Positions 1 to 64,000 of a stretch of DNA of 64,000 bases are shown here, piece by piece (within the stretch, counting starts at the first letter, position 1; the number at the start of each line of letters is the position of its first letter). The position numbers were made by a program, and so were the translations under genes. The notes beneath the pieces are model-generated. The model worked only from the letters and a program-made list of their open reading frames with translations, was not told the DNA's origin and searched no databases. The DNA comes from Botryllus schlosseri (taxonomy: Eukaryota): NCBI GenBank assembly GCA_051294905.1, contig CM119373.1:1180001-1244000 (forward strand). Reading direction: 5' to 3'.

Positions 1-579
1 GAAAACTTGCCATTTTATGGGTTTCATGATTTACTTTCAAGTGATTGTATATGGGAGGGATAAGACCAACACCTTCTGTATTCTAGAGATAAATATATTT
101 AATAGGATCAATCAAATATTGATTTCAGGTATATGTTATGCTGGCCCATACCACAACCTATTGAGGTATGGGCCGGCCCATACCCCAATCTTCTAAAAGG
201 CCCATACCTCAAACACTCCATCTTGAGGATTCTTACCATAATTTCAAGATCCGAGAGATTGACAAAGCATTAAAACTATACTCTATAGATAGCATATTTC
301 AATAGCTTTCACACCATAAATAAGTCTAATCCAAACATGCACATATGTGAACTCAAACCCAAATTCCCTATTTTCAAATAAATTTACTTTAGACCGCAAA
401 AATTATATATCTCTAGCTAAGTCAAAAACTCCGCTGGCCTCATGGCTGTGAGTAACATGGGTAAGTCTGGAGCCTTTTTCTAACAATCACACAGCTTGTC
501 AAGCAAATGTGATGTCACAGTCACCAGATATGGCAGTGGCCCACACCTCAACAGTGGCCCATACCTACCCACTCTCCCC
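1..579. mobile_element. Right part of a MITE (terminus ...ACCCACTCTCCCC) inserted into a hAT-type MITE
   Basis: Recurrent GGCCCATACC subterminal motifs. The element ends where the host element resumes (tactcaagtaagtaag, compare 11645). Confidence 0.55.
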
Positions 580-1471
580 TACTCAAGTAAGTAAGTAGTT
601 ATGAAAACAATCTTAATTCGTTCGCATGGACTGTCAAAAGCTGCAAATGGAGCTATGCGGAGGGTGTAGAGAGCTTGATTCATATCGATGCATCCCAGGA
701 GGGGTCAATTTTTGACAGAATTAGTAGTCGTCCACATCATGGGATGTAAATGATAGTATAGATATGGAAATGCGATACTAATCCTCTGTTTACTCAAACA
801 CCCAGTTTTAGGGAATATCATGGCAAGGCGCCCTCCCCCAGTAAGTAATTAGAACTCAACGTATAATACTCGTAATTGAAAGAAAAATACAAATACTACT
901 TCTAAAAAGTGGAATATTTTGTCCAGAAAATTTTAACGGTGGTCTGCTAAAACAGGTCTAACGTTAAAAATGTCAAAATCCACATTTCCAGATTAGGACG
1001 CGTCATGAGCTGCTAGCTATAATAGCTAATTGCTAGATTGCGTAACGGTAGTTTCAAACGTTATTGGTGCCCATACTTATTGTGATGAAGTATTTGATAT
1101 AGGTGACAATGCAGTGTGAATGGAACCACGCAACCCGGTAGCTAAACTATATTCAGTGATACTTTCATGAAATCATACCGGCCACTTGATATCTACGCGC
1201 AACAAAAATACTGCGTATTACATGACTTTTATGAAAATTGAATGTTGTTACTATGTGAAAGTGGCCTCGGAATTCCTTAGGCTATCTTTCTTATTTGGGG
1301 ATCAAACTACTCCTACTTGACAAACTGAAAATAACGAAAAGTAAGTAGTTCCCAACATATTACAAAGTAGAAGCATCGAAAGAAAGATCTACTTGAGAAA
1401 GTACCAGAAGTAAAGGAATACCACTTGGATACTTTGAAAAAGTAGAAGTACTTCTTTGCTGACCACCTCTG
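580..1471. mobile_element. hAT-type MITE (CAGAGGTGGTCA TIR family), right part
   Basis: Ends in TGACCACCTCTG. Collinear with 11645-11900 plus 14580-15234, with AGTAGAAGTA subterminal repeats. Confidence 0.8.
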
Positions 1472-2114
1472 GTAATAGAGTATTTTTGAATGATATTTCT
1501 TTGCTCAAAGCAGTTCGATCGAATCTCGTCAGGACGAATCGTCAACCATTGCAAATTTTACTCGCTAGTCTACGTGATAGAATTGCTAGGCCGCCAAAAA
1601 AATGTTGCACGCCAATCATAGGCGCCGAACGCTAATTTTCCTTAGGTAGCCTATGCGAGTTCGATTACGTCACAAAGGAATGATGTCATGATCCGACGGA
1701 ATTGATAATTAGGGTTAATATAGCATCAATTCATTAGGGTTAAGTACATGCATAAATACCGATTATGCAATATCTTCGTGTCAACAAACTTGAGCGTATG
1801 ATAAGCTTGTCAACGAGTCCGGAAGTGCTGTCAATTAGCGAGTCCCTGATCGCTAGCGAACAATTATATACGCCGCTTATCAATGCGAATACGTAACCTC
1901 GGCGACGATTTGCGCAAGACAAAATGTCCGAGTTGTTATGGAATCTGTTCTATAATGGCACCGATTTCAGGTGGTTCAAACCTTTCTCGTCTTTTACAAC
2001 TCAAGCCTTGACAGTTGACACACATCTCCCGATGGTTATGTTTCGGTATTAGCGGAATTCACTCACGCATTCACGGCGCACTCACAATCGCACATGTCTG
2101 CGGACATTCTATGT

Positions 2115-3662
2115 CAAGGGTCGGCAACCTACGGCCCGCGGGCCGGATCCGGCCCGCCAAGCGAAATCGTCCGGCCCGCGACATAATAATTAGTTATCAC
2201 AAGAATACGGCCCGCCGCTTCATAATGAGTTTGAATCTGCAGTGCAGCGCTGCATGAAAAAAATGCGGCATTGCTACGATATAATAGTAGCCCACATCGT
2301 ATTAGTCTATCGTTACGCCATAAAACGAAGGTGGTTGAAGTAGATGATGGAGAATAGACTTGACTGGATCAGTGCTTATCAATTGGGTGTATCTCGCAAC
2401 CGAAGGTGTTCCATGCTTTTTTAAAGGGTTAATCACTCTAACGGGGTGTGACAATAAAGGTGTTCTTCCTTTGCTTCGAAAACGCTTGGAGCATCTCAGA
2501 CGCAATCTCAAACTATTCAATTATAGATAACTAGTCTCCGTGTTAGTTAGCCAGTGTATAATTTGATTTTCCAGAAGGCATCGTGTGCCAAGACAAAAAA
2601 CCTGAATAGTGTTTTGGCCAAAATGGTCAAAACTGTTAATATGATTTTTGTCTCATCAACTGAATCAGTTACGCCAGATATTACTAGAAGCAGAGAATCA
2701 ATATGGCGATGTCATGTAGGCCTATATCTGTCATGTTCGCTCATTGAGTCGAGCAGCTATGCTTACACGAGTGTATGAACTGGGAAATGAAATATAGCAA
2801 CTTTCCTCTAAAATACAAATATCGCCGACTCACAATCTTGTTATCGAAAATGGGTATCCCATCTCGCTTTCCTGGTACATTTAACGTCTGAACATCTGAA
2901 CAGATTGAACTTGCAACTTCAGGAGGAAAACAACTACATACATGAGATGTTGAGGCGCATTCAAAACAAATCTGTGACTCTGGAAATGTCAGCAGTACAA
3001 AGAATATTATGCTCACTTTCATATACTGGAGGAGAGAAAACCTAGTCTCAACACTACATTTCTAACTGTGATACGAAATTTAACTACAGAATATTCACCC
3101 GCTTTTCCGACATTCCTTCTCTACAAAATGAATTCTGACTATTCAGTACTCTGTTTAATGTGGACGCCAATTACATTGCCTGAAAATTTCAAATGGGCCT
3201 TTCTGAAATGCGATGCAGTTGAATTGAATGACAAATTTCATACAAAGAGCATATCGCTGCATGACTTTGACAAAGAGTACGTTCTTGAAATTGGTCTTTA
3301 TCCCAGCTTGACCAGCAATGCAAAAGAAATTGCATCGATTTTTGGAAGCACGTACGCATGTGAACAATAGTTTTGAACAATGAAATTCACAAAGAGCAAG
3401 CTAAGATCACGTATTTCGGACGTCCATTTTGAATAGGGTCTGATTATTGTTTCATCTGACTTGTTATCAGAAGAAGAAACCTTTCACAAAGCAAGCTGCG
3501 TCAATTGTCACAATTATTCTGTGTAGTATGATTGAGATTGCAGCAATGTAGGATAATATACCGAAGTGAACTTAAAATATAGTACTAAGAAAAAATCCGG
3601 CCCGCCAAAAGGTTGTACACCTGAAATTTGGCCCGCGACTAGCGAAAGGTTGCCGACCCCTG
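2115..3662 (+). mobile_element. Buster/SPIN-type hAT DNA transposon with decayed transposase (GTF2IRD2-like)
   Basis: TIRs CAAGGGTCGGCAACCT...AGGTTGCCGACCCCTG and an 8-bp TSD TTCTATGT (nnnTAnnn). Fragments LAKMVKTVNMI, HLAFLVHLTSEHLNRLNLQLQ and IASIFGSTYACEQ...MKFTKSKLRSRISD (hAT dimerisation domain) are broken by stops and frameshifts. Confidence 0.9.
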
Positions 3663-4798
3663 TTCTATGTCATTCAGTTCAGCGATGTCGCTCTTTAATT
3701 ACAATCGCTAACCAGCAAACACCTAATGGCATTGTCACCAAGCCATCGAGAGATCGGAGCCAACGCATGCTCGGCTCTTGACGCGATAGTTGGCCAGCGA
3801 TGATATCTTTCGTACCAGGCCTGTTGCAGATACGATTGTGTGGGCAAGCAATAATATCGTGTGCGCCAATGCAGATGTGATAGTGCAGGCAGCGATGGTA
3901 CAGTTCGCACCGGGCCTACTGCGCACGGCAATCAATGACATAATTTCGCGATCATCTCAGCGGGAGATCGCGTCGCGTTACATTGTGCAAAGACAAATCT
4001 CGCTAATTGACAACGCGCTTGTCGCTAATTGGCATCGCGCAATGGGTTACCTCGCTCACATAAGCGGCAGCAGGTTATGTCGTAAACGGAAATACATTGC
4101 GATTTGTTCTAAATAACACAATCGGGGCTTATGCCGATTCCTGCCAGACCGAATTCTAGGTATGCCGCATACCTAAGAATATGTCAAGGTATGCCTGGCA
4201 TACCTTGCATACCCAGGTTCGGGTCATTTCCAACCTATATAACAAAAAAGTTTTGGATTTATTTAATAGGAATTGATATATAATTTTTTCTAATTTTACT
4301 GGCTCACCCCACAAAATTGTTAGCACAAAATTTTGAATTTGAAAATTCTAGTAGTATGTAGACTGTATGGTTCAGTATATATTTTACATCTATCCACTGT
4401 AAATACTAGGATTTGAAATCCCAAATTTTGAACATCAATAACTTTGCTTTTACTAGTTGGAATAGAATCAAGATTGCTATACATCGTTGCTGTATTCAAC
4501 GTAAGAATTGAATAGGGTTATATAGGGTGGAGTAGAGTCACCAGAAGTCCCGCCGTGAAACGATTAACAGCCCTCTACTTGCTAACTTGGACTCGGACTT
4601 GACTCGATGGTGAATTCAAAATGACTCGACTTGTGACTCGGGACCTTGCGACTTGCAACAAGCCTGATAATTGGTTTAACAGTTTTGGTAGAAATTGCCT
4701 ACAATAAGTTTCGATGAAATGTTGTGCCACATGTTGATAAAATACGAAGTTTGAAATCGAATTTTGCAGTGTTGCTGACATCGATCATTTCACGATAC

Positions 4799-7303
4799 CT
4801 TCTTCCTCCATTCCCAATTCTTCTTTCATAGATCGATTTGCTTCGGGACCCTGTTGTGACGCAGTGTTCGGGCCCCGTAGAGGTTACGGTTTCCACCATT
4901 GGACAGGAGTCTAGTCAGAAAAGCAGCAACATTTTACAGTCAATACTGGAGACCAGGGGTGGCCAGCCTTTTTGCCGTTCACAACCGCATTTCGGCTACT
5001 CATTTAGATTATACGGCCGCATTCCAGGGTATAGTCGTACTGATCACTGCTGGACGCCAAATACCCATGTTAAAATGTCCACTGTCCATTTCCGGTGAAC
5101 CAAGGACTAATCTATCTAATGATATAGGTTTAATATAGACACCAAAATCGGGAGTGGTGACAGGTTATGTTAGCGAATAACATCTTTCAAGAAACCGGCA
5201 GTCAATTCGTAAATTCAAACTGCTTGGCGACGCCTGCCAACACATACCTATTGAATTACGTGTCCACGGCCGCACAAATTTACTTCTACGGCCGCCGCTG
5301 CTGGAGACCAACCAACTATTATGAGTTTGCCGATATCGTATTTTGAAAGGTATATCGTCATCAGCAGATTACAGGGCCAAAATATCAGCTATTCCTGTGA
5401 TCTCAGACCATAGTAGTTGCTAGTCAGAGTCATAATCTGAGACTTGGGAATATTGATAGATTTATTTTCGTAAATGCGCCTTAAGCTAGATTCCACATGT
5501 TTCGAATTTCGGTGGAAGAAATCAGAGGGATATCCGTTATCGGATTAAAAATACGATATCGGTCGGGCTGAAGTCAATACTGAGAAGAGAAAAAAGATAA
5601 TCAAAAACTATTGATATTTTCACAAGATTTTCAGTTTTCTGGTGTGTTTATCCCAGTGTCATGAGAGGTCGTAAACTATCTCTAGAAATGCAGGGTGAAA
5701 TACTATTTTAAGTATCATAGGATGAAGCTTTCATTTTTAGCTCGTCGCTAATATCTTGCAGCTTGCAAGCTTGATATCTAATTTTAAAGTGGATTATGTG
5801 TCAGAACAGTTTCAAGAACTTGGAAGTAATTAATTTATCTGCTATTGGATTTACAAATATAGTTATAGGCCTATATCTTGTAACAGTGAAACCAGCGAAA
5901 TTGCATCATCTCTTGCTCCATTGTCATTCTTCTTGGGACTTCGGCCTATATATATAGCGTGTATACAAATTTCTTTCCAATTCTCTAGGCTACTAGTTGC
6001 TAGTTCCAAAGTAGATTAGAATAAGAATTACAGCAGCAAAGCTCTACTTCTAACTTATCGTACAAAAAACTGCATAGCTACCTGGATTTTCTGACACTTT
6101 CATAGTCATAGATGCTCCCTCAAATGTTTCGTCTCCCAGACCTAGAATAGACAAGGTTGCTTAGATCAAACAATGATTACCATGATCACCGATATGGTTA
6201 TGATGAACACTTTTTGTCGTGTTGGGATTGGATCTTCCGGGTTGGAGGTGGGTTAGGGTATTCTAACATTAGGATTGGGAATATGCCAAGTATCGTATCA
6301 CTCACCCAGCCCTAATAGCTCTTCCCAACCCACCTCCACCTCTAATAGGTAATAACTAGTGCCATTTAAAGTCATATGTTTTTCTGTGCATCAGTAAGTC
6401 GTTAAATCAATTTAATGCAAAAAACTGCATCTCTATGAGGTATATTACGAAAGTTATTAGCTCATACAAAGTCATAGTTTCCTGGTTATGTCATAAATCA
6501 GACTTTCAAGTTATATAGTCATATTTTTGAGTTATGAAGTCATATCATTGTATACTTTAAACGGTAATTCCAATTTAAGCGGTGAAGCAAATAAGCACTA
6601 AGAAAGTAAGGCAATTTGATTGCAAGTATCGCCAAGAACAGAAGCAGAGCTGCCGATTTCGATGCATGTGGCATACCACCACAGCCCATAGTTAGTTAGT
6701 TACTTGTTAGCGTAGCTGGTTGAATGCTGCTCAATATTATGCCGAGAGACCTCCGAAAGTGAACGAAATAGTAAATGCATGGGAAGGTGAAGGAGTTATT
6801 GTAAAAAGCATCAAAATTCAGTCAACAATCCAAAGTTGACTACGGTAGTTAGTTAACAGAAATATGCCCCCACTATAACAATATTTCAACAACCCTAATA
6901 CATGATACCCCTCGACTCTAATAGTTCACAGCTTTAACCCCCGACACTAACGTCGTTTATAAATTTTGACATGTTCATGTCACATGTGAATCATTAAATG
7001 GTGATCATGGTGAACACAGTGTGATGTCTGGCTGCTATCGACGAAGCGCAAAAACTCCTGTAGCTGTCCTATTTTTGTCACAAGTAGTTTGCAGGATTCC
7101 GGCATGTTTCTAGCATCCTCAACATCAACCCAATCCTGCCATTCCGTGTCAAGTATTGAAGCATAAACCTTTGGTCCTGAATATTGAAGTCGGTCGCTAT
7201 ATTTGCAAACACTTCTTCCTTCTTGGTGACGATAACCAACTTCTTGGGTTTCTTGAAAGTCACATGGTACTTGTATTTTTTTGACGACATATCAATGTAC
7301 CGC
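4799..7303 (-). pseudogene. Probable decayed multi-exon gene with an N-terminal PB1-like domain
   Basis: Acceptor ttctcag at 7304 and ATG at 7290 give MSSKKYKYHVTFKKPKKLVIV...QRFMLQY/(1-nt frameshift near 7151)/DTEWQDWVDVEDARNMPESCKLLV. Downstream candidate exons entered in phase 1 lie at 6141-6082 (canonical sites), 5945-5877 (donor AT) and 4910-4799. Confidence 0.45.
4954..5300. mobile_element. Buster-type hAT MITE
   Basis: Starts CAGGGGTGGCCAGCC; 8-bp TSD CTGGAGAC on both sides; right TIR degenerate. Confidence 0.7.
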
Positions 7304-7758
7304 CTGAGAAAAGAATTTTTCAAAGATTATGATGAAATTTCGTCATAATATTGGTCATTGCACTGGGCGATTAACCGAACTCCTGGGGACTTCGTAATTG
7401 CATGTCCTATAATTGCTCTGAAAGTGATCAGTTTTACCGGTAGAGCTAAGAGAGGTGGTGTCTTCGTAAGTATTACAGCTCGTTAATGATACACAAATAA
7501 TTATTGATCCATCTACGAGAGCGTGGGGGGGGGGTTGTTACTAATCAATCTGTTGCACGTTCTTCAATTGTGACCTCCCGGCTTCTATATGATTTAAAGA
7601 TATTGCAATAGCACAAATGTACCAGACTGAACAAAAAGAACGTATTTTCTGAGACACACGTACACACAATTCCAAGTTGACATTTCCCCACGGGGTGTGG
7701 CATTCTCTCAGATTGCCAAGCCAGGACTATTCGGTGCCGACCATTTAGGCAAGTATAT

Positions 7759-7940
7759 TTGTTTGTTTGTTTTGAGGTATTCATGGTGTTTGTCGACTAC
7801 TATGAGCATTTACACCAGGCCGATATTTTTCATTTTTATTCCGTAACTGCCGACTTATAGCACGGCCCAGTTCTAGGCGGATGAGGTGGAGAGGAGGAGT
7901 CTGAAAAACCTCCAACACTTAGGTAGGAATTCTGAAGTCA
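7759..7940 (-). mobile_element. 5'-truncated copy of the tRNA-derived SINE
   Basis: Near-identical to 18366-18550; AAAC-type tail. Confidence 0.75.
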
Positions 7941-7944
7941 ATAC

Positions 7945-8190
7945 ACCACTAGAATACGATACAATGAAGAGAAAGGAAGGTGTCGAAGCGACTTGGAGTA
8001 GTCTACGGAATCAGACACCTACCTTGGCCTAAGCGATGTAAAGAGGAGGCATGCAAGCTGAATGAAAAGTAAAGAAGATAGTATAGAGAAAGGCAAAATA
8101 GCAAAAATAGCAAAAAATGGGGTGGCATGTCATGGAAGGCAAGATCGATATATCAGTCGTGGTCCGGTAATGTTGAGGATGGACTAATAC
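7945..8190 (-). mobile_element. CR1/L2-like LINE 3' UTR fragment
   Basis: Reverse complement of the 18925-19196 and 27280-27530 sequences. Confidence 0.7.
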
Positions 8191-9400
8191 AAAACACAGT
8201 ATATATAATTCAATTCAGAACAAGGCTGTAGCGAAGAGATCGGGAGATGATCAAGTCAGGTACAGGCTGAAAGGATGGTTGTAATGTGAAACTTATAACA
8301 TAAAATAACACGCTCGCAAAGCAAAAAAAATATAACATGTTCGCAATGTATCAAAAACAGATGAAAAACTAAGTAGGATCATTCACAGTAGGTAACCTAA
8401 AGAATGGACGAGATAACATATTGGGGTTGGAGATGAGGGGGATATTAGGGTTGGAGGTGGGTTAGGGTATCCCAAGATTAGGGTTGGGTGATATTACGGT
8501 TGGATATCTCGTCCCTCACCCCGGCCCTAATCTTGGGAGAGCCTAACCCCAACTTTGACACTAACCCTAATATCAGAAAATTAGTCCACTTCATTGAAAT
8601 AGCTACATTAAAAGGACGGTGAGATAATTTTCAAATAGAGTACTTTACGCACAGAAATCAACGACCACGAAAAGGAAATGGACTGACAAGCAGGTAAAAT
8701 ACGGGTAAATATATTTCTCAACTGATACTCATACCTAGGAGTATTTTTGTTGGACCAATTCAGAGATCAGGAAATCTATCCCAGTTATGCAGGGGCAAAC
8801 CTCTCTGCCTTGATTGGAAGTTTTTACTGATTGCAAAGTCGCCATTACCAAAATCTCATCCACGGAGACATCAGTTGCATTCCTCAGCAGTTCAGTGGTC
8901 GAATATTTCTCTGCTACTGGACATTGACTGATCCAGGGCGTTAAAAACGGTATTGATTGCAATTGAGAATGGGCTATGCCAATGAATAGTATCCTTATAC
9001 GGATAATTTTAGTATCCCGCACCTTTCCGGGTTTTCTAAATATTTTCTGCGAGGCCAGGTTGAGCGTCTGCGATGGTCAGTGATCGAATGTTTCACCCTC
9101 AGATACTTCATAAGTTCAATTTTAAACTTTATACGACAGTCCTCTGCCATTTACTAGGCATAATTTGCCTTACCGGTACTCTCGAAATTTTGTGTCCCAC
9201 AGTTCTCGCGTTTTTTAGATAGGCCTACAGTCTACACACAGCACACCAGTTCACACTAACCGTATTCCGACAGTTAGGCCTAAACCTACACCTGCAGCAG
9301 CCTTGCCATCTACAGGCCACGGTCCAACTACCGGACAATGTCATACATTAACCTCTAGCCAACAAGTACAATGCCAACTGCCTGTCATTTCACACATCAA

Positions 9401-11120
9401 GGGTGGAGCCCAATTTCTCTACTGAGTAGCGATTCTCTACTCAGCAACGATTTCGTAACTCAACTCACGCCAAAAAGGATACTCATACTCAAATGCGTCC
9501 AGATCGGCACTCAAATCTAAGTCAGCGCACCACCAGACTTAAGTGTCAATTTTCACGGTCGGGCAGCCAACTGCCGGCAATACCCGCCAAATACCGTATT
9601 ACCGGCACTGTCGTATATAGCTGGAATAGGTACACTAGTGAGGTTCTGCTGAGCGAATGAACGCAGTGGCGCTTGGACGGATATTGTGTCTATAATTGTA
9701 TCTTCTGTACCCTTTCGACTTGTCGTACGGCATCTCGGTATACCGGAACGGTAACTTCTGCAGTCTCAATGCGCTAGCATCTCCCCCCCCCCCCGCGCCG
9801 TGGCGGTTCTTACGGCGACAAAAAAGCCTAGAAAAAGACCTGACAAAGAGAAAGCACTCACAAGGAATGGAAATAACTAGAAAGGGACGTGGCTTCAAAA
9901 AGATCAACATCGAAAAGAACTGTGACATCGGGCACTCTAGGCCGAGGTGGATGTCAGTAGAAAAAAAGATCGCAACTGCGTGTCGTTCGATATCCTCCCA
10001 TCTGTTCATTACATCGCATTGTGTCTTATCGCATTTTACATTGTGTGTGACTTGTTCAGATGAATAATATAACTTAACGATACTTATTATTACGCATGCT
10101 CTTCCCACAATTAAATGGATGAAACATCTTGAACAGACCCCAGTATGAACCTCAGCAGATAGAGTTCCAGCAGTGGTGGCCTTACGAACGGGGGGACCCT
10201 GGGCGAGACTTACCGGGGGGGCTATAAGTATCTAACCGTAACTTCTGGGGGGGCTCCGCCCAGACCAGGTGCTGGATTCGGCTATGTCTATTAATGCATG
10301 TGTCTAAGGATAGACTACATCAAGACTAAGTAATTCTACTGCATGCAGAGACGTGATCATCATCGGGATACGGGACTTTTCTAACAAATGCATAGATTTG
10401 ATGATGATTGACACATCCGTACGGAATCATATTCTTGCTTGGTACACGGATTTCCATGTTTATTCGTTATTATCCTTATAATCTGAATAGGGGGGGCCCT
10501 TCGACCAGGGGGGCCCCGGGCGACCGCCCACCTCGCCTACCCCAAAAGCCACCACTGAGTTCCAGGTAATATCAGGGTTAGGATACCTTCAAGCCAGTTT
10601 AGACGATAGCAGCAATATGCTATTGGAAATAAGAAATAGATGCATTATTTGTTACGGTATTTCTGGTCTGCACTTACGTGTTCGCATCATGTGAAACTTA
10701 TCTGTATATATTTCGAATGGGTTTGTAGCGACTAGCAAAGATACTTCTGTGGGGCATAGGAACGTTCCGGGTATCTTCAAGGATTTATATATTCATATTA
10801 GGTGATCTTTAAAGAGTGTGGATCAGCTGAGGGTATTCATTGCATTTAGATAAATCAGTGAGAACTGCGTCTAGTTTGTAGGCCAGTGACGAAATAATGA
10901 CGACAGCGTCGTGTTGTCATGACAAAATCGTTCACGCGTGTCCGGTCGAAGGCGAAAAAAATCTGGCAACGCCATCTCGGAAAACGACGTCTGGAAATCG
11001 ACACTCAACTGAGTAGAGAGAATTGGCGCGCACTCAACGCTGAGTAACGATCGATACTTAGTTGAGTATCGATACGCATTTGAGTAGAACTTGGCTGAGG
11101 ATAGGAATTGGGCTCCACCC
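9401..11120. mobile_element. PIF/Harbinger-like non-autonomous element
   Basis: TIR GGGTGGAGCCCAATT...AATTGGGCTCCACCC, 3-bp TSD CAA, and TGAGTA/TACTCA subterminal repeats. Confidence 0.65.
10171..10557. mobile_element. hAT-type MITE (CAGTGGTGG TIR, GC-rich ends) nested in the Harbinger-like element
   Basis: TIR CAGTGGTGGC...GCCACCACTG and perfect 8-bp TSD AGTTCCAG. Confidence 0.85.
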
Positions 11121-12043
11121 CAACTGTCTAACCCATCATATAGCTCTTTGATATGCAAATGAAAGAGAATAGAACCATACTAGAATAGGGTTACCATATT
11201 TTTGAAACCCAAATGCCGGACGCTGTTCAGCGCTCACTAGCGAATTCTAAAATGAGGTATGAGCACATTGTCGATAGGTATGACGTCACACCTGCAAATC
11301 TTTGTCAATCGACTAGAGTAGGGTTATCATATTTTGGACATCTGAAAAAAGGACTATTTTTCAAAATTTTTAAAGTTGCCAATCTGGGGGAAAATCCTGA
11401 AAAATAGTAAATTTTTCCCACTTCGTGCTCGGTTGACTGAAAGAAAAGGTCAATTTTCCGGCTCAGCTCCCGAAATACCCGCCGGAGCGTTACTTCGGCA
11501 GAGGTGGTCAAAGTAGTCAAGAAAGCTACTCAAGTAGAAGTAGAAGTAGCGACGAAAAATCTACTCAAGTACAAGTAGAAGTACTTCTTTCATGAGCAAC
11601 CTAAAACTACTTGAAGTAGAAGTAGAATTGACTGACTTTAAAAGTACTCAAGTAAGTAAGTAGTTGTGAAAACGATCCTAATTCGTTCACATGGATTGTA
11701 AAAAGGTGCAAATTGAGCTATGCGATAGGTGACGAGCTTGATTCATATTGATGCATACCAGCAGGTATCCAATTTTCGATAGCATAAGCATTCGTCCACA
11801 TCATGGGGTGAAAATGATAGTATTGATAAGGAATTGCGATACTAATCCCCTGTTTTCTCGAACAACGCGTTTTGGAAAATAGCATGGTATGGCGTCATCC
11901 CCCTATAACGCCCGTAGTTTAGTCGAAGAGCAATATGGTAGGCTTACCATGTTTTGGAAATCTAAAAAGAGGACACCTTTTCAGAAATTTGGGACTTGCA
12001 AAACTGCAATTTGCTCTAAAACTGACCTAAATTTTCAAAAAAG

Positions 12044-14289
12044 TGTAGCGTCCCCGATTCGGCGATAACTGCTTAGCGGGGACGACGTAACAGAGTGTTC
12101 GGGTTCCGGAACCTCTCCTGGCGACGGACGGTTGTTAACACACCACACGAGCCCAGCGTTGTACCATATATAAATCAGTTTAATTTCATAATCCAAGGCG
12201 AATCTTCAATACGGCCAAATACGCCAGTGTACACTAGTACACAATACACACAGACAATCGTTACTGCCCCATCCCTAGCCAAAAACCACTTGCCGACCCA
12301 AAAACTTCAGCGAACATTCCATGCGATTCTACGAAGGAAGCGCGAGTCTAACAAATCAAGTGTGACGACACAACGTAATTACTGGACTGTTACAAATCGA
12401 ATACCAGGGTTTTCACACTACCCTCACCTTTCTTGATTGGATTTTCCCTACAAAAAAATCTCAATCACACGACAAGACCTACTCAACTAACCAACTCTAC
12501 AAAGTAAAAGTTACCATCGCTAGCTTATCAAATCACATACAGTATTAGGCCTAGTATACAAATGTATAGCAATTCGTTCCACTGAACCGATAGATAAAGT
12601 ATTAAACTACAATGTCCGTTCCAAATTCGTATCCCCGCACAGTCCGATTCCCACAACTGAGACAACTCCTTCACGTCACTGCACCGATTCGCTCCTTCGA
12701 CGTCGTCTGTCTCGCTCCTCGAATGGTCAGCCTCAGACACTCAATCAAAATCCCGTTGGTCGCGAATGGGACGAAGGATTTCCGCAGCTCGCACCAACAT
12801 CCCTGGGCATCTGAACTCTCACGTGCACTCAGCGCAACACCATTCTCACACTTGGTGAAGAAAACATCGGCAGCCGCACTACTATGGCAATCATTCTCCT
12901 GCTGCTCGGTCTCAGGTAAACACGAACCGTCGCTCACAACGACCAAAACCGGCCGTATCGTCGAATCAATCCCGTCTGCAGCAGTGTTACCCCGGCAAAT
13001 GTCCGTTTTCCTGCTTTCCTCGTCGTCACGACAGCCAGAACACGGCATCTTAGTCTCAGGCATGCTTGACTCCTTGCCTTCCGCGACCAATATCGCGCAT
13101 GTCGTCGACGCAACTCCATCAGCAGTGCCCTCCCAGTAGGTGTCCGCTCTCCCATCCACGTCATCGTCACAGTAGCCACTAGTCTGTTGCTCAGTCAAAG
13201 GCAAGCCTGACTCCTTGCTTTCCGTGACCGATAGCTCACGCGTCGCCAAAGCAGCTCCAACAGCAGTAGGGCCATCCCAGTGGGTGTCTACCCTCCCACT
13301 CACAGCGTCATCAAGACAGCCACTACTCTGTAGCTCAGTCCAAGGCAAGCCTGACTCCTTGCCTTCTGCGACCAATAGTGCTCGTGTCGTCAAAGCAGGT
13401 CCATCCGCAGAAGTGCCATCCCAGTGAGTGTCTACTCTCCCACTCACAGCTTCATCAAGACAGCCACTACTCTTTTGCTCAGTCCAAGGCAAGCCTGACT
13501 CCTTGCCTTTCACGGCCAATAGCACACGTGTCGTCAAAGCAGCTCCAACAACAGCAGTGCCATCCCAGTGGGTGTCAACCCTCCCACTCACAGCGTCATC
13601 TGGACGGCCACTACTTTGTCGCTTAGTCCCAGGCAAGCCTGACTCCTTGCCTTCCGATTTCTGCTTTGAAATGCTTGTTCTAGCCGAAAGAATCCCTGTC
13701 CGGCTGTCGCGCACACAGTCAATCACAGCGGTGACTCCGGCCCCTTGGTCACCTCGCTGCTTCCTTTCATTGTATCCGGTAATGCACGCCTGTACCTTGT
13801 CCGACAGCTTCAGTAGAACATCCCTACGCCACTGCTCCGTCATGGCTTTCTTCCAGTCCATGCCGTTCCAACCGAACCGTCACTTTAAGAAGACGTCCTG
13901 GCGTGCTCGCCAATTTTGTAGCGTCCCCGATTCGGCGATAACTGCTTAGCGGGGACGTCGTAAAGAGTGTTCGGGTTCCGGAACCTCTCCTGGCGACGGA
14001 CGGTTGTTAACACACCACACGAGCCCAGCGTTGTACCATATATAAATCAGTTTAATTTCATAATCCAAGGCGAATCTTCAATACGGCCAAATACGCCAGT
14101 GTACACTAGTACACAATACACACAGACAATCGTTACTGCCCCATCCCTAGCCAAAAACCACTTGCCGACCCAAAAACTTCAGCGAACATTCCATGCGATT
14201 CTACGAAGGAAGCGCGAGTCTAACAAATCAAGTGTGACGACACAACGTAATTACTGGACTGTTACAAATCGAATACCAGGGTTTTCACA
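12044..14289 (-). mobile_element. Non-autonomous LTR retrotransposon (Gypsy-like cis signals)
   Basis: LTRs at 13917-14289 and 12044-12417 (TG...CA, about 374 bp; only 1 substitution and 1 indel seen), 4-bp TSD AAAG, PBS TGGCGAGCACGCCAGGA (13912-13896, resembling a tRNA-Arg 3' end), and PPT AAGAAAGGTGAGGGTAG (12434-12418). Confidence 0.93.
12671..13861 (-). CDS. 396-aa ORF inside the LTR element, 5-6 tandem 48-aa repeats; no RT, integrase or protease motifs
   Basis: ATG about 35 nt after the PBS. The repeat unit GKESGLPWTEQxSSGCLDDAVSGRVDTHWDGT...TTR has a 144-nt period (anchors near 13631, 13487, 13343, 13199). Confidence 0.7.
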   Translation of the reverse strand: MDWKKAMTEQWRRDVLLKLSDKVQACITGYNERKQRGDQGAGVTAVIDCVRDSRTGILSARTSISKQKSEGKESGLPGTKRQSSGRPDDAVSGRVDTHWDGTAVVGAALTTRVLLAVKGKESGLPWTEQKSSGCLDEAVSGRVDTHWDGTSADGPALTTRALLVAEGKESGLPWTELQSSGCLDDAVSGRVDTHWDGPTAVGAALATRELSVTESKESGLPLTEQQTSGYCDDDVDGRADTYWEGTADGVASTTCAILVAEGKESSMPETKMPCSGCRDDEESRKTDICRGNTAADGIDSTIRPVLVVVSDGSCLPETEQQENDCHSSAAADVFFTKCENGVALSARESSDAQGCWCELRKSFVPFATNGILIECLRLTIRGARQTTSKERIGAVT

Positions 14290-17200
14290 AAAGAGGACAA
14301 AATCTCAAAAAAGAGGACAAAAGGCCGTCCTCCGAGGACACTTTCAAAAAAGTCAAAAAAGAGGACAAATCCTCTTAAAAGAGGACGTATGGTAAGCCTA
14401 CAATATGGAGAAGTTGTATAGGATACGGTGTAAACACTTTTGCGCGATTAGTAAACGTTAATAAAAAATATGGTGGACCGTAAAAATACCATATTGTGTA
14501 GCTTTATTTCCAGAAATTAAAGGCATCACTGCACTTGCTTTTATACTTCAACATGTATGTTATTCGGACAAAAGAACTGATATTAATTATAACTCAAAGT
14601 ATATGATACTGAGAATTGAAAGTGAAATATAAATACTACTTCTAAAAGCAGAATATGTATTTCGTGTTTTTAGTTCAGAAAGTTTCAAAGGTGGTATGCT
14701 AAAACACTCTTCCCGATTAGGACACGCCATGGACATATATATGCTGGATTACGATATGACAAGAAAATGCTAGATTGCGAAACATCAGTTTCAAACGTTA
14801 TGATGAGCCATATATACTGTGATGAATTATTTCATGGGTGAAGGGCGACAATGTGGTGTGAACGGAACCACGCCAACCCTCCACCTAAATTATATTCACC
14901 GATACTTTCGTGAAATCATACTAGTCACTCCGTATCCACTGCGCGCGAAGCGCGACGAAAATTCTGTGCTTTACTAAGCTTTTATGAAAATTAAATGTTA
15001 ATACTCCGTGAAAACAGCTCCAAAATTCCTCAGGCTATCTTCCTGATTGGAGGACTAAACTGCTTCTACCTGACAAACTGAAAATAGCGAAAAGTAAGTA
15101 AGCAGATCACAATATATTAAGAAGTAGAAGTAGAAGTAGCGAAAATCAGATCTACTTGAGTAAGTACCAGAAGTAGAGGAAAACTACTTGAGTACTTCGA
15201 AAAAGTAGAAGTACTTCGTTACTGACCACCTCTGTACTTCGGTGCTGATTTACGGCATATCAGTCGAATGTGGCCGTAAATTTGACCAAACTTCTCAAAA
15301 AAGAGGACTAAAAGCTTCTTAAAAGAGGACGTATGGTAACCCTAGACTAGAAGCAGTCACGATCCGGCTCAGGAGTATGAGGATGTGTGTGTTGTAACCA
15401 GGGCCGAAGCCACATTTTTTCAGCCCCCTCTCGCCCAAATAAACACCAATAATGCAAGGAGCGTAGTTGTACATCGTTAAGTCGTGTTCATACATCATAA
15501 TAATCATCATCATCGTCATTGGTTTATTAGCAATTTTGATCAGTTCAATACACCACACAAATGCGATACAATGAAAAGATAGGATGATGTCGAAGCGACT
15601 TGGAGTAGACTATGGAATCGGGCATCCACCTTCCTACCACACCGTTTAGATTATTTATCGGCCTAATGCCGGTGCGCACTGCACCACTAAGCTACCGAAC
15701 ATCCGCTGGTTTCCAACCTTTCATATGGTCGTGTCTCCATTTCCAATATGAAAATGTTCCGTGGCCCAGCTCAAAATTTGATAAGCTGATTACTAATTAA
15801 AGGTCGGCACATTTGCCCAGACTTGCTCACGGCCTATTTTGAAAGTTGATTACGTTCAACATCTTCGCGAACCCCGAAATAAAGGCCAACTACCCTAAGG
15901 TTTGAACCGCCATCTTTGAATATAACACCCAAACGGCCTAAACCGACTCCACAAATATACCGATATCTTGTACTTGCGATTACAATTATATTCATTTCTG
16001 TAAATGAATGTTATTTGTATTTATTTTTGATCGCATTTTTGCGAGGATGGTAGTCTCCATATAAAAACCAATATATGGGATACTAAATCGCACTGAGCGC
16101 GGAGAAAAATTTCCTGTAACATAAATCTGCCCAAAAATAATATTGTGTACGTTGATTTGGAAAAAAATATGAGCTTACTTCAAAATTCCGCACATTCAGG
16201 CATATTTTGGAAATTCCTCCCGGTCGCAATATTACCAGTGAAATTCAGGACATGTCCGGGAAATTCCGGACTCATGGCAGCCCTATACTAGAAGTAGTTG
16301 ATATCATGTTTTTAAATCAATCATTTTACGCACTATCAGATAAAAGTTGCGGTAAAGGTTGGCATGGAAAACAGAGAAAGGTTGCAAAAAGTTGCACTAT
16401 AAAATCTCTCCAAACAACTTAAGACATCATTGTACAAGTACATGCACAATGTACATAATCTCAGTATCTAAAAGCTGTCGGATGCTGTAAAAAAGTGGCA
16501 AAAGTTGCAAAAACTTGCCCTAGTGATGACTCCGAGTTAGCAAAGGCTGCAAGAACATCACCCACGGAAGAAACCGGTGTCACAACCCAAGCCCAACGAT
16601 GACACGTGTCTTTCATCAGTAGAATTACTCACTTTTCAAAATCGACAACTACAACTAGGTCTACACCAGGGGTGGCCAGCCTGCGGCCGCAGAAGGAATT
16701 TTGTGCGGCCGTGTACACGTATTTCAATTAGTATGTGTTGGCGGGCGTCGACAAGAAAATTGAATTGGCGAATTTACTCCCAAATTTTTAGGGGATTTTG
16801 ATCAAACTTGAAATTTTCTTCGCGCTGTGCGCGATTCAACGCGACTTCATTTTCGATTTTAGTATAGCAGCACCCTTTGCAACCTAAGCACCACAGTACA
16901 CTGAGTACAGATGTAAACATGAACGAAAAATGATGCGCCCCATATATAAATACCAACTTGGAATCGTGTCCTCCTCACGAAAGAAATTTGTTTCCATGGT
17001 GCGTTTGGGTGATTTCGATAAATCTTTCCAATACCGCCAATCCTGCTGGGAGGTCAAGAAATAACAAAGTGACTTATTATAATCGGCTCACCCGTAGATA
17101 CATCATCATTTATAACTTGCCCTAAATTTTCGAAAACACAGCCTCCATTAATTTTACCTGGGAATCTGATCACATTGGCTGAGAAAGGATAAATGTTTGA

Positions 17201-17738
17201 CAGCATAATAAGTGAAACTTACGAATATTAATGACAAAATTCATTCGCGAATCTTAAATTTTTTCGCGCTCTGCGTGACCATGTCGACCTTAAGAATCTA
17301 TTCAGTATTCATAACATGACCACTCGCGATTTCGGTGCGTAGGCTAGCCTATCTATAGTAAGCGGATATGAATAAATTAGTCTGGAGCTCACCGAATATG
17401 GACGGACGGTTTAAATTGGGTACTTGGCGTCCAGTTTGTTCATTATTACGACCTATGTTACTACTTGACTTCATTGTCATATAGGCACAACGCGTGTACA
17501 TCCTAAATATTGGGGCGAAGTGCAAAGAAATTTCCTGATTTATGACTGAATTTTGTCAATAATATCAGTATCTGCATAATATATAATTGCCCACGTGATT
17601 TTTAGCGGTAGAGCTAAGGGAGGTGGTGTCTTCGAAATTGATATATAATTAATTAATTGTCCATCTACTAGGAGCGGGAGTCGTTTTTAATTAATCTGCT
17701 ACATGTTCATATTTCGTGACCTCTCGGCTTCTGCATGG

Positions 17739-18042
17739 TAGGGTTACCATACGTCCTCTTTTAAGAGGATTTGTCCTCTTTTTTGACTTTTTTGAAAGTG
17801 TCCTCGTAGGACGCCCAAATGTCCTCTTTTGTGAGAACTTGTCCTCTTTTTTTGAGAATTTCGGTTAGATAAATGTGAAATCGGTACTGTAGTGACGCTC
17901 GGGTGGTTTGACTTTTTTTTAGTCAGCCGACAACAACGTTGGGAAAAATGTACCAATTTTTCCGGATTTTACTTCAGTATTTTTACTCTGAAAAATTTGA
18001 AAAAGTGTCCTCTTTTCACATTTCCAAAATATGGTAACCCTA
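17739..18042. mobile_element. hAT-type MITE (AAGAGGAC family), opposite orientation to B and D
   Basis: TAGGGTTACCATA...TATGGTAACCCTA; reverse complement of 14290-14400. Confidence 0.8.
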
Positions 18043-18166
18043 TGGTACAAATGTACCGGACCGAATAACAAGAAGAACGTGTGTCATTCATCAGAAGGTG
18101 CGGCATTTTCTCAGATTGCCTAGACAGGACTTTTCAGGCCCGAACATTTCGGCAAGTAGGCCTATA

Positions 18167-18355
18167 TTCGAAGAGCTTCTTGAAGGTATACAGAACTTCA
18201 ATATACAATTGAATAATAGGCCTATATTCATATTGATATTGAAATGAACCCGAATATTTTCGGCTGACACTCGTCTGGGGTAATCGTCAGCAACTAGTAG
18301 AGAATTGGTAAGAACATTGTATATCAACAATCGTATCACAAAATATGACGCCATC
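18167..18355 (-). mobile_element. Solo Penelope-like pseudo-LTR copy (hammerhead core mutated to CAGACGA)
   Basis: Matches 47372-47545. Confidence 0.85.
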
Positions 18356-18365
18356 AATATATTCG

Positions 18366-18620
18366 CTTGCTTGTTTGTTTTGAGGTATTCATGGTGTTTG
18401 TCGACTACTATGAGCATTTACACCAGACCGATATTCTTCATTTTTATTCCGTAACTGCCAACTTATAGCACGGCCCAGTTCTAGGCGGATGAGGTGGCGA
18501 GGAAGAGTCTGATAAACCTCCAACACTTACGTAGGAATTCTGAAGTCGACTTCGTTCGAACTCGAGCCCGCAACCCATTGGTGCTGTAGCCGCGGATTCG
18601 TCTACTGCGCTATCTCGCCA
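18366..18620 (-). mobile_element. tRNA-derived SINE
   Basis: A-box-like TAGCGCAGTAG and B-box-like GGCTCGAGTTC; body matches 46090-46359. Confidence 0.8.
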
Positions 18621-18924
18621 CAGGCAGGTATGCTATGTGAACAACTGACAATGAAAATAGGGCGTGAAAATGACTAAATCCATATATTGATCTAAATATT
18701 TTGGGGGGGATAAGTTACCATTAAAATCAAGACATGTAGCGCGACATTGAATCGCGGGAAGCGCGACATTGAATTGCGGGAAGCGCGAATTCAAATTTCA
18801 GGTTTAATGATTCTACCCAAAAATAATCTATAAACTCATGTTTATTTTCGAAATAATTTTGAGCCCCCAATTGGTGGTTTGGGGTGCGACGCATTGATTC
18901 ATATTGAGCTACATGTTATACAGT

Positions 18925-19196
18925 CCATCCTCAAGATTACCGGACCACGACTGACCTATCGATCTCGCTTCCCATGACATGCCGCCCTATTTCTTGTCGC
19001 ATTCTTTTTCTATACTATCTTCTTTACTTTCATTCAGTGTGCATGCCTCCTCTTTACATCGCCTAGGCCAAGGTGGGTGTCAGATTCCATAGACTACTCC
19101 TTGTCGCTTCGACATCTTCCTGTCTTTTCATTGTATCGCATTTTTGTGGTGTATTGAACTGATAAAATTGCTAATAAACCAATGATGATGATGATG
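18925..19196 (+). mobile_element. CR1/L2-like LINE 3' end with AATAAA and (ATG)n tail
   Basis: Homologous to the 3' UTR following the ORF2 remnant at 27150-27548. Confidence 0.72.
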
Positions 19197-19476
19197 TTCA
19201 TACCACACGATTACACGACTACGATACGACGACACGACTATTCACGAGTTTTCAGAGGGTGAGCGTCGGCGAGACACTTGTAATTACTTTAGTTGCAGCA
19301 TGCTGGTATTTCGTGATCTGCAGGGAAAGCTATCGTCACTTAATTGATCGCTCACACGAACCACGCAACCAATTATAAGAGAATTGTCTATAGTGGAATT
19401 CACGCGATTGTCAATTTGCATTTATTCACGGGTGCAATGTCCATTGCCTCTGCTCGTGGAATTAGTGGGATAGGAC

Positions 19477-20424
19477 CAGGGCCGTAAAAGCACTTCGCCA
19501 TCCCCCCAAAACGTTGGTCTTGGGCCCCCCATATGTTGATGAACCGAACTTCTGGGGGGCTTGGCCCTCCGGACCCCCCTCATGCTGTTCCCTTATTACC
19601 GCTACTTACATATCATCTACATTGAGGGCCGTTTAGTGGGGCAGCTTTTCTCGCCTAAACGCGCAAAGTGCGAAAAATTTCTATAATTCATGATTCAATC
19701 GGTCAAAATGATCAGGAATTGCATATATGTTGCTATCAATTTTTATCATATCTCTGCTCATGTAATCAGATTTACAGGTAGAGCTGAGTGAGGTGTGTTT
19801 GAAATGGTAGGACCCCTCAATATTATAATTATAAACATCTTCGTGCGTATATCCGTTGGAAAGAACGAAACAGCACTTCGTCAGGCCCCGCAAAAAACTT
19901 GGGTCTTGGGCACCCATAGGGTGATAAACCTGCCCCACATCATCTTGTTCGCTTTTGCAACGAAATGAGTGGTACTGCCGATTGAACCGGCGCGAAGCAC
20001 GAAAATTTTCGAAAATTCATGATAAAATCGGTGAATAATATCGGGAATTGCAAATATATTGCTATAAACTTCTTGTCCTCTCTGCTCAGGTAATCAAATT
20101 TACCGGTGGAGCTGAGTGAGGTGTCTTGGACACTGTAGGGCCCGTTGGTATAAATCCTTAAGATGATGTTATTTAGTGACCTCCTGTCTGAAGTAATGGC
20201 CAACGCCGATATGCCCATTTCTATAAATCTTGCGCATTTTTTCTTGGGGAAGATAATTGGCAACTTGAAATCCCGCATGGCGCGCAACATTTTTGAAAAA
20301 GTTGCCTAAATTTTCAAAAAATACTCTATAATTTATGCTAAGTCACGAAATAATTTTGGGCCCCCTTCGAGCTCGCCCCCCCCCCCCCAATTGGGGGGGG
20401 GGGGGTGCGGCAGTTACGGGCCTG
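19477..20424. mobile_element. hAT-type MITE with GGGGCCCC-rich ends
   Basis: CAGGGCCGTAA...TTACGGGCCTG; TSD GATAGGAC/AATAGGAC; internal direct duplication (about 19660-19820 vs 19990-20150). Confidence 0.7.
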
Positions 20425-20539
20425 AATAGGACTCATGTTGCAAATACAGGGCTCTCCCGCGCGATCTTCGACCAAAGTTCTATCACCGGCGGTTTACGAA
20501 AAGTGACGAAATATTTGGGAGGAGCCATGGCCTCTTATG

Positions 20540-21347
20540 TAGGGTTACAATATTCGTGCCACCCAAATTCCGGACACACTTCAGCGCCCACTAGTGGATC
20601 TCAAAATGAGTTATGACGTGACACTAGCAAAGCTTTGCTCATAGACCAGAGGTGGTCACGATCCGGTTCAGGAGTAAGTGACTGTGTGTTGTGTACCCGG
20701 GACCGAAAGCACATGTTTTCAGCCCCTTCCCGCCCAAATAAACACTGATCTTGAGTCCACACTATGGGGTATGGGGTATGGGGTATGCGGTAATGTTCCG
20801 TGTCCCAGATCAAAATTTGACGAGCTGATTACTGAAAGAAGTCAGCACCTTTGCCCGGACTTACTCACGGGCTATTTCGGAAGCTGATTACGTTCAACAT
20901 ATTCGCAAAGCCCAGAATAAAGGCAAACGACCCACACCACACGTTTGGAACAACTATCTTTGAATAAAGCATTTACACGACCTTAACGATCTCTAGGAAT
21001 ATACCGTTCTCCAATAATTGCGATTACAATTAGGCTTATTCCAGTAAATGAGGGTTGTTCTTATTTATATTTTATTGCAGTTTTTGCAAGGCTGGTAGCC
21101 TGAGCCTCCATATTAAAATCAATAAATGTGATAGTAAATCGCGCGCAGCGCGAAGAAAAATATCATGCTTAATCATAAATAGTCCCAAAAATAAGGTTTG
21201 TATGTTGATTTACGAAACAATTATGAGCCTACGTCAAGTCTTCAAAATTCCGGACATTTGGCATATTTTAGAAATTCCTCCCGGACGCTAGCTTGAACAG
21301 TGAAATTCCGGACATGTCCGGGAAATTCCGGACGTATGGCAACCCTA
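20540..21347. mobile_element. hAT-type MITE (TCCGGAC family), uninterrupted paralog of element A
   Basis: TAGGGTTACAAT...ATGGCAACCCTA; perfect TSD CTCTTATG. Confidence 0.88.
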
Positions 21348-21442
21348 CTCTTATGCCCCCCCTGGCTACGCCAATACCGCCAACTAACCAGATGGCTAAT
21401 TGTACACGTCTTATAGCTGGACTAAGCTATGTCTACCTACAG

Positions 21443-22105
21443 CAGGGGTGGGCAAACGTTTGAGCTCGCGGGCCGCATTCAACATTGAATCCATTCGCGG
21501 GCCGCACTATATAAAATTGGGATTATAAACCAAAACTAAATATTGGTATTTGATTATATAGTGACGACATGGAGATAATATATATGCTTATTTAGAACAA
21601 AACAAACATTGCTATTGATGATATCGTACTCGCATCAAAAACAGTGGCGAGATTTCATAAGCTGGTTCAGCTCAATAACCAATTTGTCAAAACTATAGAG
21701 ATGATTGTCAGTTATCCCGTTGTCCCCCTTATCGTCATACCACAAAACGCAACCAGGAAGCTAGCAAGCCCAACGAATAGTTTGATGGCATGGAAGGTTA
21801 CGACTGTTTTAAATATGAAATTCAGACTAAATACAGAGCAATAATTAGGAATTATATGGAAATCGCGCGATGCGCGAAAAAAAATCAATTGAGATAAGCT
21901 TTCCGCCTCACTTCAGATGCTTTCACGCCCGTCAGTTTGAGAATCACAGCCTTAGGATTATCATGGTTAAATATACTAAGAAAAAGAATAATCAAATCCC
22001 TGCATTAATTCGATTTTTGGTACGCATTTTATCAATATTTTAATAAGTTTCTTTAGACTCTCGCGGGCCGCATGCGGCGCGCGGGCTGTAGTTTGCCCAC
22101 CCCTG
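21443..22105. mobile_element. Buster-type hAT MITE
   Basis: TIR CAGGGGTGGGCAAAC...GTTTGCCCACCCCTG with CGCGGGCCGC subterminal motifs. Confidence 0.8.
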
Positions 22106-23128
22106 GCCTAGTCGTTTCGTTTGCTGTCAATTTATTTGTGACATTTGTGACGGATGCTCAGTAAAACCAGGCTGCACAATTTCTGAATGACTGGTTGCTG
22201 ACACATGTCATATCAGCATGTCGAGAATATGTAGCCTGCTTTGAGTCACGAGTCAACTCGAGTCATCGTCTCAACAGTGCTAAGTAATACAAAGACACTC
22301 CGGTTATTTACTCAAACTGGCTTGAAGTAATCTGCAAAACGACCCTCTTGTAGTCTTGCTCATGCTCATGTATATCCAATGGATATTATCCATGATAGTT
22401 GCATCACGTCTACGCTATTCACGTATAGTGGCTTGCTTTTTGTCATTCCAACCTCAATCAATAGGCTACTTACGTTGTTTATTGTGCAATGTGCATGCAT
22501 CCATTACATCGCCTAGGCCAGGGGTGGGCGATTATTTTTCTCCGCGGGCCAAATGAGAAGTAGAAAATACTTTGGCGGGCCGAATGAATTTTTTTAGCTA
22601 TATAGGCTACTCTCCAATCATATTTTAATTTTATATCTAAATTCCATTGTTAATAAATGCTGTTCAGTGAATGTGTTGAGAAAGTGACGGTTAATTAAAA
22701 AAATATCTATTTGCCATCATGATTCGAAACAATGTTAAACATGGTACATTTTCAACTCTCTTTAAACCCATATTTACATTCTGCTATCGAGACACCAAAA
22801 CAGTGGTTCTCAAACTTTTTTAAGCACGCTCCCCGCACGCCCTTAGTCATGGTCACAAAATATTAAGACGAGCAATTATAGAATGCTAGCAATCTTAGCG
22901 GATAGTTTGATGACATGGAAGGTGCTGGCTGATGATGAAGGAATTCTGAAATATCAAAGTCTGACAATGAGTGACTTAGGGTAAGGCTCGGAGTTAAGAC
23001 ATATACAGTTGGTTGCCCAATCTTTGTTTGTTTACCAACCGTTCTGATTGGCTTAAACGCTACAATTGTAACGCATTTTCAAGCAAAAAAACCCACGTTT
23101 ATCTCAAGTCGCCCCTGAGACTTGAGAT

Positions 23129-24320
23129 TCATCCACGAACCGTACGTATATTAGATGGTTGTGTTGCGAGATTTTTCTTAGACCTGTTCAGTTGGCACCA
23201 GTTGATATTTGGTGTCATAGCGACTTCTCTTTCATTCAGTTTTATTGTGGTTTTGTAAATTTTTTTGAAGTTGGTTTCTGGGAATTGTTTTTGTTCCCAG
23301 TTTAATTTTTTGTAATCCCGTAAAGTGGTTGCCCAATCTTTGTTTGGAATGTCTATGTGTTGAACGGTGTTTTTGAATAATTTGGAATTAATTGGTTTGA
23401 TCTTAGAGCCCAATTGGTATACCGCCAGTTTTTGCCAGAATTCTACAGGAGTTTCAATGTTTGCCAAGTCTTTCATTTTGATTATATTGCAGGTTATTGA
23501 TTTGTGTTCTGGGGAGGCCATTCCACCTCCGCCTTTCTCCTTGATCAAGATCGATCTCGAGATTGTTTTCATCTTTTCAGGATGGTATAAGAAGTCAAAA
23601 AACAGCTTATCAAGTTATATAAGTTATATATAAACTATAGGATATCAAAGGATGGATATATCTTCGGCCTAAAAAGATTTAACAGGGGAATGTTAAGACT
23701 GATTAAAAGAAAAACCGAGGTGTATAAATGCGAATTTTGATGAATAAAATACGAGACAGTGGATCACGTCTTCGCAGACTGCAGAGTAACAACAGGAGTA
23801 CTGAAGAATATAGAAAAGGCCCTCCGATTGCGGCGTACGAACAGAGAAATGATACTTCACAACAAGCTGAATGAAGACAGTGTAAAGTTGACGCTGATAT
23901 CGATATACTAGCGTACGGTGCTGCGATATAAACAGCACCTAGATATATCAAACGGATACTTGTCAGACGAAAAACATGGAGGAAGAACACGGCGGAAATC
24001 ATCCTGAAGAAAATGTTGCAGAGAATAAAACTGCAAAAAGAAAATCTCATAAATTAGAGCATACAAAAGTGGACGAACAAAATTCAAACATTCTTATCCG
24101 AAAAAAGAAGGAACGATGGGGAAGGAAACGACAATAAGGACGATGACGAAAGAGAGAAAGACGAAAGCAATGATGATGAATACCAACGGACGAAGGATGA
24201 TGGACGAAACGGAAAAGAACGCGGCGAAATCTGAATGTGTATGTGAGAATGTGTGCATGCACTGTGTTTGTATATTTCATGTGTGTGAATGCGAGTGCGC
24301 GCGATAAAATATAAATATAA
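23129..24320. mobile_element. L1/Tx1-like LINE ORF2 3' fragment with an inverted 5' part
   Basis: The - strand 23630-23129 encodes a post-RT region (KTISRSILIKEKGGGGM.SP). The + strand from about 23635 encodes a decayed CCHC knuckle (YKCEF..YETVDHVFADC) followed by a 3' UTR and A-rich tail. Confidence 0.6.
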
Positions 24321-24788
24321 ATTATATGTATTGAAATTATTTAAGCGATAAATATGTTGGCGGACAGCCCAAAGAAAAAAAACCGTATGTATATCTTCTG
24401 TATTGCATCCGACCGAGTGAACATGTGAGTTAAGGAATCACCAACCTAAAGACAGCCAGTCGCAAGCTCAGCTACCTATTGCTCCAGCTCGACACACCCG
24501 TCTGTTACACCCGTCAAATATATTGATTGTTGGGTACCCTTCCCTTATCAAAAAATATGCATGATTTATAGAAATTGGCACTTCGACGTCCGCCATTACC
24601 GCGCCACGACGGATCAAGACATATGAAGTTATAGGCCATGTAACATGCGACTCCGAGAAGTGTACCAGAAAGATCAGCAGCGAGAAGACCTTGGCCGAAA
24701 AAGACTGCCCTTGTGATAACCAATGTATGTGTTTAATTGTCCATAGGCGTCTAAATGGCTGGCGCCGAATATTCCTGTCCTGGCGATC

Positions 24789-25842
24789 CAGTGTTGGGAT
24801 GACTCGAGTCAGACTCGAGTCACCTGTTTCGTGTGACTTGACTTGACTCGAGTCACTTTGCTAAAATGACTTGACTTGACTTGACTCGACGTTTCAGAAA
24901 TGCGGATTGACTCGTGACTCGGAGCAAAATTCACGAGTCAATTTCAAGTCACCAAGTAATCGGTGTCGATAAAAATCACTGTATTTTCCATATGTTCGGA
25001 TCGTTCGCGAAACGCTGTTGTAACCCGTGCGAGCGACCAATCCTTCAATGATCGTATGTTTTAACAAGCCTCCATCGTTTTCTCAGAAATATATTGACCA
25101 CAAACGAAGTGATCGAAGCTCACAGCTTACGTTGTCGTAAACTAACAGTAAAGTAATTTAATAGCAAAATATCCATTTCTGTTCTCTGTTATTACCTTAG
25201 CCAAACATCTTGTTTTATTGAAATTGAATTCGTATATAGTCTATATGCTCCTCAAATATTGACGAAGACTTGAATTGTATCATATCAAGATGTAAATGGA
25301 TAGTGTATTGCATCTTATCAATTCGTTTCTCTATTTTGGCTGGTAACTAACTAACTATAAACTGAGGCTATGCAATTACTTACGTAGTTTAACAATTCTA
25401 CGTATATGTGAGTGATACAGCACCTTCTCGCGTGTATATTAAACTCTACATTCGTTCATCAGTTCAGAATCAATGACCATTGACCGCTCATTACAGACAG
25501 CTAGTAAAATGCAATGACGTAATCATGCCCTGTCCTACACCGTTAAAAGTATCGTGTTATAATTTCATGCGCCAATGTTATTTTCGTTTCGGTTGGACGA
25601 ATCAATAAATATCTCTCTCTCTCTCTCTCTCTCTCATACTTCGAAAAGGCAACTATGAGACTTGAATTTTGACTTGACTCGTGACTTGAATCGACTTGAC
25701 TCGAGTTACCTCCAAAAATCGAGTGACTTGACTTGACTCGAGTCACTTTCGAAAGTCAATTGACTTGATTTGACTCGAGTCAAAATGTACAATGACTCGA
25801 AATGACTCGTGACTCGAAGGTAGTGACTTGATCCCAACACTG
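24789..25842. mobile_element. hAT-type MITE (CAGTGTTGGGAT TIR, GACTCGAGTC/TGACT subterminal arrays)
   Basis: Perfect TSD TGGCGATC; paralog at 57880-58773; carries an extra (CT)n-tailed insert at about 25531-25636. Confidence 0.9.
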
Positions 25843-26629
25843 TGGCGATCTGAGCCCCACAATACAAATCCCATCCCGCAGGGAACATTATTTGGCAGTA
25901 AAGAAATACCAATTTGAAATCGTGTACGACTGCGTACGTCTTTCAGTTTAGTACGATTAGGCGATTTCAATATCATTTGACATAGCAGATAGGAGGTCAC
26001 GAAATAGCATCATGTAACGAAGTCACTATACCAACGGGTACGCCCGAAGATGTTTAATTAATATTTAGGGGTCCCGGGGCCTACGATAGGGGCCCCGGGG
26101 GTCCTACCTTTTACAACACACCTCACTCAGCTTTACCGGTGAAAATGATTACGTGAGCAGAGAGAATATAAAAAATTGATAGCAATATATATATATGCCA
26201 GTGGTCGGGAACCTTTTTCGTCTGAAAAGCCATGTTAGCCCTATATTTTCCATTTTAACTTCCAAAGAGCCATACATATCAATCAATTGTTGCGTCAAAA
26301 TTGAAAATTCGTGACGTCATGGTAGTACTAGTTCGAACCCACTACATGGGATTCGTCGTGGGCACCATATCTTCTCTGTAATTTCACTACTTCTACTTCA
26401 TAATATTTTGTGATCTACTTACTTACTTTTCGCTATTTTCAGTTTGTCAAGTAAAAGTATTGTAATCCTCCAATCAGGAAAAAAGCCTGAGAAATTTCGG
26501 GGCTGTTTTCACGGAGTATCGACATTTAATTTTATAAAAGCGACAGGCAAACTAAAAGGTTTTTAGCTCTGACTTTCGGCGTATTGACACCTCTGGTCTA
26601 GACCCGGGGCCTAAGGCCAAGGTGCGTGT

Positions 26630-26630
<1 letters not shown>

Positions 26631-26694
<64 letters not shown>

Positions 26695-26718
26695 AGAGAA
26701 AGAGAAAGAGAAAGAGCG

Positions 26719-26751
<33 letters not shown>

Positions 26752-26945
26752 GAGAGAGAAAATATTTATTTTCATGCAACCAAAATAGGCTACATTAAAA
26801 CAAACGGCAACGATAGTGGTACAGAAAAACGCATGCATTGCATAGTGTTCGGTATCAGATAGGAATGATCGATATGACCGTGAAGGTCAACTAGTCTGAT
26901 CACACCAGCATCAAGCACTATTACTTGACTCTATACAGTCTGATC
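26631..26945 (-). mobile_element. CR1-like LINE 3' end with expanded (CT)n/(GA)n tail
   Basis: About 130-nt GA microsatellite followed by sequence homologous to 35204-35395. Confidence 0.75.
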
Positions 26946-27149
26946 TCAAAGACTACTCCAAGTCGTTTCGACACCTCTATCTTTTCATTGCATCGCTGTT
27001 TTGTGGTGTTTTGAAATGATGAAAATATTATTAACACTAGATCATTGAGTTATATTTTTCATCTGAACAGTCCCACACAATATACAATGCGATAAGACAC
27101 CATGCGATGTAATGAACAGATAGGAGGATGTCTAACGACACGCAGTTGG

Positions 27150-27548
27150 GATCCTCTTGCTCTATCAAGTATGCCGGACCTCAATTGTGGAACAGCATCT
27201 CGCCAGCTATCCGACAGTCGTCGAGCATGTCCGCATTCAAGTCGAAATACAAGCGATTTCTTCTAAATCAATACCAGCCAGTCTTCAGGTTTACCGGACC
27301 ACGACCTAACATCGACCTCGCCCTCCGCCACATGCCACCCCATTTTGTCGCTTGCGTCTTATATTCTCTGCATTACTTTTCATTCAGTGTGCATGCCTCT
27401 TATTTACTTCGCCTAGGCTAAGGTGGGTGTCTGATCTTAATGGCTACTCCAAGTTGTTTCGACACCTTCCTATCTTTTCATTGTATCGCAATCTTGTGAT
27501 GTTTTGAAACGATGAAAATATTAATAAACCTGACTGACTGACTGACTT
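27150..27548 (+). mobile_element. CR1/L2-clade LINE 3' end (ORF2 C-terminus, 3' UTR, (TGAC)n tail)
   Basis: SIKYAGPQLWNSISPAIRQSSSMSAFKSKYKRFLL fits the GP.LWN.LP...FK..LK motif; AATAAA followed by CTGACTGACTG. Confidence 0.8.
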
Positions 27549-28176
27549 GTAATCTCACATCCACCTCTGCCTAGAGTGCCCGATGTCACAGTTCCTTTTC
27601 GATGTTGATATTTTTGAAGCCACGACCCTTTTACTAGTTATTTTCATTCCTTGTGAGTGCTTTCTTCCGTCGGGTCTTTTCCCGGGCTTTTTGGGGGTAA
27701 GAGGAGCCCAGATAAACCTCCGACGGGACTCCGCCAGATTGGTAGGCGCTTATCGTCACCACTACGCTATGTCCCACGCGATTGATTGATTCAAAATATT
27801 TTTGGTTGTGGTTGGACTTTTCGTGTTAAAAAAAATTTTACCATGGAAAAATCCAGACTGGGGTACACTGGTTCATCATTGGTTCCGCAACCAGAACAGC
27901 GGGACGATCAAATGGCCGAGGAAAAAGTTGTTACTCCAGTGAATTATTATTTTGTGTTGCCAGATCGCCAGTACCGGTGCAAAAGCCATCAACGTTGTCG
28001 AGCTGAGAGCTGGGCCATCACAGAGTGGATGGTGGCCTCGCTTTTTTTTAAAGCGTGACACTGTGGTAGTACCCAGAGTCATATCGATCACACTTGTCCT
28101 ACACCGTTAAGTTTCTTGTTATTATTACATGTGTCAATGTTATTTTGTCGACGGCTTGCGAATCAAGACATATCAA

Positions 28177-28682
28177 TAGGGCTGGGCAAAATCGAGTACC
28201 TGAGTGATTCGATTCTGAATCACGTAATATGGTTCGAGTCGAGTCGAGTAATCGAGTATCACTCATTATGACGTCACAACAGGATGTACTATGTCGAAGT
28301 CCAAATATGAACCTTTTATGCCACCACAAAGAACGTAATGCCCGTTATCCATCACATTAATCACAAAAATCGACCATACCGATTTCATTTCACTTCTTAA
28401 CAATTTTTTTTGATGATAATGACTTCGGAAATGTACTATTTCCAGTAACGTCCGTAGCTTTGTACTGTGCCTGGTATGCTGAAACACGGCTAATAAAGGT
28501 TTCACTGCTTCCTCAGTGGAAAATAGTATCAAAACTATAATTCTCGTCAGTAAATTAACTTTCAGTTGCGATGACCGTATAATTTCAGTACTCGAAAAAA
28601 TTGTCTTTTACTACTCGACTCGAATCATTAGAATTACTACTCGATTCAGATTCGAGTACTCGAATCATTTTGCCCAGCCCTA
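28177..28682. mobile_element. hAT-type MITE (TAGGGCTGGGCAAAAT TIR, TCGAGTA motifs)
   Basis: Perfect TSD CATATCAA. Degenerate relatives near 33420, 41620, 42000, 50240, 52320 and 59220. Confidence 0.88.
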
Positions 28683-30590
28683 CATATCAATAAACTTGAG
28701 GTAATGATTCGTATTTTAAATATATGGCAACCGGTTATGTAAAACGAACCGCTTGAATTACATTGTAATTCAGCAATAGTCGCTAACCCTTCGACTAAAC
28801 TCTGGTAGAGGAAGGATTGGAAGAATTACTTGTCATATATTCTGTAGTTTAAAGTCATCGCCTCTATATTCTAAAACTAAATGTTCATTTTAACGGTATG
28901 TAGGTAAGGCTATGCATATAACAGTAATAACAAATATAGTAAAGTCGATAGAATATCTCGGAAGCATGATATAGGAGTTAGGACATGAAACACGTATAGT
29001 GGTTACGGTACGTTACATTATGGGTACACGGTATCACATAGATTGAAGCATATATAGTATTCCGAGACTCGAGATGCTATACAGTAAGTGACAACCCAAC
29101 AGGACATAGTAAGTGTGGTATAATATATGTTTGGTTAAATTTGTATAGAGATATTTTTGTAATACAACGTAAATATTCATTTAGTCATTGAATTCGGAAA
29201 TATAAATTCGACATTTCACTTTGGTACGACTGGCTTAATGGTGGAGACAGAAACGAAGAAAGTTATCCGTGTGATCGAACTGCGGGTGTACCAGAAAGAC
29301 TCTGTGGTAGGTCAGCCAACAAGTCATTCATTGCCGTTTAAGCCAGTCCGTGTAAAGAAAGATATACACAGCGGGCAGCGAATTGTACAAGTAACCTTAT
29401 AGAGTCAGATTACGCAAGTTTAACATCATAAAGACATTAGCACTGCGTTATATTCATCTTGAGCCTATTCATCTTATTATCGGCGAATTGGTATACGTAT
29501 TTGAATGATACTAATTGCTAGGGTTTTGTTGAGAGCAACATTATAGGTATTGTGTTTTCTGTTCACTATATATATTGGATGCATTGTAAGACTCGAATCA
29601 GGACTTATAAACTAGGATATTTTCAGGCTTTCAAAATTAAATCAGAATTGGAATTATACCTACACAGTTTGTTCCAAATTAGATCTGCATTACTGAATTT
29701 GGAAATTGAATCCAGCTGAGTTGATATCAAGTCAGAATTTGTTATCATAATCAGAACACGAGAAAAGAAAATGTCTCTCTGCACACCAAGCTTGGTTCAT
29801 TTCGTAGGCTACTATCTAGCCTAGTTCACCTGTAGATTTTTCAGGACAACTGAAAATTTGATTATAATAAAATATTAGTGTAGGAAGATTTCACAAATTA
29901 AATTAGACTTAGGGCAAGGAAACATTTCACATATTAGATTTTAAAACGGCAATTCACTCCAATTTGTCTACTTAGACAACCAGAACTCTCTAGTTGCACA
30001 AGCCAGGCTCGAAGTATTTGGTTTTGATAATACTATCGCATTGCGAGCAACATTATTTACAGGTGTAGGTGTTCATTTTTTACAGTAGATCACTGTGTAA
30101 ATTGGATGTATTGATACTAAGAGTTGGATTGTGCTAATGCCAGCTGTATTGGAGGATCAAAATGCGCACAAAGCTATCGTGTCATTCACCAATAACTATT
30201 TGTCTTTTTGTAGGCTTATGATTCGTATCTTGATCAATCTGTTTGTTATGGTCAAAAAATGGTGACACATTTCCTTTGAGTTTTGGTTTGTCAAAACAAG
30301 AGTGCGACAGGTATTTGATCCGATGCTGATAATATGGATAACTAACACCTATTCTCCAACACTCCCGATATATTAGGTCGATATTCGCAAGATATGGCTT
30401 AAGGCGCATTTTCAAAACTTCAGAGTGGTATTTTTAGCTTTACAGTCATCGCTGGTAAATTCAAGTTTTCAATGTGGTTGTCAAAGTGTGCATACTGGAA
30501 ATTTTCTCAGTGCTGTTGAGATGTTACTGTGTTTCAAACTTGAAATATTTTTTATATCAGATTTAATGACTTGGTGATTTAGCTTACATT

Positions 30591-30768
30591 ATGAAAAGCG
30601 GTATAATCTGCATAATACCTGTTTTTGTTACATGGATAATGACGACTGATGCTCAAAATTCGTTTGAAGAAGTTCTCCCGTCATCATGCACGACGCAGTC
30701 ACTCTATTTTGACTTTGGGACGTTAAGCTGTCGGAATTGCAGTACCGGTCAACAGGTTGACACATCAG
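30591..30768 (+). CDS. TMEM67: TMEM67 coding exon 1 (signal peptide, start of Cys-rich domain)
   Basis: ATG...MKSGIICIIPVFVTWIMTTDA...YFDFGTLSCRNCSTGQQVDTS; donor G|gtgggt, phase 1. Confidence 0.88.
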
Positions 30769-33700
30769 GTGGGTGGATTTAGGGCTGATCAATAATGTCT
30801 TTTTTGCAAATTTTACTGGCTACTTGATAAAATTGTTGGGTTGGCGGAAAAAATGAAGTGTACCAAATTTGGCCCAATTCCAACCTGTAGGACAGAAGTT
30901 TTTGAGTGGCCGGCCAGGTAATTTTAGAAATTAGTCATATTACCAAAAATAGATTGCCCAGATTGTGAACTTGCGTGGCCAACCAAAAATTTGATTAGTC
31001 TGGCTTGGGATGTGATGACTAAAATATCAGTTTTGACGCATTAGCAGATCCATGGGCCGGTCAAATTTTGGTAGATTTTGTACATTACAATGAAGCAGAA
31101 TATTCTGCGGTAGAGTTATCTAAAGCAAAAATTTTCTTCACGCTGTCTGCAATATGTTGTCACTCGATTTGTCACACTCCTGAAAATGAAAGAATGCCTA
31201 ATGTACCAGATTAAGTCTAATTATAATCGCAATTACGAGAGAAAGTGTCGTCCAACATGCGACCTTGCGTTTGCGCTCGCAGAAAGACCATCGACGATGA
31301 AACATAGGCATAAAATGATTGACACATGTTGGCCGAAACTTTCGATATCGATATGTCCAGGCGCCGAATAATCCAACTCTCGCAAACTGAGCCCAGCAAT
31401 AGACAGTAGATCCGCAGTATACTCAAGTACCAATAATATTGACCTATAATGGCCCGCGCGATGGTTCGTCAATGGAATGTGGCCCTTTGGCCGAAAAGGT
31501 TGGCCACCCCTGATGTAGGAGCATTGCTGTTCGAGAAAGTTTTGAGATTTAGGCTAATAAAAAGACTCAAAAGTTTTCAAATTTCACAGGCCGCCTCATG
31601 GAATAGATTGGTGTTCTAAAAAAACATGCATTATCAATTTGGTTCAATACCAACCTGTAGAAGCAAAGCAATTTAGAATAATTTTTTTAGATTAAAATAT
31701 TTATTATATAAAAATTTAAAAATTTTAAATTTTACTGGCCTCCTAATGAAATTGTTGGATTTTCTGAATAAACGATGCATTTCAAATCTGATTCATTTCC
31801 AATATGTAGAAATTTTTGGATTTATTGAGTAAAAATGAAATTGTTGGATTTTCTAAAAAACGAGGCATGTTGTTGTTGTATGTGGGGTTAATGGTGCTTG
31901 AATACTAATGTCTTGTGCACCAGACCACTTTGAAAATAATCCATCCGCAAAGATTGATCGGGTATACGATGCATGACAAATTTGGTTTGATTCCAACCCG
32001 TAGAAGTGAAGCTATTGTAGTAGAAAATTTTAGCCTGCTTCGACAGGCCGGAATTGATCCAAATTTGGTGTGCAGCGTTTTGTTGGCTATCAAACAATTT
32101 CGCCATGTAGCCAGTAAAATTGAAAAAAAAAGTTGATTTTAGCAGCCCTATCGTTCACACGTTCTGGCACATGACTTATGATTCGTATTTTTTCCAAGGT
32201 TATTCGTGCAGTTGCCAGAGTACTTACGCTCAGAATGTTCAGAGTCCGAGGAGATTACAATGCACCTTATGCCCATCTGTAAGTGTTGTATTTCTTGCTA
32301 TTTAAATAACCGTGCTCAATTCAACGCAATGATCTGAAAATGGACCCTCTCTGTGTAGCAGCATAGTAACGTGGCTCCATTAGATCTCTATGTGCAGTAG
32401 GGGTATTCAAAAATGACTTTTTTTCTCAAATCGTACCGTTGGCTACTTGATAAAATTGTTAGGTTACCTAATTCAAGCCTATACACAAAATTTGGTTCAT
32501 TTCGAACCAGTGTAAGCGGAGTTATTGCTGTCGAAAAATTTGGATTTGAATAAAATAGTATTTACAGTGGGCACCACTATAATAAATAATTAAAGAATTG
32601 GTCACCGTAAATACTATTTTATTCATATTCTAAATTTTTCGACGGCAATAACTCCACTTCCACTGGTTGGAATTAAACCAAATTTGCTACCGTTTCTATA
32701 GACAACCTAACACTTTCATGGGGTGAACAGAAAATTTTTTCAAATTTTTTGTTATTTGTTTTTATATACCGTACCGTAATAAATAGAAACTTTCTTCTCC
32801 TGTAGCAATGCGGCTACTGGCTGGAATTGAACCAAATTTGGTGTGCAGTCTTAAATAAGGTAACCTAACAATTTTATCAAGTAGCCAGTACGATTCGTGA
32901 AAAAAAAGTCATTTTTGAATAGCCTACCCATTGTGCACTTGTGCAGGCTATGCAGAGTGAGTCAACTTATGACAGATCCTTCTCTGTGATTTTTGTCGAA
33001 GTAATGCCAAAAAGATATATTCCTCGATGAGGCTTCATGGTAGGCCTACCTAGTAGGCTATATTTCATTTAAAGAGCTTCTTGGAGGTACAGAACTTCGT
33101 TTTCTCTACTAGTTGCTGACGATTACCCCTGACGAGTGTCAGCCGAAAATATTCGGGTTCATCATCATTTCAATATGAATATGCTCTGCAATGGTATATA
33201 TATGTGTATTTCATTTAATAAAATGAAATAAAGTCGTTCTCTCTCTGTAATTCGTTTGCTTTTGTGCCAATAGGCCTACTCATTAGGTTCAGTTTTTTAT
33301 TAAAAATTTTATCAGGTCAAAACATCACAAGATTGCAATACAGTGGTATCATTCATCCATGAAAAGATATAAAGGTGTCAAAACGACTTGGGGTAGTCTT
33401 TGAAATCAGACACCCAGATGGGGCTGAGCAAAATCAAGTAGGCTGCCCGAGTGATTTCATTTGATTTGAGTCTCACTTGTTGCGACGTCATGAGACTATT
33501 TAGTATTCATAATGTTGACGTTTGATTTGCGACCGATAGTAAATAATGTCAGTGACACATCACAATAAAGGTTAATCGGGTATTTGTTCGGCCTTTTGTG
33601 CCTATTTCGTTGCCTTTTGTGACAATGCTCTGGGCTGATCACGATTTCACATTCACTGATCAGCTTTGTACTACGGTACTTGATTAGTTTGCTGTGATAC

Positions 33701-36700
33701 GACAAATAGATGTTTCAAGACTACTAGTGGGAAATTGTATTAAAAAACTATATTTCTCTGTGATGAATGTGAAATGTGAAAAGGTGAGTATCACTTCAGT
33801 ACTGTACCAGTACTCGAAAAGATCATATCTATGGCGATTTTTTTTAACCTAAAAACAGAAGATTTTTGACTTAAAAAATCAAAATTTTGTCATTTTTTTA
33901 CCTTGAAAAACTATATTTTTACCAAATTTTGACCTAATGTATGCAAATTAGGTTTTTATATACCCACATAATGTTAGAATTGTGCTACTTATCTTCATTT
34001 CTGGTTGGAACGGTCTGTCCTTACGAAGTAGCCTGAAAAAACTTTTTTGACTCAAAAACTGACAAATTTTTACATGAAAAAAACTTTATTTTAAAGAAAC
34101 CTGGCCCTGTGAAAAATTCCAGTAGTTGCATCACGTATTATGGTAGAAATGATTAAAAGTCGATGTAGTACAACGAAAGATACTTCCTGCATTCTCGGGT
34201 AGAAAGTGTCTGTCCTTACTAGCAGCTTGCCAAGAATGGAGAAAGAACGTTCAACAGTAGCAGTTGAATTTTTGTGTGCGTACATTGCTGGTGACATATC
34301 GTGTTGCTTCATTCTGACAATTTTGTCTACATCACAATTTTTCATCACACGCTTTTCGATATAAGACCCATACAATTCCCAAGCAGTCTTACTTCAGTTA
34401 GGATATTGCTGTACGTTGAGCATAACACCATGTCAACGTACCGTATTTGTTTCATTTGACCGTTTATGATTCGCAATGAGCAGACATTGGGCCGTCTGCA
34501 ATGTTAGGCCTATGAAGTAGGCTACAAGCTGAAAAATGTCAAATGATAAGTTCACCGACAGTGCAAAATCTATGATACAAACAAAACGCAGGTTGCAGAA
34601 AAATATTTCACTTCGTATAAAATTTTGACATTTTTGAACCTAAGGCTACAATTTTGACCTAATTTTGCCTTTTTTGACACTTAAAAAAATCGCCCTGATC
34701 ATTTCGCACTTGAAACAATACATTTTATACTCAATTCGGATTAGTGTGCACGAATCATTGCTGTTTTATAAGGAACCAAATCTGGTGAACCTTCATAAAC
34801 CATGTTTTACTTCTAGGGCTTGACAACGCCTGACGGATACTTTTGTGCGACTTGCTCCTCGGTATCGTGCTCGTGCGCTGCCACGGAATCTTTAACAGGT
34901 AAAAGTGTTATGGAATCACGATTAGTGGTAGCTGTGTCAAGTGCACAATGTCATTTATTTCTACTTGGCAATTTTAATGAAATATTATTATGCTGACGTG
35001 TCAGAGTGGGATAACTAAAAAATATGCGGCTTTTCTAAATAAGATTAAAATAGAAATTAAAGCTGCACAGTTTTTTTTTACCAAATTAGTTTACAATTAG
35101 AATTACTGAAAACTGGAAAGTAGATCAAGCTCAGTTCAATTCAAATCAAGCTTCCTTATCATAAGCAAGAAAAATCGCCTGTACAGCATGCTTGGCTCGT
35201 TTCAGAGAGAGAGAGAGAGAGAGTATTTATTTTCATCCAACCAAAATACATGAAACACAGACGGCAACGATGGTGGCACAGAAAATATGCATGCGCAGTA
35301 TTCGGTGTTAGATAGGAATGATCGATAAGACCGTGAAGGTCATCTAGTCTGATCACACCAGCATCAAACAGGCACACTTGACTCTGAACAGTCTGGCTGT
35401 AAAAAATGTTGGTTGAAAAAGAGAATAAAACAAAAATTAAACGATGGTGGCAAATGATCAACGAAGCAATGTCTGGGCGAGGTAGGGCAACAGTGTTAGT
35501 ATAACGACAAGAGGTGATGAAGTAGGTCTTTTTTTAATCTGTTATTTAAGGCAATTCATGGATATCTTGTGGTAATTCATTCCGAATGATAGGTTATGAG
35601 TAGTCGATAGATCTCTTAATTAGGTTGATATTGGGTGGGGGAAGTAGATATTTCCCTTTGATGAGGATGTCGTGTAACGGGGGTGGACATTTTTTTTGGA
35701 TTGGAGTCAAGATGAGATCATAGAAACATTTTGCAAATTAGATTAGAATTAGAGCAAATCAGCAATTCACAAATGAGATCATATACGGTATTTCACTACC
35801 GGCATTTATCTCTAATCACTATAATTGGACTAGAATTAACTAGTTTCCCTAAACTGGCTCGTATATTTTACAAAAAATTCAAAATTGCAGTACCCTGCAT
35901 CTTGTCCATGCCCTACTGCTGAAAAATATGTTGAGAATTTCAGGTAGACTTTTTCACAGATAGTAGTTATGGATATGGATGCTGCACAAGTAGGATAGTT
36001 GACGACATTATCAAGATTGATGACATTGGCATAATAGATACAAACCTACAAAGAGATATTTGTAGTGATAAGATATTGGCATAAAACAAGAACATAAGTT
36101 GGTTTACCTGCCAGCTTATTTGGGACTCGGTATAGCATATCCTTTTATTACGTTATCACTACTTATGCATGTGATTATATATGTTTTTATATTTGTCACA
36201 GTTGCATACAGTGCCCTAGGAACTGCTACAATGAGCTGTACCTCGTGTTCTGAGACTTACTTGGCCGGGACAGGCAGTCAAAGGTAAGGCACTAGCAGGG
36301 TTGTAATGACTCGAGTCACGATTTTCTGATGACTTGACTTGACTCGAGTGATTTTCTCAAATACGGAAATGACTCGACTCGAGTCAATCTGTGTATTGAT
36401 TCGACTTGGACTCGAGTCATTGCGCATGACTCGAGCCAAGTCATATGACTCGAGGCGCAGATGGCCAAGACATACATTTCATTGTAATTTCGAAGAATAG
36501 TAAAGTATCCACACCATTGGAATTTCGTCTATTGCTACTGGTACTTGAAAATGCGACCAGAAACTGCTAAAAGTGAGGAAAATTAGTATATTATAATAAT
36601 ATACAACCATTCGATATCACCAAACAGAGTTATAAATGTCGGTTTAACAAGACTTTAACAAGAAACTGAGCAGTCAGCACAATGACTTGGACTCGACTGG

Positions 36701-39700
36701 AGTCATAATACTGTGACTCGAACCTCTTTTCACTGACTTGGACTCGGACTTGACTCGGTTGTGAATTGAAAATGACTCGACTTGACTCGAGTCAAAACTA
36801 TAAAAGTGAGATTGACTTGTGACTCGGTGCCTTGTGACTTGGTTACAACCCTGGATACTAGTACTGGGTTAGAATTGCCAGTCGGTCATACTTTGAAATA
36901 GCAATTCTCACGTAGGTAGCAGGTTTTTCATTTTGAGCAGATAATGTCTCCTCAAGATCTCACAATCACTTTGTTTGCAACCCATTGGTAATCAAACTGC
37001 TTACAATGGGCAGTTGAATTATGCAATAAGTGGCCCAAATTACCCAACTAGAGCCAGACCGACGTAGAATTTTTGATCAGATACCAATAAAACCGATAAC
37101 TAGTACCCTCCCTGATGATCCCGATATATTTGGTTTATATATTCAAAAGATATGAGATCTAGCTTAAGGCGTATTTCCAAAACTTAACAGCATGTGTTGA
37201 AACAGCTTTACAGCGATGGCTTCGCTTAGGCATCAAATAGACTAGAAAGACCGCCTCTGCCCATCAGCAGGGCAAGTTTTTGTTACAGTCAAATCCGTTG
37301 AATGTTGCATCTATTTTTCACAAAATTTGCTGTAAAAAGCTGCATTTGTTTTTCATTAAAAAGTTGCATTTAAGGACAAGTTCCTTCAAATTATTAGGAT
37401 TAGATACTCGAAGGGATCAGTATCCAAGGCACTGTAGCAAAACACAGTGTTGGCGACTTCAACAAAATTAATTTCCTGAAAAAATTGAAGTGAAAATATA
37501 ATTTTCGGCGGTCCAGCCTGAATGTACGTCAAATCAGAAAAGACTTCAAATTTAAAGGACAGTGAAAAAATGTATTGACATAAAGTACTAACTATTTTCA
37601 GGAAAAGTTATTCGCATGAAAAATCGAAAAGAGTTGCATAAATTTGCATGAAAAATTGAAAAAGTCTCACGAAAAATCGAAAAAGTTACAAAAAGTTTCA
37701 TGAAAGGAATGGAGAACAGCTGCAATATAAGAATCCCCCAAACAGCTTAAAACACCATACTACATAACTTCCGAGTATTTAGGAAGCTGCCGGAAGCTGT
37801 GAAAAAAGTTGCCATAGTGATAAGAAATAGACGATTATTCCAGTCTAGCAGTCACACATTATAGTTCTACGATTCCCCGCTTACATTCTGTGACATCACG
37901 AAAATTGCCGATATTACTCTAATTTTATTGGCTGTTACTGATATTTCTTTCGAAGTATGACATGAAATCAATATTATTGCCGATCTGATAATCGGTCATG
38001 CTCTAATATCAGCCTTGTATCGTTGTCATGAAATGTTACACTGGTCTACAAATTTCAACTTTTTTTTTCAAGTTTGGGTTTTCACAACTGATTGGCTAAT
38101 TTTGAGACGGCGAATCCAAAAATTGCCTTATATTTTCTCTCCCACATCACGTTTTTGAGATATGAAATATTCCTAATTTTTGAAAAAAATCTATTTTTGA
38201 CCCCACCCTTGTTGTGAAAACGAAGAATTCTGACGCAGTAATCCAGCTTTAATTAGAAAACAAGCATTCTATATTATATTCACACAAGTTTGCGTTGTCT
38301 TTATTAAAATTTCATGCCTTAGAATAAAAATTAGGTTTGCTAAAGAGCAACTCTGAAAGCTAGCACACGCGTGACATTGCATACTGCTTCCATATTGTGC
38401 TGCCCACAATCATTTCGTTTATTGCAACAATATAGAAGGGTTTCTTCTAGAAATGGGATTGCCTCAGTATGATGCATTGCAGTCGAATCGAGACTATTCA
38501 TTGATAGTTCCAAATGAAGTTGGTAGTGTGTTCTACTTTACACTGGTAATGTGTATGGTTATATTCTGATAGAACATTCGGTGACAAATGAAAGCATAAT
38601 ATCAGCACATCAAAACCGTTGTTGCGAATTTGAAGTACCATGAGCATGGTTGGCTCATCTGTCTAGATTTAAAAAGGGTGAACTTTTTGCTGGGGCAACA
38701 AATTGGCTACACCAAGTTCCCATGTTTCCTATGCTACTGGAACAGCACGGGGTAAGGATCAGCACTGGAACGAAGAAGAGTGGCCTCAAAGGCTCACCTT
38801 GACACGTGGAGACACTCTTCTATTTCTGTGTGCGTCTTCAGAATTTCTGCACTCCGTTGGAATGTCTATATGCATAGTGTGTAAACTGTAGGCTATAATT
38901 CAGATAATAGGCTACCTTATCACTGTCCTATCGACATGTTCGTCAGCATGATGAAGCGATTGATGTTATTATGGTTGCTCTTTTGCATGCCTATTTTTTC
39001 ATTCCAAGGCATGAAATTTTAGTAAAGACAACGCAAATTTGTGTGAATATAATAAATAATGCTTGTTTGCTAATTGAATCTAGATGATTGCAAGTAAAAA
39101 CGTGTTTATTGCATCAGAATTCTTTGTTTTGACAACAGAGGGGGGTCAAAATTTGATTTTTTTCAAAAATTAGGGATATTTCATATCTCATAAACGTGAT
39201 GTGATAAAGAACATCTAAGGTCATTTTCGAATTCAGCGCCCTAAAATTAGCTAAAGCCAATTGTCAAAACTCAAACCTGAAATTTTGTGTAGACCAGTGT
39301 TATAGCCTACATGGAAGACGTATTAGTTGCTAATCAAATTGTGACTTTCCAACAGCTGCAATCCATGTCCAGACTGCGAAAGTGTATGCACCGCGTCTGG
39401 TACGTCTCCTATCTACACCGGAGGACTCTGCTTCAATGACACACTCGTGGCTAGTCTCAGGCTGGCTTCTGTACCAACATCTGTGAGTCGTTCATTTCTG
39501 TATGTAATAAATGAGCTCTCATTATCAGATAGAAAATTCCTGACTTATTGTTGATTCTAACATCCACAAGCAATGCTCATATTTACACCATCTTATTATG
39601 TTATGACAAATAACTTTGCAAATGTTTCTCCCCACTTAGGTAATATTGAAACCTAGATAGGAGGTAGCATATCAACCATATGACCATAATTATATTGTGA

Positions 39701-42700
39701 CCAGCTGACTCAACTGACTAAATGACCTAATGCTTGTATTGTTGCCTACATTTCACTGCATTGATCACTCTTACGTAGTAAATACACCTCTGTCTATCTG
39801 TCAAGCAATGTAACACAAAGCTACCCACATTCTAACAAACTGCATAATCTTTTAGCAGCTATGGACATGGACAATAGCGCTCTTCAAAAGGGACTTTTTT
39901 CTCAAATCGTACTGGCTACTCGATAAAATTGTTAGGTTACCAAATTTAAGCCTACACACAAAATTTGGTTCAATTCCACCCAGTAACCGCTTTGCTACAG
40001 GAGAAGAAAGTTCTATTTATTATATAAAAATACATAATAAAAAAATTGAAAATTTTATGTTCACCCCATGAAAGTGTTACGTTGTCTATAGAAACGATGT
40101 TCACCAAATTTGGTTCAATTCCAACCAGTGGAAGCGGAGTTATTGCCGTCGAAAAATTTGGATTTGAATAAAATAGTATTTACGATGACCGATTCTTTGT
40201 TTGTTTATTATAGTTGTGCTCACCGTAAATACTATTTTATTCAAATCCAAATTTCTCGAAGGCAATAACTCCGTTTCCACTGGTTGGAATTGAACCAAAT
40301 TTGTGTGTAGGCTTACATTGGGTAACCTAACAATTTAATCAAGTAGCCAGTGTGATTTGAAAAAAAAGTCATTTTTGAAAAGCCCTAATGGGCAAGCAGT
40401 GTCAGATCGCTCGGCATATTATTGTCATAAAGTTGGAAATTACTCATCACTAGGGTGATTTTTTTGACCTAAAAAACGGAAGATTTGACCTGTCAAAATT
40501 TTGACATTTTTTTACTGTAAAAATCTTAATTTTGACCTAAGATATGCAAATTAAGTGTTTTCCTACATAATGTTAGAATTGTAGACCTACTACTTATCTT
40601 CATTTCTGGCTGGAACTGTCTGTCCTTACGAAGTAGTTCGGCCTGAAAGAACTTTTTTGACTTAAAAACTGACAAATTTTTCATGAAAAAATTTCATTTC
40701 AACAAAATCTGGCGCTATGAAGAATTTCAGTATAGTTGCATCACGTATTATGGTAGAAATAATTAAAATCTGTTGCAGTACAACAAAAGATACTTTCCTA
40801 CATTCTCGGGTAGAAAGTGTCTGTCCCGACTAAGTAGCTTGCCAAGAATGGAGAAGAACGTTCAACAGCAACAGTTGTTGGCTGGAAACACTCAAGTTGT
40901 GCATAGACTGCTGATGACAAACCGTGTTGCTTCATTCTGACAATGTTGTCTACATCACAATTTTTCATTATGCGCTTCTTAATATAAGAATCATGCAATG
41001 CCCACGCAGTCGTGCTGCAGTTGGGATATTGCGGTACATTGAGCATGACGCCATGTCAACCTATTTGATCCATTTCAATGTTTACGATTTACAATGAGCA
41101 ATGGGCCGTTTACAACAGTAGGCCTATAAAGTAGGCTACAAGCTGTAAAATGTCGAATGATAATTTCACAGACATTGCAAAATCTACGATACCAACGAAA
41201 TGCAGGTTGCAATAAAGTTTCAACTAGGTAAAAAAATTTGACCTAACGCTACAATTTTGACCTGACTTTGACTGTTCTTGACATGTCTAAAAAGATCGCC
41301 CTACTAATCTCTCTGACAAAGCTATTTCAAATTTGTTACAGACAAACGCCTACGTCAATGAAAATTTGGTTGCAGCTTATGGAGCTTGTATGGCTGACGT
41401 GAGTGTTTGATGCCTTGTTTAAAGAGGACACCGTATCAGTTTACCTATTTGTGTCAGAAAGCCGGAATAAAGAACCAAACGGCGTGTGCTAGCCTGGCCA
41501 ATATGTGCGTCATGGAGCAGTATTCTTTGGATGCTTCGTCTTGTATCCAATACCAGGCAGCCAACGATGATGAATTGGATTTTGCTGATGCAGTGGAATG
41601 GTGGGATATCTTTTGCGATTGCACAGTGTAAAATAGTATCGAAACTGTCATTTTCGATGATCAATAAATTCTTAGTAGCAAGAAGCATATAGTCTAAGCT
41701 AGGTAGGCTACTCGCAATAATAATCTCCCACTACTTGACTCGAATCATGATAATCAATTCTTGACTCACAGTCGAGTACTCAAACCGTCGTTCCCAGCCT
41801 TAATCATGAAGTTTCGGCTTTACTGGAGCATCAAAAACGATAAGCATTGATTTCCAGCTGCTCATGATATGTCTATGACGTATCAACTGATATGCATTAA
41901 TATGCATGCATTAATCTGAGGCAAATGAGTTATTTGTAATTTGTGCCCGCGGACTAATCTGAATGGATTTGAGTTCGTATAATAGCAGAATAATCATTAG
42001 GGTATCAGCAGTCATTATGACGACCTAAGAATAATGCAGAAAGTTCATATATCTACATTTTATGTCAACACAATGAACATAATGCCAGTCATGCGTCACA
42101 ATGAAAGATAATTTTGTATTTTTACCATACCTATTTCATTTTGCTTCGTGACAGCTGCTTTGGGTCGATGAGGACTTCACGGAAATGGCATTTCCACTAA
42201 AACGCGCAGTTTTCCACGACATTTTTCTATGCTGCGATATGGCCCATCGAGGTCACAAGGGTTTCACAGTGGATAATAACATCAAAACTATAATTCTAGT
42301 TGATACTGACTCATTTCAGTACTCGAATCATTAGAATGAATAGGCCCACTCGGTAGGGCTCTTCAAAAATGACTTTTTTTCTCGAATCGTTCTGGCTATT
42401 TGATAAAATTGTATGGATACCTAATTTAATCCTACGCACCAAATTTGGTTCGGTTCCAACCGGTAGCCGCATTGCTACAGGAGAAGAAAGTTTCTATTTA
42501 TTATATAAAAAAAAATAGCAAAATAATTTGAAAATTTTCTGTTCACCCCATGAAAGTGTTAGGTTGTGTATAGAAACGATGTTCACCAAATTTGGTTCAA
42601 TTCCAACCAGTGGAAGCGGAGTTATTGCCGTCGAAAAATTTTGATTTGAATAAAATAGTATTTACGGCGAGCACAACTATAATAAGTAATTAAAGAATTG

Positions 42701-45700
42701 GTCACCCTAAATACTATTTTATTCAGAATCCAAATTTTTCGACGGTCATAACTCAACTTCCACACAACCCAACACTTTCATGGGGTGAACAGAAAATTTT
42801 CAAATTTTTGGCTATTTATTTTTATATAATAAATAGAAACTTTCTTCTCCTGTAGCAATGCGGCTACCGGTTGGAATTGAACCAAATTTTGTTTGCAGGA
42901 TTAAATTAGGTAACCTAACAATTTTATCAAGTAGCCAGCCCGATTTGAGAAAAAAAGGTCATTTTTAAAGAGCCCCAACACTCAGTTTGGTTTCATGTAC
43001 CTTAGTCATTGCATGTGGGCCCTCATTATTATCAGTGTTTTCCTCACCACGTTTTCTGACGCAATCCACAGCCCGTGAGCTGTGAACACTGCCTGCAATT
43101 CTATTGATATGATATGTTCGTGCATTTATAGGCGTGAAGGTAGGCTGCCTTGGCTCTACTATGAAATTGCGCTGAACGACGACATTTTGTTGGATGACAC
43201 CATCACTGAAGTGTACAATTTCAGTCCCGTAAGTATTCATATTCAAATAAACCCGAGTATTTTCGACTGACAGGATTGTTGATATTCAGAGTTCAGCAGC
43301 GTTGTAATGACTCGAGTCATGACTCGACACGAGTCAGACTCGAGTCACGATTTTCTGATGACTCGACTTGCCTCGAGTCATTTTCTAAAAATACCAAAAT
43401 GACTTGTCTTGACTCGAATCAATCTGTGTATTGACTTGACGTGGACTCGAGTCATTGCGAATGACTCGAACCAAGTCATACAACTCTAGACTCAGACGCC
43501 AAGACTGTCATTTCATTATAATTTCGAAGAACAAGTAAACAAACCACCCTATTGGGATTTCGTCTACTGGTACCGATACTTGAAAATACGACCAGAAACT
43601 ATTAAAAGTGAGGAAAATTAGTATGATATAAATGCGAACCATTCGAGATCACTAAGCAGAGTTATAAAAGTGGGTTTAACAAGACTTCAATTGGATCGGA
43701 GCTGTCAACACATTGGCTTGGACTCAGACCTGAGTCCTAATACCATGACTCGGACTCGAACGCCTGCTCGGTGACTTGGACTCGAACTTGACTCGGTGGT
43801 GAATTGAAAATGACTCGACTTGACTCGAGTCAAAACTATAAAAGTGAGATTGACTTGTGACTCGGAGCTTTATGACTTGGTTACAACCCTGAGTTCAGAC
43901 TAAGGTCAGAGCAGAAAAGCTCATAGATCAGTGCTACTAAATGTTACCGTTATCTTGTTCATGTTAGAAATGTGTTTCTGACGTAAGCACCATGGTTGAT
44001 ATGATGAGATGTGTTGTATTTTCAGGACACTGTGCTGGACTTGGTGGTGGCTCAATACAGAGCTAACGGAACATTCCTGGGTATGGCGAGTGTGCAGAAC
44101 GGTCTCATACAGGTGAAGATGGAAGGGTTATATGCTTTCCTAAATTGATATAATTACGTTCTTAGCCCAATATAGTTATCATTAGTGCGATTTTTTTACC
44201 TAAAAAAAAGAGAGATTTTGAACTAAAAATTAAAATTTTTACATTTTTTGACCTTAAAAAATTAGCTATGACCAAATTTGACCTAACGTATGCAAATTAG
44301 GTGTTTCCTACATAATGTTAGAATTGAACTACTTATCTTCATTTCTGGTTGGAACTGTATGTCCTTACAAAGTAGTTTGTCCTGAAAAAATTTCTTTGAC
44401 TCTAAAACTGACAAAAAATTTTCATGAAAAACTTTATTTTGACGAAATCTGGCCGTATGAAGAATTCCAGTAGTCACATCACGTATTATGGTGGAATATT
44501 AAAAATTTGTTGTAGTGCAACGGAGGTTACTTTCCTACGTTATCAGGTAGAAAGTGTCTGTCCTTACTAGGTAGCTTGCCAAGAATGGAGAAAGAACGTT
44601 CAACAGCAGCAGTTATTGACTGACAACACTGACAAACCTGGTGACAAACCTTGTTGCTTCATTCTGGCAATTGTGTCTACATCACAATTTTTCATCGTGC
44701 GCTTCTTAATATAATAACCATGCAATGCACACGCAGTCTTGCTTCAGTTAGGACACTGCGGCACGTTGAGCATAACACCATGTCAACCTATTTATTTCAT
44801 TTGAATTTAGCAGACGATGGGCCGTCCACAACGGTAGGTCTATAAAGTAGGATACAAGCTGTAAAATTTCAAATGATAATTTCACCGACAGTGCCTAATC
44901 TACGATACAAATGAAATGCAGGTTGCAAAAAAATTTTCACTTTGTAAAAAACGTTGACAATTATTGACCTAGCGCTACAATTTTGACCTAATTTTGACTT
45001 TGATGACATGTCAAAAAAATCACCCTAGATATCACGGTTTCATTGATCCAGGTTTGGGACATGAAGTAGTGCGAGGCAACATTGCCAACTGCTGAAAATT
45101 TTCTTCCTGTTGAAATTAGGCACAAAATAGTCGCATTACTGTGATTTTTTCTGTAAACGACACACCTTGTGGTGTTGTCTCCTAATTTGTATTGATCTGG
45201 TCTGTGACGATGTTACACAATATCCGAACTTGAAAACGGAATCATGATCGTTATTTTGCGATATGATGCTCAAATTTGTGGCTTGTTTCAGTTATGTCAA
45301 GACAAATCGACGGTATCAAACGCAGCTTATGAATTTGGGACGGAATTCGCCTCTAGCGTGAGTTGTTTTTTATCTCTAGATAATATTTTATTCATAACAT
45401 TTGTATTTTGGGAATTCGTGCTTTGACAGGTAATTCCAACTCAGCTGAGCCCATCCACCAGTTGTAGTGTTAGAAATGGACTGTAAAACCACAATAGACA
45501 ACCCCAATGTCTCTTGACACAAATTTAAACAACTTGAAAACATGTGTCGTTGTCAAGTCATTTCCTTATTTCGAGTCGATCTGTGTATTGACTCGACTTG
45601 GACTCGAGTCGCTGCGTACGACTTGAACCAAGTCATATGACTCGAGGCTCGGACGGCCAAGACCAACATTTCACTGTAATTTTGAAGAATAGTAAAGTAA

Positions 45701-48700
45701 CCACACTGTTGGGAGTTCGTCTATTGGTACTGGTGCTTAAAAATGCGACCAGAAACTCCTAAAAGTGAGGAAAATTAGTATATTATGAATGCAAATCATT
45801 CGATATCACCAAACAGAGTTATAAAAAGTGGGTTTAACAAGACTTTAACTGGAAACAGAGCATTCAACACGATGACTTGGACTCGAGTCATAATACCATG
45901 ACTCGGACTCGACCCTCTGCTCGCTGACTCGCACTTGACTCGGTGGTGAATTGAAAATGACTCGACTTGACTCAAGTCAAAACTATAAAAACAATAAAGA
46001 CTTGTGACTTGGAGCCTTGTAACTCGGTTACAACCCTGGTTCTTGCAGTCATTGCTAGCTCAGAGTCATCACTACTATCAGTGGTGTAGAGTGTCGAGAT
46101 AGCGCAGTGGTATAATCCACAGCGGCAACACCAATGGATGCGGGTTCGAGTCCGACCGAGGTTGACTTCCGAATGCCGATATCCAAGTGTTGGAGGCTTA
46201 CCTAGGCTCCTCCTCGCTATCTCATCCGCGTCAGCGGTGTCTTACAAAAGCCTAGAGGTGGGCAGTGCTATAAGTCGGCAGCTACGGAAAATAAGAAGAA
46301 GTCCGGCCTGGTGTAAATGACCATAGTAGTCGACAAACATCATGAATACCCCAAAACAAACTATCACTGGTGTAGTCAGGGGTGGGTTTTAGTGGTCGAA
46401 ACCCTCCCAATTCAAACTTGTACTGATGGTTATGTCGAAAGGTGACACGATTCCGATAACATATAAGAGCTTCTTTGAGGTACAGAACTTCAATGTACAA
46501 TTTAACAGTATAATCATATTGAAATGAAACCGAATATTTTCGGCTGACACTCATCAGGGGTAATCGTCAGCAACTAGGAGAGAATTGGAAAGAACATTGT
46601 ATATCAACAATCGTATCACAAAACATGACGTCACCAGCATGAAAGAGAGAGCGTTCAATGTACTATTTTCAGTGGGTAGACGAACTCCTTCTGTTGACAG
46701 AGTTTTGGTTGGTGTGTTTTGATAAAAGTCAACTCCAAGGCACACAAATGGAATTGTGAACGGCCCCGCCCAACGATTCGAAATTGGTCGTCTTGATAAT
46801 TTTTCGCACAGATCGGATTATCTAACAGATGTCTGCCGATGGCATGACATGACATAAAACGTTAATGAGTTGCTTCAGAATCAAATCTATTCCATTGCCG
46901 ATTTTTGAATTTCGTTGGTTCTGGTTCTAATTCTAGTTGCACGTGTGGAAATCCAGTCATTTCTACACTTCTGCTCTAAATACCCATTTTATTGGTTCAT
47001 TCCAGTGTACACTCTCCGTTAGCGATTTATTGGTGAGCGATGTAGCCGACACTTATTACTCGATGTACCTGAGATACATTTCTACAGCGGGATCAACGCT
47101 TCTACATCCTGTGCCTGTCCTTGTGTCAAACTACGAGGGTGACACGGGCACTGTCAATCAAGGTGAGTTACTACATTAGCAGTGCTGGTCAATAACTGGT
47201 GCTTCTATGTTTTCAAGTAATCAAGTAGATTTTGCTGATTGTCAATACTTTAGTGCTTCTGTATGTAGACTACTTCTACATGAGCGTGTTTTTTGACAAA
47301 ACTACTACTATGGCTTTGTAACGGTAAAAAAATTTAAATATGTAGCTTTCAAGCGACCACAAGGAATATATGAAGAGCTTCTTGGAGGTACAGAACTTCA
47401 ATATACAATTAAATAGTATATTCATATTGAAATGAACCCGAATATTTTCGGCTGACACTCGTCAGGGGTAATCGTCAGCAACTAGTAGAGAATTGGAAAG
47501 AACATTGTATATCAACAATCGTATCACAAAATATGACGTCACCAGCATGAAATTTCGAATGAGAGAGCGTTCAATGTACTATTTTTAGGTGATACACGAA
47601 CTCCTTTTGTTGACAGAGTTTTGGTTGGTGTATTTTGATAAAAGTTGATTCCAAGGCACACAAATGGAATTGTGAACGGCCTCGACCTACAATTCGAAAT
47701 CGGTCGTCTCGATAATTATTCGCACAAATCGGATTATCCAACAGATGTTTGCCGATGGCAGAATTAATGGCTTTTGATCGATCAGCATCAATCTTGAGTG
47801 GATGAGTTAAGGGTGAGCTTTTCACATCGCGTGACGCACATGTTCTGATAAATCTGGGGACATGTTGGTTTATGCGGTCCTGCAGACGTCTTGACGTTCT
47901 TCCCACGTAGCCACAATCACAGTGGCACCTATATTCGTACACTACATTACTTTGTTGAAGTGCAGGAAGCACGTCTTTGCGTGTTGAAGGGAGCAGTTGT
48001 GTTGTTGTAAAAATCACATTGGTTTTGACTGTATCGTAACATTTACCGACAGCAGAAATCAATTGTTTTTCAAAGCGGGTGGAAATGGGGCCAATCCAAG
48101 GTAGATGGATATAAACATCTTTTATTATTCGTGCGGTGGGCTCTGTTCGTTTTTCTGCGTTGAATTGCGTTAATTTCCTCTCCATGCCGCGGCTGATGAC
48201 GTGTTCAGGGTAACCGTTATCAAGTAAGATTTTTCGGATGTAGTCAAGTTCTAAACTCAATTTGTTACCCGAACATATCATCAGCGCTCTATGCACGAGT
48301 GTGCCTATGAGGTTAATTTTTCTGCGCCGAGGACTAAATGAATTCCAGCGAAGGTATTGGCCTGTGAAAGTCGGTTTTCTGAAAACAGACGTTTCAAATT
48401 TGTTGGTATTGCGCTTTTCAACTAATACGTCCAGAAATGATAATGAGTTATTGCGTTCTTTTTCTATTGTGAATTGCAAGGCCGGGTGAAGCGAGTTTAA
48501 GCGAATGAGAAATTGGTCACACTCCGATTCATTCCTGAAAATGACAAATGTATCATCTACGTATCGGCGGTACAATAGTGGTTTGGCGGACTCACGCTGG
48601 GACAGAAGCTCGCCCTCGTAATACCCTACGAAAATGTTGGCCAAAATAGGTCCCAGGGGACTACCCATGGCTAAGCCGTCTATTTGGCGAAACATGACCT

Positions 48701-51700
48701 CGTTAAAGCTAAATTCCACCGAGCAGGTTGCCGCTTGTAAAAGTTCCACAAAGACGTTACGCGGGATTGATGGTGGCGGTAACTTACCACCGTACAGCGC
48801 GTTGGCACAAATATCAATAGTCTCATGCAGCGGAACGTTCGTAAAAAGACTAGAGATATCAAATGAGCTCAGAAACACGTCTGGATTCGGCAAATCCAGG
48901 TTTCGTATTTCACCAGCGAACGTGAACGAATCGCGAACACATTCCGTGCCGTACAATTCCCGAACCGGTTCCAAAATGTCAGTAAGCCATTTTTTTTACG
49001 AACGTTCCATTGCATGAGTCATATTTTGTGATACGATTGTTGATATACAATGTTCTTTCCAATTCTCTACTAGTTGCTGACGATTACCCCTGACGAGTGT
49101 CAGCCGAAAATATTCGGGTTCATTTCAATATGAATATACTATTTAATTGTACAAGGAATATAATGCCCGCTCTACATCACATTACAGATAATTTGGTATT
49201 TTTCGACCATGTGTATTTCATTACTCTTTGTGACGATCAGGGTTGTAACCAAGTCACAGTCCATCTCACTTTTATAGTGTTGACTCGACTCAAATCGAGT
49301 CATTTTCAATTCACCACCGAGTTTGATCCCGAGTCCAAGTCATCAAGCAGAGGTTCGAGTCCAAGACATTGTATTGACTGCTCAGTTTCCAGTTAATGTC
49401 ACGTTAAACCCACTTTTATAACTCTATTTGGTGATATCAGGTGGTTCGCTTTTATACTTTGCTAATTTTCCTCACATTTAGCACTTTCTGGTCGCGTTTT
49501 CAAGTACCAGTACCAATAGACGAAATTCCAATAGTGTGATTACTTCACTATTACTCGAAAATACAATGAAATGTCGGTCTTGGCCGTCCGAGCCTCGAGT
49601 CATTTCCGTATTTTGAGAAAATGACTCGAGTCTGGTCGAGTCATCGGAAAGTCGTGACTCGAGTCATTACAATCCTGGTGAGGATGCTGTGGGCTGATCA
49701 CCACTTGACAAATATAGCATTTGCAGTAACGTGCCTAGTAGGGCTGTTCAAAAAAACTTTTTCAGATTTCACTGGCAACTTGATATAATTGTTAGTTTGG
49801 TGAGAACAACACTTCGCACCAACTTTGACTCAATCCCAACCAGTAGAAACGATTTTTTTGCTGTAGAAAGTTTTGAATTTATCATTAAAAAACAAAAAAA
49901 GAATATTTCAAAATTTTTCTGTCCACCCCTTAAAATTGTTAGGTTGTCAGTATAGATGATGCACACCAAATTTGGCTCAATTCCAACAAGTATAAGCGAA
50001 GTTATTGCAGTAGAAAAATTTGAATGGGAATAAAATAGTATTTACGATGACTAACTCTTAAATTATTTACTACAAAATCACGGAATTCAAAACTTTCAAC
50101 TGCAACAACTTCGCTTCTAGTGGTAGGAATGGAGCCAAAGTTGGTGTGTAGCGTTGTTTTCAACAACCTAACAATTTTATCAAGTAGCCAGTGAAATCTG
50201 AATTGAAAGTTTATTTTTGAACAGCCCTAGTGCCTAGCTTTGGAGGCTACTACATGTTTCGTACGCTGCCGCACAACCAATGGAGATCTACAGCCTTCCA
50301 CAGTGGAAAATAGTATCGAAATTATAATTCTTGTTACTCTTAATGGCAAAAAGCGTATATCTTCAGTAATAGAAAAAACATCTCTCACTCGAATACTCAA
50401 TTCAGATTCGAGTACTCGTATTATTGAGGCCATCTCTAACCGAAAATATGTGTTGACCAATATCAATGACCTTTTACAGTTAATATCAGCATTGATGAGT
50501 ATTTGTGAGCAATATCCTAACCCTCCAATTTCGTGTCTCGTAAATTTATTATACCATTTACCATTACACCATTATATACCAAATGATCAGTTAGTTTGCA
50601 GCCAATTGACTAGATCAAGGGTTCTCAGCCCTTTCCTGGCCATGGCCCATTTTCCGGTTCAAAAATGTGCTGTGGCCCACCTGTTTAATGCGTCGTCATG
50701 GACAACGCCGATATGCCTATTTCTCTAAAATAGGCGCATTTTTCTCTAACTGATGATATTTAGAACTCGCTCTCCCGGGATATGAAATCGCGCCAAGCGC
50801 GAAATAAATTGCAACTAGAGTAAACATCCTCCAACAAACGACCAACGAAATAATCTTGGGCTCCTTCGAGCTCCCCCAATTGGGGGTGAGGGTGCTGCAG
50901 TTACAGCCCTAGTATATCATAAGCTAAAACTCCTAAGTAGATTATTTTCGTCCGCTGCTCCATTCACGTCGCGAAACACAATGATCACTTCCCCGCACTG
51001 TGTGATTGGGACTTAAGTGATAGGCCTACTATTGTGGGGAATACTATAATCATTATGGGCCAGCATCGAACAATTCATTGGTGAATATGGTACCACAGAG
51101 AATCGGAGAATGATTTTTCAATATGCGTGATGTACTTTGTATGTCTTGTGCCAAAACAAGTGAAGTTGCGATGTCAGAATATTCAATCCAATGATACAAT
51201 CAATTCCTGTGACTCTTCCATTATGTATACAATGATTTCCAGGTCGGACATTTTAAACCGACTTCAAAGATTTTTGCACTCCGATAAATTCTCAATCCAT
51301 TAAGATTCGTTGTGTTGGTGCAGTATACATCCGGCAGAAGTTGCAAATAATTTGCTATTATGACTCATTTTAGCTTGCAATAATACGGCCTGCCGAAGTA
51401 CAGTAAATCTGTACATCAATTGCACTTCAATGCGAGTCCATTGCACACCCTTTTCAACGGCATACGACAAATGACCGTGCCGGAATACTTGGTTACTTCA
51501 GCATCATCTTCCAGTTATTATACGCTTGAAATTATTTTAGTTACTGTTAGCCGTAGTTTGTCATAGCCAGTAGAAAAAGCCACCGTTTCTCCCTAACGTT
51601 TTCGATTTGTACATGCTGACTTTATACGTGCCACTACGCCTAATCAGAGTCGGATGAAAAGCTTTATGTAGCGTACGTATAATTCGATTACGTATCTATA

Positions 51701-54700
51701 TTTTTAAGCGAATAACGTAAGAAATATAACTAAACTTACATTAATTCTGAAATTTTCTAAATAGCTCTGTGGCCCACCTCAAAATGCTCTGTGGCCCACC
51801 CTTTGAGAACCCCTGGATTGATAGTATGCACAAGTCTGTAGTCAATTCCTAGAATATATCATGAATTTATTCATTAATGAGTACTGCAGAACGCTCAGTT
51901 TCTATAAATTTCGACAAGAGCAATGTCAGCAGCCTTCTGCATGATATGATGCGGTTTCGTTTCAGAGAGCGATACTTCCGAGTGGCAATTGGTGTCGAGA
52001 TTCTTTCTCGTTGACACCCTCAGTCTGAACAGCGCATCGCAAATACAATACGCTTATTACCTCCAATTGGAGTGAGTTTACTGCCAGGTACGACACACAA
52101 CGTATTGACTCTCGAAATCGTACTCTTCTATCTAGTATCGAATTGAAACCAGCCACTTCAACGGGCAGTATCTACCCGCCTTTGCTGCATGTCACTTACC
52201 AGACTGCTTCCACAGACGCTGGGACCACGGTTGAGGTATTGGAGATTCGTATTGGATAACTTGTGGATACGCGTTCCATTTTTTGATATTTTAACCATTT
52301 TACTAATAACTACTTACTAGGCCACAATCGGGTGTGTGATTGATTTGATTCTGAATCATTACTCGTCAGGATGTCGCAACAGTATGAGTGATGCCAAAAG
52401 TTAATAAAATGTACCTTTAATGCGACCACACATGATACTATACCAGTCATCCATTATATGAAAGATAATTTGTTATATCGCCGACCATACCTGTTTCATT
52501 GCGCTTTGTGATTATGTTGTCGGTCGATCGCGACTTCACCGACATGTCATTTCCAGTAACATAGCTTTCCACTTTGTGTTTGGTATGGTGCATTTCTGAT
52601 GAGTTGACTTGACTCGAGTCATCATCTCAAAATACGGAAATGACTCGACTCGAGTCAATTTGTGTATTGACTCGACTTGGAATCGAGTCATTGCGCATGA
52701 CTCGAACCAAGTCATATGACGCGAGACTCAGACGACCAAGGCATACATTTCATTGTAATTTCAAAGTATAGTAAAGTAACCACACTATTGGGATTTCGTC
52801 TATTGGTACTGGTACTTGAGAATGCGATCAGAAAATGCTAAAAGTGAGGAAAAGTAGTAGATTATAAATGAGAATCATTTGATATCATAAACAGAGTTAT
52901 AAAAAGTGGGTTTAACAAGACTTTAACTGGAAACTGTGCAGTCAACACAATGACTCATAACACCATGACTCAGACTCGACCCTCTGCTCGATGACTTGGA
53001 CTCGGACTTGACTCGGTAGGGAATTGAAAATGACTCGACTTGACTTGAGTCAAAACTATAAAAGTGAGATTGACGGGTGACTCGGAGCCTTGTGACTTGG
53101 TTACAACCCTGCTGCTCACTTTTGAAAATTTGCAACTAGAACTTGGACTAAAACTACTGGCTTCTCAAAATTTGCAACTGGAAGTAAAACTCACTTTTTC
53201 AAATGTACAGCTAGAATTACGACTGACTTTTCAATATTTTCAATACTCGCAACTAGCACCGAAACTATCACTTTTCAAAGCTCGCAACTTGAAACCTAAC
53301 TAGATATTGGTAGTTTGTAAATGACCGCTTACAATTTGTTTCCACGTTCAGGCCATCTTCAACGTTCACTACATCGCCAGTACGTTCGACCAAAGAGAAG
53401 GGCTGAAGGTGTGACTTGAAACCAAAATTTGAATGTCCGGTGTCGTTTTAAAATTATGTGCGTATTTCAGATTAGTATGTCTATCCTGGGCGTGCTGGCT
53501 GTCCTTTATGCTGCCGTGGAAGCTAGCGGATGGCGTAGAAGGCAGGGGCTGCCCTTCATCGAATTCAATGTAAGTCGTTTTATATTTTTGGCCGTTGTCT
53601 GTTACCAAACACTTGATTGTAAATTGGAGATACTGAACTTGAGATCACAATCGAATAGTATACCATATTGAAATGAACCCGAATATTTACGGCTGACACT
53701 CGTCAGGGGTAATCGTTAGCAACTAGTAGAGAATTGGAAAGAACATTGTATATCAACAGTCGTATCACAAAATATGACGTTACCAGAATTCGCATTTAAT
53801 TGTATGTACCGTATTGCATTTGTATGGCTGTAAATAATTTCATGCGAGTTATAATTAGGGCAATTTTTTTTACTTGAGAAAAGGAAGATTTTGACCTAAG
53901 AAATAAAAATTTTGACACTTTTTGACCTTCAAAATCCTAATTTTGACCAAATTTGACCTAACGTACGCAAATTAGGCGTTTTCCCGCATAATGTTAGAAT
54001 TGTACTACTTAAACTCATTTCTGGTTGGAACTGCATGTCCTTACGAAGTAGTTTGGCCTGAAAAAACACTTTTTTGCCTCAAAAACTGACAAATTTTTAT
54101 ATGAATAAACTTTATATTAACGAAATCAGGCCCTATGAAGAATTCCAGTAGTTACGTTACGCATTATGGTAGAAATAATTTTTAAAAAATGTATTGCAAC
54201 GAAAAATACTTTCCTGCATTTTCGGGTAGATAGTGTCTGTCCTTACCAAGTAGCTTGCCAGGAATGGGAAAGAACGTTCGACAGCAGCAGTTGCTGGCTG
54301 ACAACACTGAAGTTGTGCGTACGCTGCTGGTGACAAACCATGTTGCTTCATTCTGACAATTGTGTCTGCATCACAATTTTTCATCGTGCACTTCTTGATA
54401 TAAGAACCATGCGATGCCCACGCAGTCGTGCTTCAGTTGGGATATTGAGCATAGCACCATGTCAACCTACTTGTTTCATTTGAATGTTTATGATTCACAA
54501 TGAGCAGACAAGGGGCCGTCTACAACTGTAGGCCTATAGAGTAGGCTACAATCTGTAAAATTTGAACATTTTTGGACCTAACGGTACAATTTTGACCTGA
54601 TTTTGACTTTTTTTTACATGTCAAAAAAAATCGCCTTAGTCATAATAAAAGGCAACCTTGGTACCTTTGCTAAAATAATTAAGTTCTCGACTAGTACGAG

Positions 54701-57700
54701 TGTCAGCCGAAAATATTCTGGTTTATTTCAATATGATTCTATTATTCAATTGTATATTGAAGTCCCAAACTTCGATGTGTCTCTTCAAATTCTTGTGCCG
54801 AGTAGATTCATCCGTATTGCTTCAGCGGTTGGTTGAATGCATCCATTTTTTCAGACCATCGTACATTTCGTGATATACACAATATCCAATGCCGCAAACA
54901 TGTTCTTTGTGGTCATGTTCGGATATACATTCGTCTTGCTCTTCTACTTCAAGGTAAGTATGCATGGGAACTTGCATTATCTAATTCAATGCAGTCGTTC
55001 GCTATCTTCTTATTTCAAACGTGCCTTGTGCTTGCGACTCGAGTATCAATGACAAAACTTGTTTTGCAGGGTCAAATGATCGCGACGACTTACGTACCGG
55101 CTAACAACAGCTACGAGACCTATCTCTTCTTTGTCTTCATTTGCTGCGGATTTGTTTTTAAGGTATTCCCTTATTTCTGCTGCCACACACAGAATGGATC
55201 AGTCAGTCTGAGTTGCACAAACTACTGGATTTTCAAAATGCACGACTAGAACTACTCGCCTTTCGAAAACTGTCACTTTCGAAAGCTCACAACTAGAATT
55301 AAAACTAGAACTGGTCATATTTCAAAACACGCAACTACTACACTAAAGCTAATCGCTTTTTAAATTGTGCAACTAGAACTAAAACTAGAACTACTCACTG
55401 TACAAAATTCACAACTAGAACTAGAAATGGGCTTCTTGGAGGTACAGAATTTCGATATACAATTGAATAGTATATTGATATTAAAATGAACCCGAATATT
55501 TTCGGCTGACACCCGTCAGAGGTAAGCGTCAGCAACTAGTAGGGAATTGGAAAGAACGTTCTATATATATACGATTGTTGTTATACAATGTTCTTTCCAA
55601 TTCTTTACTTGTTGCTGACAGTTACCCCTGACGAGTGTCAGCCGAAAATATTCGGGTTCATTTCGATATGAATAATGAATATAGGCTACTATTCAATGGA
55701 ACTAGAAATAAGCACACTTTTTAAATGTTCAACCAAGACTAGAACTACTCACTTTTCAAAACTAGCAACTATATCTATAACTAATCACTTTTTCAAATCT
55801 GCAACCATGGCCTACTAGTGTGCAAACAGATCTGGAACTAGTCGCTTTTCAACAACAGCAACTAGAACAGTGGTACTGAAACTTTTTAGACACCCCCCTT
55901 TATGATAATAAAATGGGTGAAAAAACTTGTTCAGTTTGCCGCAGCTTCGCGTCCCAGTCAGATGTTTTCACGTCCCACAGTTTGAGAACCACTAAACTAG
56001 AACTTGAACTGCTCGCTTTTCAAAACTATCATCCAGAACTAGTGCTACCGGTAGTCAATTTTTGAAAAGCTATCAACTGGAACATGGCTGGCCAACCTTT
56101 TTTATTCACGGCCGCATTACGATTACTTTTGTAGCCTACGGCCGCATTGTAGCGCATTTTTTCAGATCCACGGATGAATTTCGTCATTTATATTAGTAGT
56201 TTCACATATTACTATCAATTATTATTGATTCTTTTTATCCGATGCGGTCAGATTCAATCCACGCATTGAATCGTGCATAACGTGAAGAAAATTTCAAGAT
56301 TAATTAAAATCTCTCAAAAATCCGGGAGTCAATTCCAGGGTTGTAATGACTCGAGTCATAACTCGACTTGACTCACGATTTTCTGAGGACTCGACTTGAC
56401 TCAAGTTATTTTCTCAAAATATCGAAATGACTGGACTCGAGTGAATATCTGTGTATTGACTCGAACCAAGTCATATGACTTGAAACTCAGACGGCCAAGA
56501 CCGACATTTCATTGTTATTACAAAGAATAGTAAAGTAACCACACTATTGGGTTTTCGTCTATTGGTACTGGTACTTGGAAAAACAGAGTTATAGAAAGTG
56601 GGTTTAAAAAGACTTAAATGGGCAACTGAGCAGTCAACACAACGACTTGGAATCGGACTCGAGTCATAATACCATGACACAGACTCGACCATCTGTTCGC
56701 TGACTTCGACTCGGTGGTGAATTGAAAATGACTCGACTTGACTCAAGTCAAAACTATAACAGTGAGATTGACTTCTGACTCGGAGCCTTTTGAATTGGTT
56801 ATTTATAGCCCTGGTCAATTCGTGTACTCAATTTGCACGTCAACGGCCTACGACACATACTAATTGAATTACGCGCGTCTGCGGCCGCAGGTTGTCCAAC
56901 CCTAAACTAGAACCACCTACTTCCATAATTGCACAACTAGAACTAGAACTATCCACTTTGAAAAATGTGCAACTAGAACTAGTAGCTTTTGAAAACGCGC
57001 AACCAGAACTAGAACTAGATCTGCTTAGTAAGCAGTAGCTAGTTGTCTGTCGACTAACGATATTGCTAGCTCGCATAAGTATGGTTGTGTCATATTCATA
57101 AAACATCCCTTGCATTACAGGCTATCAGCGTGATCATCATGATCTTCAAGCAATCGTTCGTTGATATTTTTTTCCTTGACTGGGAGAGACCGCGATCTCA
57201 GCAAGCCGCCGGCGATGCCGACAAGATCAGCATATGGAGAACATACTTTATAGCCAACGAATGGAACGAGATTCAGGTGTGTTACTGCGTATTTTTGCTG
57301 GCTTGATCATTTACACTTACTCTTTGAAATGTTTAGACATCTCGCAAAGTCAACACGACGCTCCAGCTGTTTATTGTGGTATTTTTTCTGGAGGTGGGTT
57401 GTCTGTGCAAGATTGTTCATCCAATCATGATATAGGGGAGAGGAGGCCTAGATGAGACACTTTTCTGATATTACAACATCACTCAATGAGTAATGCCTTC
57501 TGAGGATTAATTTTGGCACCAACGGAAAGCCTGTCATCTGTACTATTTATGGCTATGGCTTGAGTTACATTAAACAACGTACTTATGGATTTCTTGGCCC
57601 ACAAAAATCCTTGCTCAAATGTCTCAACATACCCCCAGGTGAGGATAACATGAGACACCAAGCAATTCTTGCTCATTACACCACCAATATATCCCAAATG

Positions 57701-60700
57701 ATGAATCAACAAGCAACATCATGAATAGAATGTAATAATCATGAAATAATCCACTTTTAAAAAGAATTCCTACATCATAGACGAATTTAAATGACATCGA
57801 AAACCAATTGTCCATGGGATCCATCAACAATAAGAGTTCTGTTAATATTTTGTCTTGTAATGTACATCTGGTCAACTACCAGTGTTGGGATGACTGGAGT
57901 CACCTTTTTCGTATGACTTGACTTGACTCGAGTCACTTTGCTAAAATGACTTGACTTGACTTGACTCGGCGTATCAGAAATGTGGATTGACTCGTGACTC
58001 GAAGCAAAATTCACGAGTCAATTTCAAGTCAACACGTAATCGTTGTCGATAAAAATAAATGTATCTTTCATATGTTCGGATTGTTCGCGAAACGCTGGTG
58101 TAACCCGTGAGAGCGACCAATCATTTAGTGATCGTCCAATTTACTGAGCCTTCATTGTTCTCTCACAAATAAATTGACCGCAAACGAAGTGATCGACGCT
58201 TATACTTTGTCGTAAACTAGTATAGTATAGAAATTTAATAGCAAAATGTATCTTTCTATTCTTACCTTAACCAAACCTCTGTTTCATTGAAAATGAATTC
58301 GAATATAGTTTATATAGTCCGCAACCATCGAATTGTATCATATCAATTTGTAAATGGTTAATGTATTGCATCTTATCAATTCGTTTCTCCATTCTCTATT
58401 TGGCTTGTAATTATATAAACGGAGGGATATGCAATTACTTACGTATAGTTTAGCAGTTCTACGTATATGTATTTGAGCGATACAGCCCCTTCTTGCGTGT
58501 ATATTTAACTCTATATTCGTTCATTGGCTCAAAATCAATGACCACTCAATCTGTATTTCAGACAGCTAGCAAAATGCAATGACGTAATCATGCCTCATAC
58601 CTCGAAAAGGCGACTTGACTTGAATTGTGACTTGACTCGTGACTTGACTTGACTTGACTCGACTTGACTCGAGTCACCTCCAAAAATCGAGTGACTTGAC
58701 TTGACTCAAGTCAAAATGTGCAATGACTCGAAATGACTCGTGACTCGAAGGTAGTGACTTGATCCCAACACTGTCAACTACGGGATAAATAATCTATTAT
58801 GTGTGCCTTGAACAGTACTTTTTGAATATTGCGATGCTTTTAAATGGAAAAGCCCTCCGATGCCTCAAATTACTCCCATGGGTTTGTCTCATCCTACCCC
58901 CACACCTGAATTATTGTATAAACTTCAATAAAAAATATTCTGTCAATTACTTTTCAGAGGTAAGTGCATGGTTACACTGCTAATATTGCACTCTACCAGC
59001 TCCAGTAATGTTGTTTTAAAATATAAAATGCTATCATAGTTATGTTCTTACAAACATAAATTCACATATCTGACACAGACAATAGAGTTTTTTGCACTTT
59101 TCTGCGCAACCTCAAATCTGTTTGTCTTGTGAATACGGTAGGACTATAGAATGATATCCATCAGAAAATTGTCGAATGAAAAAATTCCATGTCTCATCTT
59201 GGCCTCCTCTCCCCTACCTGGGGTCATACAAAACGATTCGGGTAGTCAACTCTGAATCGAGCATTCGTTGTAATGATTCGAGCCTTTATTCCAATACAGA
59301 AATGTTGCGCTCCTTGTCACTAACAGTTGATTTATCTACGCAAATGATAGTTTCGATGCTGTTTTTCACTATGGAAGGCTGTAAACCTAGATTGGTGATA
59401 TTGCAGCATACCAAAGCTACGCACGGTCGTGTAAATAACATGGCGTAACTATTATCAACACACAGCATTGTAACAAAGTCCAATGAAATGAACATGTTGA
59501 AAAAAATACAAAATGATAATGAATGTCATGTACCACTAGAGTCATATTCTTTATAGTAGCATGCAAGGCACATGTTTGAACTTTCCAAATCTCACATACT
59601 GTTATGATGCCATGATGAGTGACAAACGAATGCTACAATCAGAATCGCTTCACTCAGGTACTTGATTTTGACCGGCCGTAGACATTAGATCCTACATATC
59701 TATCTTGTTAGTTTTCATTTATTAAAGGGGCACTGCACTCTAAAAATGATGTGGTCTCAAATTGAAGGGCAAAACGAAATAGAAATTTTGGCCGCAGCCG
59801 ATTTTTTCAGAACCCCACCGTAATGGAGCTGCAATTTATTGAAATTTCAATAGCAACTTCACGCCCCAGCAGTCAGCAGAGATCGAACTTTATATAGTTG
59901 TCAGCGTTACTACAGTCTATAAATTAATTCTAATTTAATTTGGAAAAATCTTTGGAGCTATCGTTCTAATTACAATGTAAGTTTGAAAAACTGTGTACCT
60001 ATAATTCTAAACGTAACTATGAATGTAACTATGAATGTAATTCTAATCTTTTCTGGAAAAATCTGTGTAGCTATTGTTCTAATTCTAATCTAAGTTTGAA
60101 TAAACTGTGTAGCTATAAGTCTAAGCCTATTTGGAAAAAGCTGTGTAACTATGATTCTAATCTGAGTTGAAAAAATATGTGTAGCTAAAATTCTAATCTA
60201 TGTTTCAAAAGACTGTGTAGCTATAAGTCCAAGCTAATCCAGTTTGAAAAAAACTTTCTATCTACAGGGCCTAAGTCTAATCCTATTTGAAGAAAGCTGT
60301 GTAGCTATATTTAAAATTCCAATCTAATTTGTAGAGGCTGAAAATTTTCCTGCTGTCCCACTTTGTCTTAACCTGTTAGTTGGTATTTATTGCTGATCCT
60401 CACTCGCTTCAAGATCGTCAACTTCAAGAATTTTGCATTGCTCAACGCCAGCACGGAATTGAATCCATCCTCAGATATCTATACTCCTGCATACAGCGAT
60501 CTGCTGCGTTTTGGTGTCAGCATGTCCGTATTTATCGTCGTTGAATTACTGCAGGTTTGTGTTCGAATATGCAAGTATTCAAGTGAAGTCGATGCAAAAT
60601 TGAATACATTGTTCATATACAAACAAATCCGACTATTTGTGGCTGACACTCGCCATGGGTAATCGTCAGCAATTAGTAGAGAATTGAGAATAACTTTGTA

Positions 60701-62896
60701 TGTATGATTGCATGCACAGTTGTTAATGTACAATGTTCTTTCCAATTCTCTACTAGCTGCTGACGAATACTACTGAGGACTGTCAGCCCAAAATATTCAT
60801 GTTTATTTCAATATCGATATACCATTCAATTGTGTATAGAAGGTCTGTATGTCCATTGTCCAAGATTCTCCTATCTATTTTAGGCAAGATTTATTCCATG
60901 TATTTGCTCTGTACTCTGTGTGGACAATATATCGACATAATTTGTTCTTTTTGTTTCAGCTGATCTACTTCAAGCTAATCCACGAAAGATTCATCAGCGA
61001 CCGCATGAGGGATTTCGTGGATCTGTGCTCCGTTTCAAACGTAATGCATAGTAACTATCGTCGGTACTCGATTATGCGTAGAAGTGTTGGATTCTAAGTT
61101 AAAAAGAAATATTGTAGGCCTAATTTCGCCCCTAATAAACAAAAAAACTGTCAAGTACAAGTGATGATGATCTGAACACATAACCTTAGTGCAGGTTGAT
61201 AAAACCTACTTGAGTAGTCATAAAAAGTAACATTACCCTGTCACTGACCATCTCTGCTGGCTACAAGTACTTGTTGTTGCTAATTCCATTACAATTTAGC
61301 AAATTTTTTGAGATTTGTGATGCATACCCTCAGAATTGTGCAATATTTACAAATGTTCTTTTTTGAATTCTGAGGAAATTTCTGAGAAAAAATTCTAAAT
61401 ATTTTTGTCACTAGGTGGTGCTACATACAAAATATTTAAAATCGATATTTGTCGCTTTAATGATGGTAGAGAACCAATTAAAATGTCCAATTAACCAATT
61501 CTGGGGCCAAGGAATTGAAAAAAATCAACTGTTTCGCTCTAATCTTAATCAAAAAAAGTGTATGAAATGAGTGACCCCGGTTGATTGTGCGAAACCATTT
61601 CAGGTGAGCGTGTTCATACTGTCGCAACAAGCCTACGGATATTACATACACGGACGATCCATTCACGGTAAAGCCGACACCGATATGTCCGAGATGAATG
61701 TCATGATGAAACGAGAAGAGGTTGGTAGAAAACTGCTTACACTGTGGTAAATTTTCAAAAATTATGGGCTGGTGATTAATATGTATCAAAATGATACACA
61801 TACAGCACGCTAGTACATCAATTAGTTATTGCATATTCAGTCCATGTGATTGTTGAGCTTAAGCTTTCGGTCTGACAATGTTCTTATTTACTGGTTTGGT
61901 GGAAGAAAGTTTGAGAATTTCATTAGGCTTAGGGTACGATGTGGTAATTTTTATACTAAATAGAGTCAAACTGTCATTTTCGAAGCTCGATGGAGGTCGC
62001 CGTCTCTTACATCTTCAACGAGTCAATTTTTTAAATTTCTTTCTTGCATAGTGTGTAGCGTTATGAAATGAATGAGGATATATTTTGTTAATTTTTCGTG
62101 GCTTCCTGAAAATGGCTCGCGGACAACTAGTTCATTCCAGTCCTCTAATTAAAGCAAATTCAACAAAATGCCGGTAACTTAATTGTAATCTAGTTTATAG
62201 TTTTCCTGAAAATTGATACAAGAGAACGATATAATGCTAATTGAGCTAAGCTTAAATTAGTGTACAATTATGAGGACCAACCATAATGCGATAGGGACTG
62301 GACTTGCTTTTTATCGTCGTTCGTTCAAATTCGGAATGTAATTCAATTTCATTCATTAGTTTTAATCCTAATCTAATTTGAAAAACGTGAAAATTTTGTA
62401 GTTGCTCAACCCTGGTTGAGAAGCACTGATATAAATGTGTTCATTTTCGATGACAACGCGACTTATTCTGGATATTTTCCGTTACCAGGAAGATCTGGTG
62501 CCGAGACGCGGGCTCGAGACGGGTTCCGACAAGCAAGTCTTCGAATTGCTCATCCCGCCAAAGATGAGAGTACAGTACGACAAAATCTACGAGCCATTGC
62601 AGCAACAGGTAGGCTCTTTTCTGCATGATTTTGTGTTCGGGCGAGATCAGGGGCTCTCAATCTGTGGACCATGGCCAATGTACGCTGCGTTTACTGCCAG
62701 ATCAAAGAGCTTTTGGGTCTTTTAGCACTTGAAGATTTGAATGGCCATGGCGGTAACGTCATGTGTTGATAGCATTTATAATATGCGCGTCTATTTAGAA
62801 TTGTCAACTACTTGCTGACGATTATTCAATTGAAGAATTTACCGAATTAACGAATCTCATTACTTTTTCAGATACGTTCTCAGCCTCAAGGCAATG
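30591..62896 (+). CDS. TMEM67: Meckelin / transmembrane protein 67 (MKS3): 24 coding exons in window, 3' end lies beyond the window
   Basis: Manually spliced exons with GT-AG introns and consistent phases give 2407 nt (about 802 aa) without a stop. The product has a signal peptide, a Cys-rich CxxC domain, and meckelin motifs WREGRLPWLYY, WQLVSRFFLVD, GSIYPPLL, VDIFFLDWERP, ISIWRTYFIANEWNEIQ, FVDLCSVSN and YGYYIHGRSIHGKADTDM. Confidence 0.96.
32199..32278 (+). CDS. TMEM67: TMEM67 exon 2
   Basis: ttccaag| GYSCSCQSTYAQNVQSPRRLQCTLCPS |gtaagt. Confidence 0.85.
32398..32926. mobile_element. Foldback MITE (TAGGG termini, long TIRs, AAATTTGGTTCAATTCCAACC units)
   Basis: Self-complementary; same family as 39875-40387, 42354-42977, 49739-50229 and the degenerate 30780-32150. 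Confidence 0.8.
33115..33158 (+). ncRNA. Minimal type I hammerhead ribozyme motif in a Penelope pseudo-LTR fragment
   Basis: ACCC-CTGACGA-G(TGTCAGC)C-GAAA-ATAT-TC-GGGT; predicted cleavage after C33154. Confidence 0.7.
33830..34697 (-). mobile_element. Non-autonomous hAT element with dimerisation-domain remnant
   Basis: Termini TA(G/T)GGCGATT...AATCGCCCT(A/G); - strand reads TATVERSFSILGKLL; copies at 40451, 44183 and 53856. Confidence 0.8.
34817..34898 (+). CDS. TMEM67: TMEM67 exon 3
   Basis: ttctag| GLTTPDGYFCATCSSVSCSCAATESLT |gtaaaa, phase 0 to 1. Confidence 0.85.
35204..35830 (-). mobile_element. CR1-like LINE 3' fragment with (CT)n tail
   Basis: Decayed KRSIDYS*PIIRNELPQDI (ORF2 C-terminus) plus a 3' UTR shared with 26760-26945. 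Confidence 0.7.
36202..36283 (+). CDS. TMEM67: TMEM67 exon 4
   Basis: tcacag| VAYSALGTATMSCTSCSETYLAGTGSQ |gtaagg, phase 1 to 2. Confidence 0.82.
36296..36853. mobile_element. hAT-type MITE (CAGGGTTGTAA TIR, GACTCGAGTC arrays)
   Basis: CAGGGTTGTAAT...GTTACAACCCTG; other copies at 43297-43891, 45570-46038, 49238-49677, 52600-53111 and 56336-56813. Confidence 0.88.
38039..39299 (+). mobile_element. Chapaev3-like (CMC) DNA transposon, internally deleted
   Basis: CAC...GTG termini (CACTGGTCTACA), long imperfect TIRs (about 290 bp), 3-bp TSD TTA, and remnant LKYHEHGWLICLDLKRVNFLLGQQIGYTKFPCFLCYWNS. Confidence 0.8.
39356..39482 (+). CDS. TMEM67: TMEM67 exon 5
   Basis: caacag| SCNPCPDCESVCTASGTSPIYTGGLCFND...VPTS |gtgagt, phase 2 to 0. 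Confidence 0.87.
39875..40387. mobile_element. Foldback MITE copy
   Basis: TSD ATGGACAA/ATGGGCAA; palindromic. Confidence 0.82.
40451..41303 (-). mobile_element. Non-autonomous hAT element copy
   Basis: TAGGGTGATT...GATCGCCCTA; - strand reads QPTTVAVERS. Confidence 0.8.
41342..41398 (+). CDS. TMEM67: TMEM67 exon 6
   Basis: ttacag| TNAYVNENLVAAYGACMAD |gtgagt. Confidence 0.85.
41458..41600 (+). CDS. TMEM67: TMEM67 exon 7
   Basis: follows a 59-nt intron; KAGIKNQTACASLANMCVM... (meckelin N-T-C-x-x-L-x-NMCVM motif); donor TG|gtggga, phase 2. Confidence 0.88.
42354..42977. mobile_element. Foldback MITE copy
   Basis: TAGGGCTCTTCAAAAATGAC...GTCATTTTTAAAGAGCCCCA; about 200-bp arms. Confidence 0.82.
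43132..43228 (+). CDS. TMEM67: TMEM67 exon 8
   Basis: ttatag| (W)REGRLPWLYYEIALND...NFSP |gtaagt. Confidence 0.92.
43297..43891. mobile_element. CAGGGTTGTAA-family MITE copy
   Basis: TIRs present; flanking AGTTCAG duplicated. Confidence 0.85.
44026..44112 (+). CDS. TMEM67: TMEM67 exon 9
   Basis: tttcag| DTVLDLVVAQYRANGTFLGMASVQNGLIQ |gtgaag. Confidence 0.9.
44183..45027 (-). mobile_element. Non-autonomous hAT element copy
   Basis: Collinear with 40451-41303. Confidence 0.8.
45292..45357 (+). CDS. TMEM67: TMEM67 exon 10
   Basis: tttcag| LCQDKSTVSNAAYEFGTEFASS |gtgagt. Confidence 0.9.
46090..46359 (+). mobile_element. tRNA-derived SINE, full length
   Basis: A box TAGCGCAGTGG, B box GGTTCGAGTCC, AAAC tail, and 16-bp TSD ACTATCA(G/C)TGGTGTAG. 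Confidence 0.88.
46464..46846 (-). mobile_element. Penelope-like 3' fragment (GIY-YIG C-terminus plus pseudo-LTR)
   Basis: AIGRHLLDNPICAKNY...KLCQQKEFVYPLKIVH, nearly identical to the end of the 47571-48974 ORF. Confidence 0.88.
47006..47162 (+). CDS. TMEM67: TMEM67 exon 11
   Basis: ttccag| CTLSVSDLL...YSMYLRY...LLHPVPVLVSNY...VNQ G|gtgagt. Confidence 0.92.
47436..47479 (-). ncRNA. Minimal hammerhead ribozyme motif in the PLE 3' repeat
   Basis: Intact CTGACGA / GAAA / TTC core with ACCC:GGGT stem I. Confidence 0.7.
47571..48974 (-). CDS. Penelope-like reverse transcriptase / GIY-YIG endonuclease (N-terminally truncated, open frame)
   Basis: SFDISSLFTNVP, QIDGLAMGSPLGPILANIF, YRRYVDDTF, LSFLDV, VFRKPT and VVYEYRCHCDCGYVGRTSRRLQDRINQH. 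Confidence 0.95.
   Translation of the reverse strand: MEPVRELYGTECVRDSFTFAGEIRNLDLPNPDVFLSSFDISSLFTNVPLHETIDICANALYGGKLPPPSIPRNVFVELLQAATCSVEFSFNEVMFRQIDGLAMGSPLGPILANIFVGYYEGELLSQRESAKPLLYRRYVDDTFVIFRNESECDQFLIRLNSLHPALQFTIEKERNNSLSFLDVLVEKRNTNKFETSVFRKPTFTGQYLRWNSFSPRRRKINLIGTLVHRALMICSGNKLSLELDYIRKILLDNGYPEHVISRGMERKLTQFNAEKRTEPTARIIKDVYIHLPWIGPISTRFEKQLISAVGKCYDTVKTNVIFTTTQLLPSTRKDVLPALQQSNVVYEYRCHCDCGYVGRTSRRLQDRINQHVPRFIRTCASRDVKSSPLTHPLKIDADRSKAINSAIGKHLLDNPICANNYRDDRFRIVGRGRSQFHLCALESTFIKIHQPKLCQQKEFVYHLKIVH
49076..49119 (+). ncRNA. Minimal hammerhead ribozyme motif in the inverted pseudo-LTR
   Basis: Intact core; predicted cleavage after C49115. Confidence 0.7.
49238..49677. mobile_element. 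CAGGGTTGTAA-family MITE copy (reverse orientation)
   Basis: TSD GTGACGAT/GTGAGGAT. Confidence 0.85.
49739..50229. mobile_element. Foldback MITE copy
   Basis: TAGGGCTGTTCAAAAA...TTTTTGAACAGCCCTA; perfect 8-bp TSD GTGCCTAG. Confidence 0.88.
50616..51815. mobile_element. Buster-type hAT element
   Basis: TIR CAAGGGTTCTCA...TGAGAACCCCTG with GTGGCCCAC subterminal motifs. Confidence 0.7.
51966..52071 (+). CDS. TMEM67: TMEM67 exon 12
   Basis: tttcag| ESDTSEWQLVSRFFLVDTLS...YLQL GA|gtgagt. Confidence 0.92.
52136..52235 (+). CDS. TMEM67: TMEM67 exon 13
   Basis: follows a 64-nt intron; IELKPATSTGSIYPPLLHVTY...TVE |gtattg. Confidence 0.9.
53352..53408 (+). CDS. TMEM67: TMEM67 exon 14
   Basis: gttcag| AIFNVHYIASTFDQREGLK |gtgtga. 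Confidence 0.85.
53471..53569 (+). CDS. TMEM67: TMEM67 exon 15 (first TM segment)
   Basis: follows a 62-nt intron; ISMSILGVLAVLYAAVEASGWRRRQGLPFIEFN |gtaagt. Confidence 0.92.
53660..53790 (-). mobile_element. Solo Penelope pseudo-LTR fragment (hammerhead GAAA mutated)
   Basis: Matches 47420-47545. Confidence 0.82.
53856..54638 (-). mobile_element. Non-autonomous hAT element copy
   Basis: TSD GTTATAAT/GTCATAAT; - strand reads AQLQCCQPATAAVERSF. Confidence 0.82.
54855..54953 (+). CDS. TMEM67: TMEM67 exon 16
   Basis: tttcag| TIVHFVIYTISNAANMFFVVMFGYTFVLLFYFK |gtaagt. Confidence 0.92.
55070..55162 (+). CDS. TMEM67: TMEM67 exon 17
   Basis: ttgcag| GQMIATTYVPANNSYETYLFFVFICCGFVFK |gtattc. Confidence 0.9.
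55430..55697. mobile_element. Inverted pair of Penelope pseudo-LTR fragments; intact hammerhead motif at 55614-55657 (+)
   Basis: - copy at 55430-55560 abutting a + copy at 55570-55697. Confidence 0.82.
56336..56813. mobile_element. CAGGGTTGTAA-family MITE nested in a Buster-type MITE (about 56083-56904)
   Basis: Perfect TSD GTCAATTC. Confidence 0.85.
57121..57276 (+). CDS. TMEM67: TMEM67 exon 18
   Basis: ttacag| ...QSFVDIFFLDWERPR...ISIWRTYFIANEWNEIQ |gtgtgt; hallmark meckelin motifs. Confidence 0.97.
57337..57393 (+). CDS. TMEM67: TMEM67 exon 19
   Basis: follows a 60-nt intron; TSRKVNTTLQLFIVVFFLE |gtgggt. Confidence 0.93.
57880..58773. mobile_element. CAGTGTTGGGAT-family MITE copy
   Basis: Perfect TSD TCAACTAC; paralog of 24789-25842. 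Confidence 0.9.
59920..60330. repeat. Degenerate tandem array (CTGTGTAGCTAT..TTCTAATCTA..TTGAAAA, roughly 35-40-nt unit)
   Basis: About 9 visible units. Confidence 0.65.
60414..60554 (+). CDS. TMEM67: TMEM67 exon 20
   Basis: ttcaag| IVNFKNFALLN...PAYSDLLRFGVS...LLQ |gtttgt. Confidence 0.93.
60575..60845. mobile_element. Degenerate inverted pair of Penelope pseudo-LTR fragments
   Basis: GGCTGACACTCGCCATGGGTAATCGTCAGC (-) followed by TTCCAATTCTCTACTAGCTGCTGACGA...TGTCAGCCCAAAATATTC (+). Confidence 0.7.
60960..61040 (+). CDS. TMEM67: TMEM67 exon 21
   Basis: tttcag| LIYFKLIHERFISDRMRDFVDLCSVSN |gtaatg. Confidence 0.95.
61604..61720 (+). CDS. TMEM67: TMEM67 exon 22
   Basis: tttcag| VSVFILSQQAYGYYIHGRSIHGKADTDMSEMNVMMKREE |gttggt. 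Confidence 0.95.
62489..62608 (+). CDS. TMEM67: TMEM67 exon 23
   Basis: taccag| EDLVPRRGLETGSDKQVFELLIPPKMRVQYDKIYEPLQQQ |gtaggc. Confidence 0.93.
62872..62896 (+). CDS. TMEM67: TMEM67 putative 25-nt microexon 24
   Basis: tactttttcag| ATACGTTCTCAGCCTCAAGGCAATG |gtgagt; in frame (IRSQPQGN) with strong splice sites. Confidence 0.65.
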
Positions 62897-63429
62897 GTGA
62901 GTATTTCCGTTTTTTTCAGCATGTCAGTGAAAAACCTTGTATTTAACAGTAGGGTGATATTTTGAGATTGGTACTGCGGCTGTACACATTGAATTGAGGT
63001 CGTCTACCAATCGAAATATTCGGAGTCGAGGAGTGAGAGTTTATTTCTTTTAGTAACGAAATTTAGAGTCTCGGGAAATATAGTATCAGTACTTTCCTCC
63101 CACGATGGGAGCCTTGAACATTGGTCATATCATAGCGAACGATATATAAGACTATGAATGCCCATGCCCATGGAACCGACATTCTGTGATCTATCCTCGA
63201 TATGGGCACCAACTTCAATGGAAAGATCATGGCTCGAGGTTACCTAGACCAAAGTTATTTTTGATGAAATGTGACTGGGGAAATCGAGTCCCCGAGTCAT
63301 TCCAATTTCAGTCGAGTATGAAGCTTCAATTCGAGTATTTGAGTAACACTCATTATGATTTCATAACAGTTTGAAAGAAGGGCACAATTCAAATATGTAC
63401 CTTTTATGATTGTGAAGAATATGGGACAC

Positions 63430-63882
63430 TTCTTCGATAGTAGGCAGACATCGAACATGTTTCTCATGACCACGTCAAAATATACTATTTTTTTCCGCAT
63501 TGGAATTAGGGTTGGGGGAGGGGATATTAGTGTTATGGAGAGCGATATTAGGGTTGGAGGTGGAATAGGGTCAAAGCTGAGGTTAGGGTATCCCATGATT
63601 AGGGTTGGGGTGAGGGACACTATGTCCAACCCTAATATCCCCCTCCTCCAACCCTAACCTTGGGATACCATAACTCCAACTTTGACCCTAACCCTAATAT
63701 TCCCCCAACCCTAATATCGCCCACCCTAATATTAATATCCCCTCCCCCAACTCTATTATACCTCACCCCAACCCTCATCTTGGGATACCCTGACCCTCTC
63801 CCAACCCAAATATCCTCTCCACAGGTAAAACCACTTATTTTGGCTTTTATAAATTTTGATGTCTTCCTACTATCGAAGAAGC
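63430..63882. repeat. Palindromic element with telomere-like TTAGGG/CCCTAA arms (relatives at 6225-6350 and 8420-8572)
   Basis: G-rich arm at 63500-63615, C-rich arm at 63625-63810, and outer inverted repeat CTTCTTCGATAGTAGG...CCTACTATCGAAGAAG. Confidence 0.65.
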
Positions 63883-64000
63883 AGCAGATATCGTGGCGGC
63901 TCTCCGTCACATCAAAGATAATTTGGTATTGGACTTTGTGACAATGTTGTGGATTGATCATAATAGCAATATGTCATTTCCAGTAACGTGTGTGGCTTTG

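What the first reader, a model, noticed from the sequence alone, without database searches (positions are those of the whole stretch)
12044..14289. Very young non-autonomous LTR retrotransposon whose only cargo is a 48-aa tandem-repeat protein
Seen: a 2.25-kb element with near-identical 374-bp LTRs, a 4-bp TSD, a tRNA-Arg-like PBS and a PPT. Its single uninterrupted 396-aa ORF starts just after the PBS and comprises a helical-looking N-terminus plus 5-6 copies of a 144-nt repeat that diverge progressively toward the 3' end. No recognisable gag knuckle, protease, RT or integrase motif is present. Inference: the repeats differ at many sites yet remain stop-free on the coding strand, whereas the antisense frames are broken, which suggests selection on the protein. 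It may be a satellite (TRIM/LARD-like) element encoding its own accessory, decoy or capsid-associated protein while borrowing pol from a Gypsy helper.
Basis: partly seen in the sequence, partly recalled or inferred. Interest (0 to 1): 0.75.

Follow-up and report, generated by a model that had tools for sequence, protein, structure and literature searches.

The report
Satellite retrotransposon with open filler gene
This is a young, multi-copy jumping gene with no copying enzymes of its own, which likely borrows them from a Gypsy-type partner; it keeps one long reading frame open while most of its amino acids drift, so likely only the protein's short helical start and the act of being translated matter.

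Summary
The element is real: 2,246 bp, LTRs differing at 2 sites, 4-bp TSD, primer site matching the genome's tRNA-Arg(ACG), one 396-aa ORF. It is not a one-off deletion. Five full-length copies (family A) each have their own TSD, a sister family B carries a homologous ORF (about 36% identity, 43-aa unit), and a third lineage lies outside this assembly. Gypsy elements with gag and pol share its primer site and LTR tips and are the likely helpers. No Gag, Pol, Pfam or PDB homology was found. The frame is protected: 7 of 8 ORF indels are multiples of three versus 3 of 19 outside, and about 28 stops were expected across the A-B tree but none is seen. The amino acids are barely protected: dN/dS is 0.7-1.0 in the repeats and about 0.5 at the ends, against 0.35-0.42 for gag. 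A third satellite here keeps only its helper's Gag N-terminal helix (dN/dS 0.24) plus a neutral open tail. Best reading: a short helical head plus open filler, not a functional repeat protein. Translation is untested. New variant of a known kind.

The parts
12040..12043 (.). Target-site duplication (AAAG), left copy
   Evidence: 4-base overlap in uninterrupted copies of the flanking repeat
12044..12417 (-). 3' LTR, 374 bp; tips shared with Gypsy elements L104/L105
12179..12184 (-). ATTAAA, likely polyadenylation signal (inferred; present in all 9 A and B copies)
   Evidence: single-cell reads pile up just upstream
12418..12432 (-). Polypurine tract
12418..12670 (-). 3' internal non-coding region, 253 nt; its last ~55 nt resemble those of helper L133/L106 and of non-coding satellites
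12671..13861 (-). Single 396-aa ORF with stop codon (P0001)
12674..12937 (-). C-terminal 88 aa: start of a sixth unit plus a unique tail; dN/dS 0.54 between families for the last unit plus tail
12938..13654 (-). Five tandem units (48, 48, 48, 47, 48 aa), acidic and rich in G, S, A, T; frame kept, dN/dS near 1
13655..13861 (-). N-terminal head, 69 aa, predicted helix (low confidence) at residues 3-35; core conserved in A, B and P0007; dN/dS 0.49 between families
13895..13912 (-). Primer-binding site for tRNA-Arg(ACG)
13917..14289 (-). 5' LTR, 373 bp; holds five upstream AUGs
14290..14293 (.). Target-site duplication (AAAG), right copy

Best explanation
This is a recently inserted copy of a non-autonomous LTR retrotransposon family that likely borrows capsid and enzymes from the genome's tRNA-Arg-primed Gypsy elements, and whose single ORF likely works as a short helical head followed by filler that only has to stay readable. 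Shown: the structure, independent insertions, termini shared with gag-pol elements, a protected frame, weak amino-acid constraint, and sense RNA at family level. Inferred: the RNA is translated; the ~65-aa head is a Gag N-terminal helix diverged beyond recognition and helps its own RNA join helper particles; the repeats carry the stop codon to within about 250 nt of the 3' LTR, which would keep the RNA on ribosomes and stable. Repeat number and sequence are then largely free.
For: Five full-length A copies with five different 4-bp TSDs and 1-6 LTR differences each. L104 has gag, a PR-RT-RH-IN pol, the same PBS, a 4-bp TSD, 9/11 and 11/11 identical LTR tips; the gag-protease family L105 matches 11/11 and 11/11. 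Frame: 7 of 8 ORF gap runs are multiples of 3 versus 3 of 19 in 3' LTR and 3' region, Fisher p=0.0009; about 28 nonsense changes expected on the A+B tree, none seen. Sequence: dN/dS 1.0, 0.74, 0.81 for repeat units (not significant), 0.49 head (p=0.012), 0.54 C-terminus (p=0.004), gag controls 0.35 and 0.42. Unit number varies among intact copies (3-5) by in-frame loss or gain. Precedent in this genome: family C keeps only its helper's Gag N-terminal helix (hhalign 97.9%; dN/dS 0.24, p=0.002) and a tail with dN/dS 1.0 ending about 127 nt before the LTR; the gag-protease family has an open 245-330-aa tail, dN/dS 0.72. The ATG sits at +51 (A) and +47 (B) from the PBS, as in L133 gag (+51). Metaviral Gag N-termini are described as mutually dissimilar single helices flanked by disorder (PMC11011659 section 9). 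Sense-strand reads in three single-cell runs.
Against: No homology between the head and any Gag was detected: hhalign probability at most 1.5% against six Gag N-terminal sets, no HMM hit better than decoys in 100 fetched stretches, no Gag hit genome-wide. Non-coding satellites with the same PBS (families E-I) have no ORF over 103 aa and are at least as numerous, so a long ORF is not generally needed; they also have an AUG near +50, which weakens the positional argument. Five AUGs lie in the 5' LTR (8 in B), against 0-3 in four gag-bearing elements; 8 reads put an RNA 5' end near LTR base 21, upstream of all five. Head and C-terminal dN/dS rest on one deep branch and a protein-guided alignment, which biases them down; within families the head gives 0.55 (A) and 0.87 (B), untested for significance, and replacements are no more conservative than chance (z 0.64). 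Three of the seven in-frame gaps are whole-unit losses, in frame by unit length. No protein-level evidence exists.
Confidence: 0.5

Rival explanations
1. Only translation matters: the whole ORF, head included, is filler kept free of stops because ribosome transit stabilises or localises this longer RNA, and the protein is discarded.
For: Within-family dN/dS 0.76 and 1.17; no bias to conservative changes in any part; AlphaFold pLDDT 28 and 40; no homolog beyond one sibling. For yeast Ty1 a minimal level of translation is suggested to be needed for RNA stability (PMC3945221 passage).
Against: Head and C-terminus show dN/dS near 0.5 between families (p 0.012, 0.004); the head core is kept in three lineages; ORF-less satellites thrive; family C shows that a head can be under real selection.
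Confidence: 0.25
2. One reading: the repeats form a functional accessory, decoy or scaffold protein whose units bind a host or capsid partner.
For: The unit pattern (EG..S.LP..EQ) is recognisable in A, B and P0007; whole-ORF dN/dS between families is 0.64, p=0.0005; the frame is protected. A disordered or decoy protein can show dN/dS near 1 (general knowledge).
Against: Unit dN/dS 1.0, 0.74, 0.81, none significant; units are lost freely; no confident fold even with 24 aligned two-unit pieces; shared unit pattern is explained by common descent.
Confidence: 0.15
3. The ORF is an unselected leftover of a recent internal deletion or of a captured host exon, open only because the element is young.
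For: dN/dS near 1 within families; 1 of 5 full-length A copies is frameshifted and three older or interrupted copies carry stops.
Against: A and B are about 36% identical in protein and both open; expected stops about 28, P about 5e-13; no parent gene or element matches in the genome.
Confidence: 0.05

Closest known systems
ERVL-MaLR (THE1, MST, MLT1) of mammals; PMC11359688 passages
   Same: Non-autonomous LTR elements without pol and env; a THE1D copy is predicted to hold a 464-aa ORF of unknown function.
   Different: MaLR shares homology with ERV-L gag; here no Gag homology is detectable, the ORF is mostly a tandem repeat, and the likely helper is a Gypsy element.
Bhikhari Bik-1/Bik-2 of zebrafish; PMC12067270 passages
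   Same: Young, pol-less LTR families with one intact ORF that need a partner for enzymes.
   Different: Bik ORFs are full Gag proteins with a host role; this ORF shows no capsid or zinc knuckle and little sequence constraint.
TR-GAG, TRIM and LARD elements of plants; PMC13570524 passages
   Same: Non-autonomous LTR elements, often with no traceable partner (61 of 115 beet families).
   Different: TRIMs were defined under 1 kb, LARDs over 4 kb, TR-GAGs keep a GAG ORF; the paper notes no term for 1.5-4 kb. This element is 2.2 kb with a long non-Gag ORF.
Family C of this genome (L125, L136, L169, L175; described here)
   Same: Small satellite, same PBS, one ORF made of a helical head and an open neutral tail ending near the 3' LTR.
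   Different: Its head is plainly the Gag N-terminal helix of helper L138 and more strongly selected; its tail has no 43-48-aa repeat that I noted.

Membership tests
Non-autonomous LTR retrotransposon | Paired TG...CA LTRs with a TSD | tested here: met
Non-autonomous LTR retrotransposon | tRNA primer site and PPT | tested here: met
Non-autonomous LTR retrotransposon | No pol | tested here: met
Non-autonomous LTR retrotransposon | Independent insertions of the same short structure | tested here: met
   5 of 5 full-length A copies have distinct 4-bp TSDs
Non-autonomous LTR retrotransposon | Mobilised in trans by a named helper | not testable with these tools
   only shared PBS, PPT and LTR tips
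Metaviridae (Ty3/Gypsy) affiliation | pol order PR-RT-RH-IN | tested here: inconclusive
   met in the candidate helper L104; the element has no pol, so affiliation rests on cis signals
TRIM | Under about 1 kb and non-coding | tested here: not met
   2.25 kb with a 396-aa ORF; size limit from PMC13570524
LARD | Over 4 kb and non-coding | tested here: not met
TR-GAG / Bhikhari-type gag-only element | Recognisable Gag (capsid, zinc knuckle) | tested here: not met
MaLR | Homology to ERV-L gag | tested here: inconclusive
   no direct comparison with MaLR sequences; general protein searches found no such hit
Gag-head satellite (family C type) | Head homologous to the helper's Gag N-terminal helix | tested here: inconclusive
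   no significant match, but the test is weak: the true neighbours L104 and L133 reach only 12.6% in hhalign
Gag-head satellite (family C type) | Constrained head, neutral open tail ending near the 3' LTR | tested here: met
   constraint weaker than in family C

The most novel reading that the evidence does not exclude
A class of capsid-less satellite retrotransposons makes a 'Gag-head' protein: a short helix that docks onto the helper's Gag while still on its own ribosome and so pulls the satellite RNA into helper particles in cis, with an expendable repeat tail as tether. Families A, B and C would be an older and a younger origin of the same trick, and would give a function for the poorly understood N-terminal helix of metaviral Gag.
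Probability: 0.25. Interest if true: 0.75.

Novelty: new variant of a known kind. Interest (0 to 1): 0.5.

Why it matters
Non-autonomous LTR elements are usually non-coding or keep a recognisable Gag. Here two sister families keep a long non-Gag frame open over deep divergence with little amino-acid selection, beside a family that keeps only the Gag N-terminal helix. One genome thus offers a natural series (full element, gag-protease, Gag head only, orphan head, non-coding) for asking what the Gag N-terminal helix does and whether a retrotransposon RNA needs an open frame for its own sake. It also warns that a long intact ORF in a young element is not proof of a functional protein.

Tried and rejected
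Homology: Pfam gave only FlgD_ig at 22.8 bits, under its cut-off of 27, taken as chance; none for family B. Word-index search with P0001 found nothing among 7,997 scored candidates; the head profile against longer proteins found only P0007; the full HMMER scan of 1.84 billion representatives found only P0007; ESM Atlas gave no usable hit twice; PDB sequences gave one hit at E 0.96. AlphaFold models had pLDDT 28 and 40, so no fold search was run. A motif that looked shared by eye between the head and L133/L104 Gag (..RT.L) was not significant. The best shuffle score, family A against L184 Gag (z 4.7, one of about 60 pairs), fell in the Gag linker and gave 1.5% in hhalign: rejected. A complex prediction of the head with L104 Gag residues 12-88 returned no answer (score 0.01); it is no evidence either way. 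No RNA holder was listed on record; contigs X1 and X2 are only guessed to be RNA and were not used as expression evidence. Flanks could not serve as a silent control because they are abundant repeats. Nine literature searches (listings only, apart from the six papers cited) showed no description of such a repeat-ORF satellite; the library lacks most subscription papers and Repbase/Dfam were not available. Look-ups of earlier findings near this place and by sequence were empty.

Full report
Observation. The element lies on the minus strand at 12044-14289 (2,246 bp). Its LTRs (373 and 374 bp) differ by one substitution and one indel. The 4-bp TSD is confirmed by uninterrupted copies of the host repeat elsewhere, which match both flanks with a 4-base overlap. 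The primer site matches the 3' end of genomic tRNA-Arg(ACG) genes. The 396-aa ORF has a 69-aa head, five units of 47-48 aa that fall from 83-88% to 62-66% DNA identity toward the 3' end, and an 88-aa tail. The host is an animal with a 496-Mb assembly; an earlier unchecked note calls it tunicate-like, which I did not test.

Family. The LTR search gave 29 matches and the internal search 13 (lower bounds). Five copies are full length (2,094-2,284 bp, 91-92% identical to the window copy), each with its own 4-bp TSD and 1-6 LTR differences. Four have an intact ORF; L024 has a 7-base insertion. Two further copies are interrupted or truncated and carry stops; all 6 solo LTRs examined have 4-bp TSDs, two of them being one duplicated insertion. 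Copies differ by about 6-7% in the ORF while their LTR pairs differ by under 2%, so the divergence arose during repeated copying, not after insertion.

Sister lineages. A protein search found family B: four full-length 2.1-2.4-kb copies with 403-404-bp LTRs (0-2 differences) and one degraded copy. TSDs are perfect in 2 of 4, 3-of-4 in one and not evident in one. Its ORF (337-423 aa, 43-aa unit) aligns with A from start to stop at about 36% identity. The only hit among 1.84 billion representatives is P0007, a 205-aa protein from an unnamed Logan contig, 42-56% identical to the A and B matches and absent from this assembly: a third lineage.

Helper. The exact primer site occurs 98 times. I read 80 stretches of 8.5-10 kb covering 84 of them; 10 more are A or B copies and 4 were seen over 3 kb only. 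They sort into gag-pol families and several satellites. L104 (5,696 bp, identical LTRs, 4-bp TSD) has a 434-aa gag and a PR-RT-RH-IN pol. Family A shares its U5 tip 11/11 with L104, L105 and L133, its U3 tip 9/11 with L104 and 11/11 with L105, and its PPT best with L133 (15/20); other gag-pol families match less. Similarity is confined to these signals. The helper is therefore likely the L104/L133 clade; which one is open.

Origin of the ORF. No Gag or Pol homology was found by tblastn, profile HMMs or hhalign against these 80 stretches and 20 further gag loci, nor genome-wide with three queries. A one-off deletion is excluded. Descent of the head from a Gag N-terminus is neither shown nor excluded: the neighbours L104 and L133 themselves reach only 12.6% in hhalign, and such N-termini are described as mutually dissimilar helices (PMC11011659, section 9 read).

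Selection. The frame is protected. In alignments of the 5 A and 4 B full-length copies, 7 of 8 ORF gap runs are multiples of three, against 3 of 19 in the 3' region and 3' LTR (p=0.0009; three of the seven are whole units). About 28 nonsense changes are expected on the A+B tree and none is present. Within-family expectations (about 5 each) are less telling because I chose intact copies. The amino acids are weakly protected. Codon models give dN/dS 0.76 (A, p=0.17), 1.17 (B, p=0.44), 1.0 for the five window units, 0.74 and 0.81 for all A and B units (p 0.11, 0.31), 0.64 for A+B (p=0.0005), 0.49 for the head (p=0.012) and 0.54 for the C-terminus (p=0.004); two gag controls give 0.35 and 0.42 (p under 1e-6). 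Protein-guided alignment and recombination may bias the deep values. Replacements are no more conservative than chance, though this test was also weak on the gag controls (z 1.3, 1.7). AlphaFold gave no confident fold.

Parallel families. Family C (1.35 kb) keeps only the N-terminal helix of L138 Gag (97.9%), with dN/dS 0.24, followed by a tail at 1.0 that stays open to about 127 nt before the LTR. The gag-protease family has an open non-pol tail (0.72) ending 207-458 nt before the LTR. A and B end 223-274 nt before it. Against a general need for translation, 26 copies of five other satellite groups have internal regions of 465-882 nt and no ORF over 103 aa.

Expression. In three single-cell runs of one study 58, 56 and 111 reads of about 22 million each lay on the 3' LTR plus internal region, mostly at 90-99% identity, nearly all in one orientation, piled at the start of the LTR and reaching into the 3' internal region; a bulk run gave 89 unstranded reads, many over the 3' half of the ORF. 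Eight reads carry what I recognise from recall as a template-switch adaptor at 12398, which places an RNA 5' end on the element's sense strand near LTR base 21. This is low, family-level transcription; part may be short LTR-only RNA from solo LTRs. If full-length RNA starts there, five AUGs precede the ORF. There is no silent-region control and no protein evidence.

Mechanism. Shown: structure, transposition, shared signals, protected frame, weak constraint. Inferred: trans-mobilisation, translation, a role for the head in joining helper particles, and a role for the open filler in keeping the 3' untranslated part short. I put this head-plus-filler reading at 0.5, translation only at 0.25, a functional repeat protein at 0.15 and a neutral leftover at 0.05. 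For Ty1, trans packaging is efficient and some translation may be needed for RNA stability (PMC3945221, passages).

Comparison. It works like MaLR (PMC11359688 and PMC4724089, passages), Bhikhari (PMC12067270, passages) and TR-GAG (PMC13570524, passages) in being pol-less with one ORF, but fails their Gag criterion and the size criteria of TRIM and LARD. Nine paper searches showed no matching description; supplements were not read, and repeat libraries were not available. Verdict: new variant of a known kind, interest 0.5.

Noticed in passing
L125, L136, L169, L175, L146 (e.g. G000:C4:8.99 Mb): Family C: 1.35-kb LTR satellite whose 250-aa ORF is the Gag N-terminal helix of autonomous family L138 (40% identity, dN/dS 0.24) plus an acidic tail with dN/dS 1.0. 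Arguably a cleaner system than the finding itself.
   Followed up: partly
L105, L120, L121, L134, L155, L198, L199: 3.6-kb family with gag and protease only, then a 245-330-aa open K/R-rich tail not alignable to L104 pol (dN/dS 0.72, not significant); LTRs over 99% identical where measured.
   Followed up: partly
L109, L117, L163, L123, L154 groups: Five groups of non-coding LTR satellites (0.8-2.3 kb) share the tRNA-Arg primer site; the L109, L117 and L163 groups have LTR ends related to families A and B.
   Followed up: partly
window 11930-12043 and 14290-14400: The element landed inside an abundant short repeat (units of tcaaaaaagaggac) whose other copies are 98-99% identical to the right flank; likely a young MITE-like element.
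   Followed up: partly
window 47571-48995 (-): 474-aa open frame that reads like a Penelope-type reverse transcriptase with a C-terminal endonuclease (label recalled, not tested).
   Followed up: no
L025:3468-7260: A 3.8-kb insertion with short terminal inverted repeats interrupts an older family A copy; likely a DNA transposon.
   Followed up: no
L147 (G000:C8:20289670-20289735): Two exact primer sites 48 bp apart in one small satellite.
   Followed up: no
L034 and L037 (G000:C4:7.66 and 7.71 Mb): The same solo LTR with the same flanks occurs twice, inverted, 44 kb apart: a segmental duplication or assembly duplicate.
   Followed up: no

Follow-up and report, generated by a model that had tools for sequence, protein, structure and literature searches.

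The motif and its host element

The window (the whole stretch of 64,000 nucleotides analyzed here) harbors a copy of a young Penelope-like element (PLE), whose open reading frame, truncated at its 5′ end, covers 47571..48995 on the minus strand and encodes, in 474 amino acids, the C-terminal part of a reverse transcriptase and a GIY-YIG-type endonuclease. Pfam reported RVT_1 alone in this frame (E 5.9e-9), and the GIY-YIG assignment of the C terminus was made by eye. At other places in the genome, open frames of 860 aa match it with 99% identity, and many copies of the element are 99-100% identical. On the plus strand, an inverted fragment of the terminal repeat (pLTR, 49018..49158) is 98% complementary to 47397-47537, the two making up an inverted repeat of 141 nt. 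It is this terminal-repeat fragment that carries the motif studied here, at 49076-49119 (+), which reads GCTGACG ATT ACCC CTGACGA G TGTCAGC C GAAA ATATTC GGGT, in letter-for-letter agreement with the first-pass annotation. An identical hammerhead (0 mismatches) occupies 47436..47479 on the minus strand, in the sense-strand 3′ terminal repeat of the truncated copy. In full-length tandem copies, whose unit measures 2,692 nt, the motif is located at the unit boundary and an 848-aa ORF begins 14 nt after the predicted cleavage site. The first AUG of this ORF, as positioned in full-length copies, corresponds to 49130..49132 (+), 14 nt past the predicted cut, in a window copy that is itself a short inverted fragment.

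The motif is highly repeated. The pattern ACCC-CTGANGA-G-N7-C-GAAAATATTC-GGGT matches the genome 3,691 times, compared with 0 matches for the reversed-pattern control, and the form at 49076-49119 is the most frequent form of this repeat. Within the window, the central 20-mer of the motif has 10 matches at ≤3 mismatches versus 0 expected (100 shuffles), and a 13-mer search at ≤2 mismatches returned 14 matches, namely, 12 copies of the repeat and two chance hits (23960 and 55174). A chance match is thus ruled out for the motif. Among the copies recovered by the 20-mer and 13-mer searches is an intact one at 33115..33158 (+). Another, at 55614..55657 (+), carries GCTGACA together with an altered linker and lies head-to-head, as inverted repeat I17, with a decayed minus-strand copy (core 55500-55519) in which A9 is changed to G.

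Hammerhead core and sister families

The first-pass annotation described a minimal type I PLE hammerhead whose stem I has 4 bp, whose stem II is a single pair and whose stem III is palindromic, and this description is borne out by the core bases, the element context and the covariation described below. All parts lie on the plus strand. The 5′ strand of stem I, ACCC (49086..49089), pairs with GGGU (49116..49119), and between the two strands the conserved hammerhead core is complete at 49090-49115, comprising C3 U4 G5 A6 N7 G8 A9, G12 A13 A14, A15.1:U16.1 and H17. It begins with the segment C3-A9, CUGACGA (49090..49096), continues with G10.1, U49098, GUCAGC (49099-49104) and C11.1 (together 49097..49105), and ends with G12 A13 A14, the palindromic stem III AAUAUU (A15.1 to U16.1) and C17 (49106..49115), placing the predicted cleavage at 49115/49116. 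The interval between A9 and G12 spans 9 nt only, and a descriptor scan of the family copies yields a 1-bp helix II. Upstream of stem I lie GCUGAC (49076..49081) and a segment made up of G49082 and the 3-nt linker AUU (49082..49085).

This layout is shared by several sister families, in which the letters differ and the spacing is constant (7-nt strand, 3-nt linker, 4-bp stem I, core, G, 7-nt loop, C, GAAA). Compared with the family of the window (family A), family B (208 copies, ORF 58% identical to that of A) reads ACUAACG in the upstream strand and AGUUAGU in the loop, the family C group (165 copies) reads ACUGGCG and AGCCAGU, and family M, found on metagenome contigs, reads UCUGACG and UGUCAGA. 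Families with a U3:A8 core account for 1,373 pattern matches, versus 53 in the control. In a subfamily with an 87%-identical protein, a 65-nt block around the motif is unchanged, and 26 differences are found over the aligned 311 nt. In a database of viral contigs, relatives of the element protein were absent, and its single motif match (L077) is a chance one.

Families B, C, I and others retain the core itself, in which the sole change is C3:G8 to U3:A8 (CG in 9, UA in 4 and UG in 1 of 14 aligned sequences). G10.1:C11.1, the sole pair of stem II, is invariant in all 14, as is the 3-nt length of the linker to stem I, whose letters vary (ATT, TTC, GTC, ATA, TTA, GTT). In intact forms, H17 is either C or U. 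All four pairs of stem I are changed on both sides across families, and the center of the stem III palindrome is UA in 2/10 and GC in 6/10 sequences (AAUAUU or AAGCUU).

Covariation between loop II and the upstream strand

According to the first-pass annotation, the loop UGUCAGC is complementary to the upstream GCUGACG, with which it would form a 7-bp pseudoknot, and loop bases GUCAG are likewise complementary to CUGAC of the core. Both complementarities are real. Covariation between the upstream strand and loop II, which had been named as a test of the pairing, is found across the sister families: over 14 sequences, 80 of 84 pseudoknot cells are paired (95.2%, with slid controls at 27-35%), and four of the six pairs show compensatory changes. 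Pair 1 alone appears as AU in seven sequences, GC in three, UA in two and CG in one, with one other combination. The comparative support for the pseudoknot is therefore strong. Its proposed length does not stand: the seventh pair, the G.U at 49082:49098, is unpaired in 7/9 sequences, leaving a helix of 6 bp. The copy at 55614, whose GCTGACA had been taken as a pairing-compatible change, differs at precisely this nonconserved seventh position and has an altered linker as well, so that it offers no covariation evidence. Departures from perfect pairing are also seen, as in the commonest U3:A8 form, where U opposes C at pair 1, and in subfamily J (4 among the 100 matches listed for the U3:A8-core pattern), which has two central mismatches.

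When the whole structure is considered over 10 sequences, 95.0% of cells are paired and 9 of 14 pairs are changed on both sides, with slid controls pairing at 19-38%. Shuffles pair at 81.7%, and 0/500 reach 95.0%, a count that is not a probability, since the alignment rows were hand-picked and are related by descent. Several rows were excluded: a CTGATGA..GAAA repeat that lacks stem I and is not a hammerhead (L065), a family B copy with a replaced upstream strand (L066), duplicates of B and C forms already included (L068 and L073), a copy in which the contig ends within the upstream strand (L076), and a representative of family L (L082), which combines a U3:A8-like core and a 6-base loop complement ~45 nt upstream with an unrecognizable 3′ half. 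Together, the covariation in stem I, in the substitute for helix II and at the center of stem III backs a predicted three-helix hammerhead architecture around the core.

The position of the upstream strand points in the same direction. Over 231 nt of family A sequence, no strand other than GCUGAC, at offset −14 from the core, is a 6/6 Watson-Crick complement of 49099-49104, and in all four families inspected (A, B, C and M) this offset is where the loop has its sole perfect complement over a range of about 200-240 nt. The upstream:loop helix is part of the minimum-energy fold in 6/9 sequences. Family A is different in this respect, as its nested minimum-energy fold (−10.5 kcal/mol) is made of two hairpins that exclude the ribozyme structure, compared with −9.8 kcal/mol for the best fold with the upstream:loop helix. 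By nearest-neighbor rules, the nested part of the hammerhead fold comes to +0.4 kcal/mol for the monomer and to +2.6 kcal/mol for the dimer, the latter carrying no information, as the knot itself is outside the scoring.

A predicted dimeric ribozyme with a pseudoknot in place of helix II

The reading that we favor, with a probability of roughly 0.7, is that the motif is a 44-nt type I PLE hammerhead in which a 6-bp pseudoknot between loop and upstream strand replaces helix II, and which would act as a dimer and is predicted to cleave itself. Helix II would be reduced to G10.1:C11.1, and loop bases 49099-49104 would pair with GCUGAC at 49076-49081, a strand 3-4 nt upstream of stem I that takes over from the 5′ strand of helix II. 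The resulting helix would then stack on G10.1:C11.1 and occupy the place of helix II, with U49098, the first loop base, as a possible one-base bridge. Stem III on its own, with 2 bp and a 2-nt loop, is too short to close as a hairpin, and the ribozyme is therefore expected to work as a dimer, in which two copies pair through their 6-nt palindromic stem III and together make up the active site, an arrangement already published for PLE hammerheads (PMC4209133). Tandem and read-through transcripts would be cut after C17 (49115/49116), 14 nt ahead of the ORF AUG, and unit-length RNA with a very short leader would result. In families A, B, C and M, the predicted cut falls 4-20 nt upstream of the start codon, which makes a role in producing the translated RNA, by processing of its 5′ end, testable.

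The main competitor is that the fold is under selection and no longer cuts, serving instead as a signal for the element protein, for RNP assembly, or for translation start beside the AUG. The available RNA data are compatible with this. In raw reads of RNA-seq run X24, depth is unbroken over the site (~203/184, 207/206 and 177/188 in three 31-nt bins), and reads on L045:2600-3500 show no pile-up of beginnings or ends at the predicted cut, a weak test inasmuch as 96% of the reads run into unrelated sequence and thus stem from scattered single fragments; over the 5′ part of the ORF, depth is 0. Genomic copies reach about 66-72 nt beyond the cut site (loose ends at 3119-3125 of L045), implying that the template RNA was uncut at its 3′ hammerhead. 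A search for copies that start exactly at the cut, made at this position alone, gave 82 matches; most are point-mutated hammerheads, and ~10 have unrelated upstream sequence. Published PLE hammerheads are described as cleaving weakly (PMC4209133). The Anolis PLE hammerhead is reported to cut only when its protein is present, its mutants leave insertion in vitro unaffected, so that cleavage is dispensable there, and zero RNA-seq reads end at its site (PMC11167929); Naiad PLEs, according to their description, flourish without canonical hammerheads (PMC8557442). Against a fold that does not cut, however, stands the retention of all catalytically required bases across families whose proteins are only 58% identical. 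In addition, U3:A8 is the only replacement seen for the catalytic C3:G8 pair, and Cervera and De la Peña describe the same variant in PLE hammerheads (PMC4209133); H17, for its part, is C or U in intact forms. We regard a noncutting fold as unlikely, roughly a one-in-five prospect at best.

Much less probable still is the mechanism put forward in the first-pass annotation, in which the catalytic core is duplicated upstream as GCUGACGA and this second copy acts as a decoy, frees loop II from an inhibitory core:loop hairpin and so turns the ribozyme on. Family A, taken by itself, speaks for such a switch, in that the CUGAC/GUCAG hairpin belongs to its minimum-energy fold, with the upstream:loop helix 0.7 kcal/mol above, and the core matches the loop complement at 5/6 positions. 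Moreover, 5 among the 100 matches listed belong to a variant in which the two CTGACGA repeats are collapsed to one, so that the repeat is real at the DNA level. Beyond family A, however, the picture breaks down: neither the resemblance of the upstream strand to the core nor the inhibitory hairpin is present in families B, C and M. The core:loop hairpin has 0/5 compensatory pairs and 75.6% paired cells, with one pair unpaired in 6/9 sequences, and it enters the minimum-energy fold in only one of nine sequences, that of family A, compared with six of nine for the upstream:loop helix. Finally, a chance resemblance within a repeat, neither ribozyme nor selected structure, is scarcely credible, since the absence of significant Rfam matches and the unstable monomer fold are outweighed by covariation in three helices and the core pair (95% versus 19-38% in slid controls), which already contradicts chance, by the 65-nt block unchanged between subfamilies, and by a position, the PLE terminal repeat, already known to harbor such hammerheads (PMC4209133).

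Relation to known hammerheads

The closest known counterparts of the PLE motif are the pseudoknot (PK, or RAGATH-1) hammerhead and the minimal hammerheads of PLEs, and the motif unites both designs. In the crystal structure of the PK hammerhead, whose discovery is credited there to Breaker and coworkers, a 6-bp pseudoknot helix replaces helix II and rests on a short stem in which G10.1:C11.1 is joined by a sheared A9:G12 pair (Zhan et al. 2024, PMC11300833). The PLE motif resembles this class (RF03152) in its type I order, in a stem II that consists of G10.1:C11.1, and in a 7-nt loop engaged in a 6-bp pseudoknot upstream of stem I (PMC11300833), and the RF03152 consensus reads CUGAUGA-G-7 nt-C-GAAA. 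In the PK hammerhead as described there, however, the partner strand lies in the hairpin loop of helix IV and is followed by an A-rich, triplex-forming linker, and stem III is a long hairpin in a ribozyme that is a monomer (PMC11300833), whereas in the PLE motif only 3-4 nt separate a plain partner strand from the 4-bp stem I, and stem III is a 6-nt palindrome that would need a second copy. When aligned to family B, the RF03152 model sets a 4-bp "helix IV" upstream of the partner, and the loop of this helix is unpaired with loop II. The host differs as well, being an animal-type retrotransposon, unlike that of the RAGATH-1 class.

With the minimal PLE hammerheads of Cervera and De la Peña (2014), the motif has in common the terminal repeat of a PLE, the type I order, a stem I of 4-5 bp, the conserved G10.1:C11.1, a minimal palindromic stem III with a proposed dimer, the U3:A8 variant and a very high copy number (PMC4209133). 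Yet the hammerheads presented in that article have a hairpin helix II of 6-8 bp and an extra base between 9 and 10.1 (PMC4209133), in contrast to the motif of the window, which has a pseudoknot and no hairpin II. The word "pseudoknot" is absent from the main text of the article, and its descriptor demands helix II (PMC4209133), so that it would presumably miss pseudoknot forms. Our literature search found no description of a pseudoknot-type PLE hammerhead; Lünse et al. (2017) may describe the layout. Rfam models do not recover the motif either. At the gathering score, the 64-kb window has 0 matches, and hammerhead families are absent at E≤10 from 48800-49400; RF03152 reaches 20 bits on family B (threshold 56.3) and has no match on family A, RF00163 reaches 16.6 bits on family C (threshold 34), and none of families A, B and C attains the gathering threshold of an Rfam hammerhead model.

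It is tempting to generalize, at somewhat less than even odds, that the PLEs of animals hold a hammerhead class that has so far gone unnoticed. Its members would replace helix II by a pseudoknot with the 5′ flank in what would be the smallest natural layout (44 nt), would depend on both a knot and a partner copy, and would escape descriptors that demand a hairpin II. PLE hammerheads rank with the most numerous ribozyme motifs of animal genomes, and their function and weak activity still call for an explanation. If the generalization holds, elements labeled as "HHR core" only, or as hammerhead-free, may contain knotted or permuted hammerheads, and the poor activity of PLE hammerheads in vitro could in part reflect constructs or folds without such contacts. 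With several thousand copies in several families of one genome apparently using a pseudoknot instead of helix II, the PK design would thus extend to PLEs, in elements that present search descriptors and Rfam models overlook.

Two further systems share single traits with the PLE motif. A metagenome hammerhead described in 2011 also has a stem II of one base pair and needs a 6-bp pseudoknot for its activity, which compensatory mutants restore, but it is of type II (open at stem II) and monomeric, with a pseudoknot that runs from loop I to the 3′ tail (PMC3088659). In the non-circularly permuted hammerheads SGC and CSG (Eckert et al. 2023, PMC10085705), core helices are similarly formed through pseudoknots, and type SGC connects a stem I strand straight to a stem II strand through some three linker nucleotides, much as in the PLE motif. 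There, whole C, G and S blocks are reordered, whereas the PLE motif keeps the classic C-G-S order and only the 5′ strand of helix II is moved upstream of stem I.

A Penelope-like hammerhead with a single-pair stem II

The sequence at 49076-49119 (+) reads GCTGACG ATT ACCC CTGACGA G TGTCAGC C GAAA ATATTC GGGT, letter for letter as in the first-pass annotation. Its central 20-mer has 10 matches in the window at ≤3 mismatches, against 0 expected (100 shuffles), and a looser 13-mer search of the window gave 14, of which 12 belong to one repeat family and two are chance matches. The pattern ACCC-CTGANGA-G-N7-C-GAAAATATTC-GGGT matched 3,691 times in the 495-Mb assembly versus 0 with the reversed control, and 71 of 109 matches in 63 sequences (294,477 nt, some overlapping) share an identical 49-mer with our site. 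Rfam returned no match over the whole window at gathering score and no hammerhead family around the site at E ≤ 10. Judged from its sequence, the motif is a real hammerhead of a Penelope-like element (PLE), with cleavage predicted. Metazoan PLE hammerheads are described as having a helix II hairpin of 6-8 bp, with one additional base following A9 (PMC4209133). In this family (family A), the stretch between A9 and G12 is only 9 nt long (G10.1, seven bases, and C11.1), and in a descriptor scan of the window and the compared loci the family copies showed a 1-bp helix II.

The host element has the published PLE build, with a terminal-repeat hammerhead that is often accompanied by an inverted truncated copy upstream (as outlined in PMC4209133 and PMC8557442). 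Full-length family A tandem copies have a unit of 2,692 nt with the hammerhead motif at the unit boundary. The copy studied here sits in an inverted terminal-repeat fragment, whose arms (47397-47537 and 49018-49158; 141 nt, 98% complementary) enclose a 474-aa open frame at 47571-48995 (-). This frame has a Pfam RVT_1 match (E 5.9e-9) and, as judged by eye, a GIY-YIG-like motif at its end. An identical sense copy of the hammerhead lies in the same element at 47479-47436 (-). A genome-wide protein search gave 9,051 first-look candidates; among the 90 scored, most are 97-99% identical, with open frames of ≤860 aa. Terminal-repeat fragments commonly occur as head-to-head pairs separated by 16-130 nt (window 55450-55680 and 60589-60855; loci L070 and L073), and such pairs give rise to spurious weak microRNA-precursor matches in Rfam.

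Sister families and the loop-upstream pseudoknot

Relatives with other letters were sought with patterns that fix only the core, the G, the C, and GAAA and exclude the loop letters of family A. These searches gave 557, 570, and 470 matches versus 8, 12, and 15 in controls and uncovered sister families with spacing identical to that of family A, all with stem III AAGCUU: family B (upstream strand/loop ACUAACG/AGUUAGU, stem I GCUA/UAGC; 208 copies), the family C group (ACUGGCG/AGCCAGU, stem I ACUG/CAGU, or ACUC or GCUC/GAGU; 165 copies), and family M (UCUGACG/UGUCAGA, stem I UCCC/GGGA), found on two metagenome contigs that encode a relative (60-67% identity). Family B is a full PLE with tandem arrays of 2,778 nt, and its ORF (850 aa) shares 58% identity with the family A ORF. 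A search for a U3:A8 core variant gave 1,373 matches versus 53 in the control, with forms such as CGUGCCG/AGGCACG and UGUGUCG/GGGCACA.

In the first-pass annotation, a 7-bp pairing between the loop and the upstream GCUGACG was put forward; comparison across families supports six of these pairs, but the seventh is unpaired in 7/9 sequences. When the 6-bp knot, stem I, G10.1:C11.1, and the palindrome were scored together over ten sequences, 95.0% of cells were paired versus 81.7% after shuffling, a value reached by 0/500 shuffles, and 9/14 pairs changed on both sides (slid controls, 19-38%); these and all following pair counts come from rows that we chose, that are related by descent, and that include decayed copies. 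For the knot alone, 80/84 cells are paired over fourteen sequences, and 4/6 pairs carry compensatory changes on both sides. Pair 1 occurs as AU (7), GC (3), UA (2), CG (1), and other (1), and core C3:G8 as CG (9), UA (4), and UG (1). The commonest U3:A8 form places U opposite C at pair 1, and subfamily J has two mismatches in the knot centre. In 4/4 families, the sole perfect complement of the loop within ~200-240 nt lies at offset -14 from the core. Taken together, the comparative data strongly support a pseudoknot that is real and under selection. The first loop base presumably spans the deep groove of this 6-bp helix, as we assume from general pseudoknot geometry.

The PLE motif is a variant of an already known pseudoknot hammerhead design. 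In the RAGATH-1 crystal structure, as reported in PMC11300833, the place of helix II is taken by a pseudoknot helix of 6 bp, which rests on a short stem composed of the G10.1:C11.1 pair and a sheared A9:G12 pair. The RAGATH-1 Rfam model consensus and the PLE motif share the G-7 nt-C layout, and the model scores only 20 bits on family B. The two differ in the knot partner: a helix IV loop in RAGATH-1, and in the PLE motif a plain strand separated from stem I by 3-4 nt. The PLE motif also stands apart in its host element and its dimer-type stem III. No description of a PLE pseudoknot hammerhead was found in the literature searched, outside which lies Lunse et al. 2017.

It had further been suggested that the upstream strand duplicates the core and acts as a decoy, releasing the ribozyme from an inhibitory core:loop hairpin. 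The likeness to the core is confined to family A, and in families B, C, and M the sites that match the loop's complement at 5/6 bases do not include the core. The hairpin shows compensatory change in 0/5 pairs and has one pair unpaired in 6/9 sequences. Only in family A is it predicted to be the fold of lowest energy (-10.5 versus -9.8 kcal/mol); in 6/9 sequences, the minimum-energy fold includes the upstream:loop helix. The G-to-A change of the copy at 55614, read earlier as compatible with pairing, falls on the nonconserved seventh position. An on/off switch of this kind is not supported by the sequence comparisons.

Further arrangements were observed. A family A variant in which two CTGACGA repeats are merged into one, with 13 nt deleted, occurs at least five times (assembly positions G000:C1:8426869, C1:11476304, C1:21047158, C3:30754, and C3:5656532), each ~340 nt from an inverted copy with loop TGTCATC; the arrangement resembles a composite unit that has been copied as a whole. 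Locus L068 (G000:C1:19470150-19470520) holds one hammerhead of family B and one of family C on one strand, at a distance of 110 nt, and behind each come its own AUG and the first codons of the ORF; either a nested insertion or template switching from one PLE family to the other could explain this. Family L (L082, G000:C1:19976480-19976650, and similar rows) has a UUGAAAA-G-CCCAGAC-C-GAAA box; a search for a hammerhead 3′ half in this family found none, and a small hairpin (CUAC/GUAG) separates the box from the 6-base complement of its loop, which lies ~45 nt upstream.

Transcripts, predicted cleavage, and the start codon

RNA-seq reads on the tandem junction cross the predicted cut site at unbroken depth, and read ends do not pile up there. 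In the bulk RNA-seq run, 96% of reads pass into unrelated sequence, and depth over the 5′ part of the ORF is 0; the reads thus derive from scattered single fragments, for which no cleavage is expected. A terminal-repeat fragment (L045:2940-3126) has ~200-fold bulk RNA-seq cover in both read orientations, while the ORF is almost silent, and most repeat expression thus stems from fragments inside other transcripts. Genomic copies end ~66-72 nt beyond the predicted cut, which implies that the RNA they were copied from had not been cleaved at the 3′ hammerhead.

The predicted cut lies upstream of the first AUG, by 14 nt in family A (848-aa ORF), 19-20 nt in families B and C, and 4 nt in M (loci L045, which holds full-length tandem copies, L063, L072, and L076; window 49116-49132). 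Cleavage would yield an uncapped RNA whose leader is very short, reminiscent of the ribozyme-assisted translation start that PMC13725137 describes for R2-type elements and some RNA viruses. A site 4-20 nt upstream of the AUG would suit a ribozyme that helps to form the translated RNA's 5′ end.

Naiad elements

Naiad PLEs are said, in PMC8557442, to be without canonical hammerheads, and some are tagged "HHR_half_core" in its File_S5. Type CSG was known to Eckert et al. 2023 from two metagenome sequences only (PMC10085705), and the literature searched held no paper linking it to Naiad. By eye, at least five Naiad consensus 3′ ends in File_S5 can be read as complete hammerheads in the noncircular order C-S-G, with all three stems complementary although the letters differ (stem I GCUUA/UAAGC, UCUUA/UAAGA, AACUCA/UGAGUU, GUCGUA/UACGAC, and CCUUA/UAAGG). 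These File_S5 ends also appear, again by eye, to form an extra helix between the upstream flank and the strand after stem II.
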